Source of the DNA: Candidatus Woesearchaeota archaeon
GTDB lineage: Archaea; Nanobdellota; Nanobdellia; Woesearchaeales; UBA10216
Reading direction: 5' to 3'
NCBI GenBank assembly: GCA_016180195.1
Contig: JACPBS010000004.1
Span: 17,485-81,484 of the forward strand
DNA: 64,000 nt
Part shown: piece after piece, positions 1 through 64,000 of the stretch
How the letters are laid out: each line of letters begins with the position of its first letter
How positions within the stretch are numbered: the stretch's first letter is position 1
Made by a program: the position numbers and the translations under genes
The notes under the pieces: generated by a model
What the model saw: only the letters and a program-made list of their open reading frames with translations
What the model was told of the DNA's origin: nothing
Database searches by the model: none

Positions 1-95
1 GACCTGTTATATGCCACAACTTCATGATTTTTCGAAAGCAGCCTTAGTGCTATGTTTTTGCCCATTCTTCCCAGACCGATTATTCCGATTTTCAT

Positions 96-1211
96 TTAGT
101 CCTCCTTAAACCTGATGATTTTTTTGATAGTTTCCTCGCGGCTCTTTGAAAAAGCAAGCTTGTATTCATCCAGATGATAGATGTTTGTTATTATTTTTTC
201 AATTGCATCAGGTTTTTTTGCATGTATCTCTTCAATATGCTTCAATGCCACCTCGAAGTGTTCCTTTTGTGAGTTCACGCTTCCCATTATGATCAAGTTT
301 TCCCTCACTATTTTGTGCACCATTCCTTTTATGTTGAAGCATAGCTCTTCAGATCCCTTTGGTATGCCGAGGAAAACATAGATTGCGTTTCTTTTCATTA
401 GCTCTATCAGGTCTATGACCATTTGTGTTGCACCTGTTGCTTCTATTACAAGGTCCACTTTGCCTATTTCTTCTTTTAGTATGTTGACATTCTTATTTCT
501 TATATCCACGTATTTTGCACCGAATTCAGTTGCCAGCCTTGCCTTTGCATCTGTATTGTCCCTTCTTCCTAGAACATGTGTTTCTATTCCCTGATTCCTT
601 AATAATGCTATTGCTGACATTCCAACTGAGCCCATTCCGAATACAACTGCTTTTGTTTTCCTGAACTCGTGGGTTGGAATCCTTTTTTGCGCATTCATTA
701 CCTGCTGCAATGCCTTTTCAACTATGCTGAACGGTTCTGCCAGCACAGCCACATTGACAATCCCTTCAGGCACCTTGACAATGTACTCATCTTCCTCCAC
801 AAAGAACTCGGAGAAGTATCCGTGAAGCTTGTGTTGGCCGGCTGCCGTGTATTGTCCTGTCTCGCAGAAATCGCTTCTTCTTGACTTGCAAGGCGCGCAA
901 ATTCCACACCCATGCCGAGGTATCAGGGCAACATGATCTCCCTTCCTGAATCTTGTTTGCTCTCCTGTTTCCACGATTTTCCCAATGGCTTCGTGTCCGA
1001 GTATCAGCTTGTCTTCCCCTGGCGGGCTGTCAACAAGGCTGTTTTCTATTATGTCAATGTCAGTTCCGCATATTCCTGCATCAAGCATCTTTATGCATGC
1101 CTGGTTTGGCTTTGTTACCTGCGGCTTTTCGATAAGAAAGATTTCAGGCTCTTTTTTTCCTTTTCGTACCCCTATCGCCCGAATCTTCATAGCCAATGGG
1201 CCTTTTTCCAT
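96..1211 (-). CDS. Zn-dependent alcohol/sugar dehydrogenase of the medium-chain dehydrogenase/reductase (MDR) family
   Basis: 371 aa. Has GHEAIG-type catalytic Zn motif, structural Zn Cys cluster (CGICAPCKSRRSDFC) and a Rossmann GxGxxG (VFGMGSVGM). Confidence 0.7.
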   Translation of the reverse strand: MEKGPLAMKIRAIGVRKGKKEPEIFLIEKPQVTKPNQACIKMLDAGICGTDIDIIENSLVDSPPGEDKLILGHEAIGKIVETGEQTRFRKGDHVALIPRHGCGICAPCKSRRSDFCETGQYTAAGQHKLHGYFSEFFVEEDEYIVKVPEGIVNVAVLAEPFSIVEKALQQVMNAQKRIPTHEFRKTKAVVFGMGSVGMSAIALLRNQGIETHVLGRRDNTDAKARLATEFGAKYVDIRNKNVNILKEEIGKVDLVIEATGATQMVIDLIELMKRNAIYVFLGIPKGSEELCFNIKGMVHKIVRENLIIMGSVNSQKEHFEVALKHIEEIHAKKPDAIEKIITNIYHLDEYKLAFSKSREETIKKIIRFKED

Positions 1212-1264
1212 TTTTTTAAAGTTATTGCAAAGGGTTTATAAATATTCAATTCCCTTTTTTAAGA

Positions 1265-2995
1265 ATGAAGAACTCCGAGGTTGCAAAGATTCTTTACGAT
1301 ATTGCCGATCTTCTTGAGCTTCAGGCAGTGCCTTTCAAGCCCATGGCTTACAGGAAGGCTGCTAGGAGCATTGATGAGCATCCTGAAGATATTGATCAGG
1401 TTTATGCAAGTTCAGGTATTAAGGGCCTGATGGGTATCCCGGGGATAGGAAAGGGTATAGCTGTGAAGATTGAGGACTTGTTGAAGACCGGGAGAATGAG
1501 GTATTATGATGACCTCAGGTCAAGGTTTCCACCGCATATTTCTTCTTTGATTGAGGTTCCTGGGCTTGGGCCAAGGAAGGTTAATGTGCTTCATGAAAAG
1601 CTGAGGATAAGCAGCATAGAAGACCTGGAAATGGCTGCAAATGAACACAGGATTTCCGCAATAAAAGGATTTGGGAGGAAGTCTGAGGAGGATATTTTGA
1701 AGGGGATTGCATTGTTCAGGGCTGGCCAGAAGAGGATGCTTCTGTTTTATGCATTTCCTGTTGCTTCTGAAATTGAAAAGCGAATTGGCTCCCTTGATTT
1801 CGTGAAGAAGGCTGTTGTTGCTGGTTCGTTCAGGAGAAAAAACGAGACCATAGGCGATCTAGACATACTTGCAGTCTCATCCTATCCTGACAAGGTTGTC
1901 TCTTATTTCATTAATATGCCTGAAGTTGACCGGGTTCTTTCCAAGGGAAGCACCAAGAGCAGCATCTTGCTCAGGAACGGGCTTCAGGTTGATCTGAGGA
2001 TTGTTGGAGAGGGAAGCTTTGGATCTGCCCTGCAGTATTTCACAGGTGACATAAGGCACAACGTAAGGCTTCGCGAAATCGCTTCCAGGAAAGGATTAAA
2101 GCTCAATGAGTATGGGCTGTTTGACAAAAAAAACAGGTTTTGTGCAGGCAGATCTGAAAAGGAGGTTTACAATTATCTGGGCTTGGAGTACATTGAGCCT
2201 GAACTTAGGAATGACCGCGGTGAAGTTGAGGCATCTTTGAAAGGAAGGCTTCCGAAACTCCTGCAATATGGGTCGATAAGGGGGGATCTTCATGTGCATA
2301 CCAAGATGAGCGATGGCACGGCAGGCATCAGGGAAATGGCTGATGCTGCCCGTGATTTGGGTTATGAATATATTGCCATCACAGACCATTCGGTTTCGGA
2401 GAGGATAGCTTCAGGTTTGCCCGAGGAACGGATGAGCACTTGGCTTTCAGAGATAAGGAGGTTTGCAAGGTCTTATGAGGGGCTGAAGATACTTGCAGGG
2501 TCTGAGGTGAGCATAAGGGCTGACGGAAGCTTGGATTACATTGATAGTTTGCTTAAAAAGATGGATTTCGTTGTTGCGTCTATCCACTCTAGGTTTAAAA
2601 GCGGCAGGAAAGAGATGACCGCACGCATTATTTCTGCATTGGAAAATGAGCATGTTGATGTTCTTGCGCATCCTACGGGTAGGCTGATTTACAGGAGGGA
2701 CCCCTTGGACTTCGATCTTAAGGCAGTCTTCAGGTCAGCAGTGGATAATGGTGTATGCCTGGAAATCAATTCTCAGGCTGACAGGATGGACCTTAAGGAT
2801 GTTCATGTCAAGGAGGCAAAGGATATGGGAGCTCGGTTTGTAATTAGCACTGACTCTCACAGCGTTCATGAACTGAAGAACATGTGGATTGGCGTCTCAA
2901 TCGGCAGGAGGGGATGGCTTTCTGCGGATGATGTTATAAATACAAGAAAATTCAGGGATTTTGTCAGGATTCTAGGGAAGGGCAGGCTTCCCTGA
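1265..2995 (+). CDS. polX: DNA polymerase X family with C-terminal PHP phosphoesterase domain
   Basis: 576 aa. N-terminal helix-hairpin-helix motifs (GIPGIGKGIA, VPGLGPRKV), pol-beta-like nucleotidyltransferase core (GSFRR...GDLDIL) and PHP motif HVHTKMSDG...ITDHS. Confidence 0.85.
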   Translation: MKNSEVAKILYDIADLLELQAVPFKPMAYRKAARSIDEHPEDIDQVYASSGIKGLMGIPGIGKGIAVKIEDLLKTGRMRYYDDLRSRFPPHISSLIEVPGLGPRKVNVLHEKLRISSIEDLEMAANEHRISAIKGFGRKSEEDILKGIALFRAGQKRMLLFYAFPVASEIEKRIGSLDFVKKAVVAGSFRRKNETIGDLDILAVSSYPDKVVSYFINMPEVDRVLSKGSTKSSILLRNGLQVDLRIVGEGSFGSALQYFTGDIRHNVRLREIASRKGLKLNEYGLFDKKNRFCAGRSEKEVYNYLGLEYIEPELRNDRGEVEASLKGRLPKLLQYGSIRGDLHVHTKMSDGTAGIREMADAARDLGYEYIAITDHSVSERIASGLPEERMSTWLSEIRRFARSYEGLKILAGSEVSIRADGSLDYIDSLLKKMDFVVASIHSRFKSGRKEMTARIISALENEHVDVLAHPTGRLIYRRDPLDFDLKAVFRSAVDNGVCLEINSQADRMDLKDVHVKEAKDMGARFVISTDSHSVHELKNMWIGVSIGRRGWLSADDVINTRKFRDFVRILGKGRLP

Positions 2996-3482
2996 AATCA
3001 GGGCAGCAGTCTCCGTATGTTTGGCACCTGTTGTCGCAATAGCAGTTATCTTCTGATTTTGCACCGCAGTACCCGGAACAGCTCTTTGTCTTTATGGTCT
3101 CCACTACCTTCACCTTTACCACGCAAATGTTCTTTTCGCATTCAGAGGTCATCGGGCATTCTTCGCTGGTCTGGCACCTTATTGGCTCCAGCCCGGGGGA
3201 TGAGCCCGCTACGGCTCCTGTTATTTCGTTCTCAAGCCAGTTTCCTTCGGGCTCAGACATGTCAATTGCACAGTAGCCCTGAATGCAGCTTCCCTGCACG
3301 CAATCGGATTGCGTTTTGCAATTAAGCTCGGAATTAAAAAATGCGCCAGTTAAAGTGTCATTCCTTAAGTCGATGAAAGCAAGCCCGGCTGCGGACAGGA
3401 AGGTTATGCCCAGTATCCACAGAAAGGGGTTGTTTATGTCCACCTTTTGTTTTTTTTGCGCACCTTTTTTCATGAGTTTCAA
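2964..3482 (-). CDS. Membrane-anchored cysteine-rich extracellular protein with C-terminal somatomedin-B-like domain
   Basis: 172 aa. N-terminal TM helix (FLWILGITFLSAAGLAFI), two Cys-rich modules, and C-terminal CSGYCGAKSEDNCYCDNRCQTYGDCCPDFREAC, which matches the SMB pattern C-x-C-x3-C-x5-CC-x-D-F-x3-C. Overlaps polX 3' end convergently by 32 nt. Confidence 0.55.
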   Translation of the reverse strand: MKLMKKGAQKKQKVDINNPFLWILGITFLSAAGLAFIDLRNDTLTGAFFNSELNCKTQSDCVQGSCIQGYCAIDMSEPEGNWLENEITGAVAGSSPGLEPIRCQTSEECPMTSECEKNICVVKVKVVETIKTKSCSGYCGAKSEDNCYCDNRCQTYGDCCPDFREACPSLES

Positions 3483-3486
3483 TTGG

Positions 3487-4125
3487 TTAAGGTTGTTTAT
3501 TAATCTTTTGTAATTCCTGCTTTGTTCTTGTTGAGAGCCTGTGAGCCCGGTAAATTTGTTCAGGCATCTTATGGGGAGGCCTGAGGCTTTTCTTCACCAT
3601 TTCTATGCTCGCCTGGATGCTTACCCTGTGCCCTGGGCTGATATATACTGGCTTGCTGTATTCCCTTGTCCTTAATTCAAAGCCCCTGATCTCGTTGTTG
3701 AAGGTCACTTTTCCGTCAGGCTCAATCTCGCCGCAAAGCAGTGTTTTTGCCACGCCTATTGTTGGTATGTCAAGCATTATTCCGATGTGTGAAGCCAGGC
3801 CTATCCTTAGCGGATGGAGTATTCCATGCCCTTCAACTATCATCAGGTCAGGCTTGTTTTTCAGCTTGCTGTACGAGTCCTTTATCGCACTACCTTCGCG
3901 AAAAAACCTGTACCCCGGAATATAGGGGAAACTTGAATCCGTAACTGATACCTGCTCTTCTACCTTATTCATATCGCTGTCAAGCAGGACTATTGCTGAT
4001 ATTACTTTTTTCCCTATGAATGCCTGCTGAACACCGCCGATCAAATCAGCTTTTTTGAAATCATCCCTGGTTAGCACTCTTGTGGCCATTTCAATCTGTT
4101 CCCGGTTGTATTTCTGAAGGTTCAT
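3487..4125 (-). CDS. nfi: Endonuclease V
   Basis: 212 aa. Has the conserved PYIPGYRFFREG motif (YIPG..FRE) and HPLRIGLASHIG. Confidence 0.8.
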   Translation of the reverse strand: MNLQKYNREQIEMATRVLTRDDFKKADLIGGVQQAFIGKKVISAIVLLDSDMNKVEEQVSVTDSSFPYIPGYRFFREGSAIKDSYSKLKNKPDLMIVEGHGILHPLRIGLASHIGIMLDIPTIGVAKTLLCGEIEPDGKVTFNNEIRGFELRTREYSKPVYISPGHRVSIQASIEMVKKSLRPPHKMPEQIYRAHRLSTRTKQELQKINKQP

Positions 4126-4135
4126 TTTGAAAGCA

Positions 4136-4235
4136 TGGGCCCACCCGGAGTTTCGTGTGTATCAGTTTACCACAAGTTCGAACCGGGGACCCTCACCCTG
4201 TGAAGGTGATGTCATTGCCGCTAGACCATGGGCCC
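4136..4235 (-). tRNA. tRNA-Val(CAC) with a ~27-nt insertion (putative non-canonical intron) in the T-loop
   Basis: Reverse complement reads GGGCCCA-TG-GTCT-AGCGGCAA-TGAC-A-TCACC-TTCACAG-GGTGA-GGGTC-CCCGG-TTCGAAC-[27 nt]-CCGGG-TGGGCCC-A. It has a perfect 7-bp acceptor stem, a 5-bp anticodon stem and a 5-bp T stem. The anticodon loop is TTCACAG, giving anticodon CAC. The 27 extra nt lie between T-loop and 3' T-stem. Confidence 0.65.
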
Positions 4236-4316
4236 AATAAAAGAGCAGACAAGAAAAAGGCATATAAGAATTTTTTGGCAGAAATAATTAAATATTTCAC
4301 CGTTTCCTGTTTTATC

Positions 4317-4700
4317 ATGCCTTATTCGAGCATTCTTGTATGTATTAGCAACCCGCGGCATGGTGAGGAGATGGCCAGGCTCGCCCTCTCTGTTTCAGCC
4401 AGGGAAAGAAAAATCGTGTTCCTTCGTGTTTGCGGGCACATAGATGATGCTGTTGTCAGGGAATTCGACAGGGACCTGGCTTTTATGGATGGCGGGCCTG
4501 TGAGGTTTGAGAAGCGGATCGTTGAGTCCGACGATCCTGCGAGGACTATACTTGATGTCGCTGCAAGGGAGAATTCAGACCTTATCATTATCGGCTCAGC
4601 AGCCCATAAGGGGGTGATAAACAGGGTTGCGGGCAGCATTTCCTTCAAGTTGATGAAGGGTTCTAATGCTGCGGTGGTTGTGGTTAGGTCAAGAATCTAG
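4317..4700 (+). CDS. Universal stress protein (UspA family)
   Basis: ORF track starts at 4155 but that overlaps the tRNA. The internal ATG at 4317 gives MPYSSILVCISNP..., a typical Usp N-terminus, and a C-terminal ATP-binding motif IIIGSAAHKG...GS. Confidence 0.65.
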   Translation: MPYSSILVCISNPRHGEEMARLALSVSARERKIVFLRVCGHIDDAVVREFDRDLAFMDGGPVRFEKRIVESDDPARTILDVAARENSDLIIIGSAAHKGVINRVAGSISFKLMKGSNAAVVVVRSRI

Positions 4701-5842
4701 CGGCTGAACAATATGGCCTTCAATGTTTCCTTCCCAAGCAGAACTGTGCGTTCTTCATCTGTTTTGAACCCGTATTTTTCTGCGCTTTTCTTAAGCAGAT
4801 CCGTGTTCCGGGCCAGAAGCCCTATTTTTCCGTTCTTTGAGATTATGTATTGAGCTTGGTAGAACAACTCGTTGTTTAGCTTTTCAACGAATTTCTCTCC
4901 GATTCTTTTTGATGACTCTGGCGGGTTCGTTATTAACCTGTCTATTTCCCCTTCTGAAAATTTTGTATCGAGCCATTCAATATCGAGCCTGCTGAATGAG
5001 ATGCTCTTGTTTACACCGGCCAGCTTCGCATTTTTTTGCGCCGCGGTTATGCTGGGCATTGAAGAGTCAATGCCGATGATCCTTCGTTTCTGGGACTCGT
5101 TTTCCTGTGAGTCTATTTTTTCATAAAAAGTTTCCCAGTCCTCGTTATCAAGCGGCTTTAGGTGCTTGAATGCCAGGGCCTCCTTCCGGTAGAAGTTTAC
5201 TGGCTTTCCAGTCTGGTATAATGCTGCCTCTATTGGTATGATTCCTGATTTTGTGAACGGATCTATCAGGGAATTTGTTTTTTTGGTGCCTGAGAACCTG
5301 AGCATGCAATATGCCATAGTTCCTTTTAGGGCTGCAGGGTGTGCGAATATCCTGTAGTCCCTTTTGCTCAGGTCTATTCCGCTGAAGTCAATTCCGATAT
5401 AGCCTTTTTGGTTAAGTATATGTATGAAGAAAATGAGGTCCGGGCTTTCAAAGTTTACGTCCTTGTTTGTCTTCTCTTTTATCAGCCTGCTGGTTTCCGC
5501 GGAAAGGTCCTGGCTGTTGAAGGAATGCTCTCCTGTCCTTATGCAGGATACCTTGAAGGATGTCCCGTCTGAAATCCATTGCGAAAGGTCCGTTTCAGAA
5601 AGGATGCCTTTTATCGAAGAGACAGCAGAGCTCAGCTCATTGTTAACCGAAAATTGGCCTAGCAGGTGAAGCGACTTGATGGCTGACTGGGACTTGTACG
5701 TGAAAGCGCAGAGGTCTGTGAATTTCCTGTACTCGAATATGGAGACTGATTCATCTGTCGCCGGGCTTGATCCTATCATTTCCTCGACTTCTCTTGAAAG
5801 GATGTCTTCAAATCCCCTGTGCGTTATTGATATTCCTTTCAT
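4697..5842 (-). CDS. THUMP-domain RNA (guanine-N2/adenine-N6 type) methyltransferase, likely tRNA m2G methyltransferase
   Basis: 381 aa. N-terminal THUMP-like region, methylase core with motif I (GIDSSMPSI) and catalytic NPP motif (LITNPPESS). Confidence 0.6.
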
Positions 5843-8283
5843 GCCGGGTGGTTGTTCCCCTCGTTCGGGACTATTGCTGCCGCCACCACCTTGTCATTTT
5901 GATCGAGCTTCATTATCCTCACGCCCTGTGTGTTTCGGCCTATCTCGGAGATGTCTTTTGCAGTTATCCTTATGCCTATTCCCTTCTTGCTGATTATCAT
6001 AAGGTCGTCAGATTCGGATACAGATTTTATGACCGCAACCTTTCCATTTCGTTCATTTGTCTGTATGTTGATGACGCCAAGGCCGCCCCTGTTTATGAGC
6101 CTGTACTCGTCAACCTTTGTCCTTTTGCCATATCCATTCTCGGTTATGGTCAGCAGGCTTTTCTCAGCGACTACCATTCCGATTACTTCATCGCCCGATT
6201 TCAGCCTTATTCCCCTCACACCCTGTGATGATCTTCCTGTCTCCCTTACATCGGACTCGTTGAACCTTGCCGCAAGGCCGTTCTTTGTGGCTATTATTAC
6301 TTCCCTGTTCATCTCTGTAAGCTCTACGCCAACAAGCTTGTCGTTTTCATCGAGCGTGATTGATATTATCCCTCCTTTTCTTGGCTTCGAGTATTCTGAA
6401 AGGCTTGTTTTCTTGATAACCCCGTTTTTGGTTGACATTAGAAGCCCGTATTTTCCATCAAACTCCTTTACCGGGATGTATGCTGTTATCTTCTCGTCCT
6501 CAAGGTCCAGCAGGTTGACAATGGCCTTGCCCATTGCAAGCCTTGATGCCTCAGGTATCTTGTAAACCTTCAGCCAGTGGGCTATGCCCTTGTCTGTGAA
6601 GAAGAGTATGTAGCTGTGGGTATTTGCGTAGAATATGCTTTCTACGAAGTCCTGCTCGCCTATTTCCGCGGCTATGATTCCTTTCCCGCCCCTTTTTTGC
6701 TGCCTGTATGCGTCAAGTGACAGCCTTTTAATGTATCCATTGTGGGTTATTGTTACTACAGCATCCTGGGATGGGATAAGGTCCTCAATCTCAAAATCCT
6801 CGACGCCTTCACCTATCTCTGTCCGTCTTGGATCCGAATATTTCTGCTTGAGCTCTGTTGTTTCGTTTTCTATTATCTCGAGTATTCTTTTATCATCTGA
6901 AAGTATCTCCTTCAGGTGGTTTATGAGTTTTGTAAGCTCTTCGAATTCGAGCTTGACTTTTTCCTGCTCAAGCGAAGCGAGTCTTTGGAGCTTTATTTCA
7001 AGTATTGCACTTGCCTGCTTATCAGAAATGCTGTATTGGGAGATGAGCCCTGTCTTCGCAGCAGCTGCATCCCTTGATTTTCTTATCAGGATGATGACAT
7101 TTTCGATGTTCTTTAGCGCGATAATTATTCCTTGAAGTATATGTGCCTTCTCCTCTGCTTTTTTCAATTCGAAGGATGTTCTTCTCCTTACAACATGTTG
7201 CCTGTGCCTTATGAAGCTCTGGATAACTTCCTTCAGGTCAAGGGTCCTGGGCTCATTGTTCTGGAGCGCGATCATCATTATTCCGAATGTTGTCTCCAGC
7301 TTTGTGTGCGTGAACAGCTGGTTCATTACAACTTCCTGGTTTGCATCCTTTTTCAGCTCTATGACTATCCTCAGGCCTTCCTTGTCGCTTTCATCCCTGA
7401 GATCAGATATTCCCTGGATTTTTTTCTCCCGTATCAGGTCTGCCATTTCCTCGATGAGCTGCGATTTGTTGACCTGGAAAGGTATCTCGTTGACTATCAT
7501 TCTTTGCCGATCCTTGTTTTTTTCAACAGATATCTTTGCCCTTATTGTTATTAGGCCCCTGCCTGTCTTGTAAGCCTGCCTGATTCCTGCATTTCCGCAT
7601 ATTATGCCTCCGGTGGGGAAGTCAGGCCCTTTAATGTGATGCATCAGCTCATCCATGCATATCTCCGGGTTTTTGATAGTTGCAATTACGGCATCGGCAA
7701 CCTCCTTGAAATTGTGGGGAGGGATGTTCGTTGCCATTCCCACCGCGATCCCTGAGCTTCCGTTTATCAGCAGGTTAGGTATCTTGGAGGGGAGCACAAG
7801 AGGTTCTTCCAGGCTTGCATCGAAATTCGGGACAAAATCAACTGTCTCTTTTTCAATATCTATTAGTAGCTCCTCCGCTATCCTGGAAAGCCTTGCTTCA
7901 GTATACCTTATTGCGGCTGCTGAGTCGCCGTCTATGCTTCCCCAGTTACCTTGCCCGTCTATGAGGGGGTACCTTAATGAGAAATCCTGTGCCATTCGCA
8001 CCATTGTATCGTACACTGCTGATTCTGAGTGAGGATGGTACTTCCCAAGGCAGTCACCTATTATCCTTGCGCTTTTCCTGTACTGCTTGTTGTGCAACAG
8101 GCCGAGGTCATGGTACATTGCATAAAGCACGCGCCTTTGGACAGGTTTCAGGCCGTCCCTTAAATCTGGAAGTGCTCTTGCAACAAGGACAGACATCGCA
8201 TAGTCCAGGTATGATGTCTTCATTTCCTGGGAGATCTCCCTGTTCAGTATGCTGACCGCTGCTTTAGTAGTTTCAGAATTCAT
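5839..8283 (-). CDS. gyrA: DNA gyrase subunit A
   Basis: 814 aa. Has the [29 protein letters not shown] signature and C-terminal beta-pinwheel repeats. No gyrB adjacent in window. Confidence 0.9.
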
Positions 8284-8332
8284 TTTTCAGTCAGTAAAAC
8301 CGAAAAATTTGCTGGTTTAAAAAGCTTTGGAA

Positions 8333-8440
8333 TCAGACCTTTTTCTTCATGAACGCGTACTGCATTGCCATGCTCAGCCTGCCTATTATCACTCCGATAA
8401 TGAATACCAGGAAATAAATGAAAAGATCCAAGCCGTCCAT
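8333..8440 (-). CDS. Candidate small hydrophobic peptide (35 aa) immediately upstream of gyrA
   Basis: MDGLDLFIYFLVFIIGVIIGRLSMAMQYAFMKKKV: single TM helix plus a basic tail. Not in the ORF track, which has a length cutoff. Speculative. Confidence 0.2.
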   Translation of the reverse strand: MDGLDLFIYFLVFIIGVIIGRLSMAMQYAFMKKKV

Positions 8441-8472
8441 TTTTTCCTGTTTCTATGCTAGCTTAATAAACT

Positions 8473-9156
8473 TTACCTGGCCAGATATCCCCTGGTCAGC
8501 TGTATGCTTTCCACGCTTTGATCGTTGGGTGTCAATGAGGCGGCAAGAATTCCCCTTGGCATTGAGTCGCCTAATATGTATGTGCTGACATTGAAGCCCG
8601 CATTAATCAGCTTTTCTCCCTTTTCGGAAAGGTCTGCCCTTACATGTAAGAGTTCCTGCTTCCTTGCACTTTTGTAGGCAATGTTTTTCCAGCGTATCGG
8701 CGGGCTATAGACGAGGCTGCACCTTGTCCTGATGGCTGCATTGACAACCTCATCCTCAAATCCACTGGGTTTGTCCGCTATCAGCGTTGTGCCTGTGTTT
8801 ACAAGGCCCCATCTTACAATTTCATCCAAATCCGCGTTGAGGAAACTTGTGCGGGATTGGAATGTTCTCGAAATAATGTTTGCAACCCTTACTGCTTTCT
8901 CCTTCGGGTCTGTTGCCAATGCTTCCCCTGTCAGGTAGCTTGCGAAAATAGAAGGTATTGCTGTGCCGCATCCAACTTCAATAATCCTTCCAGCGATTCT
9001 TGACGCACTATAAGCCATGTTGAGGGCTGTATAAACATCCAACTCCGCTATTTCCGTTATTGTATCTTCGGGCCATTCAACACGCGTGGAAATTGCCCGA
9101 ATATTAACTGGCAGAACATAGCTTAGGATTCCTGAATAAAGCTGATTTATGGCCAT
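8473..9156 (-). CDS. Class I SAM-dependent methyltransferase (MTS-like small domain)
   Basis: 227 aa. Motif I IIEVGCGTAIPS, acidic motif II, and a possible amino-methyltransferase motif IADKPSGF. Confidence 0.55.
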   Translation of the reverse strand: MAINQLYSGILSYVLPVNIRAISTRVEWPEDTITEIAELDVYTALNMAYSASRIAGRIIEVGCGTAIPSIFASYLTGEALATDPKEKAVRVANIISRTFQSRTSFLNADLDEIVRWGLVNTGTTLIADKPSGFEDEVVNAAIRTRCSLVYSPPIRWKNIAYKSARKQELLHVRADLSEKGEKLINAGFNVSTYILGDSMPRGILAASLTPNDQSVESIQLTRGYLAR

Positions 9157-9278
9157 AATAAGGGATTTTCAGCCTATGTTTTATTTCTTTTTGAAAATAT
9201 TATTCTTAAAAGAATATTTCAGTCAAAAAATATTATAAATAGGTTCAATAGCGCATTTGGAATAGGTGAAATTCAAAA

Positions 9279-10466
9279 ATGTCTGATCTTGTCATGCATT
9301 CTTTTGAGGCTGGAAGGAGAGGGAAGCCTGATGAGCTGGAAAGCCAGCTGGCAAACCTTATAGGCGCCTATTTCCTGGAAATAGATAACAATTCAAGGTT
9401 TGACTTGAGGGTTTGCGGAGGAATTTCCAATTCCCGTCCTGTTGTCCGTGTTTCAGGCGAGGTTACCGAGTCGCTAATTAGACCTGGGCTAAAAGAAGAC
9501 TTGACAGGGATTATTGCAGCCCATTACAACAAAATCCATCTGACACGGCATGATCCCGAATTTTTCGTTTTAGAAACCAGTTTGGTGAAGCCGCAGTCTT
9601 TTAAGCTGCATTCAAATGGCCACGCAGGTGATTCTGGCAATCCTATTGCAGCTGCTTATTCAGACTCTCCATTAAACCTTCCGTGGGAAAGGTATTTAGC
9701 AGTTTCAATCAGGAATATTATTGATGATATATTCCAGGGTGGTGGCAATATACCGGAATACGTCAAAACTACTTCAGGCAGGTCTATTGAAGGCTTGCTT
9801 GCAGACGGAAAGGTGGGAGTTGATGTGATTTATGAAGGGGCTAAAATAAGAGGTGTTAATGGGATTACAATAGCTGTTCAGCATGAGGAACATTTGAAAA
9901 TAAGTGATCTAAGGAAAAAGCTTGAAAACGTCGTATTCAGCTATTTGAATCTTTTGGGAGATGCATATAAGGTCGATTTTGGGGTGCCTTCTGTTGTAAT
10001 CAACGGGCTTGGTGATTGGAATGTCGGGGGCTGGCAGGTTGATGAGGGCAGCAGGGAGGCAAAGCCATATAGGGACGGATTTGCCAGTTATGGGGTTGTC
10101 GAGGACTCCTTTACCGGGGAGGATCCGAGCAAGCCTTCAGGGACAGGCACCATTATAGCGTGGAATATAGCCAGGCAAATCATGAAAAATGGCTTAGCCG
10201 ATTTCGCAAGAGTTATGCTTGGTTATAGGATTGGGCGTGAGGATGTCATTGTCAATGTTTATACGGGCAATTCAGCCAAGATCTCCCAGGATTCGATTCA
10301 CGAGTGGGTAAATGATAATTTTCAGCTTCGATTGTCTGATGCTGTCCGTGTTTTCGGAATGAAAAGCCCGGAAATTTACAGAAGCATTGCTGAAGCATCG
10401 GATTATTTCCATTCGAGAAGTTTCCCTTGGAACAGGTATTCTTTGGAACGCCGATTAACAGGCTAG
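9279..10466 (+). CDS. S-adenosylmethionine synthetase, archaeal type
   Basis: 395 aa. By recollection, local similarity to archaeal MAT blocks: [14 protein letters not shown] vs [39 protein letters not shown] vs [37 protein letters not shown] vs GKIYNILANLIA. Confidence 0.55.
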   Translation: [395 protein letters not shown]

Positions 10467-10598
10467 ATTTTTCTCGACAGGAAATGATTTTCCGCAGTAC
10501 ACGCATTCCTTTCTTTTTCCCTTCGATTTTTGGTCAGTTGCCTTGTACTTCATCCTGTTTAGGCAATGCGGGCACTTGAGGGTTATTGGGCTGTTCAT
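10455..10598 (-). CDS. Candidate small zinc-ribbon protein (47 aa)
   Basis: MNSPITLKCPHCLNRMKYKATDQKSKGKRKECVYCGKSF has CPHC...CVYC. Taken from the internal Met of the 92-aa ORF at 10455..10733. Overlaps scpB 3' end in another frame. Confidence 0.3.
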   Translation of the reverse strand: MNSPITLKCPHCLNRMKYKATDQKSKGKRKECVYCGKSFPVEKNLAC

Positions 10599-11163
10599 TT
10601 TTGTTCTCAGTCTCGCCAGGCGCGCTATCCTGAACGGTTTCTTGGGTTTGTTGCTGGCTTGGCTTGATTTTTTCGTTGAACTTCCTGAACTTGTCCTTGA
10701 CTTCCTGCTCGTTATGGACATCGAAATAGTCATAGAACCGCTGAGTGAGCTTTATCAGCTGGGTTCTTCCATGTTTTTCCCTTGAGATGAACCCTGCTTT
10801 CTCAAGTTCGCCCATGTGGTCGTATGCCTTGTTTGTCCTTATCTTTATTATGTCCGACTGCAGGACCGGGGCTTTCCATGCTATAGCCGCAAGCGTCTCA
10901 ATCATTGTTTTTGTTAGCTCTGTATGGGGCACTATTTTCCGCACGATGGGAGAGAAATGTTCCCGGACCATGAATTTCCAGAATTCGCCCTCATCCATTA
11001 CAGCAAGGGATGAATCCTTCTCAGCGTATTCCTTCTTCAGGGCTGCAAGGGCCTCAAGCGCCTCTTCCCTGCTTGCCTTGCATAGCTTCGCTATGTGGTC
11101 CAACGCTATCTTCTTCCCGGTCGAGAAAAGGATCGCCTCAACCTTGTTTTTAAGCAGTTGCAT
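10534..11163 (-). CDS. scpB: Segregation and condensation protein B-like (ScpB), low-complexity acidic/Q-rich tail
   Basis: 209 aa. N-terminal winged-helix block VEAILFSTGKKIALDHIAKL...EALEAL typical of ScpB. Confidence 0.55.
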   Translation of the reverse strand: MQLLKNKVEAILFSTGKKIALDHIAKLCKASREEALEALAALKKEYAEKDSSLAVMDEGEFWKFMVREHFSPIVRKIVPHTELTKTMIETLAAIAWKAPVLQSDIIKIRTNKAYDHMGELEKAGFISREKHGRTQLIKLTQRFYDYFDVHNEQEVKDKFRKFNEKIKPSQQQTQETVQDSAPGETENKNEQPNNPQVPALPKQDEVQGN

Positions 11164-11731
11164 TTTTTAGCGCGTAATTGTCCCCTGACTTTGTCAGAAT
11201 GTTCTCCTGGACGTACTTGTCAAGGAATGGCCTTAGCTGGTCAGGCACTATTCCGACTGACATTGAAATGAGGTCAATGGACTTTTCGCCTTCCCTTAAT
11301 GTAAAGGTTAGGGCGATTTTCAGAAGGTTATTGGCATTCCTTTCCAGGATCATGTTGGATGCATTCGAATTTTTCAGCTTGCTGTCTGTTTCATGGAGCA
11401 TTAATAGTAGATCATTGAAGAATGATGTCAGGTCATTCTGTTCCATTATGATCTGTTCCGGGTCAATGAATTCGATTGATGATGGCATGTAATTGAAGCA
11501 GAAGTTAAGTATGGACTCATAATCATTGAATTCTGCCTCGATTTCCGAGAATGTGTTGAATATGCCTGAATTTTCCTTGGCATTGTGCATCTTGCAGTGC
11601 CTGATATTAATTCCGTCCTCTTCACGGAGTTTTTTTACCACAAGCGCCATTGTCTTCTCAACATAATCCTTCGGCTTCCCCGCTATCTCTATTATCGCCC
11701 TTGAGGATAATTTTATCCTTTTTTTTCCCAT
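11150..11731 (-). CDS. Hypothetical protein, upstream partner of scpB (operon position of ScpA/kleisin but not recognisably ScpA)
   Basis: 193 aa. No recognisable motifs. 14-nt overlap with scpB start. Confidence 0.35.
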   Translation of the reverse strand: MGKKRIKLSSRAIIEIAGKPKDYVEKTMALVVKKLREEDGINIRHCKMHNAKENSGIFNTFSEIEAEFNDYESILNFCFNYMPSSIEFIDPEQIIMEQNDLTSFFNDLLLMLHETDSKLKNSNASNMILERNANNLLKIALTFTLREGEKSIDLISMSVGIVPDQLRPFLDKYVQENILTKSGDNYALKNATA

Positions 11732-11803
11732 ATGTTTTGTTTAGGAAACATGTTTAAAAAATTTATGCAATAAGTTTATAATTCCAGTCGAAAGGCTGTT
11801 TTA

Positions 11804-12184
11804 ATGGAAGGCGTTTTCGGGAAGGCAACTCTTAAGGATGTCGCTGCAATAGGCAGGATGACCGGGAACCCGGAGCAGGAAGTATTTAGCTCAATTAGGG
11901 ATTATTTTGTCGCAAAAGTGTCAGGAAGTGTTGTTGGCTGCATCGCCGTCCGTTTCCTGGAGAAGGACACGGCTGAGATAAGGGATCTTTTCGTAATGGA
12001 GCGGAATAGGAACTGCGGCATAGGTTCCAGGCTCTTGGAGCTGGCTTTGTTCGAGTCAAGGACCATGGGGGCGGACCAGGCGGTTATTGCCGTTGATGAG
12101 CCCGGATTTTTTCTTGGGAAGGGTTTCGTGAAAAAGGATGGCAGCATCAGCTTCGATCTTTCCAGGGTTGATTACCCTTTCTAG
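11804..12184 (+). CDS. GNAT family N-acetyltransferase
   Basis: 126 aa. Acetyl-CoA binding motif RNRNCGIGSRLLE (Q/RxxGxG/A). Confidence 0.7.
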   Translation: MEGVFGKATLKDVAAIGRMTGNPEQEVFSSIRDYFVAKVSGSVVGCIAVRFLEKDTAEIRDLFVMERNRNCGIGSRLLELALFESRTMGADQAVIAVDEPGFFLGKGFVKKDGSISFDLSRVDYPF

Positions 12185-12186
12185 TG

Positions 12187-12819
12187 TTATTGTTTAAGGG
12201 CTTCCAGGGCTTTTGCCGCATCCTTCTCATTCACGACAAAAAGGGTGTCAGTCCAGCAACTCATGCTCTCCACTATATTTATCCCCCTGTCGCCAAATAC
12301 CGAATATAGGTATGCTATCACGCCGGGTGTCTCCTCTATTTCCTGAGGGCTTTTCACTATTATTTGCGTGAGGCCGTTGTTTATTTTGATTATTTCCCTG
12401 CTGAATTGCTTCTTTATGGTTTCAAGGAATTCCGATCCGGTTATTATCGTGACTGTATTCGCCCCTTCTATTATGTGTAATGTTTCCCTTTTCTTTTTTA
12501 TCTCCTTTTCAAGGTCTATCAGGCTGTTATGGTAAAGCCCTTTTTCCATTACAACCGCCATTATCCTGTCTTTTATCTCGATTTTGCTGTTTTTCAGTAT
12601 GTTGATTATCGCTTTTTCCTGCCCTGCCTCTCCCTTCTTTTTAGCAGCATACCTTCTGCATGCTATCAGTATCGCATCAAATTTTTTTATACCCAAATCG
12701 TGGCCAATTTGCCTGGACAGCGCAGAATAGTTTACCAAACCTTTTCTGATGCAGTCCCTGATGCTTGGCCTTTCACAGATGTATTTCTCGGTTAATTTTG
12801 TTATGTTCATAGCTACCAC
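12187..12819 (-). CDS. Putative regulator with N-terminal HTH and C-terminal ACT domain (COG2150-like)
   Basis: 210 aa. C-terminal PGVIAYLYSVFGDRGINIVESMSC is an ACT-like ligand-binding fold. Confidence 0.4.
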   Translation of the reverse strand: MVAMNITKLTEKYICERPSIRDCIRKGLVNYSALSRQIGHDLGIKKFDAILIACRRYAAKKKGEAGQEKAIINILKNSKIEIKDRIMAVVMEKGLYHNSLIDLEKEIKKKRETLHIIEGANTVTIITGSEFLETIKKQFSREIIKINNGLTQIIVKSPQEIEETPGVIAYLYSVFGDRGINIVESMSCWTDTLFVVNEKDAAKALEALKQ

Positions 12820-12847
12820 CGCAACAACTAACCAACAGCTATATAAT

Positions 12848-12892
12848 TGTTTTGTTTAGGACATTTTTGTCTATTTTGTCCTGTTTCAGGTA
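12848..12892 (+). repeat. 45-bp direct repeat, copy 1 (upstream of PIN/UPF0175 cassette), contains inverted repeat AGGACA-N13-TGTCCT
   Basis: attgttttgtttaggacatttttgtctattttgtcctgtttcagg. Its 42/45-identical partner is at 13819..13863. Confidence 0.85.
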
Positions 12893-12981
12893 ATCGGTTC
12901 CTCCAATGGAACAGAATGGAACCTTTGGTACGCCAACGGATGAAAATAAGGTTTCAGGTACTTTGGAGGATCTTGTAGTGT

Positions 12982-13539
12982 ATGCACAAAAAATTGTTTA
13001 AGAAACATTTTTATATTACAAAAGTACATCATTGTATTACATTGAAAAAGGCATTGGTTTTTGACACATCAACACTCATATTGCTGGCAAAAGCAACTAT
13101 TTTAAGGAATTTTGCAGGCTTCAATAGAATCACAATAACAAAAGAAATTATTTCGGAGGTCTTTTCAAAAGAAGGAGCAGAGGATGCAAAGATCATAAAA
13201 AAGCTTATTGCGGAAGGCCGGATAATTGAGGACATTGCCCCGGATACGGATTTAGGAATTGATTTCATGTTAGGGGAAGGTGAAGCCAAAGCCCTGAGCT
13301 TTGCTTTGAAAAGAAAAATCATATTGGCAACTGATGATTTGCGGGCAATTAGGGCATGCAAAGTGCTTGATGTAAGGTTTATTACCGCAATTCATTGCCT
13401 TATATCACTTTACAACAACAAAGCAATCGATCAGAGATTGGCTCTTGAGAAGTTGAAGACACTTGAAAAATACGGCAGGTATTCGGCTTCGATAATAAGG
13501 GACGCAAGAAGGATAATCGAAGGTGGAAAAAATGGCTGA
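12982..13539 (+). CDS. PIN-like nuclease domain protein (DUF3368-type), toxin-like partner of UPF0175
   Basis: 185 aa from ATG 12982. Alternative TTG at 13042 gives MKKALVFDTSTLILLAK, a typical PIN N-terminus. Conserved acidic residues D(27)/E/D(ATDD). Confidence 0.55.
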   Translation: MHKKLFKKHFYITKVHHCITLKKALVFDTSTLILLAKATILRNFAGFNRITITKEIISEVFSKEGAEDAKIIKKLIAEGRIIEDIAPDTDLGIDFMLGEGEAKALSFALKRKIILATDDLRAIRACKVLDVRFITAIHCLISLYNNKAIDQRLALEKLKTLEKYGRYSASIIRDARRIIEGGKNG

Positions 13540-13816
13540 TGTGGTAAGTTTCAGGTTTAAAAGTCACGAGCTTGAGCACATAAATAAGCTATCGGCAGCA
13601 AGAAAAACAGATAAGACGACTGCTGCAAGGGAGCTTATAGAATACGGCTGGATATACTATGTTATTCAGCAATACAAGGAAGGGAAGCTCTCATTGGAAA
13701 GAACGGCAAAGGAGCTGCATATTTCAGTCGGAGAGCTGATTGATTTGCTTGCAGATTTCGGGATAAAATCGCCAATTGCTTTTGAGGATTATCTTGAAGG
13801 TCTGAAGAACATTTGA
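13523..13816 (+). CDS. UPF0175 family antitoxin-like protein
   Basis: 97 aa. C-terminal KLSLERTAKELHISVGELIDLLADFGI matches the UPF0175 signature SLGKAAELAG.S...F...L...GI. Overlaps PIN gene by 17 nt. Confidence 0.6.
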   Translation: MEKMADVVSFRFKSHELEHINKLSAARKTDKTTAARELIEYGWIYYVIQQYKEGKLSLERTAKELHISVGELIDLLADFGIKSPIAFEDYLEGLKNI

Positions 13817-13818
13817 TT

Positions 13819-13863
13819 ATTGTTCTATTTAGGACATTTTTGTCTATTTTGTCCTGTTTCGGG
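13819..13863 (+). repeat. 45-bp direct repeat, copy 2 (2 nt after UPF0175 stop; promoter region of next gene)
   Basis: attgttctatttaggacatttttgtctattttgtcctgtttcggg. Confidence 0.85.
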
Positions 13864-13900
13864 CGATACGCTTTTAAGCACCTATCTAATCCAGAGAAAA

Positions 13901-14476
13901 ATGAAAGCAACCGGAGGATGGGTATACGGGCCAGCTACACGTGAGAGCTGTCAGTACAGGGGCAAGCTCGTGAAGGGTTACGGTTTTGGTAAGGGAGGAC
14001 TAGAGGTATTCGTCTCCGCTAATGAATACGCCCAGGCTGATGGGATTCTCGGATATGTTTACGGTCTAATCCTCAACGAATCAGTTATTGGAGATTCAGG
14101 CAAAAAATGGCAGGTCATGTACTCCGAGCAGTTTAAAACGATCGAGGCAATTCCTAAATCAGACCCGTTTGGTTTTCGAAAAGAGGGGGAAATTTATGGA
14201 AATGCAAGCCTTTCACCCGAGAAATGCTACGGCACCGGGAGCTATCCGTATGGTGGCCCTTATGCATCTCAAGGCGAACTTGAAGATCTTTTGTGGCTGA
14301 GGGATAATTTCCCTGGCTTGCCTATTCCAGAATATGTTGCCAAGGATATGCACAGGTGCTTTTCTAAAGCAATCGAATCCCTCGTCTTCGCCAAAAGCAT
14401 AAAGGTAGTTCGTCTTCCAAAGTTCATGGATGCGGCCATGCTTGATCCATCAGGCATTAAGATATCCTCGAATTAG
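13901..14476 (+). CDS. Hypothetical protein
   Basis: About 191 aa from internal Met (MKATGGWVYGP...). The ORF track start at 13820 would run through the repeat. Gly/aromatic-rich, no recognised motif. Confidence 0.4.
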   Translation: MKATGGWVYGPATRESCQYRGKLVKGYGFGKGGLEVFVSANEYAQADGILGYVYGLILNESVIGDSGKKWQVMYSEQFKTIEAIPKSDPFGFRKEGEIYGNASLSPEKCYGTGSYPYGGPYASQGELEDLLWLRDNFPGLPIPEYVAKDMHRCFSKAIESLVFAKSIKVVRLPKFMDAAMLDPSGIKISSN

Positions 14477-14484
14477 GTGTAAAA

Positions 14485-14988
14485 ATGATATCATTCAGGA
14501 AAGCCAACCAAGGGGATGCAAGGGCAATATGCAGCCTGATTTCCTCTTACCAGTTCAACAGAGATGGAACTGGAAGCCTTATCAGCATGCATGAGGCAGG
14601 GATTGTTGCTGTGATTGGGCAAAGCGGTGTTTTTGTTGTTGCTGAAAATGGAGAAGGTATAGTTGGTTGTTGTTCAATAGTTGAATATCCTATCAACGGA
14701 GAACGGTCTGCAGAAGTAAGGTCTCTTTCAGTTAGGAAGGAGTTCCAGTTGCAGGGTATTGGCAGTAAACTTGTGGGTTTATGCAAAGTTGAGGCTGAAA
14801 GTATGGGTATATCTGCTTTATACGCTCTGGTTCAACCTGAAAGACTCGAATTTTTCACAAAGCAGGGATTTGACCATGTTTATTTTCCCCAAGAAAAGAT
14901 CTGGAGGGATTGCTATAGGTGCCCTCGATATGGAAACAATTGCAACGAAATTCCTTTGGTCAATATAAATGGGGTGAATCAGAAATGA
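14485..14988 (+). CDS. GNAT N-acetyltransferase with C-terminal Cys cluster; possible short-form amino-acid (glutamate) N-acetyltransferase given arg context
   Basis: 167 aa. Motif A QLQGIGSKLV. C-terminal CYRCPRYGNNC. Stop overlaps argG start (ATGA). Confidence 0.55.
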   Translation: MISFRKANQGDARAICSLISSYQFNRDGTGSLISMHEAGIVAVIGQSGVFVVAENGEGIVGCCSIVEYPINGERSAEVRSLSVRKEFQLQGIGSKLVGLCKVEAESMGISALYALVQPERLEFFTKQGFDHVYFPQEKIWRDCYRCPRYGNNCNEIPLVNINGVNQK

Positions 14989-16229
14989 ATGATTACAAGA
15001 AGGTTGCATCTTTTGAAGCGGAAAAAGGCAAGGTAAAGAAGGTTGTGCTGCTTTATTCGGGCGGCCTTGACACTTCTGTGATGCTCAAGTGGATTCAGGA
15101 TGAGTATAAAGCAGAAGTTATAGCACTTACTGTTGACCTTGGCCAGCAGGCTGAGGATTTGAATGCAATACGGGAGAAGGCTTTGAAGCTTGGTGCGAAA
15201 AAAGCTCATGTTATTGATGCCAAGGACGAATTTGCAGATAGCTATATTGCTAAAGGAATTAAGGCAAATTCTTCTTATCAGGGCGCATATCACCTTGCAA
15301 CTGCAATTGGCAGGCCTTTGCTTGCAAAGATTGCTGTTGAGATTGCTGAAAAGGAAGGGGCAGACACAATTGCGCATGGCTGCACAGGAAAGGGCAACGA
15401 CCAGGTAAGGATTGATGCAACTGCAATCACTTTGAACCCGAAAATCAAGATACTTGCACCTGTCAGGGAATGGGCTATGGGAAGGGATGAGGAGATTGAA
15501 TATGCAAAAAAGAACAACATCCCCGTTCCAGTTACTAAGGAAAAGCCTTACAGCTATGATGAGAACATGTGGGGCTCAAGCGCAGAATCCGGGGAGATTG
15601 AGGAGCCTGATGTGATTCCTCCACTAAACAAGATCTTGAAGATTTGCAATCTTCCTGAAAATGCTCCGGACAGCCCTGAGTACGTTAAGCTGGGTTTTGA
15701 AAAGGGGATTCCCGTCTTGCTGAATGGGAAAAAAATGAAGCTTTCACTGCTTATTGATGCGTTGGCTAGGATCGGTGCAAACCATGGCATCGGGATCAGC
15801 TACCATATTGAGGACCGTGTTGTTGGCCTGAAAAACCGTGACCTGTATGAAATGCCTTCTGCAACAATAATAATTGCAGCCCATAAAAATCTGGAGAAAT
15901 ACGTCTGCACAAGGCAGGAAAACGAGTTCAAGACCCTTGTTGATGAGAAATGGGCCTATCTTTGCTATGGCGGGTTATGGCTTGAGCCTTTGATGAATGA
16001 ATTGAATGCTTTCTGTGACAAGGTTAATGAAAAGGTGAATGGAACGGTGACTGTGAAGCTCTTCAAGGGCAAGGTTGACGTTGTTGCTATTGAGTCTGAT
16101 TTCGCATTGTACGACAAGAAGCTGGTCACTTTCATGAAAGACCGCACATTCAACCAGAATGCAAGTGCAGGATTCATTGAGCTCTGGAGCCTTCAGATGA
16201 AGCTGGCAAACCAGGTGAAGAAGAAATGA
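14985..16229 (+). CDS. argG: Argininosuccinate synthase
   Basis: Start taken at internal ATG 14985 (MNDYKKVASFEAEKGKVKKVVLLYSGGLDTSV: PP-loop SGGLDTS). Conserved argG blocks throughout. Confidence 0.9.
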   Translation: MNDYKKVASFEAEKGKVKKVVLLYSGGLDTSVMLKWIQDEYKAEVIALTVDLGQQAEDLNAIREKALKLGAKKAHVIDAKDEFADSYIAKGIKANSSYQGAYHLATAIGRPLLAKIAVEIAEKEGADTIAHGCTGKGNDQVRIDATAITLNPKIKILAPVREWAMGRDEEIEYAKKNNIPVPVTKEKPYSYDENMWGSSAESGEIEEPDVIPPLNKILKICNLPENAPDSPEYVKLGFEKGIPVLLNGKKMKLSLLIDALARIGANHGIGISYHIEDRVVGLKNRDLYEMPSATIIIAAHKNLEKYVCTRQENEFKTLVDEKWAYLCYGGLWLEPLMNELNAFCDKVNEKVNGTVTVKLFKGKVDVVAIESDFALYDKKLVTFMKDRTFNQNASAGFIELWSLQMKLANQVKKK

Positions 16230-16522
16230 CAGGGATAGGATTGACAGTGATGGAATTGGCTGATATGCTGTTTTATTCAGCCGAAAAAGGGAATTTGCCG
16301 AGGAGTGACTTGGATATTTTGATATTAAATCCTTCAATTGCCGAATCAGTCATGGCTAGAATTTCAAATGGTTATGAGGTTGAAAGGATAATTGAAAGCC
16401 ATTGCCAGACTTATAATGCTGGATCTCCTGAATATAATCTGATGGTACAGAAAGCTGCAGTGGATGCTTTGTATAGCCTCAATAAAGCCTATAGAGATCA
16501 TAGCCAAATTAATTCATTTTAA
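16226..16522 (+). CDS. Hypothetical small protein between argG and argH
   Basis: 98 aa. Overlaps argG stop by 4 nt. No recognisable domain. Confidence 0.3.
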   Translation: MTGIGLTVMELADMLFYSAEKGNLPRSDLDILILNPSIAESVMARISNGYEVERIIESHCQTYNAGSPEYNLMVQKAAVDALYSLNKAYRDHSQINSF

Positions 16523-16572
16523 AGGGATAGATTTATATCGGCAACTGTTAAGGAAGGAAAAGGTGATTCGCT

Positions 16573-17745
16573 ATCAAGCTTTGGAAAAAGGAAGGGCCTG
16601 ATATCAACAGGGAGATTGAGAAGTTCTGTGTTGGGAACGAGCACTTAATAGATCAAAAGCTGGTGAAATATGACTGCATTGCCAGCATTGCTCACGCAAG
16701 GATGCTTAACAAGATGGGGGTTTTGAGCAGCACCGAGCTAAGGCAGCTTATTTTTGCATTGGAGGAGATCATCAGTCTGGATAATGAAGGGAAATTTTCC
16801 ATAGCTATTGAGCAGGAGGACTGCCACACGGCAATTGAGAATTATCTTACTGGAAAGCTGGGGGATGCTGGAAAGAAGATCCATGCGTGCAGGTCAAGGA
16901 ATGATCAGGTTATTGCAGCATTAAGGCTTTATGAGAAGGAAGAGTTGAGAGAGGTTGGGAAACTTGTACGGAATTTAATTTCGGCAATTACGAACTTTAG
17001 CAGCCGAAACTCAGGGATTCCACTCCCAGGCTACACTCATTTGAGGAAGGCGATGCCTTATTCTATTGGAAGGTGGGCTGAGTCATTCTCAGAGTCTTTG
17101 CAGGATGATATCTTGCTGCTGGATTCTGTTTCAATGCTGATCGATCAGAATCCCTTAGGCAGTGCTGCTGGCTTCGGGGTTCCAATTTTTAAAGTTGACA
17201 GGGAATTCACTGCAAGGCAGCTTAAGTTTGGCAGGGTTCAAAAGAACACTCTGTACGTTCAGAATAGCAGGGGAAAGTTTGAGCTTGCAATTTTGGATGC
17301 CCTCAATCAAGTAATGCTGGATATTAACAAGCTTGCCACAGATATGTGGCTCTTTACTTCTGCAGAATTTGGGTTTATTGAGCTTCCCAAGGAATTCTCA
17401 ATGGGCAGTTCGATAATGCCCCAGAAAGTAAATCCCGACGTGGTTGAGCTTCTGAGGGCAAAGGCAGGCGTGATGAAAGGGCATAGGGACAGCATCAATA
17501 GCATGATCCTGAACCTTCCTTCAGGATATAACGGCGATTTCAAGCTCACAAAGCAGCCTTTGATTGAGGGGTTTGAGCTGGCAAAGTCCTGCATCAGCAT
17601 AATGACTTTGGTGATCGGGGGCTTGAAGGTGAACGAGGGAAGATGCAAGGCCGCAATGACGCCTGAATTGTTTGCAACTGAAAAGGCTCTGGAGCTTGTT
17701 AAGAAGGGAGTTCCTTTTAGGGATGCTTACAGGAAAATGGGTTAG
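16573..17745 (+). CDS. argH: Argininosuccinate lyase; conserved N-terminus lacks a canonical start codon
   Basis: ORF track begins at GTG 16663, but the in-frame upstream translation IKLWKKEGPDINREIEKFCVGNEHLIDQKLVKYDCIASIAHARML matches the ArgH N-terminus (MKLWGGRF...SIAHA.ML). Signature HACRSRNDQVIAALRL is present. An in-frame TGA sits at 16564, and the only codon at the Met position is ATC (16573). Confidence 0.8.
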   Translation: MKLWKKEGPDINREIEKFCVGNEHLIDQKLVKYDCIASIAHARMLNKMGVLSSTELRQLIFALEEIISLDNEGKFSIAIEQEDCHTAIENYLTGKLGDAGKKIHACRSRNDQVIAALRLYEKEELREVGKLVRNLISAITNFSSRNSGIPLPGYTHLRKAMPYSIGRWAESFSESLQDDILLLDSVSMLIDQNPLGSAAGFGVPIFKVDREFTARQLKFGRVQKNTLYVQNSRGKFELAILDALNQVMLDINKLATDMWLFTSAEFGFIELPKEFSMGSSIMPQKVNPDVVELLRAKAGVMKGHRDSINSMILNLPSGYNGDFKLTKQPLIEGFELAKSCISIMTLVIGGLKVNEGRCKAAMTPELFATEKALELVKKGVPFRDAYRKMG

Positions 17746-17840
17746 GCTGTTATTTCTTTTAATGAAACTTTTTTTAGGTCCTGGCAAAAATTATCGATTT
17801 TTTCAGGATTGAAATTCCTGGAATAAAAACTTCAATAAAA

Positions 17841-18057
17841 ATGTTGTGTCAAGTACCCCGGGCTAAAGCCCAGGGCGTGTTCTTGAGCACACAAATCAAG
17901 CTTTGCTTGATTGTGCCCATTTGAGCTATGCTCAAATTGGGTCTCAGAAATTGTCAAGCTTTGCTTGATTGTGCCCATTTGAGCTATGCTCAAATTGGGT
18001 CTCAGAAATTGCTCGTCCTTACTGCGCACTAAAGTGCCACAGATTACGTCGAGAGCA
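17841..18057 (+). repeat. Hairpin-rich intergenic repeat, family A copy 1 (contains a perfect 58-bp tandem duplication, 17896-17953 / 17954-18011)
   Basis: About 150 bp near-identical to 40241..40405. Built from consecutive palindromes: GGGCTaaAGCCC, AATCAAGCtttGCTTGATT, CCCATTTGAGCtatGCTCAAATTGGG, GCACTaaAGTGC. Confidence 0.85.
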
Positions 18058-18113
18058 ATTTCTGACATTTCAATTCTGAATTTTCCCATCAATTCCACAA
18101 CAGTATTAAGGAT

Positions 18114-19481
18114 GTGAAACATTTATCTTTTTGCATGGCAAGTTTTGGTATCGATACAATCATCAGGCGTTATTATCCATTTGCTCTTGGCGCTCTTGTT
18201 TTTATCATGTCCAATTGCTCCCCTTATAAGCAATTAACTCCTGTTTCTTCAGCTGTGGAAAACTACACCGTACCGCCTGCTAATACAGTTCCAAGCGAGA
18301 CCCCAACTCCTTTTTACTCTCTTTTTGCACCTTTTCTTTTTGATGGACCCCCTTCACCTACATCTACTCCGGAGAAAAAGCTCGTTTTTTCCCCCCAGTT
18401 TTATAACGGAAGCAGGCACGTCACGCCCACGGTTACACCTTCAATTACACCAAAACCTGTTCCGCCAACACCAACACAAGCTCCAAGCCTTTGTTATGAC
18501 ATGAATGGAAAAAGCCCTTCTGAGAAATCTGAATACCTTGTTAAGCTGTCCTCTCCTGTCGAATTCAACCAGAAGAGGGTTGGGATGAACCACAACTTTC
18601 GTGCCCCGACAGGGGGTTTCAACCCATTACATCAGGGCGCTCCAAATTCGGGGTGGGCAAGGTTTGTTTTCATCGTCAATGAGGGTAACCTGGATGAGGC
18701 TTTTGGTTTTTATGACCTGTATTTTTATGATTTGGCAATATTCAGGATAAAGCCGCTGGTTGTATTCAATACCCAGTCGCATATAAGCAACTATTGGTCT
18801 CACCTTAATTCCAAAGCTGAGTGGGATGAGTATGTTGCCGGCTACACAGATCAGCTTGGAAAACTTCTTGACAGGTATGGGTATGCAATAGCAGGAATTG
18901 AGCTGGGGAATGAGAATGATTTCCATAGTTCATACATCCCGCCTGAGAGGTATGCTGCCCTGCTCAAGAGCGCATCTGCAAAGATTGATGATTTTAACTC
19001 AAGAAAATCTTCGCGTATTTTGAAGATTTCAGGAGGCCTGGTAACCGGCTCGAGTGCTTTGGAATATCTTATGCATGTGAGGGATGCAATTGGCGGAGAT
19101 TTGCCTGTTGACGTAATTGCATACCATCTTTATGGGTACAGGATTGATGGTTACAATTTTAAATATCCTGAATGGGGATGGAATGGTTCGCCTGAAAGCG
19201 TGAATTCGATCCTGGATTCCTTTAGGAATGCGGGGTTTAGAGAGCCTTTCATGATAACTGAGGCTGGCATCCAGGAAAAGAATCCGGCAAGGCAAAAGGA
19301 CAGGGCAGATTGGTATGATGCCCTGGCAAGATACCTGTTCGAGTATAGAAATGATGTGGACTCTCTGATTTTTTTCGCAGGCTCGGACATTAATGAGGAC
19401 GGGTTTGGCTTTGTAGACACAGCATGCAATGTGTACAGGGAAATGTGGGATGGTTATCTTGGACTTTTAGAAAGGTATTGA
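18114..19481 (+). CDS. Secreted/lipid-anchored glycoside hydrolase, clan GH-A (GH5-like) TIM barrel with Pro/Thr-rich linker
   Basis: 455 aa. N-terminal hydrophobic segment with Cys (FIMSNCSP), PT-rich linker, acid/base-like motif GIELGNEND and nucleophile-like motif MITEAG. Confidence 0.5.
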   Translation: MKHLSFCMASFGIDTIIRRYYPFALGALVFIMSNCSPYKQLTPVSSAVENYTVPPANTVPSETPTPFYSLFAPFLFDGPPSPTSTPEKKLVFSPQFYNGSRHVTPTVTPSITPKPVPPTPTQAPSLCYDMNGKSPSEKSEYLVKLSSPVEFNQKRVGMNHNFRAPTGGFNPLHQGAPNSGWARFVFIVNEGNLDEAFGFYDLYFYDLAIFRIKPLVVFNTQSHISNYWSHLNSKAEWDEYVAGYTDQLGKLLDRYGYAIAGIELGNENDFHSSYIPPERYAALLKSASAKIDDFNSRKSSRILKISGGLVTGSSALEYLMHVRDAIGGDLPVDVIAYHLYGYRIDGYNFKYPEWGWNGSPESVNSILDSFRNAGFREPFMITEAGIQEKNPARQKDRADWYDALARYLFEYRNDVDSLIFFAGSDINEDGFGFVDTACNVYREMWDGYLGLLERY

Positions 19482-19484
19482 GTT

Positions 19485-20402
19485 TTAAGATTTCTCGAAG
19501 AAGCCTGCAAAATGCTGTGATTCTTGAACAGCCTTCTCAAGGTTTCCTGTTGCGAATATCTCAACAAGCGCAGATAGTTTTTTCAGTTGGGTCAGGTAAT
19601 CTCCATGTGCCTCGCTTGTTCTTTTGAGTTGCATTTCAAGCCCCTCATAAAAGCGGATTAAGCCATAATCATCCGTTTCTTTTATTGTCTCTTTGGGAAG
19701 CCTTCCATTTACAAACATACCTACTCTGGCATCGTAATCCATATTCAACGCTTCAGGATACAATGCATGCGTTTGTATCCTTCCATAGCCATCCCTGACT
19801 TGGATTGCCCATTGCCTGTTCCCATCAACTTTTTCATTTCTTTCTGCAGAAACAGCCTTGACATACATCTCAAGCATGGTTTCAGCCACGTTTTCAAATG
19901 CGTGGGCTCCATTCAATTGTGCACTTCTTGAAAAACACGATTGGTTGGCAAGTTTTCTTCCTGAACCTTCAATCGCGCCTCCGACAGCCTCAATAAAATA
20001 ATCGCAAAAATCAAGCGTGACCACCTCAAGGGGGTATTTTGCCTCGCCTATTTTCGGGAACAAAAAATGTTCGATACGTTCCCTTTTAGGTCCGGATATC
20101 ACCAGCTTTTGTGCCTCCAGGTATAGATTCATTTTCTTATAAATGCCCTTGATGCGTTTCGCAAATTGGGTTGGAGTCCTGATTGATCCCCAATGGCGCA
20201 TGCTAACTGCAGCTTCCGCTGTTATCCTGATGAACCCTGTTCCAGCGAGCAGGTAAGAGCCATCCGAAAAGACCTTTTGCCCAACTTCTATTTTAGACGG
20301 GTCGTTTACAAATATCACCCTACTGTCTGAAACCATAACTACTGAATCCAGGGATTTTCCATTATGCTGTATTGAGGCCTTCGATGCAATAACAATAGTC
20401 AT
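19485..20402 (-). CDS. Hypothetical protein (N-terminus MTIVIASKAS... weakly reminiscent of Ntn-hydrolase/proteasome-like Thr N-terminus)
   Basis: 305 aa. No firm motif. Convergent with the GH gene. Confidence 0.35.
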   Translation of the reverse strand: MTIVIASKASIQHNGKSLDSVVMVSDSRVIFVNDPSKIEVGQKVFSDGSYLLAGTGFIRITAEAAVSMRHWGSIRTPTQFAKRIKGIYKKMNLYLEAQKLVISGPKRERIEHFLFPKIGEAKYPLEVVTLDFCDYFIEAVGGAIEGSGRKLANQSCFSRSAQLNGAHAFENVAETMLEMYVKAVSAERNEKVDGNRQWAIQVRDGYGRIQTHALYPEALNMDYDARVGMFVNGRLPKETIKETDDYGLIRFYEGLEMQLKRTSEAHGDYLTQLKKLSALVEIFATGNLEKAVQESQHFAGFFEKS

Positions 20403-20533
20403 TAGCTATTTAGAAGTGGTGATTTTAATATAAATTTTGTTTTGGATTTTTTACGGCATTCATTTCCAAAAAAAAAGCATTGGGTCCATGAAACAGGGAA
20501 AATTTTTAAAGTTCAATCTTATTTTCGCTTTCT

Positions 20534-21463
20534 TTGATGGGTTTCAAAAACAGGGACATTATTTCTATAAGGGACTTTTCCAAGGCAGAGTTGTTGCACG
20601 TGCTTGATGTCGCGGCGGATATCGAGAGGAACGGAACAGGCTCTTTTTCGCAGCTGCTGAAGGGTAAAATCCTGGCCTCCCTTTTTTTTGAGCCTTCGAC
20701 AAGGACGCGGCTTAGTTTTGAGGCTTCAATGCACCGCTTGGGGGGAAGCGTTATCGGGTTTTCTGAGCCGGAGACAACATCTATCGTTAAAGGTGAGACT
20801 GCTCATGACACCATCAGGATTGTTGATGGTTATTGTGATATAATGGTAATGAGGCATCCTGAGTCAGGTTCTGCGACAAAAGCCGCCGAAGCAGCAAAAA
20901 ATCCTGTGATTAACGCGGGCGACGGTGCTAATGAGCACCCTACCCAGACATTTGTTGACCTGTATACGATTAGAAAAACAAAAGGTAGCCTTGAAAGGCT
21001 CAGTATAGGTTTCTTAGGGGATCTTAAGTATGGACGGACTGTTCACAGTCTTTCCCACGCACTGTCTCACTTCAGTCCTGATTTGTATTTCATTTCACCC
21101 GAATCATTGGCTCTGCCTGATAGGCTCATAAGGGAGCTTGAATCATCCAGGATCAAGATTGTGGAGGAGGAGAACCTTTCAAGGGTCAGTAGGCAGCTTG
21201 ACATACTTTATGTTACCCGTATCCAGAAGGAACGGTTCCTTGATGAGGGGGAGTATGCAAAGGTCAAGGGATTTTACAAGCTCGACAAGGAATTCCTGAA
21301 ATCTGCAAAGCCGGACTTGAAGATTCTCCATCCCCTTCCAAGGGTGGATGAGATCAATCCGCGTCTTGATTCAGAGAAGCAAAGCATTTACTTTGAGCAG
21401 GCACATAATGGAATCCCTGTAAGAATGGCCCTGCTTGGTTTGGTATTGGGCTGCTTCGAATAA
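20534..21463 (+). CDS. pyrB: Aspartate carbamoyltransferase catalytic subunit
   Basis: 309 aa. Has STRTR (FFEPSTRTRLSFE), HPTQ and HPLP motifs. Confidence 0.9.
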   Translation: MMGFKNRDIISIRDFSKAELLHVLDVAADIERNGTGSFSQLLKGKILASLFFEPSTRTRLSFEASMHRLGGSVIGFSEPETTSIVKGETAHDTIRIVDGYCDIMVMRHPESGSATKAAEAAKNPVINAGDGANEHPTQTFVDLYTIRKTKGSLERLSIGFLGDLKYGRTVHSLSHALSHFSPDLYFISPESLALPDRLIRELESSRIKIVEEENLSRVSRQLDILYVTRIQKERFLDEGEYAKVKGFYKLDKEFLKSAKPDLKILHPLPRVDEINPRLDSEKQSIYFEQAHNGIPVRMALLGLVLGCFE

Positions 21464-21502
21464 ATAACTTTATATATTATTTCCGGCTTTTTCTTTTTTT
21501 TA

Positions 21503-22567
21503 ATGGCTTATATTGAATTAGAGGACAAAACTAGGTTTGAAGGCTTCTCTTTTGGTGCAGATAACTCGGTTTCAGGCGAGGTAGTGTTCAACACTGGTAT
21601 GGTGGGATATCCGGAAAGCCTTACGGATCCCAGCTACAGGGGCCAGATTCTTGTTCTTACTTATCCTTTGGTTGGCAATTACGGTGTTCCCAGAAACGAT
21701 ATTGACCGGTTAGGAATTCCAAGGAATTTCGAGTCAGGAAAAATCCAGGTTAGCGGCCTTATTGCCGCGGATTATTCAGGCAACTATAGCCATTGGAACG
21801 CTGTGAAAAGCCTCTCGCAATGGCTGAATGAGGAAGGCATTCCTGCTTTGACCGGGATTGATACCCGTATGCTGACAAAGAAGCTTCGTGAAAAAGGGGT
21901 TATGCTTGGGAAGATCGTGAATTTCGGCGACGTGAAACTTGATGACCCTAATTTGAGGAATCTTGTGGATGAAGTTTCAGTTAGTGAAAAAATAACATAT
22001 AGCTGCGGCGGAAGAAAAAAAGTTCTTCTGGTTGACTGCGGCGCCAAGAACAACATAACAAGATGCCTGATAAAAAGAAACTGCGGGGTGATAAAAGTGC
22101 CCTGGGATTATGATTTTCTTGCGGATAAAGAGCTTGATTTCGACGGCATCGTGATAAGTAACGGCCCTGGAGACCCTAAGATGTGCAGGAAGACAATAAG
22201 AAATGTTTCAGCTGCGATGAAAAAGGAAATCCCGATATTCGGAATATGCCTTGGAAACCAGCTGCTTGCATTGGCAGCGGGCGGAGACACTTACAAGCTG
22301 AAGTACGGGCATAGGAGCCAGAACCAGCCATGCATAAATAAGGAGACCGGGCGCTGCTACATAACTTCGCAAAACCACGGGTTCGCTGTTGACATGAAAA
22401 CGATGCCATCTGGATGGGATGAATTTTTTGTGAATGGGAATGACGGAACAAACGAGGGAATGATGCATAAGGATAAGCCATTCATGTCTTGCCAGTTTCA
22501 CCCGGAAGCTTCCTGCGGTCCGGTTGATACGGAATTCCTTTTTGATGATTTTTTGAGGTTGCTATGA
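21503..22567 (+). CDS. carA: Carbamoyl-phosphate synthase small (glutaminase) subunit
   Basis: 354 aa. Type-1 glutamine amidotransferase catalytic Cys in GICLGNQLLALA. C-terminal HPE. Confidence 0.9.
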   Translation: MAYIELEDKTRFEGFSFGADNSVSGEVVFNTGMVGYPESLTDPSYRGQILVLTYPLVGNYGVPRNDIDRLGIPRNFESGKIQVSGLIAADYSGNYSHWNAVKSLSQWLNEEGIPALTGIDTRMLTKKLREKGVMLGKIVNFGDVKLDDPNLRNLVDEVSVSEKITYSCGGRKKVLLVDCGAKNNITRCLIKRNCGVIKVPWDYDFLADKELDFDGIVISNGPGDPKMCRKTIRNVSAAMKKEIPIFGICLGNQLLALAAGGDTYKLKYGHRSQNQPCINKETGRCYITSQNHGFAVDMKTMPSGWDEFFVNGNDGTNEGMMHKDKPFMSCQFHPEASCGPVDTEFLFDDFLRLL

Positions 22568-23337
22568 CAAGCATTGCGAGGCTTTACGAAAAGAACGCAT
22601 TTATGCTTCCACCAATGAAGAGTCTGATTAGGCAGAAAATAATGAAAGGCGACTTTGTTGTAGATGCAGGTTGTGGAACTGGAGTGTATTCCGATATTCT
22701 AAGGAAGAAAGTGGGAGAACGAGGCAAGCTACTTGCAGTTGACAGGGACAAATCAATGGTTCAGTATTGCAAAAAGAAGCATCCAGACGTCGAAACTAAG
22801 CAGTTGGAAATAGAAAAACTGTCAAGGATTGTTAAAAACGCGGATGTTGTTTTTGCGAGCCTCGTCCTTCAGTTTTCAAGGCCCGAAGCAATAGCTGAAA
22901 TTCGAAAGGTGCTTAAGAAAGGCGGGAAACTTATATTCTCAATACCTCTTTACAGGACGGGGATAAACATTGCTATTGACAAACAAACCAAAAATTTTAT
23001 GGATGAACTGATAAGCAGGATGAATGAACAGGCAAAAAACATCGGCTGCAATAAGAAGGTTGCAGTAGAATATTCAAACACCAGGGAACAGCAGTTAAGG
23101 AAACTTCTAAATAAGAGCAGGTTTCGGATTTTGGAGTGGGTTGTTGTTCCGGTTGAGAAATCTGATTTCAATTTCATGAAAGAGTATTATAAGATTCCCT
23201 GGAGAAGCAGGAAAATGCTGGATCTTCCGTTCAGGTTAAGGTACAAGATTATTACTGATGCAATGAAGCTTGCTTTCAAAAAATATCCCAAATTCATGAT
23301 AACCCGTTATTATTTGTTTGGAGTTGCCCAAAAATGA
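22564..23337 (+). CDS. Class I SAM-dependent methyltransferase (Methyltransf_11-like)
   Basis: 257 aa. Motif I VVDAGCGTGVYS. Inserted between carA and carB. Confidence 0.6.
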   Translation: MTSIARLYEKNAFMLPPMKSLIRQKIMKGDFVVDAGCGTGVYSDILRKKVGERGKLLAVDRDKSMVQYCKKKHPDVETKQLEIEKLSRIVKNADVVFASLVLQFSRPEAIAEIRKVLKKGGKLIFSIPLYRTGINIAIDKQTKNFMDELISRMNEQAKNIGCNKKVAVEYSNTREQQLRKLLNKSRFRILEWVVVPVEKSDFNFMKEYYKIPWRSRKMLDLPFRLRYKIITDAMKLAFKKYPKFMITRYYLFGVAQK

Positions 23338-23843
23338 GTGAGGAAATGATTGATGTTGTGGATGATGAAGATAATATTGTCGGGATAGCTGATAGGGGAA
23401 AAATAATTGAAAAGGGTTTAACCCACAGGACATCATTTGTCATAGTTCTTGATCATTTCAAGAGGTTCCTCATCCAGAAAAGGTCGAGTTCAAAGAAGAT
23501 ATTTCCTGGATGCCGGGATTTGGGTGCTGCGGAAACCGTGTCAAGCGGTGAGTCTTACGAGCATGCTGCAATAAGGGCTTTGGAAGAGGAGCTTGGGATA
23601 AAAGGGTATACTGTGAATGAATTAACTATGCTTTTCGAAGTGAGATTCAGGTCCCCTTCTTACAGAACAAATACGCGGGTTTTCAAGCTGATGTACACCG
23701 GCCGAATAAGTATCCAGACAGACGAGGTGGATGAAATAAGGAATGCAAGCTGTTCTGAAATAGACGATCTGATTTCCAAAGGTGTTTTTGCGCCTGATGG
23801 TGCATTGATATTCAAAAGGATCCAAAATGGAAGAATTGATTGA
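23334..23843 (+). CDS. Nudix hydrolase (paralog 1)
   Basis: 169 aa. Degenerate Nudix box GESYEHAAIRALEEELGI. Confidence 0.65.
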   Translation: MSEEMIDVVDDEDNIVGIADRGKIIEKGLTHRTSFVIVLDHFKRFLIQKRSSSKKIFPGCRDLGAAETVSSGESYEHAAIRALEEELGIKGYTVNELTMLFEVRFRSPSYRTNTRVFKLMYTGRISIQTDEVDEIRNASCSEIDDLISKGVFAPDGALIFKRIQNGRID

Positions 23844-23872
23844 TTTTGTGGATGAAATAGTTAAGCTTTCAG
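23827..23872 (+). pseudogene. Truncated 5' fragment of a third Nudix paralog, interrupted by repeat B1
   Basis: Encodes MEELIDFVDEIVKLSG, homologous to the N-termini MSEEMIDVVDDEDNIV and MEEMVDIVDEKDKV of the flanking Nudix genes. Overlaps the stop of Nudix 1 in operon fashion, then runs into the repeat at about 23873. Confidence 0.35.
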
Positions 23873-24100
23873 GTAACAAAAATCCGCCGCTCGGAGCTAT
23901 CCTCTCACTTCAATGGCGGATCCCAATTCGAACAGAGTTCAAATGGGCCAAATCACAAAGTGATTTGGGTTTTGGAACAATACACAAATTGAGCAAAGCT
24001 CAATTGTGCCCAATCGCAAAACGATTTGGGAATTTCGCCCTAAAGGGCGGAATTTCGCCCTAAAGGGCGGGGCTTTGAACCCAAGGCGAAATTTATTTGT
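23873..24100 (+). repeat. Hairpin-rich intergenic repeat, family B copy 1 (contains 20-bp tandem duplication 24031-24050 / 24051-24070)
   Basis: Palindromes ATCCGCC...GGCGGAT, CCAAATCACaaaGTGATTTGG, ATTGAGCaaaGCTCAAT, CCCAATCGcaaaaCGATTTGGG, CGCCCtaaaGGGCG. Shares a 28-nt block with 33623-33648 and a 30-nt block (inverted) with 39543-39572. Confidence 0.8.
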
Positions 24101-24160
24101 AAGGAGAATTTTACTCCCGATGGATTTTATTGAAAAATATTTTGGAAAAGGTGATGTGGA

Positions 24161-24655
24161 ATGGAGGAAATGGTTGACATAGTGGATGAGAAAGATAAGG
24201 TTATTAGTACCACAACAAAGAGGGAAATGGTTGAGAACGCGCTGCTTCACAGGGCGGCCAGGGTGGTATTGCTGAACAGCAAGGGAGAGGTTCTGGTCCA
24301 GAAGCGTTCTGAAAAGAAGAAAGTCTATCCGGGATGCTGGGATATTGGCGTTGCCGAAACCGTGCAGTCAGGCGAAAGCTTTGAGGAAGCCGCAACAAGG
24401 GGCTTGAACGAGGAGATGGGAGTCTCGGATGTTATCGGCGACTTCCTTTTCAAGACAAAATTCCTGTCAAAGGACAACAACGTCATCTACAAGGTTTTCG
24501 AGGCTTTTTATGACGGGGACGTGAAGGTTCAGGAGGAAGAGGTTGACGAGGCAAGGTTTGTGCCATTGGATGGTGCGATAAGCATTGCCAATCTGGAGAA
24601 ATTTTCGCCAACAGGGAAATTTATCCTGGATAAGTATGTTGAAATGAAAAGATGA
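24161..24655 (+). CDS. Nudix hydrolase (paralog 2)
   Basis: 164 aa. Nudix box GESFEEAATRGLNEEMGV (E-x7-R-x-U-x-EE-x-GU). Confidence 0.7.
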   Translation: MEEMVDIVDEKDKVISTTTKREMVENALLHRAARVVLLNSKGEVLVQKRSEKKKVYPGCWDIGVAETVQSGESFEEAATRGLNEEMGVSDVIGDFLFKTKFLSKDNNVIYKVFEAFYDGDVKVQEEEVDEARFVPLDGAISIANLEKFSPTGKFILDKYVEMKR

Positions 24656-27600
24656 CTTTAACAATTGGCCATAGGGGAGCTGGAAAACTGGAGCCTGAAA
24701 ATACCTTAAAGGCGATCAGGAAGGCAATCGAGCTCGGGCTGGACCAGGCTGAGATCGACTTGAGGCTGACAAAAGACGGCAGGCTTGTTGTTTTCCATGA
24801 CTACTCTACTGAAAGGATCAGTGCAAAAAAGATCATGTTGAGGGACCTTGATTTCTCAGAGCTGAAAAAAATCAAGCCAGACATCCCTTCTTTGGAGGAA
24901 GTCTTTGATGCGGCTGATGGAAAGGTAAGTCTGAGGATTGATGTCAAGGAGGACATCGCAGAGGAGCTTTGCCGATTTCTGAAGATGAATGGTTTTGAAG
25001 ATTGTGTTGTAATGTTCAGGAACGTGGACGAGCTGAGGAAAGTGAAAAAGCTTCTGCCGGGAATCGAGACAGCTTTCCTTGTTACGGATCCAAGCATAGA
25101 TCCAATAGCTGGAGCGAAGGAAGCGAATGCGGACGGGATCCATCTTGGAAGCAAATGCATTAGCAAGAAGGTAATTGATGCTGCAAGAACGGAAGGTTTG
25201 AGAATGGCTATAGGTGATTTTAGCACAGTTGGGGATATCAGGCAAGCGTTGGAATTCAACCCTGATTGCATCAGCAGCGAGAGGCCTGATTTGTTGGTCG
25301 GAATCATAAAGAATAAAAGAAATAAATTGAAGAAAATCTTGGTCATTGGTTCGGGTCCGATAAAAATCGGAGAAGCTGGGGAATTTGACTATTCTACTAG
25401 CCAGTGCCTAAAAGTTTTGAAGGAAGAGCACATTACTACCGTACTTGTCAATCCAAACATAGCCACCATCCAATCAGATAAGAAGATGGCGGACAAAATC
25501 TACTTCCTCCCGATTACTCCATACTTTGTTGAGAAAATTATCGAAAAAGAAAGGCCTGATGGAATCCTGCTTAGCTTCGGAGGGCAGACAGCGCTCAACT
25601 GCGGCGTGGCATTGCATGATTCAGGAATCCTTGAGAAATACTGCGTAAGTGTGCTGGGAACCCCTGTTGAAACGATAAATGCGACAGAGGACAGGGAGTT
25701 GTTCGTGCGGAAATTAAATGAAATAAGCCTGAAAACGCCAAAAAGCTTCGCTGTAAAAAGCGTGCAAAATGCAATCATCGCCGCAAGTAAGATAGGCTAC
25801 CCGTTAATCATCCGTTCCGCTTATGCTCTTGGCGGTTTGGGAAGTGCCATTTGCAGGAATGATGATGAGCTTGAGGAAGCGTCAAGGAAGGCTTTTGCAA
25901 GCGCTCCTCAGATCCTGGTTGAGGAATATCTTGAGCATTGGAAGGAAATAGAGTATGAGGTTGTCCGTGACAGATTTGATAACTGCATCACCGTTTGCAA
26001 CATGGAGAATTTTGACCCGATGGGCATCCATACTGGCGAGAGCATAGTAGTGGCGCCAAGCCAGACCCTGTCAAATTCCGAATACCATAAATTGAGGGAA
26101 ATTTCAATCAGGCTTATCAGGCATCTTGGCATAGTTGGTGAATGCAATGTGCAGTTTGCATTGGACAGGAACAGCGAGGATTACAGGATTATTGAGGTTA
26201 ATGCCCGCCTTTCAAGGAGCTCTGCCCTGGCCAGCAAGGCAACAGGCTACCCCCTTGCGTTTGTTGCTGCAAAGCTCGCCTTGGGCTATGGCCTTGCAGA
26301 GATAAATAACTCCATCACAAAATCAACAATTGCATGCTTTGAGCCGGCCTTGGATTATGTTGTCGTTAAGATCCCGCGGTGGGATTTGAAGAAATTCAGG
26401 AACGTGTCAAGGAGCATAGGGAGTTCCATGAAGTCAGTTGGAGAGGTTATGGCTATCGGGCGCAGATTTGAGGAGGCTTTGCAGAAGGCATTGAGGATGC
26501 TTGACATTGGTGCTTATGGTTTGGTCTGCAACGAGCCAGTATGTGCTGATCATGATATCGAGCACGAACTCGCAAATCCAACTGACGAGAGGATTTTCAC
26601 AGTGGTTGAGGCTATAAGGAAAGGTTACAGCCCTGAAAAAATAAGCAGTCTTTCAGGGATTGATTGCTGGTTCCTGGAAAAAATAAAGAACGTCGTTGAT
26701 CTTGAATCTGAATTGAGGCATTATAAGGATATTGCCTGTATCGGAAAGGAATTGCTGATGAGGGCAAAGCAGTTTGGATTTTCTGACAAGCAGCTATCCT
26801 TGATGTTTAATGTTGATTATACGGAAGTTATGAAAATCCGTGAATCAATGGGGATCAAGCCAGTTGTAAGGCAGATTGACACATTGGCAGCCGAATACCC
26901 TGCAAAAACTAATTATCTGTACCTTACCTATAATGGAGGTGAGGATGACATTGATTTCACAGGAAAAAGGAAAAAGATCATTGTTCTTGGATCAGGAGTT
27001 TACAGGATCGGGAGTTCTGTTGAGTTTGACTGGTGCTGCGTGAATGCGGTTTTTACACTAAGGGATCTGGGGTATGAGACGATTATGGTTAACTACAACC
27101 CCGAAACAGTCAGCACTGATTATGATGTCTGTGACAAGCTGTATTTTGATGAGATCTCTTTTGAGGCCGTGGTTGAGGTTTGCAGGAAGGAAAACCCGTT
27201 TGGCGTTATTATATCAATGGGCGGGCAGATCCCGAACAACATCGCGGTTAAGCTGCACAAGGCAGGGGTGAATGTTTTGGGGACGAGCCCTCAAAGCATT
27301 GACATGGCAGAGGATAGGCACAAGTTCTCTAAGCTTCTTGACGAGCTCGGGATAGATCAGCCAAAATGGAAGGAACTCACGGATTTTTCTGAGGCAAGGC
27401 TGTTTGCGAACAGGGTCGGGTATCCGGTTCTTGTCAGGCCTTCTTATGTCCTCAGCGGTGCTGCCATGAATGTGGCTTTCAATGATGATGACCTAGAGAC
27501 TTACCTTACAAGGGCTTCAAGGGTAAATCTTGACTATCCTGTGGTCATAAGCAAGTTCATGGTGAACTCAAAGGAAATTGAAATTGATGCTGTCGCAAGG

Positions 27601-28518
27601 CAGGGTATTATTGTTTCAGAGGCGATTTCTGAGCACGTTGAAAACGCGGGGGTCCATTCAGGGGATGCAACCATGATTTTTCCAGCAGTGAGGCTTTATC
27701 CTGAGACAGTTGAAAAGGTGAGGAGGATATCTTCGACTGTTGCTTCCAGTCTTAATATTTCTGGTCCATTCAATATCCAGTTCCTTGCAAAGGATAATGA
27801 GGTGATGGTGATTGAATGCAATCTGAGGGCCTCAAGAAGCTTTCCATTTGTTTCCAAGGTGAAGATGAATAACCTGATAGAGACCGCTACAAGGGCTATA
27901 GTCGGGGCTGATGTGGACCATGAAAAGCCAAAGGAAATACGTTATGTGGGGATTAAATCCCCGCAGTTCTCTTTTTCAAGGCTTTTGGGAGCAGACCCTG
28001 TTCTTTCGGTGGAGATGGCCTCAACCGGGGAAGTTGCTTGCCTGGGCTCTGATGTTTATGATGCATTCCTGAAGGCCATCCTGGCTGCAGGGTTTAAGAT
28101 GCCTAGAAAGAACATTCTCCTCAGCATCGGCGGGGATGAGAACAAGCAGAAATTTATCCCTTATGCCCGGAAGCTCGTGGAAAAGGGGTATTCGATTTTT
28201 GCAACTGACAATACTTCGAAAATGCTAGATGAAAGCGATATAGCAAATGTGCTGCTTCATAAGATCCATGAGGGAAAGTCGCCGAATATAAGCGAATATC
28301 TCACGAATGAGAAGCTGGACACGGTTATAAATATACCAAGCGGCTCTGGCAATAATACCAAAAGGAAGGCAAGGGACGGCTATATAATAAGGCGTGCTGC
28401 CGCAGACTTCGGCATTCCGTTAATAACAAATATTCAGCTTGCAATGCTGCTTGTTGATGCCTTGTGTTCCCTGAAGATTGATGCGCTTGATATCAGGGCA
28501 TGGGATGAATATAATTAA
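24652..28518 (+). CDS. carB: Carbamoyl-phosphate synthase large subunit with an in-frame N-terminal glycerophosphodiester phosphodiesterase (GDPD) domain
   Basis: 1288 aa continuous ORF. Residues 1-215 carry GDPD motifs (IGHRGAG, ENTLKA, EIDLRLTKDG, VVFHD, C-terminal GIISERPDLL). From LKKILVIGSGPIKIGEAGEFDYS onward it is canonical CarB with two ATP-grasp halves and an MGS-like C-terminal domain. An in-frame TTG at 25327 could give stand-alone CarB (MKKILVIGSGP). Confidence 0.85.
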   Translation: MTLTIGHRGAGKLEPENTLKAIRKAIELGLDQAEIDLRLTKDGRLVVFHDYSTERISAKKIMLRDLDFSELKKIKPDIPSLEEVFDAADGKVSLRIDVKEDIAEELCRFLKMNGFEDCVVMFRNVDELRKVKKLLPGIETAFLVTDPSIDPIAGAKEANADGIHLGSKCISKKVIDAARTEGLRMAIGDFSTVGDIRQALEFNPDCISSERPDLLVGIIKNKRNKLKKILVIGSGPIKIGEAGEFDYSTSQCLKVLKEEHITTVLVNPNIATIQSDKKMADKIYFLPITPYFVEKIIEKERPDGILLSFGGQTALNCGVALHDSGILEKYCVSVLGTPVETINATEDRELFVRKLNEISLKTPKSFAVKSVQNAIIAASKIGYPLIIRSAYALGGLGSAICRNDDELEEASRKAFASAPQILVEEYLEHWKEIEYEVVRDRFDNCITVCNMENFDPMGIHTGESIVVAPSQTLSNSEYHKLREISIRLIRHLGIVGECNVQFALDRNSEDYRIIEVNARLSRSSALASKATGYPLAFVAAKLALGYGLAEINNSITKSTIACFEPALDYVVVKIPRWDLKKFRNVSRSIGSSMKSVGEVMAIGRRFEEALQKALRMLDIGAYGLVCNEPVCADHDIEHELANPTDERIFTVVEAIRKGYSPEKISSLSGIDCWFLEKIKNVVDLESELRHYKDIACIGKELLMRAKQFGFSDKQLSLMFNVDYTEVMKIRESMGIKPVVRQIDTLAAEYPAKTNYLYLTYNGGEDDIDFTGKRKKIIVLGSGVYRIGSSVEFDWCCVNAVFTLRDLGYETIMVNYNPETVSTDYDVCDKLYFDEISFEAVVEVCRKENPFGVIISMGGQIPNNIAVKLHKAGVNVLGTSPQSIDMAEDRHKFSKLLDELGIDQPKWKELTDFSEARLFANRVGYPVLVRPSYVLSGAAMNVAFNDDDLETYLTRASRVNLDYPVVISKFMVNSKEIEIDAVARQGIIVSEAISEHVENAGVHSGDATMIFPAVRLYPETVEKVRRISSTVASSLNISGPFNIQFLAKDNEVMVIECNLRASRSFPFVSKVKMNNLIETATRAIVGADVDHEKPKEIRYVGIKSPQFSFSRLLGADPVLSVEMASTGEVACLGSDVYDAFLKAILAAGFKMPRKNILLSIGGDENKQKFIPYARKLVEKGYSIFATDNTSKMLDESDIANVLLHKIHEGKSPNISEYLTNEKLDTVINIPSGSGNNTKRKARDGYIIRRAAADFGIPLITNIQLAMLLVDALCSLKIDALDIRAWDEYN

Positions 28519-28595
28519 GGAAAATGCAAATTTTTAATATGCACCAACACCAATAGGCACAATCTTTTTATTTTATTCTCTTTTCAGCTTCATAA

Positions 28596-29516
28596 ATGGC
28601 TAATGTTGATATCAGGACTAACATACTGAATATAGAGCTAAAGAACCCGACTATCTTGGCATCAGGGATCATGGGCGTATCAGGATCCTCATGTGTTTAC
28701 GCGGCAAGGAATGGCGCTGGTGCTGTTATACCCAAATCCATAGGGCCTTCTGAAAGGCAGGGCCACAGCAATCCCATAATTACGCAGTTCGAATCAGGTT
28801 TTCTTAATGCAGTCGGTCTTCCAAATGCAGGAGTGGACAGCAGCCTTGATGAGATAAGGTTTGCAATGGATAATGCAGGTGTTCATGTATTTCCAAGCTT
28901 TTTCGGCGGAACAAAAGAGGAATTCGGGTTGGTTGCAGAGAAAATTTCAGCCTTGAATCCCCCGCTTATGGAGGTTAACCTTTCCTGCCCGAATACTGCT
29001 GATGATTTCGGGATTTCATTTGCATTGTCAGAGAATGACGCGCATGACGTAATTAGCATTGTGAAGTCAAGGACAAAGATTCCTGTAATTGCAAAGCTCG
29101 CCCCGAATGTCCCTGATATAAGGCGCATTGCAAGGGCTGTTGAGGAGGCTGGAGCTGATGCAATAACCGCTGTCAACACAATGCCGGGCATGATTATTGA
29201 TGTTAAGGCTGCTAAGCCAATCCTTTACAACAAGTGTGGGGGCATTAGCGGTCCTGCCTTGAAGCCTGTTGCAGTGAAGTGCATTTATGATGTCTTTGAA
29301 TCAGTTAATATCCCTGTGATTGGCGTTGGCGGCGTTAAATCAGGAGAGGATGCTGCTGAGATGATTATGGCAGGCGCGGTTGCTGTCGAGATAGGCTCTG
29401 GGATTTATTACAGGGGCATTGACGTATTCAGGAAGGTAAGTGATGAGCTTCGAATGTTCATGGAAGAGAACGGCTATGATAAAATCAAAGATATGGTCGG
29501 GGTTGCGCATAAATGA
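28596..29516 (+). CDS. pyrD: Dihydroorotate dehydrogenase catalytic subunit (class 1B)
   Basis: 306 aa. FMN/substrate motifs (NAVGLPN, LSCPN, GVGGV). Confidence 0.85.
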   Translation: MANVDIRTNILNIELKNPTILASGIMGVSGSSCVYAARNGAGAVIPKSIGPSERQGHSNPIITQFESGFLNAVGLPNAGVDSSLDEIRFAMDNAGVHVFPSFFGGTKEEFGLVAEKISALNPPLMEVNLSCPNTADDFGISFALSENDAHDVISIVKSRTKIPVIAKLAPNVPDIRRIARAVEEAGADAITAVNTMPGMIIDVKAAKPILYNKCGGISGPALKPVAVKCIYDVFESVNIPVIGVGGVKSGEDAAEMIMAGAVAVEIGSGIYYRGIDVFRKVSDELRMFMEENGYDKIKDMVGVAHK

Positions 29517-30319
29517 AGATGGAAAAGCCAGTTATTTATAGGATAAAAAGGACTGTTGACGAGGCTGAATGCATAAAATCATTTTTTTTCAGCGGCAAAA
29601 TTAATTACAGGCCCGGCCAGTTTGTGATGGTATGGATTCCGGGCGTGGATGAGAAGCCTTTTGCTGTAAGCTATCTTTCAGGAGATGAATTTGGAATAAC
29701 CGTTGCTGAGGTTGGGAATTTTTCTGGAAATCTATGCAGGCTCAAGGCTGGCGACATGATTGGTATAAGGGGTCCTTATGGAAAGGGTTACAATCTTGAT
29801 GGCGAGTTGAGAAGCATTGCTGTTGTTTCTGGAGGTCACGGCGCTGCTTCGCTCATGACGCTTGCTGAGGAGGCGGTCAGGAAAGGAATCATGGTCAGAT
29901 TCATCCTGGGGGCAAGGTCGAAGGATAAGCTGCTTTACATGCAGCGGCTTGTTGATCTTGTTGGCAGGGAGAATCTTATTATCACCACTGATGACGGCAG
30001 CATGGGCGCCAGAGGGTTCGTTACAGAAGCCCTTAAGCAGGTCATCAGTGATGGAAGGATTGGCATGATCTTTGCCTGCGGCCCTGAAAAGATGCTTAAG
30101 GCAGTTGCAGAAATGGGTGTTCAGAATAAGATTAAGGGAGAGCTTAGCATGGAGCGATACATGAAGTGCGGATTCGGCATTTGCGGGCATTGCTGCGTTG
30201 ACACTACCGGGATTAGGGTTTGCGTTGAGGGTCCTGTTCTGGATTTTGAGTCGGCTTTGAAGATTAAGGAGTTCGGGACTTATAGGAGGACCATATCAAG
30301 CAGGAAGGAGAAGATCTAG
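29513..30319 (+). CDS. pyrK: Dihydroorotate dehydrogenase electron-transfer subunit
   Basis: 268 aa. FAD/NAD-binding ferredoxin-reductase fold and C-terminal 2Fe-2S Cys cluster CGFGICGHCCV. Confidence 0.8.
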   Translation: MKMEKPVIYRIKRTVDEAECIKSFFFSGKINYRPGQFVMVWIPGVDEKPFAVSYLSGDEFGITVAEVGNFSGNLCRLKAGDMIGIRGPYGKGYNLDGELRSIAVVSGGHGAASLMTLAEEAVRKGIMVRFILGARSKDKLLYMQRLVDLVGRENLIITTDDGSMGARGFVTEALKQVISDGRIGMIFACGPEKMLKAVAEMGVQNKIKGELSMERYMKCGFGICGHCCVDTTGIRVCVEGPVLDFESALKIKEFGTYRRTISSRKEKI

Positions 30320-30377
30320 CGCCGAAGCAGCTTATTATGAACAATATTTATAAAACTATTTCTCAAATTGCATTCTA

Positions 30378-31088
30378 ATGAAAGCCCCCTACAGGTCAAT
30401 TGCCCCGTTTTACGATCTTCTTTACTCTTATAAGGATTATGAAAGGGAGTGTGAGGAGCTAAGGGGCCTGATATCCAGATACAAGAGATCGAATGGCAAA
30501 GCACTGCTGGATGTTGCATGCGGTACAGGGAGCCATCTTGAATATTTTGAGAACTGGTTCAGCTGCACTGGAATTGACAGGAGCGGTGAGATGCTCGCCA
30601 TTGCCAGGAAAAAGCTTTCAAGAGCGCAGCTAAGAAAAGGGGACATGGCCTGTTTCAGGTTAGGAAGAAAGTTCGATATAATTACCTGCATGTTCAGCGC
30701 AATAGGATATGCAAGAACTGTTAGCATCCTGGAAAAGGCAATAGCGAACATTTCCTCGCACCTTAAGAGAGGAGGTGTGGTATTTATCGAACCTTGGCAT
30801 GCCCCTGAAGACTTTAAGGCTGGCATGCCATTCATGCTCAACTATGATAGCCCTGATATAAAGGTATCCAGGCTTAACGTATCTAAAGTAAGATCGAATA
30901 TCTCAGTTCTTGACATGCATCATTTGGTTGCGGAAAAGGGGAAAGATGTTAAGTACGTGTTTGAGAGGCATGAGCTTGGCTTGTTCAAATTTTCAACGAT
31001 AACCGCCATCATGGAGGATGCTGGGCTTGATGTTAGGCTGGTAAAAAGCCACGTTTTCTCCAGGGCGATGTTCATAGGGGTAAAATGA
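30378..31088 (+). CDS. SAM-dependent small-molecule methyltransferase, TylM1/DesVI-like architecture
   Basis: 236 aa. By recollection, blocks PFYDLLY, LDVACGTGSHLEYF, FDIITCMFSAIGY and VFIEPWHAPEDF match the TylM1 sugar N,N-dimethyltransferase family layout. Confidence 0.55.
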   Translation: MKAPYRSIAPFYDLLYSYKDYERECEELRGLISRYKRSNGKALLDVACGTGSHLEYFENWFSCTGIDRSGEMLAIARKKLSRAQLRKGDMACFRLGRKFDIITCMFSAIGYARTVSILEKAIANISSHLKRGGVVFIEPWHAPEDFKAGMPFMLNYDSPDIKVSRLNVSKVRSNISVLDMHHLVAEKGKDVKYVFERHELGLFKFSTITAIMEDAGLDVRLVKSHVFSRAMFIGVK

Positions 31089-32386
31089 TTCTTATCAGGA
31101 ATTGCAGGGTGCTTGTCGAAAACAAGTCATGTAAAAAAAGCATAGTTATAGGTGATTCAGGCAGGATAGAAAAAGTAGTATCTCCATCTTCTGTGAAATC
31201 TGCAGACATGGTTGTCGATGCTGGAGGATGTTTTGCGATCCCTGGAGCGATTGATGTTCATGTTCATTGCCGGGAGCCAGGAATGACCCATAAGGAGGAT
31301 TTTAATTCCGCGGGAAAGGCGGCGGCAGCAGGGGGAATTACAACCATCCTGGACATGCCTAATACATCACCTGCAACGACGACGGTGAAGCTGCTGGAAG
31401 AGAAGAGGCTGGCGGCTGCCGGGAAATGCCTGGCGAATTATGGCCTTTATTTGGGCGCTACTCCGGATAATGCTGGTGAAATAATGGCCGCAACCAATAT
31501 AGCGGGAGTCAAGGTTTATATGGGCTCTTCAACCGGAAATCTTCTTGTTACAGGCGATAAAGAGCTTGGGGGTATTTTCAGCAGCGGAAAGAGGATTGCG
31601 GTTCACGCGGAAAATGAAGCCATGATCCGGGAGAATGCGGATAAGTTCAGGGACTTGAATGATGTTTCAGTTCATGGCAGGATCAGGAATAATTTATCTG
31701 CTGCTGTAGAGGTTGAGCGTGCTATCAACCTTGCCAGGAAAAATAATGCAATCCTTCATATTTGCCACCTGTCAACAAGTGAGGAGACTCGAATTTTAAA
31801 AAACAGCAGATCAAAAAGCATCTCATGTGAAGTAACTCCTCATCATTTGTTCCTGACAGCGGAAAAAGCGGAAGAGCTTGGCAATTATTCTAAAGTAAAT
31901 CCGCCATTAAGAAAAAAGGCCGATGTAGTTTCCTTATGGGAAGGCCTATCATCAGGAATCATCGATATGATAGCTACTGATCACGCCCCCCATTTAAGGA
32001 AGGAAAAGGATCTGCCTTTTTTTGACGCGCCTTCCGGTGTTCCTGGACTGGAGACTATGCTTCCTTTGATGCTTGATGCGGTGGGCAAGGGCAGGATTTC
32101 TCTCCAGCAGCTTGTCGCGCTAACTTCCGGCAACCCGGCTGATATCTTCAAGATGAGGGGAAGGGGCCATATCCTTCCAGGATTTTATGCGGATATCGTC
32201 ATTGTTGACCTGAAGAAAGAAAAAACAATAAAAAACGATGATTTGTTCACTAAGTGCGGCTGGTCGCCGTTTGACGGATGGAAATTAAGGGGAAGCGTTG
32301 AAGCGACTATAGTCAATGGGAATATTGTGTTTAAGGAAGGCGGGATTCATGACGGCGTTAATGGGCAGGAGGTTGTTTTTGAATGA
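31085..32386 (+). CDS. pyrC: Dihydroorotase
   Basis: 433 aa. Metal-binding DVHVHCREPG and DHAPH. Confidence 0.8.
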   Translation: MILIRNCRVLVENKSCKKSIVIGDSGRIEKVVSPSSVKSADMVVDAGGCFAIPGAIDVHVHCREPGMTHKEDFNSAGKAAAAGGITTILDMPNTSPATTTVKLLEEKRLAAAGKCLANYGLYLGATPDNAGEIMAATNIAGVKVYMGSSTGNLLVTGDKELGGIFSSGKRIAVHAENEAMIRENADKFRDLNDVSVHGRIRNNLSAAVEVERAINLARKNNAILHICHLSTSEETRILKNSRSKSISCEVTPHHLFLTAEKAEELGNYSKVNPPLRKKADVVSLWEGLSSGIIDMIATDHAPHLRKEKDLPFFDAPSGVPGLETMLPLMLDAVGKGRISLQQLVALTSGNPADIFKMRGRGHILPGFYADIVIVDLKKEKTIKNDDLFTKCGWSPFDGWKLRGSVEATIVNGNIVFKEGGIHDGVNGQEVVFE

Positions 32387-32889
32387 AGATAGGCGTTATA
32401 TCCGATACCCATGATCAGCAGAAGATGATTATTGAAACAATCAGGATTTTTAACATTGAGAAGGCAGATCTGGTTATTCATTGTGGTGATTGGGTTTCGC
32501 CTTTTTCTGCTGCGAGGTTCAGGGATTTGAATTGCAGCATAAAAGGCATTTTCGGCAATAATGATGGGGATAAAAAAGCACACAGGGAAAGAAATAAATT
32601 CATAGAATACCATGATGAAAAAATGGAACTGGAGATTGGCGGAAGAAAGGTTTTCGTGGTTCATGGGGATGACGGCAAAGTTGTTCACGACGCGATTTCT
32701 TCCGGCAAGTATGATGCTGTTTTTTCCGGCCATACGCACGTTCCCCATGTAAAGAAGATGGGAGATACATTGTGGGTGAATCCCGGAAGCCTGGTTGACG
32801 GGACGTATGATGAAGTTTCTGGGATGAGCATTGCTTTTTACTCTACAGGCGATAACAGCGCAATAATCCAAAGACTTGGAGGTGGATGA
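32383..32889 (+). CDS. Metallophosphoesterase (MJ0936/YfcE-like, calcineurin fold)
   Basis: 168 aa. Has motif series DTHD, GDWV, GNND (GNNDGD), GHTH. Confidence 0.7.
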   Translation: MKIGVISDTHDQQKMIIETIRIFNIEKADLVIHCGDWVSPFSAARFRDLNCSIKGIFGNNDGDKKAHRERNKFIEYHDEKMELEIGGRKVFVVHGDDGKVVHDAISSGKYDAVFSGHTHVPHVKKMGDTLWVNPGSLVDGTYDEVSGMSIAFYSTGDNSAIIQRLGGG

Positions 32890-33530
32890 TGTCAGGCGAA
32901 AAAATTGCAGCATTGCTTTTAAATTCGGGTGCTGTTATGCTCAGGCCGAAGCAGCCATTCAGGTATGCCTCTGGTCTTTCGGGCCCTATCTACTGTGATA
33001 ACAGGATTCTTCTTTCAAGGCCTCATGAAAGGAAGGTGATTGTAAATGCCTTCATTGAGTTGCTAGAGGGGGATAAGCCAGATGTGATTGCGGGTGTTGC
33101 CACAGGAAGCATTGCCTGGGCTGCAATGGTTGCGGATAAGCTTGGGAAGCCGATGGTTTACATTAGGAAGGAATCGAAGGATCATGGTAAGGGCAACCTT
33201 ATTGAGGGTGTTCTTGATTCAGGGCAGGAAGCTGTCGTCGTTGAGGATTTGGTTACTACAGGAGGCAGTTCCCTTTCAGCGGTTTCTGCTGCAAGAAATC
33301 ACGGTGCTGTTGTCAAGAAATGCCTCGCCATCTTCACTTACGGGCTTGAGTCCTCGAAAAAAGGTTTTAACAATGCAGGATGTCAGCTGATTACCCTTAC
33401 TGATTTTGACACCCTTGTCAAGGTTGCATTTAAAAGTGGTTTCATTAGCAGTGATGACCGCGCCATCCTGATGGAATGGAAAAGCGATCCTGAAGGGTGG
33501 GGAAGAACAGCATCCCAAAATAGGTTTTGA
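32886..33530 (+). CDS. pyrE: Orotate phosphoribosyltransferase
   Basis: 214 aa. PRPP-binding motif VVVEDLVTTGGS. Confidence 0.8.
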   Translation: MMSGEKIAALLLNSGAVMLRPKQPFRYASGLSGPIYCDNRILLSRPHERKVIVNAFIELLEGDKPDVIAGVATGSIAWAAMVADKLGKPMVYIRKESKDHGKGNLIEGVLDSGQEAVVVEDLVTTGGSSLSAVSAARNHGAVVKKCLAIFTYGLESSKKGFNNAGCQLITLTDFDTLVKVAFKSGFISSDDRAILMEWKSDPEGWGRTASQNRF

Positions 33531-33559
33531 CTATTTTTGGGTTTGTTGCAGCGTTTTTC

Positions 33560-33700
33560 TCTTAGTGCCAACAACGGTTGGCGAGCCAATGGATGCCCCA
33601 TCCGGGGTGGCGAGAAGCTCCCAAATTGAGCAAAGCTCAATTGTGCCCGAAGCAAAAAAGCGTCCAACCATTATTGTTGGACAATCAGAAATTTCACTCA
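33560..33700 (+). repeat. Hairpin-rich intergenic repeat, family B copy 2 (partial)
   Basis: Contains aaattgagcaaagctcaattgtgccc (33623-33648), identical to 23986-24011, plus hairpins GCCAACaacgGTTGGC, CCCCatccGGGG and GTCCAACcattattgTTGGAC. Confidence 0.7.
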
Positions 33701-33874
33701 GAATGCAAATTAAATATGTCATCGTTGCCTTGACGACTTCCCTCTTATTGTTTGTTGTCGGCTGTACCAAGTAGTCCGTTCTTATGGAAGGCTGCAATAA
33801 GCTGACTTATGAAGCAAAAAGCCACATTACTTGGTCTTTGTCTGTTGCTGCAAAGCGTTATCCAAGAACAAATG

Positions 33875-34579
33875 TTAATATGCACCGCTGGACATGTACA
33901 TCATCCTTTTCTTTTCATCCATCCTTTCTATTGCATACCTTAGCATCGTCCTTGGCATGCGCTTGTGGTGATTTTCCAGGAATTTGTCCAGTTTTTTTTG
34001 GTCTCTTTTTCCTATTTCCCGAAGCATCCACCCGACTGCCTTGTGTATCAGGTCATGCTTATCGCCTAGCATCATTTCTGAAATCTTAAGCGTGTCGTTG
34101 AATTGATTTTCCCTGATGTAGCGGAATGTGGCTATTATTGCTATCCTTCTTTCCCAAACATTTCGGGATTCTGCCATCTTGTATAGCAGGCCCTTGTCTT
34201 TATCCAGCAGATAATCCCCTATGATCTTTTCTGAGGATAAATCAACCAGATCCCAGTTGTTTATTCTACCTCTGTTTTTGATATAGAACTCAAAGATCAT
34301 CCTTTTGTCATCCTTTCTTTTATATTTGCCAATAAGTATCAGCAGTGCTGTAAGCCTGTGCTCATGTATCCTGCTTGATATAAGTTTTTGCAGCTCATTC
34401 AGGCTAATTTCCTTGTATTTTGCGGCAAGTTTTCTTTGGTTTGGCACGGTTATCCCCAGGAATTTGTCTCCTTCACCATACTCGCCTTTTCCAGTTTTGA
34501 AGAATTTTTGAAGCAGTATTGCCTTTTTCCTGTCAGAATTTTGCTGCATCTCACTTATTAGCTTGTCAATCATGATCAT
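33875..34579 (-). CDS. DNA alkylation repair protein (AlkD/AlkC-like HEAT-repeat glycosylase family)
   Basis: About 235 aa from internal ATG at 34579 (MIMIDKLISEMQQNSDRKKAILLQKFFKTGKGEYGEGDKFLGI...WDLVD.S). The ORF track N-terminal extension (to 34858) is probably untranslated. Confidence 0.65.
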   Translation of the reverse strand: MIMIDKLISEMQQNSDRKKAILLQKFFKTGKGEYGEGDKFLGITVPNQRKLAAKYKEISLNELQKLISSRIHEHRLTALLILIGKYKRKDDKRMIFEFYIKNRGRINNWDLVDLSSEKIIGDYLLDKDKGLLYKMAESRNVWERRIAIIATFRYIRENQFNDTLKISEMMLGDKHDLIHKAVGWMLREIGKRDQKKLDKFLENHHKRMPRTMLRYAIERMDEKKRMMYMSSGAY

Positions 34580-34627
34580 CCTTGTTTCAGTTAACTTTAT
34601 AAAATTGCTCCAAGATAAGAGCATGCA

Positions 34628-35203
34628 ATGAAGCCAAAGATAGGTGTCATGGGGTCTGCGGTAGAAAAGGGAACGGGCGGAAAGATCACTAGCTCGGTGA
34701 AGAAGCTTAGCTATCAGGTTGGCAGGGAAATCGCAAGGCATAACTGCATTCTTGTTAATGGCGCTTGCCAAGGTATTCCTTATGATGCGTCCCGCGGGGC
34801 AAAGGATAATGATGGATTCGTGATCGGGATTTCTCCAGCAGGCAATCTTGAGGAGCATGTTAGGAGATACAAGTTTCCAACAGAGTGCTATGATGTCATC
34901 ATTTTCACTGGTTTTGGTTTCAAGGGGAGGAACGTCGTTAATGTTACTAATTGCGATGCTGTCATCATCATTTCGGGCCGCGTCGGGACCCTTAATGAGT
35001 TCACGATAGCGTATGATGAGGGCCAGATAATCGGGGTTTTGACTGGCTCAGGCGGGATTGCTGATCACATAAAGCAGATGATAAGGATTATGAACAAGAA
35101 AACCGGGGCGTGCGTTATCTTCGACAGGGATGCTCACAGCCTGGTGAAGAGGCTTCTTAGGGAGATTGCGAAGCGAAATAAAGTGATTAATCTCAGGGTA
35201 TAG
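34628..35203 (+). CDS. LOG/SLOG-family Rossmann-fold nucleotide-binding protein (TIGR00725-like)
   Basis: 191 aa. Has IGVMGSA...GACQGIPYDASRGA...GISP...FGFKGRN...ISGRVGTLNEF, a LOG-like PGGxGTxxE motif. Confidence 0.55.
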   Translation: MKPKIGVMGSAVEKGTGGKITSSVKKLSYQVGREIARHNCILVNGACQGIPYDASRGAKDNDGFVIGISPAGNLEEHVRRYKFPTECYDVIIFTGFGFKGRNVVNVTNCDAVIIISGRVGTLNEFTIAYDEGQIIGVLTGSGGIADHIKQMIRIMNKKTGACVIFDRDAHSLVKRLLREIAKRNKVINLRV

Positions 35204-35235
35204 CAACATTTATATTTGCTTTTCTTCTTTTTATT

Positions 35236-36084
35236 GTGATGGACTTTCCCGGAATTCTTGAGAAAAAGGCCGAGGATTGCGGCAACATAATATGCCTCGG
35301 AATGGACCCTGTGATTGAACGAATTCCCGTTGAGGAGAAAAGCATTCAAAGGAAAATAGTTAAGTTCTATTCGGGTATTGTTTCTGCTGCTTTGGCAGAG
35401 AATGTAAGGCCTGCTGCGGTGAAGCCGAACTATGCATTCTTTGCACAGTACGGATTCCCCGGGCTGCGTGCTCTGAAAAGCGTCATAAGGCTTTGCGCCA
35501 GGAATAAGCTGTTAGTCATTCTTGACGCAAAGAGGGGTGATGTTGGCAGCACCAGCCAGGCTTATGCGCGTGAGGTTTTTGGGTTCTGGAAGGCTGATGC
35601 GGTTACTGTTTCCCCCTACATGGGCTTTGACAGCGTTGAGCCTTTCCTTGCTTACTGCAATAAAGGAAAAGGTGTTTATGTTCTTGTGAAGACCTCGAAC
35701 AAGGGCTCGTTCGATTTCCAATCCCTCGATTGTGGGGGCAGCAACTTGTTCATGAGGGTTTCAAGGAAGATTATCGAGTGGCATCGTGATGGCATTTGCG
35801 CGGTTGCTGGTGCTACAAGCTTAACTGAGCTTTCTGATGTATGCGGATTTTTCGCCGGATCCGGGAAGAAAATACCTCTGCTCATTCCAGGCGTTGGCGC
35901 TCAGGGAGGCTCTGCGCGGGACGTTGTTGCTGCATTGAAGTCTTCAGGTAGCAGCATCGGCATGCACAGGATCAACAGCAGCAGCTCAGTCAACTATGCT
36001 TATGAGAAGGAAGGCTCGTCAGACTTTGCAGGCGCTGCCGCGAGGGAATTGAAGAGCCTGGTCGGTGAAACCCGTGGCTTTTAA
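35236..36084 (+). CDS. pyrF: Orotidine 5'-phosphate decarboxylase (type 2, long form)
   Basis: 282 aa. Conserved LDAKRGDVGST and lysine/aspartate triad context. Confidence 0.8.
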   Translation: MMDFPGILEKKAEDCGNIICLGMDPVIERIPVEEKSIQRKIVKFYSGIVSAALAENVRPAAVKPNYAFFAQYGFPGLRALKSVIRLCARNKLLVILDAKRGDVGSTSQAYAREVFGFWKADAVTVSPYMGFDSVEPFLAYCNKGKGVYVLVKTSNKGSFDFQSLDCGGSNLFMRVSRKIIEWHRDGICAVAGATSLTELSDVCGFFAGSGKKIPLLIPGVGAQGGSARDVVAALKSSGSSIGMHRINSSSSVNYAYEKEGSSDFAGAAARELKSLVGETRGF

Positions 36085-36316
36085 TGTTATATCTGGAAAA
36101 ATCGTATTTGTTCTTGGCCTGGCCAATATTCTCGGCATTTTTTTGGTATTTTTTTCGTGCAGGTGCCTGGTCGGGGCGGGGATGTTCAGCAGGCTTATGG
36201 AGAATAGGTGGTACAGGGGCTTTTATTCAAAGCATTGCCTTTTTTGGTGGATTTTCCTTCTGAGCGTTGCCGCTCACGCCATTTTGTCTTTTTATGTTTT
36301 CGGGTTTCCTTTTTAG
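36065..36316 (+). CDS. Candidate small membrane protein (2 TM)
   Basis: 83 aa, hydrophobic. Overlaps pyrF end and purA leader. Weak. Confidence 0.25.
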   Translation: MKPVAFNVISGKIVFVLGLANILGIFLVFFSCRCLVGAGMFSRLMENRWYRGFYSKHCLFWWIFLLSVAAHAILSFYVFGFPF

Positions 36317-36353
36317 GGAAAGAAATATAAAAGGCCCCCTGATTTTCAGGTTG

Positions 36354-37670
36354 ATGAACAGGGTCGTGATAGGCGCATATTGGGGGGATGAGGGAAAGGG
36401 CAAGATTGTTGACCTGCTTGCTTCTGATTCTGATTGGGTTGTGAGGTTTAACGGCGGTGATAACGCAGGCCATACAATTTTGGTCAATGGAAGAAAGGTT
36501 GTTCTTCACATACTGCCTTCAGGTGTGCTTCAGGGCAAGAATGCTGCGATAGGCCCTGACGTGTTCTTTAACCCGAAATCTTTTTTTGCGGATATCAAAG
36601 AGGTTGAGAGCAAAGGCTTCAGGCTGGCTGGCAGGGTTGTTGTGGATGATCGGGCTCATGTGATAATGCCTTACCATATTGCTCTTGACATGAGCCATGA
36701 GAATTCAGGAAGAAGGATCGGAACTACCGGGAAGGGTATAGGTCCTGTTGCTAAGGACAAGGCCTCTAGGAGGGAGGACATTACAATCCATGATCTTTTA
36801 TTTGACATAGGAAAAATCCGGGAGGTTGTCGCTGCCAAGGAGAATGAGCTTGTAAGGAATGGCATTATCTGCCAGGGTGAAGCAGACGATTATGCTGAGA
36901 GCCTTGTCAGGGAGTATTCCTCTTATGCTTCCCTGTTGAAGCCGTTTGTTGGTAATGTCATGTACATTCTTAATAACGCATTGGCAACAGGCCAATCCAT
37001 CCTTGTTGAGGCTGCCCAGGGCACTCTTCTTGACATAGTGCATGGCACAAGGCCTTTTGTGACGAGCTCTAACACAACATCAGGCGGTGCGTTTGCGAAT
37101 CTTGGCCTTAATCCGAAGCTGTTCAGGATAATTGGCATCGTAAAGGCTTATCCCACAAGGGTTGGTGAGGGCCTTTTTCCTACAGAGATGGATGATGAGT
37201 TTGGAAAGCAGGTTCAGATGGACGGGTTTGAGTTTGGGGCGACAACAGGCAGGGTGAGGCGCATTGGGATGCCTGATTTTGTGGCTCTTAGTTATTCTGC
37301 TGCTGTCAATGGCGTTGACGAATGGGTTGTTACTAAGCTTGATGTTCTTGCAGGAAAGGAGTTCACCGCCGCAGTTTCTTATGAGAAGGATGGGCAGGTC
37401 TCATCAGAATTCCCTTCGAGGCTTGATGGGTGGAAGCCTGTTTATAACGGGAGGACATATTACTTTGATAAGTTCTCAGAGGACCAGGCAATGGCCATGG
37501 TCGAGATGGGTTTTGATGCGCTTCCTGACGGCATCAAGGATTTCCTCAAGGACCTCGTAATGCATACAAGGGTTCCTGTAAGCATGGTGAGCCTTGGGCC
37601 TGAGAGGGGTGTTACAGTCATTAAGAATGTTCTTGAACGCACAAAAGGCTGGCTTGATGGACCTCGTTAA
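36354..37670 (+). CDS. purA: Adenylosuccinate synthetase
   Basis: Internal ATG 36354 gives MNRVVIGAYWGDEGKGKIVD (P-loop GDEGKGK). GTP-binding TTGKGIGP and substrate loop GATTGRVRR. Confidence 0.85.
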   Translation: MNRVVIGAYWGDEGKGKIVDLLASDSDWVVRFNGGDNAGHTILVNGRKVVLHILPSGVLQGKNAAIGPDVFFNPKSFFADIKEVESKGFRLAGRVVVDDRAHVIMPYHIALDMSHENSGRRIGTTGKGIGPVAKDKASRREDITIHDLLFDIGKIREVVAAKENELVRNGIICQGEADDYAESLVREYSSYASLLKPFVGNVMYILNNALATGQSILVEAAQGTLLDIVHGTRPFVTSSNTTSGGAFANLGLNPKLFRIIGIVKAYPTRVGEGLFPTEMDDEFGKQVQMDGFEFGATTGRVRRIGMPDFVALSYSAAVNGVDEWVVTKLDVLAGKEFTAAVSYEKDGQVSSEFPSRLDGWKPVYNGRTYYFDKFSEDQAMAMVEMGFDALPDGIKDFLKDLVMHTRVPVSMVSLGPERGVTVIKNVLERTKGWLDGPR

Positions 37671-38268
37671 GATTGAAAATGTGATTATCAGCGTTTACGA
37701 TAAGCGCGGGGTATCTGAGCTAGCTAAGGAGCTTGTGAGGATTAATCCTTCGATAACCATAATAAGCAGCGGCGGGACTTTCAGGGAACTGCAAAAATCT
37801 GTTGCTTCAAACCTTGTTGATGTTTCCGAATACACTGGTTTCCCTGAGATGCCGGGAGGCCTCGTAAAGACCCTTCATCCTAAGGTTCATGGCGGCATCC
37901 TTGGCAATGAGGAGCAGGTGCAATACATGTCAATGCATGGCATTAAGAAGATTGACCTGGTTGTTGTTAACCTTTATCCTTTCAGGGCAGCTTCTGAAAA
38001 AGGAAGCTTTGAGGAGGCAAGGACAAACATAGACATTGGCGGAGTAAGCCTTATCGAGGCTGCATGCAAGAACTTCCTTAGGGTTGCTGTCATTTCTGAT
38101 CATTGCGATTATGATGAGTTTTTGGATGAGCTAAAGCAGCTTAACGGCTGCTCGGGGCTGTCAACAAGGTTAAAACTTGCAAAGAAGGCAATTTCCCGCC
38201 TATCTGATTACCTTTCCAATATCAGCATTTATTTTCAGAAACTGAACATTGAAGAAGTAAAAAAATGA
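37657..38268 (+). CDS. purH: PurH N-terminal half: IMP cyclohydrolase (MGS-like) domain as separate ORF
   Basis: Internal ATG 37657 gives MDLVKIENVIISVYDKRGVSELAKELV...ISSGGT...LVKTLHPKVHGGIL, the IMPCH domain. Stop overlaps the next ORF start (ATGA). Confidence 0.7.
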   Translation: MDLVKIENVIISVYDKRGVSELAKELVRINPSITIISSGGTFRELQKSVASNLVDVSEYTGFPEMPGGLVKTLHPKVHGGILGNEEQVQYMSMHGIKKIDLVVVNLYPFRAASEKGSFEEARTNIDIGGVSLIEAACKNFLRVAVISDHCDYDEFLDELKQLNGCSGLSTRLKLAKKAISRLSDYLSNISIYFQKLNIEEVKK

Positions 38269-39500
38269 ACAAGGACTACAAGAAATCATACAAGACGATA
38301 GTTACAGACCATTTCCCGGAGACATTGAAGGTTTCTCTTGGAGGGAGGGAAATAACTTACAGGAAGAAATTGTGGAATTTAGGTAATGAAACTGTCGGGC
38401 TGAGGTATGGTGAGAATCCTGGCCAGGAGGCTGCTTTGTATGAGGCTGAGAATGCCAGTCTTGTTCTTGGCGAGTGCACTTATGTTTATGGGGATCCCCT
38501 TGTTAGCGGGATTTCAGAATCGGATATTCTTCAGGTTGGCAAGCATCCCAGCATGAACAACCTTACTGATGTTGATGCTGCCCTGAATATTTTGAGGTAT
38601 TTTGACAGGCCGACCGCGGTCATAATAAAGCACAACAACCCGAGCGGCGTTGCTTCGAGGGAGAGCATTGCTGATGCCTACACTGAAGCGAATCTTTGCG
38701 ATTCAATTGCTGCTTTCGGCGGGGTTGCTGTTTTCAACAGGGATGTTGACCGCGAAACCGCTTTAAGGATAGAGAAGAATTATCTGGAGGTTGTTTGCGC
38801 TCCTGGTTTTGACGAGGATGCACTTGAACTACTAAAGCAGAAAAAAAACCTGAGAATCATAAGGATAGGTAACATTGCAAACCTGAAGAAATTCTCAAGG
38901 TTTATTGATTTCAGGCCTTTGATGGATGGTGGATTGATACTTCAGCAATCGCTTCTTAATACAGTAAAAAGCACGAGTGATTTGGCGGTTGCCACTTCAA
39001 CCTTTGAAGGCAAGGAACACGCAATAAAAAGAAAGCCTGATGAAGCAGAGTATCGAGATCTGATTTTCGCTTGGAGGGTGCAGCAGGGGGTCACCAGCAA
39101 TTCTGTTATCTTTGTGAAGGATGAGTCAACCGTCGCAATAGGCACTGGAGAGCAGGACCGTGTTGGTGTTGCCAAGATTGCTGCTTTCAAGGCTTATGAG
39201 AAGTATGCTGCACGCCTGTCATTAGAAAAGTATGCAACCCCTTATTGGCTGCTTGATTCTGCTGAAAAGAAAAGTCTTATCGACAAGGAGGTTGAAAATG
39301 CTAAGGGCAACATATCAGGATCTGTCATGTCATCAGATGGCTTTTTCCCGTTTGCAGATACAGTTGAGGTTGCCGCAAGATACGGTGTCACAGCTATTGT
39401 TCAGCCCGGCGGATCCCTGAGGGATCATGAGAGCATTGAGGCCTGCAACAACCACAATATCAGTATGGTATTCACTGGCCAGAGGGCTTTCAAGCATTAG
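38265..39500 (+). CDS. purH: PurH C-terminal half: AICAR formyltransferase domain as separate ORF
   Basis: 411 aa. AICARFT blocks (GLRYGENPGQ, IKHNNPSG, SDGFFPF). Confidence 0.8.
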   Translation: MNKDYKKSYKTIVTDHFPETLKVSLGGREITYRKKLWNLGNETVGLRYGENPGQEAALYEAENASLVLGECTYVYGDPLVSGISESDILQVGKHPSMNNLTDVDAALNILRYFDRPTAVIIKHNNPSGVASRESIADAYTEANLCDSIAAFGGVAVFNRDVDRETALRIEKNYLEVVCAPGFDEDALELLKQKKNLRIIRIGNIANLKKFSRFIDFRPLMDGGLILQQSLLNTVKSTSDLAVATSTFEGKEHAIKRKPDEAEYRDLIFAWRVQQGVTSNSVIFVKDESTVAIGTGEQDRVGVAKIAAFKAYEKYAARLSLEKYATPYWLLDSAEKKSLIDKEVENAKGNISGSVMSSDGFFPFADTVEVAARYGVTAIVQPGGSLRDHESIEACNNHNISMVFTGQRAFKH

Positions 39501-39530
39501 CTACAATGAATTTCGCGGTTCAAATCCTCG

Positions 39531-39572
39531 ACCTTTAGGGCAAGGATAGCTCCGAGCGGCGGATTTTGTTAC
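39531..39572 (-). repeat. Family B repeat fragment (inverted), abutting HepT stop codon
   Basis: Reverse complement gtaacaaaatccgccgctcggagctatcct matches 23873-23903. Followed by a CCTAAAGG hairpin. Also contains the T-loop-like string GGTTCAAATCC (39517-39527). Confidence 0.65.
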
Positions 39573-39844
39573 TTTCTCCTTTCCAAATTCGACAATACCT
39601 TTTTTAGTTTCTGCTTCAGGTTTGGAATTTCTTTTTTAATCGCTGCCCAAACAAGATCATAGTCAGTTCCAAAATACGCGTGGATTAACCTGTCTCTCAT
39701 TCCGGACATGGATTTCCATTGGATTTCTTTGTATTGGTTTTTTATTTCTTCAGGCATGTATTTGGCAGCTTCTCCGATTATCTCGAATTTCCTTATAACT
39801 GCACTTGAAGTTTTCTCATCATTCTTCAGCTCCTCAAGGGTCAT
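39569..39844 (-). CDS. HepT-like toxin (DUF86, HEPN superfamily)
   Basis: 91 aa. HEPN R-x4-H-x-Y motif in MRDRLIHAYF. Confidence 0.7.
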   Translation of the reverse strand: MTLEELKNDEKTSSAVIRKFEIIGEAAKYMPEEIKNQYKEIQWKSMSGMRDRLIHAYFGTDYDLVWAAIKKEIPNLKQKLKKVLSNLERRK

Positions 39845-39915
39845 TTCTCCAATAAAGCTTTGAATCGAATCAATTGCTTACAAGATGTCCTTTACGAAAA
39901 GTTTAGAATCCCTTT

Positions 39916-40228
39916 TCATATCATGATAACCCCTTTGGTGATGCTATCTTTTAATTCAGGCCTTATTCCTCTTTCCGAAACGACATCCACCTTCATTTTT
40001 AGTTTTTCTTCAAGATAATTGCCTAAACCATTAAAATCAAAGAGGGTTGCATCGGTGTTAAACTTAACGAGAATATCTAAATCGCTGTTTTTTTTGTTGG
40101 CCTCTTGCAAAAGATCCGAAGATGCCAAGTTCCTTAACTTTATATCTTTTCTTTAGTTTAGGCATGTTTGATTCCAACGTATTTCGAATTTGTTGTAGAT
40201 TCTTCATTTTCACTGTTTTATCGTACAT
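39916..40228 (-). pseudogene. MNT-type minimal nucleotidyltransferase (antitoxin partner of HepT) disrupted by a frameshift in an A8 homopolymer
   Basis: One frame encodes MYDKTVKMKNLQQIRNTLESNMPKLKKRYKVKELGIFGSFARGQQKK. The adjacent frame continues NSDLDILVKFNTDATLFDFNGLGNYLEEKLKMKVDVVSERG.... The GS-x-ARG and DLD motifs are split across a T8 run at 40088-40095 (A8 on the coding strand). Seven A would give an intact 103-aa MNT. Confidence 0.7.
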
Positions 40229-40240
40229 TACTTGTTATAA

Positions 40241-40405
40241 AAATCTTGCTATGTGTCAAGAACCCGGGCTAAAGCCCAGGGCGTGTTCTTGAGCACACAA
40301 ATCAAGCTTTGCTTGATTGTGCCCATTTGAGCTATGCTCAGATTGGGTCTCAGAAATTGCTCGTCCTTACTGCGCACTAAAGTGCCACAGATTGCGTCGA
40401 GAGCA
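40241..40405 (+). repeat. Hairpin-rich intergenic repeat, family A copy 2
   Basis: Near-identical to 17841-18057 but with a single copy of the 58-bp unit. Lies in the purF upstream region. Confidence 0.85.
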
Positions 40406-40479
40406 CAAATAAACGCTTGGCGTTTATTGTGCAATAAACCGAAGCATTTTCCGCGTTGTATTAGGGGTGTTTTTGATTT

Positions 40480-41890
40480 GTGTGGTATTTTTGCGGTAAT
40501 TGGTAGCAGTCAGGCAGCCGCAGAGCTGTATATTGGCTTGACTCATCTTCAGCATAGGGGTCAGGATGCTGCAGGGATTGCTGCTTCTGACCGCTCAGGC
40601 GGTCTTAGGATTTTCAAGGGCAAGGGGCTTGCCCTGGATATTTTCAGCGAGGAAACAATACGCGATCTGGGCGGGTTTATGGGCATTGCCCATAATCGTT
40701 ACCCGACTGCTGGAGTTGGTGACTCTACCGAATACCAGCCTTTTTCTGATGGCGAGGTTTCAATTGCTTTTAATGGAAATATCATTAATTATCCGAGCTT
40801 GAAATCTGCAATTGAGCAGCAGGGCAGGAAATTCTGTTCTAGCTCTGATGGCGAGCTTCTGCTTTGTATTTTTGCGGACGCTTACAGGAAGGGCGGGTTT
40901 TTCCATGCTGTAAGGGAAGTCCAGGAGAAACTTGTTGGAGGGTATTCTGTTGTGGGTGTTGTTGAGGGGAAGGGGATTTTTGCCTTCAAGGACCCTAATG
41001 GGATAAGGCCATTGATAATGGGTAGACGGGGTGGCCCTGATGTAGGTTATGCTTTCGCTTCTGAAAGCATTGCTTTGTCAGTTGATGGTTATAATAGTTT
41101 GCGCGATTTGAGGAACGGCGAAGCTGTTTTTGTTGGAAGCGATTTGAAGATTGAATCTAAGGTTATTATTGGCAGGGATCATGCCCCTTGCATCTTTGAG
41201 TACGTATATTTTTCCTCTGTTGAGTCTGTTCTCAACGGAATGCCTGTTTATAGTGTGAGGAGAGGGCTTGGAAAGGCTTTGGCTAATAAGGTTAAGGAGC
41301 TTTGGCCTGATATGGGGATTGATGTTGTCATACCTGTTCCTGATACTAGCAGGCCTGCCGCTGTTTCGCTTGCGCAGTCTCTTGGGGTTCCTTATGAGGA
41401 GGGTTTGGTGAAGAACAGGTATATTGGCCGTACTTTTATCATGCCATCGCAGAAGATTAGGGAAAGCGCCCTGAAGGTTAAGCTTAAGCCTATCGAGTCA
41501 GTAATAAGGGGAAAGAACGTGATGGTTGTTGATGATTCCATTGTGAGGGGAACCACTTCAAGAAGGATCGTCAGGCTTCTGAGGGATTTCGGGGCGAGGA
41601 AGGTTTTCCTCCTGAGCACTTTTCCTCCAATAAGGCATCCTTGTGTTTACGGGATTGATTTTACCAATGAGAATGAGCTTATTGCTCATGGAAAAACAAT
41701 TGATGATGTTGAGAGGGAGATTGGTGCTGATAGGCTTGTGTATATGGATCCTGATGCTTTGGGAAGGATCGTTGGAATAAATGGCATCTGCATGGCTTGT
41801 CTTAACGGCATTTATCCCACTTCCATGGATCATGCAAGGGAGATGCAGGAGCAGAGGCTGAAGGATAAGGGGAGGATGGTGGAAGGATGA
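40480..41890 (+). CDS. purF: Amidophosphoribosyltransferase
   Basis: The longest ORF starts at 40334 but runs through the repeat. The TTG at 40480 gives M-CGIFAVIG with the catalytic N-terminal Cys of class II glutamine amidotransferases. PRTase motif VMVVDDSIVRGTT. C-terminal Cys ligands of a 4Fe-4S-type PurF (CMACLNGIYP). Confidence 0.85.
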
Positions 41891-43188
41891 AGGTTCTCTT
41901 GGTCGGTTCCGGGGCCAGGGAGAATGCGATTTCTGATGCCCTTATCGCCGGGCAGGCTGATGTTTTCGCCTTCATGTCCAACAGGAACCCGGGCATTTGC
42001 AGGTACTGCAGGAAATTCGAAATAGGGGATGTAAAGGATGTGCTTTCAATCTGTAAGTTTGCCTTAGCTTCAAAACCTGATTTGGCTGTTATCGGTCCCG
42101 AAGCTCCTTTGGCTGCAGGTGTTGTTGATGAGTTGCATAAGATCGGCGTTAGCTGCTTTGGCCCGACTAGGGAGCTTGCGCAGCTGGAATCCAGCAAATC
42201 ATTCACAAGGTGTCTGCTTGAGAAATACAACATCAATGCAAGCCCGGAATTCAGGATTTTTACAAGGAAAAGTCCTGAAGCTGAGATAAGGTCTTTTTTA
42301 AGGGACCTGGGTGAATATGTGATCAAGCCTGACGGGCTCACGGGTGGCAAGGGTGTTAAGGTTTTTGGCGAGCATATTGATAATGACGATGATGCAGTTG
42401 ATTACTGCAATGAGATCTTTGGCAACAATTCTTCAGTTGTAATTGAGGAGAAGCTTGATGGTGAGGAATTCAGCCTGCAGTCAATTACCGACGGAAAAAC
42501 AGTTATAGACTGTCCTCCTGTTCAGGACCATAAGAGGGCTTTTGATAATGACATCGGGGCAAATACCGGAGGCATGGGCAGTTATGGCTGCGAGGATCAT
42601 CTTCTTCCCTTCCTGAAACGCGAGCACATAGATCACGCACACAATATCACAGTTCAAGTTGCCTCGGCTTTGAAAAAGGAGATCGGCCCTTACAAGGGGG
42701 TGATGTATGGCGGGTTCATCCTCACTAAGAAGGGAGTGAGGCTTATAGAGTACAATGCGAGGTTTGGAGATCCTGAAGCGATGAATGTGATTCCTCTGAT
42801 GAAGACCAACTTCGTGGATGTCTGCAATGCGGTTATCAATTCAGAGCTGCATAAGATTGAATTCAGGAAATTGGCATCTGTTTGCAAGTATGTTGTTCCT
42901 GAAGGCTATCCGGAAAATCCAAGACCTGGAAGGATTGAAGTTCCGGCAAGCGCGCCTGCCTTAACATTCTACGCTGCCGTTGATGAGAAGGCAGATGGCA
43001 TTTATGCCACGAAGTCAAGGGCAGTTGGATTTGTCGGCATGGCGCCGGGCATTGAGGAGGCTGAACGCATCGCTGAGCAGGCTGCTTCAAGGGTAAAAGG
43101 ATTCGTTTTCCACAGAAAGGATATCGGAACAAGAGCGCTGCTGCAGAAAAGGATTGCGCATATGAAAGGCATTATGGAGGGAAAATGA
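41887..43188 (+). CDS. purD: Phosphoribosylamine-glycine ligase
   Basis: 433 aa. ATP-grasp fold with GARS N-terminal, ATP-grasp and C-terminal domains. Confidence 0.9.
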   Translation: MKVLLVGSGARENAISDALIAGQADVFAFMSNRNPGICRYCRKFEIGDVKDVLSICKFALASKPDLAVIGPEAPLAAGVVDELHKIGVSCFGPTRELAQLESSKSFTRCLLEKYNINASPEFRIFTRKSPEAEIRSFLRDLGEYVIKPDGLTGGKGVKVFGEHIDNDDDAVDYCNEIFGNNSSVVIEEKLDGEEFSLQSITDGKTVIDCPPVQDHKRAFDNDIGANTGGMGSYGCEDHLLPFLKREHIDHAHNITVQVASALKKEIGPYKGVMYGGFILTKKGVRLIEYNARFGDPEAMNVIPLMKTNFVDVCNAVINSELHKIEFRKLASVCKYVVPEGYPENPRPGRIEVPASAPALTFYAAVDEKADGIYATKSRAVGFVGMAPGIEEAERIAEQAASRVKGFVFHRKDIGTRALLQKRIAHMKGIMEGK

Positions 43189-44462
43189 GAAGGGATGAGC
43201 TTTTTGGTCCTCTTAACGATAAGTCTGCAAAGATCATGCTGTTGGGCTCTGGTGAGCTTGGGAAGGAGATCATCATCGAGGCAATGAGGCTGGGAATTGA
43301 GACTATTGCCGTTGACCGGTATGAAAACGCTCCGGGTCAGCAGGTTGCCCACAGGGCTTATACTGGAAACATGAAGGATCCCTTGTTTCTAAAGGGGATT
43401 GTTGAAAAGGAGAAGCCTGATGCAATTATTCCTGAGATTGAGGCGATTAATCTTGACGTGCTTTTTGAGCTGGAGAAATGTGGATTTAACGTTATTCCAA
43501 ACGCAGCTGCAACGCACGCAGCGATGCAGAGGGAAAGGATAAGGGAGCTTATCTCGAAAAAAGCAGGTGTTCCGACTTCGAAATACCTTTACGCAGACAC
43601 ACTTGATGAGTTGAAGGATGCCTGCGAAAAGTTAGGCTATCCGTGCTGGGTCAAGGCCATCATGTCTTCTTCCGGCCAGGGGTCGATGTTTGTTGAAAGT
43701 GAAGCTGATATAAAGAAGGCTTTTGATAATTCAAGGGCCAGGGCAAGGGGCTCGGGTGAAAGGATGATTGTTGAGGAACATATTCCTTTTGACATAGAGG
43801 TTACTGAGCTTGCAGTGAGGCATTATGATGGGAACGGGCACATCGTAACATCTTTTCCCAAGCCGGTTGGCCATTACCAGATTGATGGGGATTATCATTC
43901 AAGCTGGCAATGTGCCGAGGTTAGCGAGAGCGTTGAGAGGGAGATCTACAGGACTGCCGAGAAGATAACTTCTGCTTTGGGTGGTGTGGGCCTTTTCGGG
44001 TGTGAGCTTTTTGTGAAGGATGGCAAGGTTTATGGCAACGAGTGCTCTCCACGGCCTCATGACACGGGCATGGTTACCCTTGCAACCCATCAGGCAACTT
44101 TGTCAGAGTGTGGATTGCACGTGAGGGCTGTTTGCGGGCTTCCTGTTCCCAGCGTGAAGCAATCGGGATTTAATGTTATTTTGCCTGTGAAGAACGGGGC
44201 GTCTCATGTTATTTTGTCTCCGTGCGAGGGCAGCCATCCTGTGATGAGGAACCTTTGGCAGGCTTTGGGGAATGATGTGTCTTTTTTTGCTTTTGGCAAG
44301 CCTGATGCTCATTTTGGCAGGAGGATGGGGCTTGTTGTTGCTTTGGATGATGATGTGGGGAAGGCGAAGGTGAAGGCTGAGAGGGCTGCCCATATGATTG
44401 AAATGAGGACTTCGCAGCAGGGCTGGGCTGGGCAGCATGACAGGAAGTTCCACCTGCTATGA
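43185..44462 (+). CDS. purT: Formate-dependent phosphoribosylglycinamide formyltransferase (PurT, ATP-grasp)
   Basis: 425 aa. N-terminus KIMLLGSGELGKEIIIEAMRLGIETIAVDRYENAPGQQVAHRAY closely follows the PurT consensus. Confidence 0.8.
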   Translation: MRRDELFGPLNDKSAKIMLLGSGELGKEIIIEAMRLGIETIAVDRYENAPGQQVAHRAYTGNMKDPLFLKGIVEKEKPDAIIPEIEAINLDVLFELEKCGFNVIPNAAATHAAMQRERIRELISKKAGVPTSKYLYADTLDELKDACEKLGYPCWVKAIMSSSGQGSMFVESEADIKKAFDNSRARARGSGERMIVEEHIPFDIEVTELAVRHYDGNGHIVTSFPKPVGHYQIDGDYHSSWQCAEVSESVEREIYRTAEKITSALGGVGLFGCELFVKDGKVYGNECSPRPHDTGMVTLATHQATLSECGLHVRAVCGLPVPSVKQSGFNVILPVKNGASHVILSPCEGSHPVMRNLWQALGNDVSFFAFGKPDAHFGRRMGLVVALDDDVGKAKVKAERAAHMIEMRTSQQGWAGQHDRKFHLL

Positions 44463-45145
44463 CAAGGAAGGATCCTTTGAAGGTGGCCGCATTTGTCTCA
44501 GGTTCCGGGACAAACCTTAGGCGAATTATTGAGCTTCAGGAAAGCCTTGGTGGTCAAAGCCCTTTTGTGGTTGCTTTGGTGTTTACAGATACGAAGGACA
44601 TTGGAAGATGTAATGCGAAGGCAATCGCAGCCGAATACAACATTCCTTTTATAGAAAAGGATATTAAGGATTATTATGGAAAGCGTGGATATCCTGATAC
44701 AAAAAACATGGTGATACGTGAGGATTATGACAGGGAAACTGCATCTGTATTGAGAGTGCATGGCATTGATCTCATCGCGATGTGTGGCTATTTGAGCATA
44801 GTGACTAGCCACATTTATTCAGGCTTCGTTACCCTGAATATACATCCTGGTGACTTGACTAGGACTGATCAAAATGGGAAAAGAATATATGCTGGCTGTA
44901 TTGGCGTTAACTGCATCAGGAAGGCCATTGAGAATGGCGAAAGAGAGGTGAGGTCCACTGTCCATTTTGTTAATGGGGAGTTGGATGGAGGGGCTGTAAT
45001 TGCTCTTTCAGATCCTGTTTTGGTTTCAGGGGGCGACAGTGCATCCCTGTTGGAAGAACTGAAAAGGAAGGAATGGATTATTTATCCTGAAGTGATCAGG
45101 AGGTTGGCTGGTGGAGTGTTGAGGAAAAATGGCATTGGGGTCTGA
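44459..45145 (+). CDS. purN: Folate-dependent phosphoribosylglycinamide formyltransferase
   Basis: 228 aa. Has VAAFVSGSGTNL, NIHPGDL and catalytic His/Asp context. Confidence 0.8.
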   Translation: MTRKDPLKVAAFVSGSGTNLRRIIELQESLGGQSPFVVALVFTDTKDIGRCNAKAIAAEYNIPFIEKDIKDYYGKRGYPDTKNMVIREDYDRETASVLRVHGIDLIAMCGYLSIVTSHIYSGFVTLNIHPGDLTRTDQNGKRIYAGCIGVNCIRKAIENGEREVRSTVHFVNGELDGGAVIALSDPVLVSGGDSASLLEELKRKEWIIYPEVIRRLAGGVLRKNGIGV

Positions 45146-45704
45146 ATTCAAGAAAATAAAGAAGGATGGCTTGAGGCCTTATTTCCTTGATGTTAGGAAC
45201 AGGCTTGGGAAAGGGTTTGTTCATTCCAGGAGCTTGCAGGTCCAGAAGAGGTTTTCAGGCCTTGTGGAGTATAGCGAGGCAGATACCATAATGTTCTATT
45301 GTTCTACTGGTAATGAGGTTGAAACAAGGAAGGCTATTGGTGATGCGCTCAAGCTGAAAAAACGGGTTGTTCTCCCTGTTTGCGATATTTACATGAGGAT
45401 GATGAAGCCTGTCCAGTTTGGCAGGCTGAAAAAAGGGCCTCTCGGAATCCCTGAGCCTTCTGGCAAGGAGATTAACATCGATGAGATTGACATAGTGGTT
45501 GTTCCTGTTGTTTCCTTTGATGAGGAATGTGACCGTCTGGGGAGGGGTCTTGGCTATTATGATAATTTCCTGAGGGGGTTAAAGGCGGTTAAGGTCGGTT
45601 TTGCTTTCGATTGCCTTAAGACGGATAATGTTCCGAGGGAGGATCATGATATTCAGCTTGACAAGATAGTTACAGAATCCAGGGTTATTGTTGCAAAAAA
45701 ATGA
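45129..45704 (+). CDS. 5-formyltetrahydrofolate cyclo-ligase (MTHFS)
   Basis: 191 aa. 5-FTHF cyclo-ligase family blocks (VVLPV...GRLKKGPLGIPEP...VVVPVVSFDEECDRLGRGLGYYD). Confidence 0.7.
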   Translation: MALGSEFKKIKKDGLRPYFLDVRNRLGKGFVHSRSLQVQKRFSGLVEYSEADTIMFYCSTGNEVETRKAIGDALKLKKRVVLPVCDIYMRMMKPVQFGRLKKGPLGIPEPSGKEINIDEIDIVVVPVVSFDEECDRLGRGLGYYDNFLRGLKAVKVGFAFDCLKTDNVPREDHDIQLDKIVTESRVIVAKK

Positions 45705-46270
45705 GCGAGTCTTTAGATTTTGGAATAAGAGGTCTTCAAAAGCAAGTGTTCACTATCCTTTTTTTTTCATCCTTGGCTTTTATATTGGTTTTTTCGGTGC
45801 TCCACATCCTGTCTTTGACTAAGTATTTTTTTCTTGGTATTCTTTTGGCGGTTCATTCTGTTTCTTGCTATTTTTTGAAGGGACTTAAGAGAAATCATAT
45901 AGGCATTGAGCTAATAACCCTAATTACTGTTCTTGCCGGGGTTGCTTATGGTGCAAAGGCAGGTGCTGCATTCGGGGCGTTGTCAATAGCTGCTGATTAT
46001 GTTTTTTCAGGCAGGATTTCATATTTCAGCCTGGTGACAATACCTTCATATGCGCTTATAGGCGTCATTTCAAGCCTGTTAGCTTCAACAAGCTTGCCTG
46101 TTCTCGGTGTTTTGATGGCAGTCATTTACAATGTGGCAACTTCCATCATTATTTTCTGTTTTCTCGGCGGCGATCTTGACAAGTGCATCAGGTTTGGTGT
46201 TACGGCTGTTGCATTCAATTTTCTGATATTCAGCAGCTTTGCTGGCGCATTGCTGTCTTTGATGGTTTAA
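45701..46270 (+). CDS. Integral membrane protein, ECF-transporter S-component-like (candidate folate/C1-vitamin binding component)
   Basis: 189 aa with about 5-6 TM helices. Sits between MTHFS and glyA. Function inferred only from context. Confidence 0.35.
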   Translation: MSESLDFGIRGLQKQVFTILFFSSLAFILVFSVLHILSLTKYFFLGILLAVHSVSCYFLKGLKRNHIGIELITLITVLAGVAYGAKAGAAFGALSIAADYVFSGRISYFSLVTIPSYALIGVISSLLASTSLPVLGVLMAVIYNVATSIIIFCFLGGDLDKCIRFGVTAVAFNFLIFSSFAGALLSLMV

Positions 46271-46280
46271 AAAGTAAAGG

Positions 46281-47615
46281 GTGGGAAAAATGAGCAGAAA
46301 AGACAGGCTTAGGAAAGCTGATCCTGAGGTTTTCAATGCTATCAGGAGCGAGCTTAGGAGAAGAAAGGAGGGCCTTGAGCTTATTCCTTCTGAGAACATT
46401 ACAAGCAAGGCTGTTCTGGAGGCTTTGGGGTCTATATTGACTGACAAGTATTCGGAAGGTTACCCTGGAAGAAGGTATTATGGTGGTAATCAGTTCATTG
46501 ATGTTGTTGAGAATCTGGCTATTGAAAGGGCGAAAAAGGCGTTTGGCGTTCCTTACGCGAATGTCCAGCCGTATTCAGGAAGCCCGGCTAACATGGCAGT
46601 TTATTTTGGTGTCCTCAGTCCGGGGAATGTGGTGATGGGCCAGAATCTTCTGGACGGAGGCCACTTGACTCATGGCTGGAAAACAAATTTCTCGAGCCTG
46701 TTCTACAAGAGTATTCCTTATCATGTGAAAAAGGACGGCTATATTGACCTTGAGGAAGTGGAGAGGCTCGCGAAGGAAAATAAGCCCAAGCTTATTTGGT
46801 GCGGCGCAACATCTTATCCGAGGGAATTTCCTTTCGAGGCTTTGGGCAGGATCGCTGATGATGTTGGCGCTTATTTCGCATGTGATATTGCTCACATTGC
46901 CGGGCTCATCATTGGGGGGGCGCATAAAAGCCCTGTTCCGTTCGCTCATATCATTACAACCACGACTCACAAAACTTTGAGAGGTCCAAGGGGCGGTATA
47001 ATTATGGTGACTGAGAAGGGTTTAAAGAAGGACCCTGAACTTCCTAACAAGATAGATAAGGCAATTATACCTGGGTTGCAGGGTGGCCCTCATAATCATC
47101 AGACTGCGGCAATCGCTGTTGCCTTGGCTGAAACACTTAAGCCTGAGTTCAGGGATTATGCATCTCAGGTGGTTAAGAATGCAAGGGTGTTGGCCTATGA
47201 GCTTATGCAGAGGGGGCTCAAGCTGGTTTCAGATGGAACTGATAACCATATGATGCTTGTTGACCTGACTTCAGAGGGTCCGGGCACAGGGGTTTTCTTC
47301 CAGGAGGCTCTTGACATGGCGGGTATCACTGTGAACAAGAATACGATTCCCGCAGATCCTTCATCCCCCTTTTATCCGAGCGGGATCCGGCTTGGTTCTC
47401 CGACAGTTACAACCCAGGGCATGAAGGAGGATGAGATGAAGCTGATTGCCGGATTTATTGCAGAGGTATACTCAGAAGTGAAGAAATACAGGTTGCCTGA
47501 GGGTGACAAGAAGGAATACCTGGCGACGTTCAGGCAGGAAATCAGGAGAAACCGGACGCTGAAAAGGATAAGGAACGAGGTAAAATCTTTGGCCAAGAAA
47601 TTCGAGATCTATTGA
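46281..47615 (+). CDS. glyA: Serine hydroxymethyltransferase
   Basis: 444 aa. PLP-lysine motif [14 protein letters not shown]. Confidence 0.9.
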
Positions 47616-47616
47616 G

Positions 47617-48465
47617 ATGGCAACGATATTAGATGGGAAAAAAACTGCGGAAAAAATCAGGAATGGGCTTGCAGAAAGGATTAAAGGGGTGAAACCAGGG
47701 CTTGCGGTTGTTCTGGTCGGAAACGATCCTGCATCAGTTACTTATGTTGCATCAAAGGAAAAGGCTTGCTCGGAGATTGGCATTTTTTCTGAAATCCACA
47801 GGCTCCCCGAATCTGCAAAACAGCAGGAGTTGATAAGCCTGGTTAAAAAGCTTAGCTCCGAAAGCAGGATCCATGGCATTCTGGTCCAGCTTCCTCTGCC
47901 ACCAAATGTCGACAAGGATGAAGTCATAGAATCAATAGCTGTTGAAAAGGATGTTGATGGATTCACCCGGCTTAATATGGGAGGGCTTGCTTCTGGACGC
48001 AAATGCATTTTTCCCTGCACACCGAAAGGCATCATAAGGCTTCTTGATGAGTATGGCATTCCTATCGAGGGAAAAAATGTCGTTGTGATTGGAAGAGGGC
48101 AGTCTGTTGGAAAGCCACTTGCCCTGATGCTGATTAACAGGAGCGCTACCGTAACAGTTTGCCACAGCAAAACAAAAAATCTGGAAGATCATGCAAAGAA
48201 AGCGGACATTTTGATAGCAGCTGTTGGAAAACCCGATTTCATAACAGCGGATATGATTAAGGAAGGCGCTGTTGTAATCGATGTCGGAATAAACAGGATT
48301 AACGGAAGGCTTTGCGGCGATGTTGATTTCGAATCAGTTAAGAAAAAGGCTGGCTTCATAACCCCTGTCCCGGGAGGAGTTGGCCCGATGACTGTTGCCA
48401 TGCTTCTTGAGAACACCGTTGAATGCTTTGAAAGATCAGAACATTCCAAAACCAATAAAAACTAG
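47617..48465 (+). CDS. folD: Bifunctional methylene-THF dehydrogenase/methenyl-THF cyclohydrolase
   Basis: 282 aa. Conserved YVASKEKAC and GVGPMTVAML. Confidence 0.9.
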   Translation: MATILDGKKTAEKIRNGLAERIKGVKPGLAVVLVGNDPASVTYVASKEKACSEIGIFSEIHRLPESAKQQELISLVKKLSSESRIHGILVQLPLPPNVDKDEVIESIAVEKDVDGFTRLNMGGLASGRKCIFPCTPKGIIRLLDEYGIPIEGKNVVVIGRGQSVGKPLALMLINRSATVTVCHSKTKNLEDHAKKADILIAAVGKPDFITADMIKEGAVVIDVGINRINGRLCGDVDFESVKKKAGFITPVPGGVGPMTVAMLLENTVECFERSEHSKTNKN

Positions 48466-48482
48466 CCGGTAAAGCCAGAATC

Positions 48483-49511
48483 ATGGCAACCTATAAGGAC
48501 TCGGGTGTTGATATCGACGCTGCTGATTCTGCAAAGGAACTCATCAAAGGGTATGTCAGATCAACCTTCACAAAGGATTCCATAAACAATGCAGGTTTCT
48601 TCTGCGGCGGCATTAAGCTTGATCTTGGCGGTTATAATGATCCTGTTCTTATGGCCAGCACTGATGGCGTCGGGACGAAGATGATGATTGCAAGGATGAT
48701 GAACAGGTTCGATACAGTTGGTTTCGATCTTGTAAATCATTCCGCAAATGACCTGATTACTTCCGGGGCAAAGCCCCTGATCTTTCTTGATTACATAGCT
48801 TCTGAAATGGTTGACCCGAAAATCGCATCAGAATTGGTTAAAGGTGTTGCTGCGGCCTGCAAAAAGCTCGGGATGGTTTTGGTTGGGGGTGAAACCGCCC
48901 AGATGCCCGGCGTTTATGTCAAAGGCGAGACTGATCTTGCAGGAACGATAGTTGGAATTGTTGAAAAATCCGGGATTATAGATGGCAGCAGCATAAAGGA
49001 GGGTGATTCTCTTGTAGGGATTGCCTCAAATGGCTTGCATACCAACGGGTATTCGCTTGCCAGAAAGATATTGTTTGATCATTGCGGTTTTGGTGTTAAT
49101 GATTATTTTGCCGAACTTGGAGGAAGTTTGGGTGATGTTTTGCTTGAGCCCCATCGCGACTACGTGAGCACTATTTTTGAATTGAGTGCCGTGGTAAAAA
49201 TCAAGGGCATTGCTCACATAACGGGCGGGGGCATCACCGATAACCTTCCAAGGATTCTTCCAAAAGGCCTCGGGGCTGTGATAAGTACAAACAGCTGGGT
49301 GGTTCCTCATGTTTTCAGATTTCTCCAGGAAAAGGGGGATGTTCATTTTGACGATATGTTCCGCACTTTTAACATGGGGATTGGCATTATTGTGGTTGTG
49401 GACAAATCCGATGTTCCTGTAATCGTTGACAGGTTGAAAAGGATGGGGGAAAAATCATGCATAATGGGCTCAGTGGTCAGGGGAAAGGGTGTGAGCTATG
49501 TTGAGGGTTGA
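48483..49511 (+). CDS. purM: Phosphoribosylformylglycinamidine cyclo-ligase (AIR synthetase)
   Basis: 342 aa. Conserved DGVGTK and GGETA blocks. Confidence 0.9.
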   Translation: MATYKDSGVDIDAADSAKELIKGYVRSTFTKDSINNAGFFCGGIKLDLGGYNDPVLMASTDGVGTKMMIARMMNRFDTVGFDLVNHSANDLITSGAKPLIFLDYIASEMVDPKIASELVKGVAAACKKLGMVLVGGETAQMPGVYVKGETDLAGTIVGIVEKSGIIDGSSIKEGDSLVGIASNGLHTNGYSLARKILFDHCGFGVNDYFAELGGSLGDVLLEPHRDYVSTIFELSAVVKIKGIAHITGGGITDNLPRILPKGLGAVISTNSWVVPHVFRFLQEKGDVHFDDMFRTFNMGIGIIVVVDKSDVPVIVDRLKRMGEKSCIMGSVVRGKGVSYVEG

Positions 49512-52320
49512 AATCTATCCTAAGGGAAGGGATTTCCGCGGTGATGCGTTGAAAAAATCTCTTTATGAAGATTTAGGGATAGATTGCAGCTGCGTGGCCG
49601 TTGCCGATGTTTACAGCATTGACGGGATTAATGATAGTGAGAAAGTCGTTGCTGAGCTTTTTTCTGATCCGCTGGTTAATGAGTGTTTTGATGGAAACAG
49701 GAGTTTTAGCTCATCCTGGATAATCGAAGTCGCGTATAAGAAGGGAGTCCAGGACCCTTCAGAGCTTAGTGCTCTTCGGGCGCTGCAGGATATCGGGGAA
49801 ATGCCTTCTTCAGTCAAGGCATCTAAAAAGACAATAATTGCGGGAGTTTCCGAAGCTGAAGCAAAAAGAATTGCGTTGTTCATCGCTAATCCTGTGATCC
49901 AGGAATATAAGCTCGGATTTGAAAAGGTTTCTTTGGTCGATAAGCCATACGTTTTTTCCGAAAGCCAGATCTCGATTGTTGAGATAATTGGAAGGAATGA
50001 TTCGGATCTGGTTGAGATCAGCAGGAAAGGTCTTCTCTCGCTGAACATTGAGGAAATGAGGGCGATACGGGATTATTTTTTAGGGCTTGGGAGGAATCCG
50101 ACTGATGGCGAGATCGAGACGATTGCGCAGACCTGGAGCGAGCACTGCAAGCACAAGACTTTCAGTTCAATAATAGATTACTCCGAAAATGGAAGGACTG
50201 TTGTCATTGACGGCCTGTTCAGCAGCACCATTGTAGCCGCAACCAAAAAGATCAGGAAAGATTGGCTTGTTTCTGTTTTCAAGGATAATGCCGGCATCAT
50301 CAAGTTTGATGAGAACAATAATCTGGCTTTCAAGGTAGAGACTCATAACCATCCTTCTGCACTCGACCCTTATGGTGGGGCTGGAACTGGTATCGGGGGA
50401 GTTATCAGGGATATTCTTGGAGCCGGCCTTGGGGCGAATCCGATCTTCAACACCGATGTTTTTTGTTTTGCCAGCCCGGATTATTCTGGGGAAATCCCGG
50501 GGAAGATTCTGGCGCCTAAAAGGATAATGAAAGGTGTTGTCTCTGGTGTCAGGGATTATGGCAACAGGATGGGAATACCCACGATCAACGGCTCCATCAT
50601 CTTCAATGATGATTTTCTCGGTGCACCTCTTGTTTTCTGCGGGACCTGCGGCTTGATTCCTTCAGGACTGGAGAAGAAGCGGGCATCCCCTGGGGAACTT
50701 ATTGTCGTTGTCGGGGGAAGGACTGGGAGGGACGGCATTCACGGTGCTACTTTCAGTTCCGCTGTTCTTGACGAGTCTTCTCCTGCAAGCGCTGTGCAGA
50801 TCGGGAATGCTATTGAGGAGAAGTGCACGATGGATGCTCTTTTGCGTGCAAGGGATAGAGGGCTTTATAGTTGCGTAACAGACTGTGGGGGAGGCGGGTT
50901 TAGCTCTGCAATTGGTGAGATGGCTGCCGGGTGCGGTGCTGTTGTTTATCTTGAGAAAGCTCCCTTGAAATATGAAGGCATGTCTCCATGGGAAATATGG
51001 ATTTCCGAGTCGCAGGAGAGGATGATCATTTCTATTCCAAAGAGGAATCTTGATAAATTCCTGGCTGTTTGCAGGGTCGAGGAAGTAGATGCTTTTGTGA
51101 TAGGTGAATTAAATGACACGGGGAAGCTAGTGGTTAAATATAACGGAAAAAATCTTGTTGACCTTGACATGGATTTCTTGCACAACGGATTGCCGAGAAG
51201 AAGAAGGATTGCGTCGTGGAAAGCCCCGGTATTGTCCGAGCCTGAACTCCCTGAAAAAGGTGATTATTCTGATGTTCTTATTAAGCTCATTTCTCATCCC
51301 ACAATAGCGAGCAAAGAATGGGTTATTAGGCAGTATGATCATGAAGTGCAGGCTTCGACTGTAATCAAGCCTCTTGTTGGGGCTTTTAATGACGGCCCGG
51401 GTGACGCTTCTGTTGTCAAGCCGCTATCCAGCTCGATCAGGGGCGTTGTTGTTGCACACGGCATAAATCCTCTTTTCAGCATGATTGATCCTTATTGGAT
51501 GGCGGCCTCGGCTATTGATGAAGCTATGAGGAACATAGTTTCGGTGGGAGGCAACCCAGGCCATACTGCAATTCTCGACAATTTCTGCTGGGGAAGCGTG
51601 AATGATGAAAGCCTTGGGAGGCTTGTTAGGGCTTCAAAGGCATGTCATGATTTCTCGATTATGTTCGATATTCCTTTTATTTCAGGAAAGGACAGCCTGC
51701 ATAACGAGTTCGTTATCGGAGACCGGAAGATAAGCATTCCTGACACCCTTCTTATTTCTGCAATCTCTGTCATTGGTGATGTGGGAAGATGTGTTACCAT
51801 GGATGCAAAGAAAGCAGGAAATAGTGTTTACATTGTCAGCAGGACTTATGATGAGCTTGGAGGCAGCTATTATTACGGGCTTTACGGTGAGACAGGGAAA
51901 AATGTCCCTATTGTAAGGGAAAATGCAAGGATTGCCTTTGAAAGGATTCATTCTGCGATCTCCGGCGGTCTTGTAAGGAGTTGTCACGACTGTTCTGAAG
52001 GAGGGATTGCTGTTTCTGCTGCTGAAATGGCTTTCTCAGGGAATCTGGGAATGAGTATTTCCCTGGATAAGGTTCCGTTTGAAGGCAAGTCAAGGGACGA
52101 CAAGGTTCTTTTCTCCGAATCTAATAGCCGTTTTATTGTTGAGGTCGAAAAAGGCATGGAGGAAAAATTCGAGTCTGCAATGGAAGGTGTGGAGGTGGCT
52201 AGGATAGGGGAAATTACTGCTGGCCGCGATTTTATTGTTCACGGTTTGGATGGAAAAATAGTGGTTAACGCAGCCATTTCAAGCCTTAAGAATTCATGGC
52301 AGGGTACGTTCAGATGGTGA
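49498..52320 (+). CDS. purL: FGAM synthase II (PurL) with N-terminal PurS-like module(s) fused
   Basis: 940 aa. Residues 1-75 are PurS-like (MLRVEIYPKGR...DPLVNE), with a second PurS-like segment ending ANPVIQEYKL. The rest is small-type PurL. Confidence 0.85.
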   Translation: MLRVEIYPKGRDFRGDALKKSLYEDLGIDCSCVAVADVYSIDGINDSEKVVAELFSDPLVNECFDGNRSFSSSWIIEVAYKKGVQDPSELSALRALQDIGEMPSSVKASKKTIIAGVSEAEAKRIALFIANPVIQEYKLGFEKVSLVDKPYVFSESQISIVEIIGRNDSDLVEISRKGLLSLNIEEMRAIRDYFLGLGRNPTDGEIETIAQTWSEHCKHKTFSSIIDYSENGRTVVIDGLFSSTIVAATKKIRKDWLVSVFKDNAGIIKFDENNNLAFKVETHNHPSALDPYGGAGTGIGGVIRDILGAGLGANPIFNTDVFCFASPDYSGEIPGKILAPKRIMKGVVSGVRDYGNRMGIPTINGSIIFNDDFLGAPLVFCGTCGLIPSGLEKKRASPGELIVVVGGRTGRDGIHGATFSSAVLDESSPASAVQIGNAIEEKCTMDALLRARDRGLYSCVTDCGGGGFSSAIGEMAAGCGAVVYLEKAPLKYEGMSPWEIWISESQERMIISIPKRNLDKFLAVCRVEEVDAFVIGELNDTGKLVVKYNGKNLVDLDMDFLHNGLPRRRRIASWKAPVLSEPELPEKGDYSDVLIKLISHPTIASKEWVIRQYDHEVQASTVIKPLVGAFNDGPGDASVVKPLSSSIRGVVVAHGINPLFSMIDPYWMAASAIDEAMRNIVSVGGNPGHTAILDNFCWGSVNDESLGRLVRASKACHDFSIMFDIPFISGKDSLHNEFVIGDRKISIPDTLLISAISVIGDVGRCVTMDAKKAGNSVYIVSRTYDELGGSYYYGLYGETGKNVPIVRENARIAFERIHSAISGGLVRSCHDCSEGGIAVSAAEMAFSGNLGMSISLDKVPFEGKSRDDKVLFSESNSRFIVEVEKGMEEKFESAMEGVEVARIGEITAGRDFIVHGLDGKIVVNAAISSLKNSWQGTFRW

Positions 52321-53075
52321 ATGCAATTGTATTGAGGGGTTTCGGAATTAACTGCAACAATGAGACTGAATGCGCATTAAAGCTTGCCGGCGCAAATACT
52401 GCACAGGTGCATGTAAATGAGCTTATTGGAGGAGAAAAGCAGCTTTCAGAATTCCAGATCCTTGTTATTCCAGGAGGTTTTAGCCATGGCGATGATTTGG
52501 GTGCAGGAAGGATACTTGCGAACCAGATTAGGCATTCGCTAAAATCGGAAATGCAGGATTTCATAGCCAGAGGCAATCTTGTTGTGGGCATTTGCAATGG
52601 CTTTCAGGTTTTGGTAAAAACAGGCTTCTTGCCAGGGAACTGCAACGCAACCCTTGCGAACAATGACTCGGGCCGATTTGAGGACAGATGGGTAACAGTA
52701 AAGTCTTCTTCGGATAACTTATTCACTAAGGGAATCAAGAGCATGTACATTCCTGTTAATCATGGTGAGGGAAAGTTTGTTGCTGGCGAGGAAGGCTTAA
52801 GGCTGCTGGAAAAAAATGATCAGGTGGCGTTCAGATATTGCGACGAACTGTTAAATGAATCATCCTGTTATCCAATAAACCCAAATGGCTCCCTTCTGAA
52901 TATAGCTGCCATTACAAGCAAAGAGGGGAATGTTTTGGGTATAATGCCTCACCCGGAGAAATTTATTTCGCGGCTTCAGCATCCTAGGTGGACTCGCGAA
53001 AGCCTTCCTGATGAGGGTGACGGCCTGGCTTTGTTCAGGAACATGGTTGAGTATGCTGAGAAAAAGCTTTTCTAG
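52314..53075 (+). CDS. purQ: FGAM synthase I (glutaminase subunit PurQ)
   Basis: ATG 52314 gives MVNAIVLRGFGINC. GATase catalytic GICNGFQVL and C-terminal HPE. Confidence 0.85.
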   Translation: MVNAIVLRGFGINCNNETECALKLAGANTAQVHVNELIGGEKQLSEFQILVIPGGFSHGDDLGAGRILANQIRHSLKSEMQDFIARGNLVVGICNGFQVLVKTGFLPGNCNATLANNDSGRFEDRWVTVKSSSDNLFTKGIKSMYIPVNHGEGKFVAGEEGLRLLEKNDQVAFRYCDELLNESSCYPINPNGSLLNIAAITSKEGNVLGIMPHPEKFISRLQHPRWTRESLPDEGDGLALFRNMVEYAEKKLF

Positions 53076-53348
53076 AGCTTTCGGAAAAGTTATAGAAAAA
53101 AATATAAATAATTATTAATTCCCTGTATAAAATGTACTTGACGGCCTGATTATAACGTAAGATATTACGGTCCTTGGGGGGTTCCTACTCGTGGAAGAAA
53201 GGGAGGGCCTAGCCTTGCTGAAAGGATAGTTTCCAATCCCGGATACGCGATAGGAGAGCATTTATCCACTTTGGAAGGCCAGAGTTCTTGTTGTGGCGGC
53301 GGAAAAGCATATAATACATTGGAGAATGCTATTGAAATTGCTAGAAGG

Positions 53349-53412
53349 GCTCCTTTCAAGGATTATAGAAATCGCAGTAACTAATTTTATTGCTCAAGTG
53401 GGTTTAATGCCC
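53349..53412 (+). repeat. 64-bp direct repeat, copy 1 (9 nt beyond HEPN stop)
   Basis: gctcctttcaaggattatagaaatcgcagtaactaattttattgctcaagtgggtttaatgccc. 63/64 identical to 54584-54647. Confidence 0.9.
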
Positions 53413-53421
53413 TGTCATAAT

Positions 53422-53928
53422 CTAATGATTTGATTGCATCAGCTCTTCTGCCTTATTGATGAAGTCCAAAACCTTGTTTTCGTATTCTTCTATTGTTTCA
53501 TTGTTGAATTTTATCGTTGTTGCATAGCTTGCATCATGCCTGTCATCTTTAAGCTGTGTGTAGAGCTCAGCATCTTCCTTGCTTATGGAAAGCTCGTTTA
53601 GCAGCTTTGCCTCTTCTCTTGTTATCGCATACTCTTTGATGAGTAGGAGTATTGTCGCATAGTGGTTCTTTGATGTGTACTTTTTTCTTGTTATCAAAGC
53701 CAATGCAGAATGGTACAGTGAGTAGTACAATGTTACGACAAGCCAGTCATTGAACTTGTGCTGCTCTTTGTTGAGCTTATAGAACTCCATGTTATGCCTT
53801 GCTTTTTTCAGGTGTGATTGGGCTAGCTCAGGGTTGCTTCCTATTTTCCTTATGTGCTTTTTTTCCGTGAAAAAGACAATTTCCTGCTCAAGGAATTTCT
53901 TGTCGGAGAACAGCTTATTGATATCCAT
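53422..53928 (-). CDS. HEPN-domain protein (toxin-like partner of MNT)
   Basis: Likely start at the internal ATG at 53928 (MDINKLFSDKK...). The ORF track extends to 54003. HEPN-type R-x4-H motif context (KKARHNMEFY). Confidence 0.6.
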   Translation of the reverse strand: MDINKLFSDKKFLEQEIVFFTEKKHIRKIGSNPELAQSHLKKARHNMEFYKLNKEQHKFNDWLVVTLYYSLYHSALALITRKKYTSKNHYATILLLIKEYAITREEAKLLNELSISKEDAELYTQLKDDRHDASYATTIKFNNETIEEYENKVLDFINKAEELMQSNH

Positions 53929-54490
53929 CCAATTGTACCTCGTAAAAGCTTTGTTCTTTATGGATTGGAAATCCTGTCTTTCTTGCCTGAATGATGATGT
54001 CATCTTTATTATCCTTGAATTGGGATATTGTTGCGTTGAAAAGTGATAAAGGATGCTTCGAGGTTATTTCGGCCTCTTTCTTATTTATCGACAAGTCTGG
54101 CTTTTTTCCTGATACGACAAGAATGTCAATGTCGCTTTCATTTGTTTCCTCTTTTCTTGAAGCAGAGCCGAAGAGGATTATGGTGAAGATGTTTTCAGGG
54201 ATATTCTTCAGGAAGTTTTTGAGCGGTACTTTTACGTTTGGGCTCAGGCTGTTGAATTTTCGCATTGCTATCTCGGAGAATTTGAGGGCAAAGAGTTTTT
54301 TGTCCTTTATCTTATAGAAGGTGTTTGCCTTGGTCTTTTCTTCATCCAGGACGTTTGCTTTGGTGAGCTTTTCCAGGGCGTTTTGCAGGGAGCTATGGGA
54401 GAGTATTGTGTGCTCCTTGATCTGGTTGTAATAGAGCTTAGGCTGCTTTAGCTCAAAAAATGCCTCGTATATCTTCTCTTCTGCGTTCAT
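53915..54490 (-). CDS. MNT-type nucleotidyltransferase with N-terminal winged-helix domain
   Basis: 191 aa. Nucleotidyltransferase motifs ILFGSASRKEETNESDIDILVV. Confidence 0.75.
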   Translation of the reverse strand: MNAEEKIYEAFFELKQPKLYYNQIKEHTILSHSSLQNALEKLTKANVLDEEKTKANTFYKIKDKKLFALKFSEIAMRKFNSLSPNVKVPLKNFLKNIPENIFTIILFGSASRKEETNESDIDILVVSGKKPDLSINKKEAEITSKHPLSLFNATISQFKDNKDDIIIQARKTGFPIHKEQSFYEVQLDGYQ

Positions 54491-54583
54491 TTTGTGATTG
54501 TAAGCGATTGATATTTAAATGCTTTACCAATTTTTGGTATAAGTTTACCATATTTTGGTATTGATTCATGTTTTGCCTGAAGT

Positions 54584-54647
54584 GCTCCTTTCAAGGATTA
54601 TAGAAATCGCAGTAACTAATTTTATTGCTCAAATGGGTTTAATGCCC
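54584..54647 (+). repeat. 64-bp direct repeat, copy 2 (93 nt upstream of MNT start; overlaps the last codons of ORF 54629..55141)
   Basis: gctcctttcaaggattatagaaatcgcagtaactaattttattgctcaaatgggtttaatgccc. Confidence 0.9.
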
Positions 54648-55141
54648 CTGAGTTCAAGCAAGGTGAGTGTGCTTACCCCTGTTGCAAGGACATTTAATAA
54701 TACTAGTTCATATGCTTGTTTAGTCAAATTCGATTCAGAATCCTGCAGTCGGTAATTCGCCATTTGCAGCATATTCAATGTGTCTAAAGGGGTGAATGAT
54801 TCGTTTGTTTCATGTTCTGCAAGCTTTGAATCTGCCATGTAAAGCATGTTTTCAAGACCATCTCTGCCAGTATCCGGCATTTTTGTTAATGCTTTGTATA
54901 TATTTCCCCTTGCTTTTTCTATTGCTGCGATCGAGATGCTTTTTCCCGTGTAATATTCTAATAGCTCAGACCTAGCATGATCAATCTCGATCCGGGTTTG
55001 CTTTCCACGGTCTAGTTGTTGTGCTATGTAATCAACAGGCGGTTTGAAGAATGCCAGCGAAGCATATATAACTCCTGCAGTGCCTAATATTGTTGCTGTT
55101 GTCGTTAAAGCTTTTCTTGCATCCATAATAATCACTTTCAC
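54629..55141 (-). CDS. Hypothetical membrane-anchored protein
   Basis: 170 aa. N-terminal TM segment (TTTATILGTAGVIYASLAFF). No known motif. Confidence 0.4.
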   Translation of the reverse strand: MKVIIMDARKALTTTATILGTAGVIYASLAFFKPPVDYIAQQLDRGKQTRIEIDHARSELLEYYTGKSISIAAIEKARGNIYKALTKMPDTGRDGLENMLYMADSKLAEHETNESFTPLDTLNMLQMANYRLQDSESNLTKQAYELVLLNVLATGVSTLTLLELRGIKPI

Positions 55142-55293
55142 ATGTATTCCATGCTTTCGATTAACCTGTTCAGGTCAATGCATGATATTCCTTTTGCCTT
55201 TCAGCTTTCTTTAGGAACTGATTTCCTTCTTTTCGCGGAATTCATTTTAGCCCCGTTTTCGCAGCGAACACAAGCCGGTTCGTTTTTTTTATC

Positions 55294-56361
55294 TCATTTT
55301 GTCATTTCGTTGTATCTTATTGCTAATTCCTTTGCCCTTTCATGCCTGATTTTAGTCGCAAGTGCTGCAGCTATCCTTATTACCCTTGGATCGTCGCTTT
55401 GAGCAAATAGATCAACGGCTTTTGCATGTTGCCCAGCCCTCTCTGCAAAAAGTCCTGCCGTGTAAAAATCCCCCTGTATCTCGCATACTTTTATGCGCAA
55501 CAGGTAATCCCCGCTCTCACGCGCAATGTTGGAGGCTTTGTCCAGTAACCAGTGTTTTTCTTTGCCATTTGCTTTTTCCGATGCGGTGAAGCAGTAGTCA
55601 ATTGCCCTTTCATAAAACCCTGCCTTACCTGATAGTTCTGCGGCTTCTTCAAAATTTCCTGAGGATTCATATTTTTCCAGGATCTCTGTCAGGTATTCTT
55701 CAGGTATTGTTGTCCTGCCAGCCAGTTCTATCGCTATTGCTTGTGCATTTTCCTTGGGCAGCGCCGAAAGTAGCGGGGTTACATCAACAGCTTCCCATAA
55801 TGTTCTTTCAAGGCCATGACACTGCATGGATATGTCTTCTGCAACTCTCATCAAATCCGGATCCTCTGAGCGGGATGCATATTTAGTTGCTGTATCAATG
55901 CTTTCCCTGGCATCTTGGATTTTCCTGATCATTGCTAGGGATAGGGAGGCTCGTCCTATTTTCTTTATCTGGTCTGCATTACCTGTTTCATATTCAGTTG
56001 TAAGATAAAAAAGAAGAGGGCTCATCGAATTCCATGTTGTTAAATGTGCCAGATTTTTTGATACGTCACCGCTCATGCGAACTGCTATCTCCTCAACATA
56101 GAATTTTCCAAGAAGTTCCCCAATTCCTTCAATTGATGGATCTATTTGATGATTCCTTGCCAGTTCATTAAAATCGCTTATTTTGGGCTTATAAGCCCGT
56201 GATTCAAATTCGGCTGCACATTCGATAAATCTTCTTGCCCTGTCTTCAAGTGGCATGTCCGGTTCTGATTTTTCTGTTATGAACCTTTTCGATCTCCAAC
56301 GTGATGGGTGTCTTTTGGATGCTTCGATTTCTTCTCTTGTCAGTTTACTCATTAAACTCAC
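55294..56361 (-). CDS. Hypothetical alpha-helical (TPR-like) protein
   Basis: 355 aa. Predicted all-alpha repeat architecture. No catalytic motif recognised. Confidence 0.4.
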   Translation of the reverse strand: MSLMSKLTREEIEASKRHPSRWRSKRFITEKSEPDMPLEDRARRFIECAAEFESRAYKPKISDFNELARNHQIDPSIEGIGELLGKFYVEEIAVRMSGDVSKNLAHLTTWNSMSPLLFYLTTEYETGNADQIKKIGRASLSLAMIRKIQDARESIDTATKYASRSEDPDLMRVAEDISMQCHGLERTLWEAVDVTPLLSALPKENAQAIAIELAGRTTIPEEYLTEILEKYESSGNFEEAAELSGKAGFYERAIDYCFTASEKANGKEKHWLLDKASNIARESGDYLLRIKVCEIQGDFYTAGLFAERAGQHAKAVDLFAQSDDPRVIRIAAALATKIRHERAKELAIRYNEMTK

Positions 56362-56485
56362 CTTTGTTACTTAATAATGACGGCAAAACAGCAAATCATA
56401 TAATCTTAACCCTTATAAATTATAATTTAAATTAAAATTATAATCTTAGGGAAATTTTATATATTAAGGCAGTTCAACCTGGAAC

Positions 56486-57397
56486 ATGAAGCGAAAGATA
56501 ATACAGCTTGCGAACACCACATATGTAGTCTCCCTTCCATTAAAGTGGGTAAAAGCCCATGGTGTCCGGAAAAAAGATGAGGTGGAAGTAGCTGAGGAAG
56601 GCCGAAAAATAACAGTTTCACTTCTCGGCGAAAAAGAGCCTCTGCCGGTGGGAACAGTTATTGACGTGAGCGGGCTTGGACGTAGGATTGCTGAGTGGTC
56701 AATAGCAGCGGCTTATAAAAGGGGCTTTGACGAGATAAAGGTATTTTACAAGGGAGACCAGATAAAGTTTATCCTCAATTACGTTAGGGACATGCTTTTG
56801 GGTTTTTTCGTTACAGAGCAGACCGAGGATTACTGCGTTTTGAAGATCGTGTCAAGGGAAACTGGTTCAGAATTCAATAACCTGTTAAGGAGGGCTTTTC
56901 TTGTAGGCATCGAGCTTGCTGAAAGCAGCCTTGATCTGATCAGCAAGGGAAAGTATGATGCGCTTGCAGACCTTCTACATCTGGAAAAGACAAATAACCA
57001 ACTGACCTTGACCTGTCAGAGACTGGTCAGGAAAGGGTTTATAAGCGAAAATCCAAACGAGCTTTTCCTGGTTGCATGGCATCTTGAGAACATTGTTGAT
57101 GATTACAGGGATATGTGCATTCACCTGTCAACCACTGAAAAACCGAGGGTATCGAAAGAAATTTTGGAAACCTATTCAGAAGTCAACGGTTATTTCAGGA
57201 GCTATTACGATCTTTTCTACTCATTCAACCTGAAAAGTCTTGATGATCTGGACAGGAAAAGAGACATTATTGTTAAAAAAATCAGTAAAATGGATGGTTT
57301 TGTTTTGAATTGCCTTTCATCGATAACAAGGAAATTATCTGTTCTTTCAGCAACAATCATGTCCATTAATCTGGCTGATAAGCCTGAAGATTTCTGA
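56486..57397 (+). CDS. PhoU-like phosphate-uptake-regulator family protein with N-terminal AbrB/SpoVT-type swapped-hairpin domain
   Basis: 303 aa. N-terminus IIQLANTTYVVSLPLKWVKAHGVRKKDEVEV is AbrB/MazE-like. The remainder is a PhoU-like helical repeat. Confidence 0.55.
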   Translation: MKRKIIQLANTTYVVSLPLKWVKAHGVRKKDEVEVAEEGRKITVSLLGEKEPLPVGTVIDVSGLGRRIAEWSIAAAYKRGFDEIKVFYKGDQIKFILNYVRDMLLGFFVTEQTEDYCVLKIVSRETGSEFNNLLRRAFLVGIELAESSLDLISKGKYDALADLLHLEKTNNQLTLTCQRLVRKGFISENPNELFLVAWHLENIVDDYRDMCIHLSTTEKPRVSKEILETYSEVNGYFRSYYDLFYSFNLKSLDDLDRKRDIIVKKISKMDGFVLNCLSSITRKLSVLSATIMSINLADKPEDF

Positions 57398-58667
57398 CAA
57401 CATTATCTCTCGTCAAAAAGGGAGCTTTCGAGTGCCTGAAAAAGGACTCGAGATTCCCTCCCAAAGCGGAGCTTGCGTTTGCTGCGGTGTTGAAGTTCAT
57501 TCCTATCATGTTTCCCACTCCAACTGCCCGATTTACAATTTCAATGTATTTTTCATCACAAGGTTTGTAACTTCCTTCAATCAGCTCCTTCATTATCTGA
57601 GTATACTCCGGGCAAAGGTCTCCTGCCCTCCTTATGCCCAAGAAAAATTTTGCTGTTATATAGTTTTCATTGAAGCTCCTGCCCATTTTTGCAGCTGCTT
57701 CAAATCCTTTGTGCTTGCTGATTAAGCCGAGATAAGCACCCATTGCTTGGCAAAAATAGCTTGCATCCATGAATGGATGTTGTCCCCTTACAGAGCTTAT
57801 TGCCCTGATAAAGTCATCAGGGCCTGCTGAAAGCTCATCCGCCCTGTCAAGATCTATATGGCGTATTGACCTGGTTAGTACAAATGCAGCATAGTCCTGC
57901 GTTATCATGCCTTCGTTCAGCATCCCTAAAACCTCGAACGCCGAACAATATTGATATCCCATTAATTGAGTTATGATTTCATTATCAAGCATTACATTCT
58001 GCAGGTCAGCGTCCCTCATCCTGTATCCTGCATTTTGTGACAGGCATTTCCCTATCCTGTCAAGCTCAGCTACAAGCCCATCCCTTGATACTCCCATTCC
58101 TGAAAAAATCCTGTCGCTTATCCCGTAGTGGTCAATCAGCCTCGTAAAGCTTTCTATCAGCTTTGATGAGTAGCTGCATGGGCTTGCCTGGACAGGAAGT
58201 TCAAGGAACTGGAAAACAACCAGGTCTTCAAGTAGCCTTGTTGTAAGTCGATTGGCCACGTTGACCGCATGGGGATTTTTTAGCAGCCCTTGTTTTTGGG
58301 CTGCAGTCAGGAACGAAATTACATCATGGCCATCTATCAGCTCCATTTCAAGCGTTTGCCTAGTGACAGCAATTACCCTCGGCGGGTTTAGCCCTGCTTG
58401 ACCGCATGCTTTGTAAACCTCCTCAAATGCACATGCTCTTTCCTCTGAGCCATACTCTTTCTGCACGCATGGCTCTCTGAACTTAAGGTGGAAAATCCGT
58501 GAATCCCCTGTAGGCTGTTGAATTGCAGCCGTCTTGGTCCTAACAACCTTCCCCGTTGTTCCCCCTCTCAAAACTATTCCGAACTCTGCACTTGATGGAT
58601 CGCTTCCTACCTCTACGTAAGACCCGTCCGGATTTTTCTTTGAGTCTTGAAACAAACCAGTCAACAT
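57366..58667 (-). CDS. Putative atypical protein kinase-like / phosphotransferase fold protein
   Basis: 433 aa. Kinase-catalytic-loop-like YRMRDADLQNVMLD (compare HRDLKPEN). Otherwise unrecognised. Confidence 0.35.
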   Translation of the reverse strand: MLTGLFQDSKKNPDGSYVEVGSDPSSAEFGIVLRGGTTGKVVRTKTAAIQQPTGDSRIFHLKFREPCVQKEYGSEERACAFEEVYKACGQAGLNPPRVIAVTRQTLEMELIDGHDVISFLTAAQKQGLLKNPHAVNVANRLTTRLLEDLVVFQFLELPVQASPCSYSSKLIESFTRLIDHYGISDRIFSGMGVSRDGLVAELDRIGKCLSQNAGYRMRDADLQNVMLDNEIITQLMGYQYCSAFEVLGMLNEGMITQDYAAFVLTRSIRHIDLDRADELSAGPDDFIRAISSVRGQHPFMDASYFCQAMGAYLGLISKHKGFEAAAKMGRSFNENYITAKFFLGIRRAGDLCPEYTQIMKELIEGSYKPCDEKYIEIVNRAVGVGNMIGMNFNTAANASSALGGNLESFFRHSKAPFLTRDNVVRNLQAYQPD

Positions 58668-58748
58668 TTACCACTTAATAGTTACACTAATATTTAAGCC
58701 TTTCGCAAAATAATTCAATTTAAAAACATCGGTTTTTTATCCATAAAA

Positions 58749-59504
58749 ATGGGAAAGATCCTGGTTGTTTTCGGCAGCAAAAGCAACAAGCCTGTCTATG
58801 ATAGAGTAATTGCCTGCCTTAAGCGCCTTGGTGCGGATTTTGAGTTCAGGGTATGTTCTGCTCACAGGACCCCTGAGGTGCTTGACAAAATGCTGAAGGA
58901 GGATTATTCGGTTGTGATTGCAGGAGCAGGTTTGGCAGCCCATCTTCCAGGTGTCATCGCCTCGAAGACAACGGCCCCTGTTATCGGAATACCTTGCAGA
59001 GATAATTTCGGTGGAATGGATTCTCTGTTGTCTATAATCCAGATGCCTCCGGGAATCCCTGTTCTTTCTGTCGGGATAGGCCTGGCAGAGGATGCTGCAG
59101 AATCCGCTGCCAAAATATTGGACCCTCCGGATGGTGTTTCGATTGTATCTAAAGCGCCTTATTCTGAAAAGGCGGCTGAAATTCTGGAAATGCTGGATGT
59201 TCAATATAAGCTTTCAGGTTCTTTAAATAGCAAATGCATAAATTTGAGATTTGAGGATCTCAATCATATCAGCGAAGCTGATGAAAGCGAGGCTCTGACC
59301 ATCAACTGCCCTGTCTCCGAGAATGTTCATGAAGGTATTTTAAATCTTTCAAAAATTAAGTCAGGGCTTTGGGTAGGCCTTAACCGTGCTGAGAATGCTG
59401 CTATCGCGGCAGCAGAGATACTGGGTAGGAAGAGGGAGCTCGATGGGTACAGGAAACAGGCTGCTTCTGCTGTAATTGATGACGACAGGGTGGAAAGATG
59501 CTGA
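58749..59504 (+). CDS. purE: N5-CAIR mutase / AIR carboxylase catalytic subunit (PurE) with about 90-aa C-terminal extension that looks like a degenerate partial PurE repeat
   Basis: Core ILVVFGSKSN...SAHRTPE...GIPVLSVGIGLAEDAAESAAKIL. The extension repeats the last block (GLWVGLNRAENAAIAAAEILG). Confidence 0.75.
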   Translation: MGKILVVFGSKSNKPVYDRVIACLKRLGADFEFRVCSAHRTPEVLDKMLKEDYSVVIAGAGLAAHLPGVIASKTTAPVIGIPCRDNFGGMDSLLSIIQMPPGIPVLSVGIGLAEDAAESAAKILDPPDGVSIVSKAPYSEKAAEILEMLDVQYKLSGSLNSKCINLRFEDLNHISEADESEALTINCPVSENVHEGILNLSKIKSGLWVGLNRAENAAIAAAEILGRKRELDGYRKQAASAVIDDDRVERC

Positions 59505-60157
59505 AAGCCGTTATTTTTGACCTTGACGGGGTATTGATTGATTCGCTTGATCTTCATTATGTTTCATGGAAAAAAATGCTTGCAGATGATGGAATTTCAA
59601 TCACAAAGTCCGATTTTTCGCATGTGTTCGGGATGACGGGCAATGATATCCTGAGGGGATTTTATTCAAAGGCCAAAAAGAATCTTGATGAAAGCGCTTT
59701 GAAGGAAAAAATTGACAAAAAGAATGCCTTTTTCCGGGAGTTTGCTGCTAGCATGCTCAAGCCTTCAATAGGCTCTGTTCAGTTGCTGGAAGGTCTGAAA
59801 ACAGCTGGAGTGAAGGCAGCAATTGGGACTTCAGCACCGGGAAAGAATGTCGAGTTCTACCTTGAAAAAACAGGTCTTGGGAAATATTTCAGCGGATATG
59901 TTTGCGCTGACCACATAAAGAAGGGGAAGCCTGACCCGGAAGTTTTCCTCAAAGCTGCGCAGGTGTTGAATGAAAAGCCTGAGGATTGTGTGGTTGTTGA
60001 GGATGCCCTGCACGGGATTGAGGCTGCAAAGCGTGGTGGTATGAAGGCTGTTGCCGTTGCTTCAACAAATGAAAAATCCGCATTGGCAGGGTCGGATCTT
60101 GTCGTAGATAATTTGGCCGAGCTTGGTGTTGAAAAGCTCAGGAGACTGTGGAAATGA
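59498..60157 (+). CDS. HAD-superfamily hydrolase (beta-phosphoglucomutase-like subfamily IA)
   Basis: 219 aa. Motif I AVIFDLDGVLIDS, motif II T, motifs III/IV K...EDALHG. Confidence 0.75.
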   Translation: MLKAVIFDLDGVLIDSLDLHYVSWKKMLADDGISITKSDFSHVFGMTGNDILRGFYSKAKKNLDESALKEKIDKKNAFFREFAASMLKPSIGSVQLLEGLKTAGVKAAIGTSAPGKNVEFYLEKTGLGKYFSGYVCADHIKKGKPDPEVFLKAAQVLNEKPEDCVVVEDALHGIEAAKRGGMKAVAVASTNEKSALAGSDLVVDNLAELGVEKLRRLWK

Positions 60158-61122
60158 TTTCAGAACATTTACTGAAGCAGCAGCTTGGCTTCACTCTTGA
60201 GAGGACTGACTTGAAGATCGGACAGAGGATAGAAGGCAAGGTGAGGGATTGCTACATATCCAAAGGAAAAAGGATCATAGTATGCACAGATAGGCTTTCC
60301 GCATTCGATGTTGTTCTTTGCACTCTCCCGTTCAAGGGACAGGTTCTTAACCAGCTTTCTGCTTTCTGGTTCGGAAAAACAAAGTCGATAATCCCCAATC
60401 ATGTTATCGATGTGCCTGACCCGAATGTTACTGTTGCAAGGGACTGCACGCCTATACCTGTAGAATTTATTGTCAGGGGCTACATAACAGGGGTTACAAA
60501 GACCTCTTTATGGTATAACTACAGCAACGGTTCCCGTGAATACTGCGGGCACAGGCTTCCTGATGGGCTGAGGAAAGACCAGAAATTGAATGTGCCGATA
60601 GTTACCCCTACGACCAAGGCTGAAAAGGGCCTTCATGATGAGCTTGTTTCAAGGGACTCAATCATAAAGAGGGGTATTTTGGATGGTGACGAGTTTGACA
60701 CAATTGCCGAGATAAGCTTGAAGCTGTTTGAGCTTGGCAGCAGGCTGGCTGCAAGGAATGGGATCATCCTTGTTGATACCAAGTATGAGTTCGGCAGGGA
60801 CCATGAGGGTGAGATCACGTTGATTGATGAAATCCATACGCCTGACAGCTCAAGATTCTGGTTCAGGGAAACTTACCAGGAGATTTTCAAAAAAGGGGAA
60901 GAGCAGATGAAAATCGACAAGGAGTATGTGAGGAAATGGCTTGCTGAATCAGGTTTTACCGGTGATGGAGCACCTCCGAATATACCTGACGATGTCAAGG
61001 TCGAGGGAGCAAGAAGGTATATCGAGGCATTTGAATGCATTACAGGGGAAAGTTTCGAGTCAAAGGCGGGTAATGTAAGCAGCCGCATCGCCAGGAACCT
61101 GGAAAAAGGAGGCTATTTGTGA
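60148..61122 (+). CDS. purC: SAICAR synthetase (long form)
   Basis: 324 aa. Conserved SAICAR synthase blocks (DRLSAFD, LVDTKYEFG). Confidence 0.85.
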   Translation: MEMISEHLLKQQLGFTLERTDLKIGQRIEGKVRDCYISKGKRIIVCTDRLSAFDVVLCTLPFKGQVLNQLSAFWFGKTKSIIPNHVIDVPDPNVTVARDCTPIPVEFIVRGYITGVTKTSLWYNYSNGSREYCGHRLPDGLRKDQKLNVPIVTPTTKAEKGLHDELVSRDSIIKRGILDGDEFDTIAEISLKLFELGSRLAARNGIILVDTKYEFGRDHEGEITLIDEIHTPDSSRFWFRETYQEIFKKGEEQMKIDKEYVRKWLAESGFTGDGAPPNIPDDVKVEGARRYIEAFECITGESFESKAGNVSSRIARNLEKGGYL

Positions 61123-62507
61123 TGGACCGGTTTGATTCAATAAGCCCTTTGGACTTCAGGTATTATGCTGGAAACAGGGAGCTTTTTGGCTCCATGAACA
61201 GTTATCTTTCAGAGGCCGCCTTCATAAGATACCAGCTTTTGGTCGAGGCAAAGCTTGTTGAGGCCCTGGCTGATTTCGGGGTTTGCAAAAAGGAAGTTTC
61301 AGATGATGTCGCAAATGCATGTTCAGGCATTACTGCAAAGGAGGTATACGATGAGGAGGAAAGGGTCGGACACGATGTGAGGGCTTTGGTGAACTGTATT
61401 AGGAAAAGGGTTTCTGATGAGTCAAAGCCTTTTGTTCATTTCTCTGCAACATCCTCGGACATAATTTGCACTGCAGATGCCGCACGTTTAAGGGAAGCTG
61501 CAAAGGCTTTATTGTTGCCTCAGCTTATGGAATTGGAAAAAACCCTGATATGCATTGCACGGAGGGAGAAAGGCACAATACAGATTGGAAGGACTCATGG
61601 GCAGCATGCGGAGCCGATTACTTTTGGGTTTGCAATTTCAGAGTATGTAAGCAGGCTGGGCAGCAGGCTTCTGGAAATTGAAAAAGCGGCATCCGGACTT
61701 CGGGGTAAGATGTCTGGCGCGGTTGGAAACTATAATGCTTCCTCATTATTCATTGATGACCCTGAAAAGTTTGAGGCTGCTGTCCTTTCAAAGCTGGGAC
61801 TTTCCCCATCCACTCATTCAACTCAGATAGTGGAGCCCGAGTTCGTAGCTGATTACATGCACGCTGTAGTATCCGCTTTCAGCGTTATTGCAAACCTGGC
61901 TGACGACATGCGCCACTTGCAGCGTTCAGAGATCGCAGAGGTTGCGGAATCATTCGGCCAGTCCCAGGTCGGCTCGAGCACGATGCCTCATAAGAGGAAT
62001 CCGATAAATTTCGAGAACGTCAAGTCAATGTGGAAGGCTTTCATGCCCCGCATGACAACAGTTTATCTTGATCAGATCTCAGAACACCAAAGGGACCTTA
62101 CAAATTCCGCCAGCTCAAGGTTCGTGACCGAGCTTGTTGCTGCCCTTGTCCTGTCCGCGAATAGAATGAACAGGATAATGTCAAGGCTTGTTGTGGACAA
62201 GGAAAGCATGAAGAAGAACTTGGATCATTCAAGGGGCATGATTTCAGCAGAGCCCGCTTATTTGCTTCTTGCTGCTTACGGCCATCCTGATGCCCATGAG
62301 TTTGTCAGGAAGCTTACATTGAAGGCAAGGAATGGGAAGGAATTCTCTGAGCTGTTTTTTTCTGAGGCTGCCCCTTATGTCAGCAAAATGTCTGAAATGC
62401 AGGTTGCTATTTTAAAAAATCCCGAGCTTTACATCGGCATAGCTTCCAAAAAAACCGAGGCGGTCTGTGATTATTGGGAGAATATGTTTGAACCGAAACA
62501 TGTGTGA
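61119..62507 (+). CDS. purB: Adenylosuccinate lyase
   Basis: 462 aa. Fumarate-lyase signature GSSTMPHKRNP. Confidence 0.9.
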   Translation: MMDRFDSISPLDFRYYAGNRELFGSMNSYLSEAAFIRYQLLVEAKLVEALADFGVCKKEVSDDVANACSGITAKEVYDEEERVGHDVRALVNCIRKRVSDESKPFVHFSATSSDIICTADAARLREAAKALLLPQLMELEKTLICIARREKGTIQIGRTHGQHAEPITFGFAISEYVSRLGSRLLEIEKAASGLRGKMSGAVGNYNASSLFIDDPEKFEAAVLSKLGLSPSTHSTQIVEPEFVADYMHAVVSAFSVIANLADDMRHLQRSEIAEVAESFGQSQVGSSTMPHKRNPINFENVKSMWKAFMPRMTTVYLDQISEHQRDLTNSASSRFVTELVAALVLSANRMNRIMSRLVVDKESMKKNLDHSRGMISAEPAYLLLAAYGHPDAHEFVRKLTLKARNGKEFSELFFSEAAPYVSKMSEMQVAILKNPELYIGIASKKTEAVCDYWENMFEPKHV

Positions 62508-62577
62508 GCAATCCCGCTTTAAGGCCTCATTTTCCGCTTTTTGAATCACTAACCTTATATAAAAGTTCCAAACTACC

Positions 62578-63594
62578 TTGAACATGGGGAGCCGGGGTTT
62601 TAAGATAGCCACCATAGGCAGCCATTCTGCCCTTCAGATTCTAAGGGGGGCAAAGGACGAGGGTTTTGGAACTATTGCTGTTTGTGAGAAGGAAAGGGAT
62701 GAGCCTTACAGGCATTTCGGGGTTGCTGACAGGATAATTCTTCTGGATTCCTTCAAGAAATTCATGGAGATCGAGAATGATCTTATTTCTGAAAATTCAA
62801 TAGTGATACCCCACGGGACATTCCTAGATGCGGTCACTACCGAAAAAATCGAGCTCCTTAAGGTGCCTTATTTCGGCAACAAGAAGATTCTGAAGTGGGA
62901 GGTTGACAGGGCCATGCAGAGGGAGTGGCTCAGGAAAGCAGGCCTTACATTGCCCAGGATTTTCAGGGGCCCTGATGATATTGATGTCCCGGCTATAATC
63001 AAGTTTTATGGCGCTAAAGGCGGTAAAGGCTTTTTCCTGGCAAAGAGCCGCGATGAATTCGACAGGAAGATTGAGGAGCACAAGGGTAAGGCCTACATAA
63101 TCCAGGAGTATATTGTTGGAGCCCCCATATACATACATTACTTTTATTCGCCGTTGAGTGGAGAGATTGAGCTGATGAGCTTTGACAAAAGGTATGAGAG
63201 CAACGTGGATTCTATTGGCAGGATTGCTGCCAAGGACCAGCTGGATATGGGTCTCGACACTTCTTATAACATCACAGGAAATGTTCCTCTTGTTGTCCGG
63301 GAATCGCTTCTGCCGAAGATTTTCGAGATGGGCCGTGCTGTTATTGAGGCTTCAAAGAAGATCGAGAAGAGAGGCATTTTCGGCCCTTTCAGCCTTGAGA
63401 CTGTTATTACCCCTGACCTGAAATTTTATGTTTTCGAGATTTCAGCGAGGATAGTTGCAGGCACCAACCACTACATATCCGGAAGCCCTTACACTGCTTT
63501 GAAATACAAGGAACCTATGAGCACAGGCAGGAGGATTTCCAGGGAGATAAGAAACGCAATAGCATCAGATCAGCTCTGTAAGGTGCTGGGATAG
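62578..63594 (+). CDS. purP: 5-formaminoimidazole-4-carboxamide ribonucleotide synthetase (archaeal PurP, ATP-grasp)
   Basis: 338 aa. N-terminus KIATIGSHSALQIL and the ATP-grasp layout typical of PurP. Confidence 0.75.
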   Translation: MNMGSRGFKIATIGSHSALQILRGAKDEGFGTIAVCEKERDEPYRHFGVADRIILLDSFKKFMEIENDLISENSIVIPHGTFLDAVTTEKIELLKVPYFGNKKILKWEVDRAMQREWLRKAGLTLPRIFRGPDDIDVPAIIKFYGAKGGKGFFLAKSRDEFDRKIEEHKGKAYIIQEYIVGAPIYIHYFYSPLSGEIELMSFDKRYESNVDSIGRIAAKDQLDMGLDTSYNITGNVPLVVRESLLPKIFEMGRAVIEASKKIEKRGIFGPFSLETVITPDLKFYVFEISARIVAGTNHYISGSPYTALKYKEPMSTGRRISREIRNAIASDQLCKVLG

Positions 63595-63630
63595 AGGGGA
63601 AAGACATTGGCAGAGCCAAACTTGGGAAAA

Positions 63631-64000
63631 ATGATAAAGGCAGTTATTTTTGATTTGGATGGCGTAATAATTGACACTAAGGAGCTTCACTATCTTGCTT
63701 GGAAAAAGTTCTGGGCCAAGAGGGGCATTGAACACACGTATGATGACTTTATAAAAAAATTCGGAATTCCAAACCAGGATATTTTCAAGGAATTGTATGA
63801 GAATATGGGTGTTGATGAATTAAATGATCTATGTGAGGAGAAGGAAGTTTATTTTAGGGAATTGTCAGAAGGCAAGCTAATGCCTATGAAAGGGGCAGCA
63901 GGGCTCATCAAGAGTTTGAAAAAGGAAGGTTACAAGATTGCTTTAGGTACTTCCTGCCAGAAAAGCAACATTGAATTCATTATGAAACAGATAGGCTTGA
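63631..64000 (+). CDS. HAD-superfamily hydrolase, paralog of 59498..60157 (3' truncated by window end)
   Basis: MIKAVIFDLDGVIIDTKELHYLAWKKFW...: HAD motif I. Confidence 0.6.
   Translation, partial: MIKAVIFDLDGVIIDTKELHYLAWKKFWAKRGIEHTYDDFIKKFGIPNQDIFKELYENMGVDELNDLCEEKEVYFRELSEGKLMPMKGAAGLIKSLKKEGYKIALGTSCQKSNIEFIMKQIGL

What the first reader, a model, noticed from the sequence alone, without database searches (positions are those of the whole stretch)
4136..4235. tRNA-Val(CAC) carrying a 27-nt insertion in the T-loop (non-canonical intron position)
All stems are perfect (7-bp acceptor, 5-bp anticodon, 5-bp T stem) and the anticodon loop TTCACAG is canonical. However, 27 nt (TTGTGGTAAACTGATACACACGAAACT) separate the T-loop (TTCGAAC) from the 3' half of the T stem, which is position 59-61 rather than the canonical 37/38. 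Such non-canonical bulge-helix-bulge introns occur in only some archaeal lineages. This one would be missed by bacterial-mode tRNA scans. The longest ORF of the neighbouring usp gene runs through this tRNA and should be trimmed to start at 4317.
Basis: seen in the sequence. Interest (0 to 1): 0.55.

Follow-up and report, generated by a model that had tools for sequence, protein, structure and literature searches.

The report
Valine tRNA gene with T-loop intron
This is a genuine valine tRNA gene of a Woesearchaeota archaeon, interrupted in its T-loop by a 27-base intron of a known archaeal kind; standard tRNA finders miss it, but the biology is ordinary for this group.

Summary
Window 4136-4235 (minus strand) is a 100-nt pre-tRNA-Val(CAC). 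ARAGORN and Rfam find no tRNA in the intact window. Once 27 nt are removed, ARAGORN calls a 73-nt tRNA-Val(cac).

The junctions can fold into a bulge-helix-bulge motif: T stem, 3' bulge ACU, 4-bp helix UUCG:CGAA, 5' bulge AACU, inner helix UGUG:CACA. This fold lies 0.2 kcal/mol from the minimum-energy fold.

The host is a Candidatus Woesearchaeota MAG. Syntenic orthologues carry an insert at the same site, 11, 65 or 89 nt long, with unrelated sequence apart from the 3' end (CGAA plus 3 nt) and nearly identical exons. A scan of species-representative genomes found 27 further archaeal loci with T-loop inserts at this site, nearly all tRNA-Val. All keep U60 and the helix partner CGAA-like tetramer.

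Introns at 59/60 are already documented, for example in ARMAN-2 tRNA-Cys, which was cleaved in vitro, and in Thermoproteales. Disrupted tRNA genes are known in DPANN archaea. This is therefore a new member of a known kind. Splicing itself was not shown and no EndA was found in the part of the window scanned. The suggested usp start at 4317 is supported.

The parts
4136..4235 (-). pre-tRNA-Val(CAC) gene, 100 nt (73-nt mature body plus 27-nt intron; no encoded CCA)
   Evidence: Sequence read. ARAGORN calls tRNA-Val(cac) after in-silico removal of the insert. Orthologues aligned.
4177..4235 (-). exon 1, tRNA positions 1-59 (acceptor 5' strand, D arm, anticodon arm, variable loop, T stem 5' strand, T-loop 54-59 UUCGAA)
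   Evidence: Invariant in four syntenic orthologues except for a few loop, wobble or G.U changes.
4200..4202 (-). anticodon CAC (positions 34-36)
   Evidence: The plus strand reads GTG at 4200-4202.
4150..4176 (-). 27-nt intron CUUGUGGUAAACUGAUACACACGAAAC, inserted at position 59/60
   Evidence: BHB geometry. Unique in the window. Orthologues carry an insert at the same site of 11, 65 or 89 nt with different sequence.
4136..4149 (-). exon 2, tRNA positions 60-73 (U60, T stem 3' strand CCGGG, acceptor 3' strand UGGGCCC, discriminator A73)
   Evidence: U60 is conserved in 32/32 archaeal copies.
4179..4182 (-). BHB central helix, 5' strand (U54 U55 C56 G57)
   Evidence: Pairs with CGAA at 4152-4155.
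4152..4155 (-). BHB central helix, 3' strand (intron CGAA)
   Evidence: Four of four pairs. A CGAA, UGAA, CGAG, AGAA or AGGA tetramer sits at this place in all 32 archaeal copies, although the search pattern did not constrain it. The two bacterial chance hits have 0-1 pairs.
4175..4178 (-). 5' bulge A58 A59 | C U, with the predicted 5' cleavage after A59
   Evidence: Constrained and suboptimal folds. The cleavage site follows from the BHB rule (2 nt 3' of the central helix) and is an inference.
4149..4151 (-). 3' bulge A C | U60, with the predicted 3' cleavage before U60
   Evidence: In homologues the bulge is AGU, AAU, ACU, UGU or AUU, and always ends in U.
4171..4174 (-). inner (intron-intron) helix, 5' strand UGUG
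   Evidence: Pairs with CACA at 4156-4159.
4156..4159 (-). inner helix, 3' strand CACA
4262..4267 (-). TATA-like box (TTATAT), about 27-32 nt upstream of tRNA position 1; putative archaeal promoter
   Evidence: Read. An A/T-rich ATATATA box lies at a comparable distance upstream in L033, L034 and L037. Its function is inferred.
4317..4700 (+). usp (universal stress protein) CDS with corrected start, 127 aa. Longer ORF calls (GTG 4155, or GTG 4200 in the Logan gene call) run antisense through the tRNA.
   Evidence: Pfam Usp match. Orthologues of 131 and 133 aa begin MYSR/MLMYSR, aligned to M55 of the long ORF. The Logan call is 166 aa.
3487..4125 (-). nfi (endonuclease V) CDS, starting 10 nt downstream of the tRNA 3' end on the same strand; probably co-transcribed
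   Evidence: Pfam Endonuclease_5, E = 3.4e-52. The same tight tRNA-nfi junction occurs in L033 and L006.

Best explanation
Window 4136-4235 (minus strand) is the functional tRNA-Val(CAC) gene of a Candidatus Woesearchaeota (DPANN) archaeon. It is interrupted between nucleotides 59 and 60 of the T-loop by a 27-nt protein-spliced (bulge-helix-bulge) intron.

Proposed pathway:
- The gene is transcribed from a TATA-box promoter about 30 nt upstream, probably together with the nfi gene that starts 10 nt downstream.
- In the precursor, T-loop bases U54-G57 pair with the intron's CGAA. This creates a 4-bp helix flanked by a 5' bulge (AA|CU) and a 3' bulge (AC|U), stacked between the T stem and a short intron hairpin.
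- The archaeal splicing endonuclease EndA cuts 2 nt 3' of the central helix on each strand, and an RtcB-type ligase joins the exons.
- The product is a 73-nt tRNA with a canonical T-loop UUCGAAU. CCA is added afterwards.

Shown here: gene anatomy, the potential to form the BHB motif, the archaeal host, and conservation of the intron site across relatives. Inferred: cleavage, ligation, and the enzymes involved.
For: 1. Removing the 27 nt turns a sequence that ARAGORN and Rfam do not recognise into a tRNA-Val(cac) with perfect acceptor, anticodon and T stems and A73.

2. The BHB conformer is the second-best fold of the T arm, -12.5 against -12.7 kcal/mol.

3. The host is archaeal: GyrA is 100% identical to an NCBI Ca. 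Woesearchaeota protein, and the named hits among the 120 best-scoring are mostly Woesearchaeota or Nanoarchaeota.

4. Syntenic orthologues keep the gene order gyrA-THUMP-usp-tRNAVal-nfi-polX (in full in the window, L033 and L034, in part in L037; L006 and L016 keep tRNA-Val, nfi and polX). They have 71/73-identical exons and an insert at exactly the same site: 11 nt (L037/L009, L006), 30 nt (L016), 65 nt (L034) and 89 nt (L033). The insert sequences differ apart from the 3' CGAA plus 3 nt. In L037, L033 and L034, as in L022 and L023 from the genome scan, the unconstrained MFE of the T arm is the BHB or BHL fold.

5. A pattern scan of 185,579 species genomes returned 29 loci. 27 are archaeal: 16 labelled Woesearchaeota, 3 Nanoarchaeota or Nanoarchaeia, 1 'archaeon' and 7 'uncultured Methanosarcinales'; two of the last group are syntenic with the window. 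They carry T-loop inserts of 11-38 nt.

6. In all 32 archaeal copies the base before CCGGG is U, and the 4 nt before the 3-nt bulge can pair with 54-57 (3-4 of 4 pairs), although the pattern left these positions free. L010 shows a two-sided change, UUCA:UGAA against UUCG:CGAA. The two bacterial chance hits show 0-1 pairs.

7. Introns at 59/60 are an established class (PMC4090602). An ARMAN-2 pre-tRNA-Cys with a 13-nt 59/60 intron is cleaved in vitro by its EndA (PMC3239211). DPANN lineages are reported to combine EndA variants carrying an extra loop with many disrupted tRNA genes (PMC5829648).
Against: - No RNA data are available, so splicing has not been observed.
- No EndA or RtcB was found among the 30 window ORFs scanned with Pfam. 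The other roughly 34 ORFs and the rest of the genome were not examined.
- The BHB conformer is not the MFE of the window's own precursor: a competing UUGUG:CACGA hairpin is 0.2 kcal/mol better locally and 3 kcal/mol better for the whole precursor.
- The 5' bulge is 4 nt rather than 3 (or 3 nt plus a 1-nt bulge in the inner helix), so the motif is slightly relaxed.
- Whether the genome also holds an uninterrupted tRNA-Val(CAC) copy is unknown.
- The homologue set was ascertained with a pattern that fixes the T stem and acceptor stem, so those stems carry no covariation evidence.
Confidence: 0.9

Rival explanations
1. The intron is real but the splice register is different: 60/61 as the reader drew it (mature T-loop UUCGAAC), or another nearby register.
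For: ARAGORN accepts a tRNA-Val for every 27-nt deletion register tested, from 3 to 9 nt into the T-loop. The cloverleaf alone therefore does not fix the junction. The 5' bulge is 4 nt, so the geometry is not textbook.
Against: The BHB rule (cut 2 nt 3' of the central helix on both strands) gives 59/60. In 32/32 archaeal homologues the base immediately 5' of CCGGG is U, whereas the base after UUCGAA varies (A16, T9, G4, C3), as expected if U60 is exonic and the base after A59 is intronic. The orthologues L034 and L022 form 3-4-3 motifs in the same register.
Confidence: 0.05
2. The gene is a pseudogene: a tRNA-Val gene inactivated by a 27-nt insertion, with its function supplied by another copy.
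For: Generic tRNA finders reject it. Only 64 kb of the genome is visible, so a second copy cannot be excluded.
Against: The exons are under strong purifying selection, 71/73 identical to L037 although GyrA is only 68% identical. The interruption lies at the same nucleotide in syntenic orthologues and in 27 species-level genomes, and splice-motif features are conserved. A TATA-like promoter box is conserved. Random inactivating insertions would not recur at one site and preserve a BHB.
Confidence: 0.03
3. The insert is not removed: the mature tRNA carries an enlarged T-loop or an extra arm.
For: No splicing data exist. The insert can form a small hairpin.
Against: Insert length ranges from 11 to 89 nt among orthologues, with no sequence conserved except the part that builds the splice motif. 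The T-loop 54-60 must interact with the D-loop and is restored exactly (UUCGAAU) only by excision. No tRNA with such a T-loop expansion is known (established knowledge).
Confidence: 0.01
4. The insert is a scar of mobile-element or virus integration into the tRNA gene (an att-site remnant), or part of a split or permuted tRNA arrangement.
For: Integration at tRNA genes is a proposed source of tRNA gene disruption in archaea (discussed in PMC3239211).
Against: There is no duplicated tRNA 3' segment and no integrase nearby. The neighbours are usp, nfi, a THUMP methyltransferase and gyrA. The insert is only 27 nt and unique in the window. The two halves are contiguous and colinear, so the gene is neither split nor permuted.
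Confidence: 0.01

Closest known systems
ARMAN-2 (Ca. Micrarchaeum acidiphilum) pre-tRNA-Cys(GCA), with a 13-nt intron at 59/60 (Fujishima et al. 2011, PMC3239211)
   Same: The host is a DPANN archaeon and the insertion site is the same, 59/60 in the T-loop. Recognition depends on a BHB-type motif. The 11-13-nt versions in the window's relatives (L037, L006, L030, L007) form the same relaxed bulge-helix-loop type.
   Different: The tRNA is a different isotype (Val, not Cys). The window's intron is 27 nt and forms a near-strict hBHBh' (4-4-3) rather than hBH. Cleavage of the ARMAN-2 substrate by its epsilon2 EndA was shown in vitro, whereas nothing has been shown experimentally here and the EndA type of this organism is unknown.
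Non-canonical tRNA introns of Crenarchaeota and Thermoproteales (Marck & Grosjean 2003; Sugahara et al. 2008; reviewed in PMC4090602, which lists 59/60 among the sites)
   Same: These are short protein-spliced introns at sites other than 37/38, with BHB or relaxed motifs, often several per gene. Relatives of the window carry up to three in tRNA-Val: D loop, 37/38 and 59/60.
   Different: They occur in a different superphylum (TACK, with an (alpha-beta)2 EndA carrying the Crenarchaea-specific loop). There, related introns are spread over many isotypes by apparent transposition. Here, nearly every locus returned by the pattern scan (which fixed the tRNA-Val T stem and acceptor) is a tRNA-Val gene, covering all three isoacceptors.
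Canonical archaeal 37/38 intron in the anticodon loop
   Same: The geometry is identical. Both the T arm and the anticodon arm are 5-bp stems with 7-nt loops, and 59/60 in the T arm is the structural equivalent of 37/38: the cut falls after the sixth loop base, and the first four loop bases form the central helix with the 3' end of the intron.
   Different: It sits in a different arm of the tRNA, so generic finders (ARAGORN -i, the Rfam tRNA model) do not model it.
T-arm introns of nucleomorph and red-alga tRNA genes (Guillardia theta, Cyanidioschyzon merolae; cited in PMC4090602, PMC3728597)
   Same: These are ectopic introns in the T arm that are removed by a protein endonuclease.
   Different: The hosts are eukaryotic, the introns are often 3-24 nt, and the recognition rules are partly unknown.

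Membership tests
Archaeal protein-spliced (EndA/BHB) tRNA intron | Joining the exons restores a canonical cloverleaf tRNA | tested here: met
   ARAGORN calls a tRNA-Val(cac) after removal of the 27 nt (its call spans 75 nt because it adds one flanking pair from the padding; the mature body read by hand is 73 nt). Read by hand, it has a 7-bp acceptor stem, 5-bp anticodon and T stems, G53-C61, T-loop UUCGAAU and A73.
Archaeal protein-spliced (EndA/BHB) tRNA intron | The exon-intron junctions lie in two bulges (canonically 3 nt each) on opposite strands, separated by a 4-bp helix (hBHBh' or a relaxed variant) | tested here: met
   The motif runs T stem, 3' bulge ACU, UUCG:CGAA, 5' bulge AACU, UGUG:CACA. 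Its energy is -12.5 kcal/mol against an MFE of -12.7. It is met in slightly relaxed form (4-4-3). Orthologues give 3-4-3 (L034, L022) or bulge-helix-loop (L037) as their MFE.
Archaeal protein-spliced (EndA/BHB) tRNA intron | The host is an archaeon (or eukaryote) that encodes the splicing endonuclease EndA and an RtcB-type ligase | tested here: inconclusive
   The archaeal host is confirmed: GyrA is 100% identical to a Ca. Woesearchaeota protein. No EndA or RtcB domain was found in the 30 window ORFs scanned; the remaining ORFs and the rest of the genome are not available. The literature reports EndA in DPANN, and that analysis included a Woesearchaeota genome (PMC5829648).
Archaeal protein-spliced (EndA/BHB) tRNA intron | The intron is excised and the exons are ligated in vivo or in vitro | not testable with these tools
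   No RNA-seq or biochemical data are available.
Archaeal protein-spliced (EndA/BHB) tRNA intron | The splice motif is conserved while the intron interior varies among homologues | tested here: met
   Across 32 archaeal copies, introns are 11-89 nt, U60 is invariant, the 3' bulge is NNU, and the tetramer that pairs with 54-57 is conserved. The interiors cannot be aligned.
59/60 class of non-canonical introns | Splice junction between tRNA positions 59 and 60 | tested here: met
   The junction is assigned from the BHB geometry and from U60 conservation against a variable first intron base. The actual cleavage site is inferred, not observed.
Group I self-splicing tRNA intron (bacterial or Patescibacteria type) | A ribozyme core of about 200 nt or more (P1-P9), usually inserted in the anticodon loop | tested here: not met
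   The insert is 27 nt and lies in the T-loop. Rfam finds no intron family in the window.
Split or permuted tRNA gene | The 5' and 3' parts are encoded at separate loci or in reversed order | tested here: not met
   Both exons are contiguous and colinear within 100 nt.

The most novel reading that the evidence does not exclude
The 59/60 intron of tRNA-Val may be an old trait found across the Woesearchaeota/Nanoarchaeota lineage (Nanobdellota). It occurs in all three Val isoacceptors, often together with D-loop and 37/38 introns. On this reading it has been kept at one site while its sequence turns over. That would imply either a function, such as delaying T-loop modification or folding, or a barrier against integrating elements, or an inability to lose it.

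It would also explain tRNA genes reported as missing in these genomes. One example is tRNA-Val, reported absent by tRNAscan-SE in 15 of 54 complete Pacearchaeales genomes (preprint 10.64898/2026.05.13.725050), where split tRNAs were suggested instead.
Probability: 0.35. Interest if true: 0.45.

Novelty: new member of a known kind. Interest (0 to 1): 0.3.

Why it matters
The main value is practical.

- **Annotation blind spot.** ARAGORN and the Rfam tRNA model cannot see this gene or its homologues. ARAGORN missed 31 of 32 unspliced archaeal copies, and Rfam at gathering score found none of the interrupted tRNA-Val genes in 13 loci searched. Woesearchaeota and Nanoarchaeota genomes annotated with generic tools will therefore appear to lack tRNA-Val, and gene callers place spurious ORF extensions over it, as happened with the usp call here.
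- **Missing tRNAs in DPANN.** The finding gives a concrete, checkable explanation for tRNAs reported as missing in DPANN genomes.
- **A natural series of substrates.** The 11-, 27-, 65- and 89-nt introns at one site offer a ready-made set for testing the substrate range of DPANN splicing endonucleases.

It does not change the current understanding of tRNA splicing.

Tried and rejected
- **ARAGORN with the intron option on the whole window.** It found nothing, because it models only anticodon-loop introns.
- **Rfam at gathering score and in E-value mode.** This gave only a 14.5-bit partial tRNA hit. The other weak hits (SNORD12, CRISPR-DR10, sno_ncR3, ST7-AS1) have E-values of 0.4-8.5, lie inside coding sequence, and were dismissed as chance.
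- **A search for other T-loop motifs (GGTTCRAA) in the window.** There were 7 hits against 5.7 expected, and only the one at 4177-4184 belongs to a tRNA.
- **A search for a second copy of the intron in the window** (intron mobility). None was found with up to 3 mismatches.
- **A Pfam search for EndA or RtcB in 30 window ORFs.** None was found, so the enzyme question stays open.
- **ARAGORN -i on relatives with two or three introns, after T-loop splicing.** It gave unreliable isotype calls (Ser, Ala, Gly and others). Reading the sequences by hand shows Val anticodons (TAC, GAC, CAC), so those ARAGORN labels were discarded.
- **A C/D-box guide RNA inside the intron.** The intron contains only a CUGA tetramer and no C box, and 27 nt is too short; rejected.
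- **The metagenome-wide scan** was not used, because the genome scan and the syntenic loci already gave enough homologues.

Full report
**1. The observation**

Read on the minus strand, window 4235->4136 is:

GGGCCCA-UG-GUCU-AGCGGCAA-UGAC-A-UCACC-UUCACAG-GGUGA-GGGUC-CCCGG-UUCGAA-[CUUGUGGUAAACUGAUACACACGAAAC]-U-CCGGG-UGGGCCC-A.

- The acceptor, anticodon and T stems are perfect.
- The D stem has three Watson-Crick pairs plus U13.U22, so 'all stems perfect' is slightly overstated.
- The anticodon is CAC (plus-strand GTG at 4200-4202) and the discriminator is A73. No CCA is encoded.

ARAGORN finds no tRNA anywhere in the 64-kb window, nor with its intron option. Rfam finds nothing at gathering score. 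In permissive mode it reports only a 14.5-bit partial tRNA match at 4171-4228(-), which stops in the T-loop. After the 27 nt are deleted in silico, ARAGORN calls tRNA-Val(cac).

**2. Where exactly the intron sits**

The cloverleaf alone does not fix the junction: every deletion register from 3 to 9 nt into the loop still gives a tRNA-Val. The splice motif does fix it.

- T-loop bases U54-G57 (UUCG) pair perfectly with the intron's CGAA.
- Three bases (A, C, U) follow CGAA before the T-stem 3' strand.
- On the other strand, AACU follows G57.
- An inner helix UGUG:CACA closes an 11-nt loop.

This is a bulge-helix-bulge motif with a 4-nt 5' bulge, a 4-bp helix and a 3-nt 3' bulge (4-4-3). For the isolated T arm it is the second-best structure, -12.5 kcal/mol against -12.7 for a competing UUGUG:CACGA hairpin. 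For the whole precursor, the cloverleaf-plus-BHB fold is -37.0 kcal/mol against an MFE of -40.0.

EndA cuts 2 nt 3' of the central helix on each strand (established knowledge of the BHB motif). Applied here, that puts the cuts after A59 and before U60. The intron is then window 4150-4176, exon 1 is 4177-4235, exon 2 is 4136-4149, and the mature T-loop is UUCGAAU.

Comparative data agree with 59/60. In all 32 archaeal homologous copies the base just before CCGGG is U, while the base after UUCGAA is A, T, G or C.

The T arm and the anticodon arm are both 5-bp stems with 7-nt loops. Position 59/60 is therefore the exact structural counterpart of the canonical 37/38 site.

**3. Whose gene it is**

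- The window's GyrA (5839-8283, minus strand) is 100% identical to an NCBI protein named 'DNA gyrase subunit A [Candidatus Woesearchaeota archaeon]', on a 170-kb contig. The named hits among the 120 best-scoring relatives are mostly Woesearchaeota or Nanoarchaeota.
- The same locus occurs in three Logan assemblies, SRR12113422, SRR12113385 and SRR12113431. The interrupted tRNA gene is present in all three.

**4. Relatives**

*Syntenic orthologues.* Contigs encoding GyrA at 83%, 83% and 68% identity (L033, L034, L037) keep the order gyrA - THUMP methyltransferase - (usp) - tRNA-Val(CAC) - (nfi) - polX. Each has a tRNA-Val(CAC) gene at the corresponding place, interrupted after UUCGAA.

| Locus | Intron length |
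|---|---|
| L033 | 89 nt |
| L034 | 65 nt |
| window | 27 nt |
| L037 | 11 nt |

- The exons are almost invariant. Window and L037 are 71/73 identical, differing in the D loop and the variable loop.
- The intron interiors cannot be aligned. Only the 3' end, CGAA plus 3 nt, is shared.
- In L037, L033, L034, L022 and L023 the unconstrained MFE of the T arm is itself the BHB fold, or for the 11-nt intron the bulge-helix-loop fold. L022 is a textbook 3-4-3.

*Genome-wide scan.* One scan of 185,579 species-representative genomes used CCCGGTTCRAA-N(12-42)-CCGGGTGGGCCC and returned 29 loci.

- Two are bacterial chance matches with no tRNA 5' half and 0-1 central-helix pairs.
- The other 27 are archaeal: 16 labelled Woesearchaeota, 3 Nanoarchaeota or Nanoarchaeia, 1 'archaeon' and 7 'uncultured Methanosarcinales'.
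- Two of the last group, L006 and L016, are syntenic with the window (tRNA-Val, nfi, polX), so that label looks unreliable.
- Nearly all are tRNA-Val genes (CAC, TAC and GAC anticodons) with T-loop inserts of 11-38 nt.

*Independent support from unconstrained positions.* The pattern left the intron free. The conserved features below are therefore independent evidence:

- The tetramer that pairs with 54-57 is CGAA in 18 copies, AGAA in 5, UGAA in 4, CGAG in 3 and AGGA in 2, giving 3-4 of 4 pairs.
- The 3-nt bulge always ends in U.
- L010 pairs UUCA with UGAA, a two-sided change relative to UUCG:CGAA.

The T and acceptor stems were fixed by the pattern and provide no covariation evidence.

*Multiple introns.* Many relatives carry a second intron at 37/38, and some a third in the D loop (L028, L031, L029, L015, L008).

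*Detectability.* Among unspliced copies, ARAGORN -i finds 1 of the 32 archaeal copies (1 of 34 sequences, counting the two bacterial chance hits). Rfam at gathering score finds none of the interrupted tRNA-Val genes in 13 loci, including the 11-nt ones, although it does find neighbouring ordinary tRNAs.

**5. Mechanism**

The best-supported explanation (confidence about 0.9) is a functional tRNA-Val(CAC) gene with an EndA-dependent intron at 59/60.

- Transcription probably starts downstream of a TATA-like box (TTATAT, 4262-4267, minus strand). Comparable A/T-rich boxes precede the orthologues.
- The nfi gene (endonuclease V, Pfam E = 3.4e-52) starts 10 nt after A73 on the same strand. This leaves no room for its own promoter, so co-transcription followed by 3' processing of the tRNA is likely. 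This step is an inference.
- The precursor forms the BHB. EndA cuts after A59 and before U60. An RtcB-type ligase joins the exons, and CCA is added.

| Status | Steps |
|---|---|
| Shown | Anatomy, BHB potential, archaeal host, site conservation with intron turnover |
| Inferred | Cleavage, ligation, the enzymes, co-transcription |
| Not found | EndA or RtcB in the 30 window ORFs scanned |

**6. Rivals**

- **Different splice register (about 0.05).** It is disfavoured by U60 conservation and the BHB rule.
- **Pseudogene (about 0.03).** It is disfavoured by exon conservation, recurrence of the interruption at one nucleotide across many species, and a conserved splice motif and promoter box.
- **Insert retained in the mature tRNA (about 0.01).** It is incompatible with the 11-89-nt length variation and with T-loop function.
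- **Integration scar, or split or permuted gene (about 0.01).** There is no repeat and no integrase, the insert is unique, and the exons are colinear.

**7. Comparison with what is known**

- 59/60 is one of the listed non-canonical intron sites in archaeal tRNAs (PMC4090602).
- ARMAN-2, also a DPANN archaeon, has a pre-tRNA-Cys with a 13-nt intron at 59/60 that its epsilon2 EndA cleaves in vitro. It also has a tRNA-Pro with two T-loop introns (PMC3239211).
- Kaneta et al. 2018 predicted tRNA sets for four further DPANN genomes, including a Woesearchaeota and a Pacearchaeota genome. They reported that DPANN EndAs with an extra 'L3' loop go with increased tRNA gene disruption, and that incomplete tRNA sets point to undetected disrupted genes (PMC5829648).
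- The BHB intron models of tRNAscan-SE 2.0 were trained on Crenarchaeota/Euryarchaeota and Thaumarchaeota introns (PMC8450103).
- A 2026 preprint on 208 complete Nanobdellota genomes reports tRNA-Val 'missing' in 15 of 54 Pacearchaeales and suggests split tRNAs (10.64898/2026.05.13.725050). The multi-intron tRNA-Val genes seen here offer an alternative explanation, which was not tested.

The membership tests for an EndA/BHB intron give these results:

| Feature | Result |
|---|---|
| Cloverleaf restoration | Met |
| BHB motif | Met (relaxed 4-4-3) |
| Motif conserved while interior varies | Met |
| Archaeal host | Met |
| EndA in the genome | Inconclusive |
| Excision | Not testable |

Group I intron and split or permuted tRNA are excluded.

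**8. The side claim about usp**

The longest ORF (GTG 4155) and the Logan gene call (166 aa, GTG 4200) both run antisense through the tRNA. The orthologous Usp proteins are 133 and 131 aa and start MLMYSRIL / MYSRVL, aligned to M55 (ATG 4317) of the long ORF, with no similarity upstream. The Pfam Usp match lies wholly downstream of M55. The trimmed start at 4317 is supported.

**9. Verdict**

The feature is real and correctly interpreted, with a one-base correction of the splice site. It is a new member of a known kind, with modest interest (0.3).

Its value is practical: generic tRNA finders have a blind spot for this lineage, and the conserved site with 11- to 89-nt introns is convenient for studying DPANN EndA specificity.

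The most novel reading not excluded is that this is an ancient intron found across the lineage, with a function, that accounts for the 'missing' tRNA-Val genes (probability about 0.35).

Noticed in passing
window 4123-4136 (minus strand); also L033 10389-10400 and L006 45-55: The nfi (endonuclease V) start codon lies only 10 nt downstream of the tRNA's discriminator base, on the same strand. The same tight junction is seen in L033 and L006. This suggests a tRNA-mRNA co-transcript, with the nfi mRNA 5' end made by tRNA 3' processing.
   Followed up: partly
L037 9985-10030: In L037 no nfi gene is called and tblastn finds none. Even so, the sequence right after the tRNA reads ATGAACCTCAAAAAATAC (MNLKKY), like the nfi N-terminus MNLQKY in the window. 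It may be a remnant of a lost nfi.
   Followed up: no
L028, L031, L029, L015, L008 (tRNA-Val genes found): Some Woesearchaeota or Nanoarchaeota tRNA-Val genes carry three inserts: in the D loop, at 37/38 and at 59/60. This level of disruption is usually associated with Thermoproteales.
   Followed up: partly
L013 and L032 (same contig, JAHFLT010000005.1): Two different tRNA-Val genes on one contig carry T-loop introns that differ by a single base (gactgaatacCcagtagaaaa against gactgaatacTcagtagaaaa). L032 reads CAC; L013 appears to read TAC and has a second intron at 37/38. The similarity suggests recent duplication, gene conversion or intron transfer. In another MAG (L010, L018) the two isoacceptors have unrelated introns.
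   Followed up: no
L007 1050-1214: A tRNA with a Val-like acceptor and T arm but an anticodon loop CUUCGGA (UCG, Arg) also has a 13-nt insert at 59/60 and an insertion in the D arm. The site may therefore not be restricted to tRNA-Val.
   Followed up: no
L006, L015, L016, L020, L022, L024, L028: Seven MAGs are titled 'uncultured Methanosarcinales archaeon' but carry the Woesearchaeota-type interrupted tRNA-Val. L006 and L016 also share the tRNA-Val, nfi, polX synteny with the window. The taxonomic labels are probably wrong.
   Followed up: partly
window about 14985-63594: The window encodes many nucleotide and amino-acid biosynthesis genes. Those confirmed by Pfam are argininosuccinate lyase (16702-17745), a PurF-like amidotransferase (40334-41890), 5-formyl-THF cyclo-ligase (45129-45704), SAICAR synthetase (60154-61122) and PurP-like DUF1246/DUF1297 (62584-63594). 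Further pur, pyr and arg-like ORFs were not scanned with Pfam. This is a richer anabolic set than is usually expected for DPANN archaea.
   Followed up: partly
GyrA homologues P0011, P0021, P0027, P0040, P0055, P0084: Several Woesearchaeota GyrA proteins are 980-1300 aa long and carry intein or homing-endonuclease domains (PF14890, PF14528). The window's GyrA (814 aa) has none.
   Followed up: no
L034 10145-10783: An extra 212-aa ORF with no Pfam hit lies between usp and the tRNA-Val gene in L034. It is absent from the window and from L033.
   Followed up: no
window 2964-3473 (minus strand): A small cysteine-rich predicted membrane or secreted protein with a C-terminal Somatomedin-B domain lies next to nfi. 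It is conserved in L033 and L034, which is an unusual domain for an archaeon.
   Followed up: no

What the first reader, a model, noticed from the sequence alone, without database searches (positions are those of the whole stretch)
12848..13863. PIN(DUF3368)/UPF0175 toxin-antitoxin cassette bracketed by 45-bp direct repeats carrying AGGACA-N13-TGTCCT
A near-identical 45-bp sequence (42/45) occurs 90 bp upstream of the PIN gene (12848-12892) and again 2 bp after the UPF0175 stop (13819-13863). The second copy also lies just upstream of the next gene (13901..14476). The repeat contains the inverted repeat AGGACAtttttgtctattttGTCCT, which looks like an operator. The leader between copy 1 and the PIN gene has its own short direct repeats (aatggaac x2), typical of TA autoregulation sites. 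The geometry matches the HEPN/MNT cassette at 53349-54647. That cassette also has a long DR, a 93-bp leader, two genes, and then the DR again within 9 bp of the stop. This suggests both cassettes entered by the same Campbell-type or site-specific integration that duplicated a 45-64 bp target, which was the promoter of a resident gene. The alternative is that small TA modules captured the promoter.
Basis: seen in the sequence. Interest (0 to 1): 0.65.

Follow-up and report, generated by a model that had tools for sequence, protein, structure and literature searches.

The report
Toxin-antitoxin cassette inserted with duplicated promoter
In a Woesearchaeota (DPANN archaeon) genome, a small foreign toxin-antitoxin gene pair sits in the middle of a conserved arginine-gene promoter, and about 45 bp of that promoter are duplicated on either side; related genomes have one copy and no cassette, which makes this an archaeal, toxin-antitoxin example of the poorly understood "insertion with long target duplication".

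Summary
A 45-48 nt direct repeat (12846-12890 / 13819-13863; 42/45, 33-nt perfect core) brackets a PIN(DUF3368-type)/UPF0175-like gene pair. A second repeat (53338-53412 / 54573-54647; 71/75) brackets a HEPN/MNT pair. These are the two longest local direct repeats in the window; shuffles give at most 22 nt.

The empty-site test succeeded for cassette 1. Two related Woesearchaeota genomes (ACT-domain protein 70-71% identical) and about 40 more distant ones carry one copy of this sequence. It lies between the divergent ACT-domain gene and arginine-biosynthesis genes, with no TA cassette.

The repeat is therefore a resident, deeply conserved promoter/operator module, not a TA operator. The cassette has its own conserved TATA box and operator, and is low in GC. 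No integrase, transposase, tRNA or terminal inverted repeats are nearby, and the two repeat pairs are unrelated in sequence.

Best reading: horizontally acquired TA cassettes inserted with long target duplication, a mode described for bacterial restriction-modification systems. How the duplication arose is not resolved. The gene at 13901 is not a conserved resident gene: it is an orphan absent from relatives. Moderate interest; a new member of a known kind.

The parts
12187..12810 (-). Resident gene for a protein with an N-terminal helical (DUF7523) domain and tandem ACT domains. It is transcribed away from the repeat; a TATA-like TATATAA lies at 12840-12846.
   Evidence: Pfam ACT_7/ACT_9/DUF7523 just below cut-off. 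553 homologues, mostly Woesearchaeota. The model's C-terminal 145 residues match aspartokinase regulatory (ACT) domains.
12846..12890 (.). Direct repeat 1, copy 1. This is the resident copy of the conserved inter-TATA promoter box, contiguous with the ACT gene promoter.
   Evidence: Homologous single copies in L020, L022, L068 and about 40 other loci.
12891..13007 (+). Left arm of the insert: non-coding DNA of unknown origin containing GGTTCC...GGAACC and aatggaac x2. It is not conserved in homologous cassettes.
13008..13041 (+). The cassette's own promoter: TATA box TTTTTATATTAC (13008-13019) and an operator-like segment up to the start codon. Conserved in homologous PIN/UPF0175 cassettes from other genomes.
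   Evidence: Alignment with L005, L001, L004 and L187 upstream regions.
13042..13539 (+). PIN-domain (DUF3368-type) toxin gene, 165 aa, TTG start.
   Evidence: NCBI call HYU11_00295 and precomputed PF11848. AlphaFold pLDDT 93, with top PDB matches all PIN domains. Invariant D8, E39, E81, D98, D99. The current Pfam hmmscan gave no hit for this protein itself.
13532..13816 (+). UPF0175-like antitoxin gene, 94 aa, overlapping the PIN stop by 8 nt.
   Evidence: Pfam UPF0175 E=1e-4, 22 bits against a cut-off of 27.9. The PIN-then-95-aa gene order is conserved in all homologous loci. 81-86% identical to partners of PIN proteins that are only 53-64% identical.
13819..13863 (.). Direct repeat 1, copy 2. 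It is contiguous with the resident rightward (arginine operon) core promoter.
13864..13900 (+). Remainder of the resident arginine-operon promoter (GGGCGATACG, TATA-like CTTTTAAGC at 13871-13879). The spacing to the ATG (48 nt from the box) is the same as in relatives.
13901..14476 (+). Orphan ORF (191 aa) between the resident promoter and the GNAT gene. It is absent from relatives and bracketed by AAAAATGA (13897-13904 and 14481-14488).
53338..53412 (.). Direct repeat 2, copy 1. It contains a pseudo 3' end (GIKPT*) of the 170-aa gene.
53422..54003 (-). HEPN-domain gene (193 aa).
   Evidence: Pfam HEPN E=2.6e-4, 21.6 bits against a cut-off of 22.
53915..54490 (-). MNT-type nucleotidyltransferase gene with an N-terminal winged-helix region (191 aa).
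   Evidence: Pfam Polbeta and NTP_transf_2 above cut-off. NCBIfam MntA_antitoxin weak hit.
54491..54572 (-). Cassette 2's own promoter region: TATA-like ATTTAAATAT (54511-54520) and two palindromes of the form TACCA-N5-TGGTA (54525-54539, 54547-54561).
   Evidence: Read directly from the sequence.
54573..54647 (.). Direct repeat 2, copy 2. It contains the true 3' end and stop codon of the 170-aa gene (54629..55141, minus strand).

Best explanation
Both cassettes are horizontally acquired, self-contained toxin-antitoxin modules, each with its own promoter and operator. Each was inserted into the chromosome by an event that duplicated a stretch of the target: about 45 bp for the PIN/UPF0175 pair and about 75 bp for the HEPN/MNT pair. 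This is 'insertion with long target duplication'.

For cassette 1 the target was the conserved box between the two TATA boxes of a bidirectional promoter. That promoter drives an ACT-domain gene (a probable amino-acid-sensing regulator) on one side and the arginine-biosynthesis operon on the other. Because the box was duplicated, each of the two host promoters kept its own full copy. This is probably why the insertion was tolerated.

Shown: the repeats; the single copy without a cassette in relatives; the foreign (low-GC) character of the inserts; the absence of recombinase genes; and the lack of similarity between the two repeat pairs.

Inferred (about 40% of my belief): how the duplication arose. 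My preferred route is homology-driven single-crossover ('pop-in', Campbell-type) integration of a circular DNA. That circle would carry the cassette plus a copy of the target segment picked up in a related donor. No site-specific enzyme is needed. The box is nearly identical across species, so it could act as a portable landing pad.

Once in place, post-segregational killing by the TA pair would oppose loss. The flanking repeats would allow excision or amplification by homologous recombination.
For: - Repeats are far beyond chance.
- Empty site: L020 (GCA_053533055.1) and L022 (GCA_053533195.1) have the ACT gene and the GNAT-argF-argG-argH operon 110-129 bp apart. Between them is one copy of ATTGTTCTATTTAGGACATTTTTGTTTATTTTGTCCTGTTTGGG or its variant, with no TA genes.
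- The same box is present once, in the same orientation, upstream of the ACT gene in about 45 of 85 Woesearchaeota/Nanoarchaeota loci. It is usually 37 nt from the ACT start and is followed by argG, argB-like, OTCase-like or GNAT genes.
- The promoter after copy 2 keeps the native sequence and the native 48-nt spacing to the first ATG.
- The cassette has its own TATA box and operator, conserved in four unrelated genomic contexts that lack flanking repeats.
- Both inserts are 38.6-38.7% GC against 44.7% for the window, in the lowest 0.6-2% of same-size windows.
- No integrase or transposase in the cassettes or the flanking genes, no tRNA, and no similarity between repeat 1 and repeat 2.
- Cassette 2: copy 2 holds the real 3' end of the 170-aa gene and copy 1 holds a pseudo 3' end, so the repeated DNA is host DNA.
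- Hints for the homologous route: mismatches between copies cluster in the outer 9-12 nt (about 25% divergence there, about 1% in the cores). The two bases that distinguish the left end of copy 2 (TTCTA) are those of relative L020, while copy 1 (TTTTG) matches L022 and the consensus.
- Precedent: long, variable target duplications flanking restriction-modification units without mobility genes (Furuta et al. 2010, PMC2853133; Mruk & Kobayashi 2014, PMC3874152).
Against: - The relatives with the single copy are distant (70% protein identity), not strains of the same species. Ancient insertion followed by repeat-mediated loss in relatives cannot be formally excluded.
- No empty site could be found for cassette 2, because its flanking genes have no detectable relatives.
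- Short-read Logan contigs from 6-7 samples all break inside the repeat cores. Population-level empty sites or circles therefore could not be seen or excluded.
- The Campbell route needs a donor that already had the cassette next to the same segment, so it does not explain the first event.
- The mismatch pattern is also explained by selection keeping the box core intact in both copies.
- Four homologous cassettes elsewhere have no flanking repeats, so the repeats are not a constant property of this TA family.
Confidence: 0.75

Rival explanations
1. De novo duplication without homology. The chromosome was nicked on the two strands 45-75 bp apart, or a replication fork switched template to foreign DNA and returned upstream of where it left. 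The linear cassette was joined in, and fill-in synthesis copied the intervening target twice. This is like a transposon target-site duplication, but long and variable in length.
For: - The repeat lengths differ (45 and 75 bp) and the two sequences are unrelated, as expected for a process that does not read the sequence.
- This is the type of model behind the published restriction-modification cases, where double-strand breakage is invoked.
- The orphan next door is bracketed by an 8-nt repeat, AAAAATGA, which could be a short version of the same process.
- It explains a first insertion, which the Campbell route does not.
Against: - No enzyme or precedent is known in archaea for such long staggered breaks.
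- Copies made by fill-in start out identical. Yet the outer 9-12 nt of both repeat pairs are about 25% diverged while the cores are perfect. This needs extra assumptions, namely selection on the core and enough time.
- Microhomology at the junctions cannot be checked without the donor sequence.
Confidence: 0.3
2. Site-specific integration. A tyrosine or serine recombinase encoded elsewhere in the genome or on a helper element inserted a circular cassette at an att-like site, leaving attL and attR.
For: Direct repeats of 40-80 bp are typical of attL/attR pairs. The cassettes are small enough to be non-autonomous passengers.
Against: - The two repeat pairs share no sequence, so one recombinase would not serve both.
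- No integrase is found in the cassettes or within about 5 genes on either side.
- No tRNA gene is present.
- Repeat 1 is a host promoter box conserved in genomes without the cassette.
- Homologous cassettes elsewhere have no such repeats.
Confidence: 0.07
3. No insertion-linked duplication. The two copies are simply two instances of a regulon box that precedes several arginine-related operons, and the TA pair happens to lie between two such promoters. Alternatively, the TA module or the host copied the promoter to regulate the downstream gene.
For: The box is a widespread regulatory element. In L060 three box-containing promoter modules precede different genes.
Against: - In the three nearest relatives a single box serves both divergent promoters.
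- The two window copies are identical over 33 nt and similar over 45-48 nt. The similarity ends before either TATA box, so copy 1 has no rightward core promoter after it.
- The DNA between the copies is low-GC and absent from relatives.
- Cassette 2 shows the same architecture with a repeat that is not a promoter.
Confidence: 0.06
4. Assembly artefact. A roughly 1-kb circular DNA sharing 33-49 nt with the chromosome was threaded into the contig by the assembler.
For: In k=31 Logan assemblies the cassette is a separate 1000-nt contig (12858..13857). All chromosomal contigs stop in the repeat core. In two samples the core is joined to the orphan side only (L016, L017).
Against: - The breaks are exactly what a 33-nt repeat does to a k=31 graph, so they say nothing either way.
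- A 973-bp replicon with no replication gene is implausible.
- The same artefact would have to occur twice within 64 kb.
- Each repeat copy carries its own flanking variants, consistent with two distinct chromosomal junctions.
Confidence: 0.03

Closest known systems
Insertion with long target duplication of restriction-modification gene units (Nobusato et al. 2000, Gene 259:99; Furuta, Abe & Kobayashi 2010, PMC2853133)
   Same: - A small 'addiction-type' gene unit with no mobility genes.
- Flanked by direct repeats of tens to hundreds of bp that are unique in the genome.
- The repeats are single-copy at the corresponding site of a related genome.
- Repeat length and sequence differ from case to case.
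- The repeat may overlap the 3' end of a flanking gene.
- The insert has deviant GC content.
   Different: - The cargo is a type II (PIN/UPF0175) or type VII-like (HEPN/MNT) toxin-antitoxin pair, not R and M genes.
- The host is a DPANN archaeon. In Furuta et al. no archaeal case survived their screen.
- The comparison genomes here are other species, not strains.
- One target is a deeply conserved regulatory box.
Campbell-type ('pop-in') integration of circular DNA by a single homologous crossover
   Same: It gives exactly this product: the insert flanked by two direct copies of the shared segment, each copy a hybrid of incoming and resident sequence. It is reversible by recombination between the copies.
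   Different: The shared segment is only 45-75 bp. No circular form or donor has been observed. It needs a prior event that put host DNA on the circle.
VapBC-like PIN toxin-antitoxin modules of the DUF3368/UPF0175 type
   Same: - PIN fold with conserved acidic residues.
- A small partner gene overlapping by 8 nt.
- Its own promoter with a palindromic segment between the TATA box and the start codon.
   Different: - The gene order is toxin first, then the UPF0175-like gene, in all homologues seen here.
- The partner is more conserved than the toxin.
- Activity has not been tested.
Integron gene cassettes and integrase-borne islands (attC/attI or attL/attR)
   Same: Compact cassettes, often toxin-antitoxin pairs, bounded by repeats that begin right after the stop codon.
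   Different: - The repeats are copies of the local target, not a cassette-borne recombination site.
- No integrase is present.
- The repeats of the two cassettes are unrelated to each other.

Membership tests
Insertion with long target duplication (criteria of Furuta et al. 2010) | Inserted unit flanked by direct repeats longer than 30 bp | tested here: met
   45-48 nt (44/48) and 75 nt (71/75).
Insertion with long target duplication (criteria of Furuta et al. 2010) | The repeat aligns once, without the insert, at the corresponding site of a related genome | tested here: met
   Met for cassette 1 in L020, L022 and L068 and many more distant loci, though these are other species. For cassette 2 no relatives of the flanking genes could be found.
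Insertion with long target duplication (criteria of Furuta et al. 2010) | Insert shorter than 20 kb, with no integrase or transposase in or next to it; repeat not a tRNA/att site and not a multi-copy element | tested here: met
   Inserts are 0.93 and 1.16 kb. Pfam on cassette and flanking genes finds no mobility genes. No tRNA in the window. Only two copies of each repeat in the 64-kb window. The rest of the genome was not available.
Insertion with long target duplication (criteria of Furuta et al. 2010) | Cargo contains both R and M gene homologues | tested here: not met
   The cargo is PIN + UPF0175-like, and HEPN + MNT. The same mode of insertion, with a different class of addiction module.
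PIN-domain (VapC-like, DUF3368) toxin with UPF0175 antitoxin | PIN fold with the conserved acidic residues | tested here: met
   pLDDT 93 model. Foldseek top hits are Nob1, AF0591, SSO1118 and VapC4 PIN domains. Invariant D8, E39, E81, D98, D99. Precomputed PF11848 hits, but no hit in the current Pfam hmmscan.
PIN-domain (VapC-like, DUF3368) toxin with UPF0175 antitoxin | Adjacent co-oriented small gene of the UPF0175 family | tested here: inconclusive
   UPF0175 hit of 22 bits is below the 27.9 cut-off. A close homologue (P0144) carries a weak precomputed UPF0175 hit. The gene pairing is conserved in all homologous loci.
PIN-domain (VapC-like, DUF3368) toxin with UPF0175 antitoxin | Toxicity of the PIN protein and its neutralisation by the partner | not testable with these tools
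   Needs expression experiments.
HEPN/MNT (type VII-like) toxin-antitoxin pair | Minimal nucleotidyltransferase gene next to a HEPN-domain gene | tested here: met
   Polbeta and NTP_transf_2 are above cut-off. HEPN scores 21.6 bits against a cut-off of 22 (borderline). The genes overlap.
Integrase-mediated integrative element (attL/attR) | Recombinase gene in the element or next to it, and a common att core | tested here: not met
   No recombinase found. Repeat 1 and repeat 2 are unrelated. A recombinase acting in trans from elsewhere in the genome cannot be excluded.
DNA transposon / MITE | Terminal inverted repeats and a short fixed-length target duplication | tested here: not met
   No inverted repeats at the cassette ends. 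The duplications are 45 and 75 bp.

The most novel reading that the evidence does not exclude
Toxin-antitoxin cassettes in DPANN archaea may be mobile elements in their own right, moving between genomes without any dedicated recombinase. Each cassette would carry a short piece of host DNA and use the host's homologous recombination to pop in and out. In the case of cassette 1 that piece is a regulatory box nearly identical across species. Conserved cis-regulatory boxes would then double as cross-species landing pads, and each insertion would automatically preserve the regulation of both neighbouring genes. Two repeat-flanked cassettes within 64 kb, and a third promoter-module duplication around inserted genes at the same type of box in another genome (L060), hint that the process may be common in this group.
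Probability: 0.2. Interest if true: 0.7.

Novelty: new member of a known kind. Interest (0 to 1): 0.45.

Why it matters
How small addiction modules with no transposase or integrase spread through chromosomes is poorly understood. 'Insertion with long target duplication' has been documented since 2000 only for bacterial restriction-modification systems, and its mechanism is still unknown.

This window supplies two clean examples with toxin-antitoxin cargo in an archaeon. One has an empty site in relatives, and its target is a deeply conserved promoter box. That gives a concrete system with defined junctions and diagnostic bases, plus public read sets in which excision, circles or empty sites can be sought.

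It also shows how an insertion into a bidirectional promoter can be harmless when the shared operator is duplicated. As a by-product, it exposes a candidate arginine-regulon operator and regulator in Woesearchaeota.

Tried and rejected
1. Homologues of the 13901 protein, to find empty sites: only the protein itself was found. The ACT-domain neighbour was used instead, and that worked.
2. Population-level empty sites or circles in Logan assemblies. All contigs from 6-7 samples break in the repeat cores because k=31 is shorter than the 33/49-nt cores. The result is uninformative. In two samples the core is attached only to the orphan side (L016, L017), which is not decisive.
3. Empty site for cassette 2. 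The 170-aa neighbour has no relatives in JGI metagenomes. The best purQ relatives are only 54% identical, and none has the neighbouring genes.
4. The same TA cassette elsewhere with other repeats. Four different genomic contexts (L001/L003/L004, L005, L184, L187) have no flanking repeats.
5. Viral carriers: no relative of the PIN or MNT proteins in IMG/VR.
6. The idea that the duplication was originally longer. The 158 nt after copy 1 show no significant similarity to the native promoter, the orphan or the GNAT 5' regions.
7. The open frame before repeat 2 (53142-53384) as a real convergent gene. It has no start codon except a TTG giving 37 aa, no Rfam match and no unusual fold. I therefore do not claim that repeat 2 covers two gene ends.
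8. The 18-nt repeat at 42532/43713 lies inside purD/purT and is a chance match. The repeat in L084 reflects paralogous Lrp-type genes, and the one in L072 looks like a hairpin element.
9. Mine et al. 2009 (ccdO157 between folA and apaH) could not be read. Whether a bacterial TA case with target duplication is already published remains unchecked.
Full report
**Source and observation**

The window comes from a Candidatus Woesearchaeota (DPANN) metagenome-assembled genome. The PIN gene, its partner and the next gene are NCBI HYU11_00295, 00300 and 00305, on a 170,554-bp contig.

The reported repeat is real. In register the copies are 12846-12890 and 13819-13863, giving 42/45 identity (44/48 if extended to 12843/13816), with a perfect 33-nt core.

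The second pair is 53338-53412 / 54573-54647 (71/75, 49-nt perfect core).

These are the two longest local direct repeats in the window. In 30 dinucleotide-preserving shuffles the longest local repeat was 15-22 nt.

The inverted repeat AGGACA-N13-TGTCCT is present. However, 11% of random 45-mers of this window contain a perfect 6-nt inverted repeat.

**The cargo**

- **PIN gene.** The first gene most likely starts at TTG 13042. This is NCBI's call, and it is homologous to the ATG of relatives (ACATTGAAAAAG versus ACATGAAAAAG).
- **Family assignment.** The current Pfam library gave no hit for the protein, although precomputed tables list PF11848/DUF3368. I therefore modelled it. The model has pLDDT 93, and its best PDB matches are all PIN domains: Nob1, AF0591, SSO1118 and VapC4. 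D8, E39, E81, D98 and D99 are invariant in 19 homologues.
- **Partner gene.** The partner (13532-13816) overlaps the PIN stop by 8 nt and gives a sub-threshold UPF0175 hit.
- **Conserved pairing.** The PIN-then-95-aa arrangement is conserved in every homologous locus. The partner is more conserved than the toxin: 81-86% against 53-64% identity.
- **Cassette 2.** It encodes a nucleotidyltransferase with a winged-helix N-terminus and a borderline HEPN protein.
- **Own control regions.** Each cassette carries its own. For cassette 1 this is a TATA box at 13008-13019 plus a segment up to the start codon. Both are conserved upstream of homologous cassettes in four unrelated contexts. For cassette 2 it is a TATA-like element and two TACCA-N5-TGGTA palindromes at 54511-54561.
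- **The 'aatggaac' repeats** are not conserved in homologues.

**The empty-site test**

The 13901 protein has no homologue, so I used the ACT-domain neighbour (12187..12810, minus strand).

In the two nearest genomes, L020 (GCA_053533055.1) and L022 (GCA_053533195.1), the ACT protein is 70-71% identical. There the ACT gene and a GNAT-argF-argG-x-argH operon are directly divergent, 110-129 bp apart. The intergenic DNA contains exactly one copy of the repeat:
- L020: ATTGTTCTATTTAGGACATTTTTGTTTATTTTGTCCTGTTTGGG
- L022: ATGTTTTGTTTAGGACATTATTGTCCTTTTTGTCCTGTTTAGG

In both it is followed by GGTCCATA, a TTTTAAAC TATA-like box and the operon's ATG. No TA genes are there.

A scan of one genome per species returned 80 further Woesearchaeota/Nanoarchaeota loci. 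About 45 of 85 loci have the box once, always in the same orientation. It is usually 37 nt from the ACT start and sits in front of argG, argB-like, OTCase-like or GNAT genes. The consensus is TATAAATGTTTTGTTTnGGACATTTTTGTTTATTTTtgttt..GGgCAtcAGgTTTAAAAA.

The repeat is therefore a resident, deeply conserved promoter module of the arginine genes. The duplicated part is precisely the stretch between the two TATA boxes.

The palindrome is found only in the nearest relatives. The family-wide signature is GGACA plus two TTTTTGTTT units.

The neighbouring protein has tandem ACT domains like the aspartokinase regulatory domain, behind a small helical N-terminal domain. That it is the regulator binding this box is an inference.

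**What the insertion did**

After copy 2 the native promoter continues, with the native 48-nt spacing to the first ATG. Copy 1 adjoins the ACT gene's TATA box. After copy 1 comes unrelated DNA with no similarity to the native promoter. Each host promoter thus kept one full box.

The first ORF after copy 2 is not the GNAT gene but an orphan that relatives lack. It is bracketed by AAAAATGA at 13897-13904 and 14481-14488.

Both cassettes are 38.6-38.7% GC against 44.7% for the window, in the lowest 0.6-2% of same-size windows. This fits foreign origin.

In cassette 2, copy 2 contains the true stop and last codons of the 170-aa gene (54629..55141). Copy 1 contains a pseudo-copy (GIKPT* instead of GIKPI*), so the repeated DNA is again host DNA. 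The open frame in front of copy 1 lacks a start codon, and I do not count it as a gene. It has no RNA-family match either.

**Mechanism**

Site-specific recombination is unlikely, for four reasons:
- The two repeat pairs share nothing.
- There is no integrase or transposase in the cassettes or their neighbours.
- There is no tRNA.
- There are no terminal inverted repeats.

The architecture matches 'insertion with long target duplication'. This was described for restriction-modification units in bacteria. There, repeats of about 46 to more than 400 bp flank the unit and are single in the empty strain. The authors suspected double-strand breakage and proposed that the repeats allow amplification and release. 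No archaeal case passed their screen (PMC2853133; PMC3874152).

How the duplication arises is unknown in the field, and it is not resolved here. I favour homologous single-crossover integration of a circle that carried the target segment from a related donor. Three points lean that way:
- The differences between copies cluster in the outer 9-12 nt (about 25% divergence there, about 1% in the cores).
- The left end of copy 2 carries the variant seen in L020, while copy 1 carries the L022/consensus variant.
- The box is conserved well enough across species to serve as homology.

Selection on the core would give a similar pattern, however, and the route cannot explain a first insertion. A long staggered break with fill-in, or template switching, remains a strong rival.

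**Limits**

- The empty sites are in other species, not strains.
- Logan short-read assemblies of 6-7 samples contain the same sequences at 99.9-100% identity. All contigs stop in the repeat cores: ACT side ends at 12884, the cassette contig spans 12858..13857, the orphan side starts at 13828 or 13831, and the purQ side ends at 53378. This is what k=31 does at 33/49-nt repeats, so neither empty sites nor circles can be seen or excluded.
- No relatives of the genes next to cassette 2 exist in the searched collections.
- Homologous PIN cassettes in four other contexts lack flanking repeats. The repeats therefore mark particular, probably recent, insertions rather than the family.

**Verdict**

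The details need correction, as set out above. This is a new member, with TA cargo and an archaeal host, of a known but mechanistically unexplained kind of gene mobility. Interest is moderate.

Noticed in passing
window 12840-12890 and 13819-13900; loci L020, L022, L024-L103 upstream of the ACT gene: A bidirectional promoter module of about 75 nt is conserved at the DNA level across at least 33 Woesearchaeota/Nanoarchaeota genomes whose ACT proteins are only 50-70% identical. Consensus: TATAAATGTTTTGTTTnGGACATTTTTGTTTATTTT...GGGCATCAGGTTTAAAAA. It lies between an ACT-domain gene and arginine-biosynthesis genes (argG, argB-like, OTCase-like, GNAT). It is a candidate arginine-regulon operator, with the small-helical-domain + 2xACT protein as candidate regulator.
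   Followed up: partly
window 13897-14488: The orphan ORF 13901..14476 has no homologue in 5.8 billion proteins. It occupies the exact position of the GNAT start codon of relatives and is bracketed by the 8-nt repeat AAAAATGA (13897-13904, 14481-14488). The argF gene that lies between GNAT and argG in relatives is missing here.
   Followed up: partly
L060 1518-1576 and 3219-3277 (Woesearchaeota RIFCSPLOWO2_12_FULL_38_19): A 59-nt promoter module (box plus TATA, 51/59 identical) is duplicated around a two-gene insert (unknown 256-aa protein + Asp/Glu racemase) in front of argC. The downstream copy starts right after the racemase stop codon, and a third box lies at position 481. This may be an independent insertion with promoter duplication at the same kind of site; no empty-site control was found.
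   Followed up: partly
window 17850-18060, 23900-24080, 33620-33650, 40250-40430: Arrays of REP-like hairpin elements occur in several intergenic regions. Examples are ACAAATCAAGCTTTGCTTGATTGTGCCCA and CCCATTTGAGCTATGCTCAAATTGGG. They include a 104-nt segment 98% identical at 17954 and 40302, and a perfect 27-nt repeat at 23985 and 33622.
   Followed up: no
window 13008-13044; L005 3960-4003; L001 3960-4003; L187 170-207: Homologous PIN/UPF0175 cassettes from unrelated contexts share a promoter with a palindrome between the TATA box and the start codon: TTTATATATTAC-AAAGTAtaCTTTAGTATTAC-ATG. This is the likely autoregulation site. In the window the ATG is replaced by TTG.
   Followed up: partly
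window 11733-11746: The left 14 nt of the box (TGTTTTGTTTAGGA) recur directly next to the start codon of the MJ0538-family gene, in the divergent region shared with a GNAT gene. This is at about the level of chance for 14-mers, but it coincides with the box.
   Followed up: no
L016 and L017 (Logan SRR12113390, SRR4343430), starting at window 13828: In two samples the shared 33-nt core is assembled together with the orphan side only. This could mean that the junction into the cassette leader is rare or absent there (an empty-site subpopulation), or it could just reflect low coverage.
   Followed up: partly
window 22500-23500 and 39300-40550: Two further low-GC patches fall in the same bottom 2% as the two cassettes. 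They were not examined.
   Followed up: no

What the first reader, a model, noticed from the sequence alone, without database searches (positions are those of the whole stretch)
16564..16665. argH: conserved MKLW N-terminus is encoded but begins with ATC directly after an in-frame TGA
Upstream of the GTG chosen by the ORF track, the same frame encodes IKLWKKEGPDINREIEKFCVGNEHLIDQKLVKYDCIASIAHARML. This aligns with the ArgH N-terminus MKLWGGRF.........SIAHA.ML. The codon at the Met position is ATC (16573), preceded by TGA (16564), and no ATG/GTG/TTG exists in between. The possibilities are initiation at a non-canonical AUC codon, a point error or mutation (ATG to ATC), or N-terminal truncation with initiation at GTG 16663. 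The last would remove about 30 conserved residues.
Basis: seen in the sequence. Interest (0 to 1): 0.5.

Follow-up and report, generated by a model that had tools for sequence, protein, structure and literature searches.

The report
Archaeal argH with ATC start codon
An arginine-synthesis gene (argH) of an uncultured Woesearchaeota archaeon really has ATC where its relatives have the ATG start codon, and it is probably still translated from that ATC through a strong ribosome-binding site; this is a rare but known kind of start that GenBank already annotates.

Summary
In the argH frame, TGA (16564) is followed by TTC GCT ATC(16573) AAG CTT TGG. No ATG, GTG or TTG occurs before GTG 16663. The 30 codons in between encode the conserved ArgH N-terminus.

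It is not a read or assembly error. Four Logan contigs from four sequencing runs match the window exactly. GenBank protein MBI2133107.1 (390 aa, MKLWKKEGPD...) shows that NCBI already annotates the CDS from this ATC.

The gene looks functional. It keeps 90 of 91 family-invariant residues, shows no rate acceleration, and sits next to an intact argG.

ATC lies 5 nt after AGGTGAT, one of the strongest Shine-Dalgarno sites in the window. GTG 16663 and ATG 16714 have weak ones.

All 71 other species surveyed have a canonical start there. Within the window's own 12-member Woesearchaeota clade, however, three more genes carry ATC or ATT at the SD-defined start. At least two of the four arose independently. 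All four have stronger SDs than their ATG-bearing relatives.

Best reading: SD-driven initiation at near-cognate AUC, probably at reduced efficiency. This is a new member of a known kind, of modest interest, with no experimental proof.

The parts
16573..16575 (+). ATC codon at the family's start position; proposed near-cognate initiation codon, read as Met by initiator tRNA
   Evidence: for the sequence; the ortholog L013 has AAAAGGTGATTTTGG ATG AAG CTA TGG against the window's AAAAGGTGATTCGCT ATC AAG CTT TGG, the same SD and the same 5-nt spacer. NCBI protein MBI2133107.1 is 390 aa and begins MKLWKKEGPD, so its CDS starts at this codon.
16560..16567 (+). Shine-Dalgarno sequence AAGGTGAT. It contains the in-frame TGA 16564-16566 and the out-of-frame GTG 16563-16565.
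   Evidence: duplex with the 16S 3' end is -10.2 kcal/mol, which would rank 4th among 56 gene starts in the window. Only 0.6% of random positions reach this value; the same AAAAGGTGAT plus 5 nt plus ATG occurs at gene 24161.
16573..17745 (+). argH CDS as read from ATC (390 aa plus stop); short-form argininosuccinate lyase
   Evidence: TIGR00838 argH scores 316 bits against a cut-off of 279.5; relatives are 389-404 aa; 90 of 91 family-invariant columns are kept.
16573..16662 (+). 30 codons encoding the conserved N-terminus (IKLWKKEGPDINREIEKFCVGNEHLIDQKL), which would be lost if translation began at GTG 16663
   Evidence: for conservation. D27 (numbering from I1) aligns with D33 of duck delta-2 crystallin.
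16663..16665 (+). First in-frame canonical codon (GTG). Gene callers on the Logan contigs chose it, giving a 360-aa product.
   Evidence: SD energy is only -5.0 kcal/mol.
16714..16716 (+). In-frame ATG chosen by gene callers on two other Logan contigs, giving a 343-aa product
   Evidence: SD energy is -2.6 kcal/mol.
16563..16601 (+). Out-of-frame GTG followed by a 12-codon ORF (MIRYQALEKGRA, stop TGA 16599-16601). The GTG lies inside the SD.
   Evidence: SD energy for this GTG is -4.5 kcal/mol.
16532..16539 (+). TATA-like ATTTATAT preceded by purine-rich AAAGGGATAG; possible internal archaeal promoter (inferred, not shown)
   Evidence: it lies 30-31 nt upstream of 16563, the same distance as the TATA boxes of the leaderless genes in this window.
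16226..16522 (+). Small ORF (98 aa, no family hit) held in the same position between argG and argH in all clade members examined except L175 and L174
   Evidence: In L003, L005, L006 and L172 it overlaps the argH start. In the window it ends 50 nt before the ATC.
14985..16229 (+). argG (argininosuccinate synthase), intact, with an ATG start and a strong SD; it supplies the ArgH substrate
   Evidence: PRK00509, 524 bits; 85% identity to the L005 argG; SD -11.7 kcal/mol.

Best explanation
The window comes from a Candidatus Woesearchaeota (DPANN archaeon) contig. Its argH is an operon-internal gene (GNAT, argG, small ORF, argH) whose ancestral ATG start has been replaced by ATC.

The gene is still functional. 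The small ribosomal subunit is placed by a strong Shine-Dalgarno sequence (AGGTGAT, 16561-16567), which sets the codon 5 nt downstream, AUC 16573, in the P site. There it is read as a near-cognate start by initiator Met-tRNA. The product is the full 390-aa enzyme beginning MKLW, probably at a lower initiation rate than with AUG. The strong SD partly compensates for the weak codon.

Shown: the sequence itself, its reproducibility, the SD geometry, the intact and constrained coding sequence, recurrence in relatives, and the public annotation.

Inferred: that AUC is actually used for initiation, and how efficiently.
For: 1. The sequence is real. Four Logan contigs from four runs are 100% identical across the site.

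2. The RBS points at ATC. AGGTGAT plus a 5-nt spacer gives -10.2 kcal/mol, 4th of 56 starts in the window and reached by 0.6% of random positions. GTG 16663 has -5.0 and ATG 16714 has -2.6. The same SD and spacer precede ATG at window 24161 and at the argH of ortholog L013.

3. There is no decay. 90 of 91 family-invariant columns are kept, including 6 of 6 in the N-terminal segment. Tajima relative-rate tests with outgroups L007 and L008 are non-significant, with 38-41 against 26-35 and 20-23 against 29-35 unique changes. There are no internal stops. The neighbouring argG is intact and 85% identical to that of a relative.

4. The family norm is a canonical start. 71 of 71 other species have one within 1-4 codons of KLW, or 10-13 codons in two cases. 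The window's ATC is therefore derived.

5. It recurs. L007 carries ATC where its sister L171 carries ATG in an otherwise identical context, AGGTAAAAAAT[C/G]GCAAAGCT. L008 and L172 carry ATT at the same aligned codon, 5 nt after GAGGTGG or GGTGG. The NJ tree places the window and L007 each inside ATG-bearing sister groups, with 93% and 83% support.

6. The pattern looks compensatory. The four ATC/ATT-bearing genes have SD energies of -7.0 to -10.9 kcal/mol. Six ATG-bearing clade members have -2.9 to -6.1, with no overlap. This matches the link between weak starts and strong SDs reported in PMC5622118.

7. NCBI annotates the CDS from this ATC: MBI2133107.1, 390 aa, MKLWKKEGPD.

8. There is precedent. 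AUC initiates at 1-2% of AUG in E. coli with an N-terminal Met (10.1101/063800). About 30% of putative alternative initiation sites in Haloferax volcanii lie at near-cognate codons (PMC7261190).
Against: No experiment shows initiation at AUC in any archaeon, and archaeal aIF1 discriminates against non-canonical starts (PMC8211752).

If the start loss is recent, the intact coding sequence says nothing about present function.

The closest sequenced relative is only 75% identical, so the window's ATC cannot be traced to a single G-to-C change as it can in L007. The 5' region upstream of codon K2 does not align with the sister genes.

argF is missing from the operon, which might indicate a decaying pathway.

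A TATA-like element 30-31 nt upstream of 16563 could give a transcript that starts inside the SD.

Three of the four runs probably come from the same project as the MAG.
Confidence: 0.6

Rival explanations
1. argH in this lineage is a young pseudogene or a severe hypomorph. The start codon was lost, little or no full-length enzyme is made, and too little time has passed for further damage to accumulate.
For: There is no canonical start. argF, present in the operon of relatives, is absent here, and DPANN archaea are prone to losing biosynthetic pathways (general knowledge). AUC supports only 1-2% of AUG initiation in E. coli (10.1101/063800). AUG-to-AUU switches are extremely rare among annotated starts, 1 in 61,358, and no AUG-to-AUC switch was recorded (PMC5622118).
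Against: There is no rate acceleration, no lost invariant residues beyond the family norm and no stops or frameshifts in 390 codons. A top-ranking SD is kept exactly 5 nt before the ATC. argG, which would otherwise make a dead-end product, is intact with a strong start. The same class of codon (ATC or ATT) recurs in relatives, each time with a stronger SD than in the ATG-bearing genes. Random inactivation would not be expected to produce that pattern.
Confidence: 0.22
2. The functional product starts at the first canonical codon, GTG 16663 (360 aa), or at ATG 16714 (343 aa), as ab initio gene callers predict. The upstream 30 codons are then an untranslated relic.
For: Gene callers made these calls on the Logan contigs. 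These are the only in-frame canonical codons.
Against: Their SDs are weak, at -5.0 and -2.6 kcal/mol. The truncation removes K4, L5, W6, E18, F20, V22, G23, N24 and the invariant D29; D29 aligns with D33 of duck delta-2 crystallin. N-terminal truncation of delta-crystallin dissociates the tetramer (PMC2779060), and from general knowledge the active sites of this enzyme family are built from several subunits. The upstream segment stays open and keeps 6 of 6 invariant columns. No surveyed ortholog starts at that position.
Confidence: 0.07
3. Translation starts at the out-of-frame GTG 16563, which lies 30-31 nt downstream of a TATA-like box as in the window's leaderless genes. It reaches the argH frame through a +1 shift within the first four codons. 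Alternatively, a fixed 1-nt insertion has frameshifted an ancestral GTG-initiated N-terminus (M-F-A-I-K-L-W).
For: ATTTATAT at 16532-16539 lies at the leaderless-gene distance from GTG 16563. L008 and L172 have an in-frame GTG three codons before their ATT, which parallels GTG, two codons, then ATC in the window if one base is removed.
Against: The GTG is part of the SD AGGTGAT. The same string precedes ATG in L013 and at window 24161, where it is plainly an SD. The GTG has no SD of its own (-4.5 kcal/mol). There is no slippery motif, and the KLW codons (16576-16584) lie upstream of the short ORF's stop, so any shift would have to occur within 4 codons. In L008 and L172 the SD energy also favours ATT (-10.9 and -8.7) over the GTG (-1.9 and -2.9). 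Leaderless translation generally needs AUG (PMC5622118, introduction).
Confidence: 0.06
4. The C at 16575 is a sequencing or assembly error and the true codon is ATG.
For: A single-base error is a common cause of an apparently missing start in MAGs.
Against: Four separately assembled contigs from four runs, one with a very different accession range (SRR4343428), are 100% identical over up to 3.7 kb, including this base. The site is not in a homopolymer.
Confidence: 0.03

Closest known systems
E. coli infC (IF3) and pcnB: genes that start at the near-cognate AUU codon
   Same: An AUH codon sits where AUG is expected, it is served by an SD, and it is read by initiator tRNA as Met. The gene is functional despite a weak start (10.1101/063800).
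   Different: infC's AUU is conserved across many bacteria and is the sensor of an IF3 autoregulatory loop (general knowledge). Here the codon is AUC, the organism is an archaeon that uses aIF1, aIF1A and aIF2, the codon is not conserved among orthologs but recurs sporadically in one clade, and no regulatory role is shown.
Reporter-measured initiation at AUC in E. coli (Hecht et al., 10.1101/063800)
   Same: It shows that AUC behind an SD gives Met-initiated protein at about 1-2% of the AUG level. That is the mechanism proposed here.
   Different: It used a bacterial system with synthetic constructs. No natural AUC-initiated E. coli gene was reported there.
Weak starts paired with strong SDs (Belinky, Rogozin and Koonin 2017, PMC5622118)
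   Same: Weaker start codons go with stronger or better conserved SDs. In this clade the ATC/ATT-bearing argH genes have stronger SDs than the ATG-bearing ones.
   Different: That study concerned GUG and UUG. It found AUG-to-AUU in only 1 of 61,358 starts and recorded no AUG-to-AUC.
Canonical argininosuccinate lyase and delta-crystallin (E. coli ArgH 1tj7, duck delta-2 crystallin 1hy1)
   Same: It matches the same superfamily, with the GSSIMPQKVNPD signature loop, the T-H of PGYTHLRKAMP and a conserved N-terminal segment.
   Different: This family is 390-400 aa and ends near profile position 387 of 455, so it lacks about 65 C-terminal residues.

Membership tests
Argininosuccinate lyase (ArgH, TIGR00838; Lyase_1 superfamily) | Score above the curated equivalog cut-off | tested here: met
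   316.2 bits against a cut-off of 279.5.
Argininosuccinate lyase (ArgH, TIGR00838; Lyase_1 superfamily) | Signature loop GSSxMPxKxNP and the catalytic T-H motif | tested here: met
   GSSIMPQKVNPD and PGYTHLRKAMP are present. These columns are invariant across 20 sequences.
Argininosuccinate lyase (ArgH, TIGR00838; Lyase_1 superfamily) | Full-length architecture including the C-terminal ASL_C2 region | tested here: not met
   The match stops at profile position 387 of 455. PF14698 is absent for the window's own product (P0001) and absent, weak or faint in close relatives. This holds for the whole short-form family, not only this gene.
Argininosuccinate lyase (ArgH, TIGR00838; Lyase_1 superfamily) | Genomic association with argG and other arginine genes | tested here: met
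   The order is GNAT, argG, small ORF, argH, with pyrB and carAB downstream. argF is missing from the operon.
Genes with a near-cognate AUH initiation codon (infC/pcnB type) | No in-frame canonical start between the upstream stop and the conserved N-terminus | tested here: met
   TGA 16564, TTC, GCT, ATC; the next canonical codon is GTG 16663.
Genes with a near-cognate AUH initiation codon (infC/pcnB type) | Ribosome-binding site at functional spacing from the AUH codon | tested here: met
   AGGTGAT with a 5-nt spacer, -10.2 kcal/mol, reached by 0.6% of random positions.
Genes with a near-cognate AUH initiation codon (infC/pcnB type) | The non-canonical codon is kept among orthologs | tested here: inconclusive
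   It is not conserved: 71 of 71 other species have a canonical start. However, ATC or ATT occurs at the SD-defined start in 4 of 12 members of the window's clade, from at least 2 independent events.
Genes with a near-cognate AUH initiation codon (infC/pcnB type) | Experimentally determined N-terminus or initiation site | not testable with these tools
   The organism is uncultured and no proteomic or ribosome-profiling data were available.
Pseudogene | Internal stops or frameshifts, loss of invariant residues, or accelerated evolution | tested here: not met
   390 codons are open, 90 of 91 invariant columns are kept, and relative-rate tests are non-significant.
Programmed +1 frameshift (prfB type) | Slippery codon followed by an in-frame stop, with an SD about 3 nt upstream, placed so that the shifted product is the conserved protein | tested here: not met
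   The ORF from GTG 16563 stops at 16599, downstream of the KLW codons, and the first 4 codons hold no slippery motif.

The most novel reading that the evidence does not exclude
In one clade of Woesearchaeota, the argH start codon has been replaced several times by AUC or AUU, each time paired with a strengthened Shine-Dalgarno sequence. On the most novel reading, this is a selected way to set or regulate ArgH output. It could, for example, make argH translation sensitive to start-codon stringency (aIF1 activity), as infC's AUU senses IF3 in bacteria, or it could reflect relaxed start-codon discrimination in these archaea. That would make near-cognate AUH codons genuine, recurrent natural start codons in Archaea.
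Probability: 0.15. Interest if true: 0.6.

Novelty: new member of a known kind. Interest (0 to 1): 0.33.

Why it matters
Natural genes that start at AUC are very rare, and I found none documented for archaea in the literature I searched. If the AUC start is real, ab initio gene callers cut 30-47 residues off this enzyme, as happened on the Logan contigs. Metabolic reconstructions of DPANN genomes could then misjudge whether it works. The recurrence of ATC or ATT at the same gene in related genomes, coupled to stronger ribosome-binding sites, gives a small natural data set on how archaeal initiation tolerates and compensates for near-cognate starts. In practice the case is already handled correctly by NCBI's homology-guided annotation.

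Tried and rejected
1. Alternative genetic code or TGA read-through. Rejected: in-frame TAA 16549 and TAG 16528 lie just upstream, and no start codon lies between TAA 16549 and TGA 16564.

2. C-terminal truncation as a sign of a pseudogene. Rejected: the ORF ends about 65 residues short of canonical ArgH, but all close relatives are 389-404 aa, so this is a family trait.

3. Homopolymer (A6) indel error as the cause of the missing start in L007. Rejected: the sister L171 has the same A6 run and uses ATG in that frame.

4. Programmed frameshift from GTG 16563. Rejected: there is no slippery site, and the GTG is part of the SD.

5. A regulatory RNA structure around the start. The fold is unremarkable, with z = 0.45, and the window has no Rfam hits.

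6. A genome-wide habit of ATC/ATT/ATA starts. Scans of stop-to-start distances and of SD-plus-ATH sites in the window found no clear case other than argH.

7. The metagenome-contig scan returned almost only distant long-form ArgH genes and added nothing.

8. Fetching the GenBank-annotated gene by its exact product failed: P0121 is not on record in the contig index. The claim about the annotation therefore rests on the protein's sequence and length.

9. The paper on N-terminal truncation of goose delta-crystallin (PMC1316294) is not held, so it is cited only through PMC2779060.
Full report
**What is in the sequence.**
In the argH frame the window reads TAG (16528), TAA (16549), GGA AGG AAA AGG, TGA (16564), TTC GCT, ATC (16573), AAG CTT TGG AAA AAG and onward. 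No in-frame ATG, GTG or TTG occurs before GTG 16663. The ORF lister therefore reports 16663..17745, 360 aa. The 30 codons from ATC to GTG encode IKLWKKEGPDINREIEKFCVGNEHLIDQKL. ATC is separated from TGA by two codons, so it is not directly adjacent.

**What the gene is, and in what organism.**
The product read from ATC (390 aa) scores 316 bits on TIGR00838 argH, above the 279.5 cut-off. Upstream lie a GNAT acetyltransferase and argG. Downstream lie pyrB, carA and carB. Homologs in the large protein collection are nearly all 389-404 aa. They come mainly from DPANN archaea (Woesearchaeota, Nanoarchaeota, Aenigmarchaeota, Micrarchaeota) and from various uncultured bacteria. The match ends at profile position 387 of 455, which is therefore a family trait and not a truncation.

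Exact look-up of neighbouring proteins identifies the source as a 170,554-nt contig of a Candidatus Woesearchaeota archaeon. The window has archaeal gene-start architecture. First genes of operons have a TATA box (TTTATA) 30-32 nt before the ATG and no leader. Internal genes have GGAGGTGA-type Shine-Dalgarno sequences.

**Is it an error?**
Four Logan contigs are 100% identical to the window over 1.7-3.7 kb, including the ATC. They were assembled separately from four runs: SRR4343428, SRR12113425, SRR12113431 and SRR12113419. Three of the runs probably belong to the project that produced the MAG. The fourth has an unrelated accession range. The base is not in a homopolymer. I put the chance of a sequencing or assembly error at about 3%.

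**Where the family starts.**
In an alignment with 19 relatives, the N-terminus M(A)KLW, IEKF.VGN and D29 is strongly conserved. In 73 argH loci read from species-representative genomes and from close relatives, 71 of 71 loci other than the window and L007 have a canonical start. It lies 1-4 codons before KLW, or 10-13 codons before in two cases, and it is ATG in all but six. The ortholog L013 reads AAAAGGTGATTTTGG ATG AAG CTA TGG. The window reads AAAAGGTGATTCGCT ATC AAG CTT TGG. The window's ATC therefore sits exactly where an ATG sits behind the same SD and the same 5-nt spacer. The in-frame TGA and the out-of-frame GTG 16563 are simply letters of the SD, AGGTGAT.

**Strength of the ribosome-binding site.**
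Pairing of the 20 nt before ATC with the 16S 3' end gives -10.2 kcal/mol. That would rank 4th among 56 gene starts in the window. Only 0.6% of random positions in the window reach it. GTG 16663 has -5.0, ATG 16714 has -2.6 and GTG 16563 has -4.5. Gene 24161 in the window has the identical AAAAGGTGAT plus 5 nt plus ATG. Local RNA folding is unremarkable, with z = 0.45.

**Is the gene decaying?**
The evidence says no.
- The window keeps 90 of 91 columns that are invariant in the 19 relatives. Relatives themselves lose 0-4. It keeps 6 of 6 in the N-terminal 32 residues.
- Tajima relative-rate tests against its sister genes are non-significant. With outgroup L007 the counts are 38-41 window-unique against 26-35 sister-unique changes. 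With outgroup L008 they are 20-23 against 29-35.
- argG next door is intact, 85% identical to that of a relative, and has an ATG start with a strong SD. If ArgH were missing, ArgG would make a dead-end product.

One caveat concerns argF. It lies between GNAT and argG in relatives but is absent here, and the only carbamoyltransferase in the window is of the pyrB type. argF may lie elsewhere in the genome.

**Why a start at GTG 16663 is unlikely to give a working enzyme.**
It would remove K4, L5, W6, E18, F20, V22, G23, N24 and the invariant D29. D29 aligns with D33 of duck delta-2 crystallin, which I recall, from memory only, to be an active-site residue. Truncating the N-terminus of goose delta-crystallin dissociates the tetramer (PMC2779060, citing Lee et al. 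2005).

**Recurrence in relatives.**
L007 (69% identical) reads TAA AAA ATC GCA AAG CTA TGG behind GAGGT plus 5 nt. Its sister L171 reads AGGTAAAAAATGGCAAAGCT. The L007 ATC is thus a plain G-to-C change of the sister's ATG in the same context, including the same A6 run.

L008 and L172 have ATT AGC AAG CTA TGG at the aligned codon, 5 nt after GAGGTGG and GGTGG respectively. Each also has an in-frame GTG three codons upstream, but that GTG lies inside the SD. SD energies favour ATT (-10.9 and -8.7) over the GTG (-1.9 and -2.9).

An NJ tree places the window inside an ATG-bearing group with 93% support, and L007 beside ATG-bearing L171 with 83% support. At least two events are therefore independent.

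The four ATC/ATT-bearing genes have SD energies of -7.0 to -10.9 kcal/mol. Six ATG-bearing clade members have -2.9 to -6.1, with no overlap. The Mann-Whitney p-value computed on 4 against 4 was 0.029. With 4 against 6 and complete separation, the exact two-sided value is 2/210, about 0.01 (my arithmetic). This is the compensatory pattern described for GUG and UUG starts in PMC5622118. That study found AUG-to-AUU in only 1 of 61,358 starts and recorded no AUG-to-AUC.

**What is already known.**
NCBI protein MBI2133107.1 is 390 aa and begins MKLWKKEGPD. Apart from the initiator Met at position 1, it equals the translation from ATC 16573, so the public annotation already uses ATC as the start. 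Gene callers on the Logan contigs chose GTG 16663 or ATG 16714 instead.

In E. coli, AUC, AUU, AUA and CUG initiate at 1-2% of the AUG level, and AUC gives an N-terminal Met (10.1101/063800). In Haloferax volcanii, about 30% of putative alternative initiation sites were at near-cognate codons, but they were set aside from further analysis (PMC7261190). Archaeal aIF1 discriminates against non-canonical starts (PMC8211752). I found no documented natural AUC-initiated archaeal gene.

**Mechanism proposed.**
On the operon mRNA, the anti-SD of the 16S rRNA pairs with AGGUGAU. This places AUC 16573 in the P site. Initiator Met-tRNA reads it with a third-position mismatch. Full-length ArgH is made at a reduced rate, which is adequate for a catalytic enzyme in a slow-growing symbiont. 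The strong SD raises the rate.

The sequence, the geometry, the constraint on the coding sequence and the recurrence are shown. Actual initiation at AUC, and its efficiency, are inferred.

**An unexplained detail.**
ATTTATAT (16532-16539), preceded by purine-rich AAAGGGATAG, lies 30-31 nt before 16563. That is exactly the TATA-to-ATG distance of the leaderless genes in this window. If it is an active promoter, a second transcript would begin inside the SD with a 5'-terminal GUG in the wrong frame, opening a 12-codon ORF that stops at 16599. I treat this as a possible internal promoter and as weak support for the frameshift rival, not as part of the main model.

**Verdict.**
The codon is real, and the gene is most likely expressed from AUC (confidence 0.6). 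The main rival is a young pseudogene or hypomorph (0.22). The case is a new member of a known kind, namely near-cognate AUH starts. It is already annotated that way in GenBank and is unproven experimentally. The recurrence in the clade, together with the SD compensation, is the only part that goes beyond the ordinary.

Noticed in passing
window 17857-18058 and 40263-40405: A roughly 145-nt repeat that folds very stably (-59.4 kcal/mol, z = -4.9) is present twice in the window at 98-99% identity. The copy downstream of argH carries an exact internal 58-nt tandem duplication (17896-17953 and 17954-18011). It has no Rfam match, and Logan contigs break inside it. It could be a MITE-like element or an unknown structured RNA. 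The ATG of ORF 40334..41890 lies inside the repeat, so that ORF's true start is probably further downstream.
   Followed up: partly
window 14485-16229, compared with L005, L006, L007 and L008: Relatives have argF (ornithine carbamoyltransferase) between the GNAT gene and argG. In the window argF is absent and the GNAT stop overlaps the argG ATG (14985-14988). The only carbamoyltransferase in the window (20534-21463) scores as pyrB. The arginine module may therefore start from citrulline, or argF may lie elsewhere in the genome.
   Followed up: partly
window 16573-17745 and all relatives (P0002-P0120): This whole ArgH family is 389-404 aa and ends near position 387 of the 455-position TIGR00838 profile, so it lacks about 65 C-terminal residues of canonical ArgH. 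It is widespread in DPANN archaea, in candidate-phyla-radiation (CPR) bacteria, Marinimicrobia and Spirochaetes. Whether the short form is a fully active lyase was not examined.
   Followed up: no
window 16226-16522; L003 857-1219; L005 2742-3041; L006 2664-3020; L007 2190-2417; L008 2236-2475; L171 1274-1492; L172 1347-1514: A small ORF (55-120 aa, no Pfam or NCBIfam hit, poorly conserved in sequence) always sits between argG and argH in this clade and in several members overlaps the argH start. In L008 and L172 its TAG stop overlaps the ATT codon (ATTAG), which suggests termination-reinitiation coupling.
   Followed up: partly
window 16532-16539: A TATA-like ATTTATAT with a purine-rich BRE-like stretch (archaeal TFB recognition element) upstream lies 30-31 nt before the out-of-frame GTG 16563. 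This matches the TATA-to-start distance of the window's leaderless genes. It may be an internal promoter whose transcript would begin inside the argH Shine-Dalgarno sequence.
   Followed up: partly
window 24652-28518: The carB-like ORF (1288 aa) carries an N-terminal glycerophosphodiester phosphodiesterase (GDPD) domain at residues 7-213, ahead of the carbamoyl-phosphate synthase large-chain domains. This is either an unusual fusion or two adjacent genes merged by the ORF listing.
   Followed up: no
L175 (P0007, GCA_900218215.1) 98-1815: In this relative argH directly follows the GNAT gene, with no argG, argF or small ORF in between. The annotated start (MHITQQRKK-MAKLW) lies 9 codons upstream of the family start. 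The internal ATG has the better SD (-5.8 against -2.0 kcal/mol), so the annotated N-terminal extension is probably wrong.
   Followed up: no
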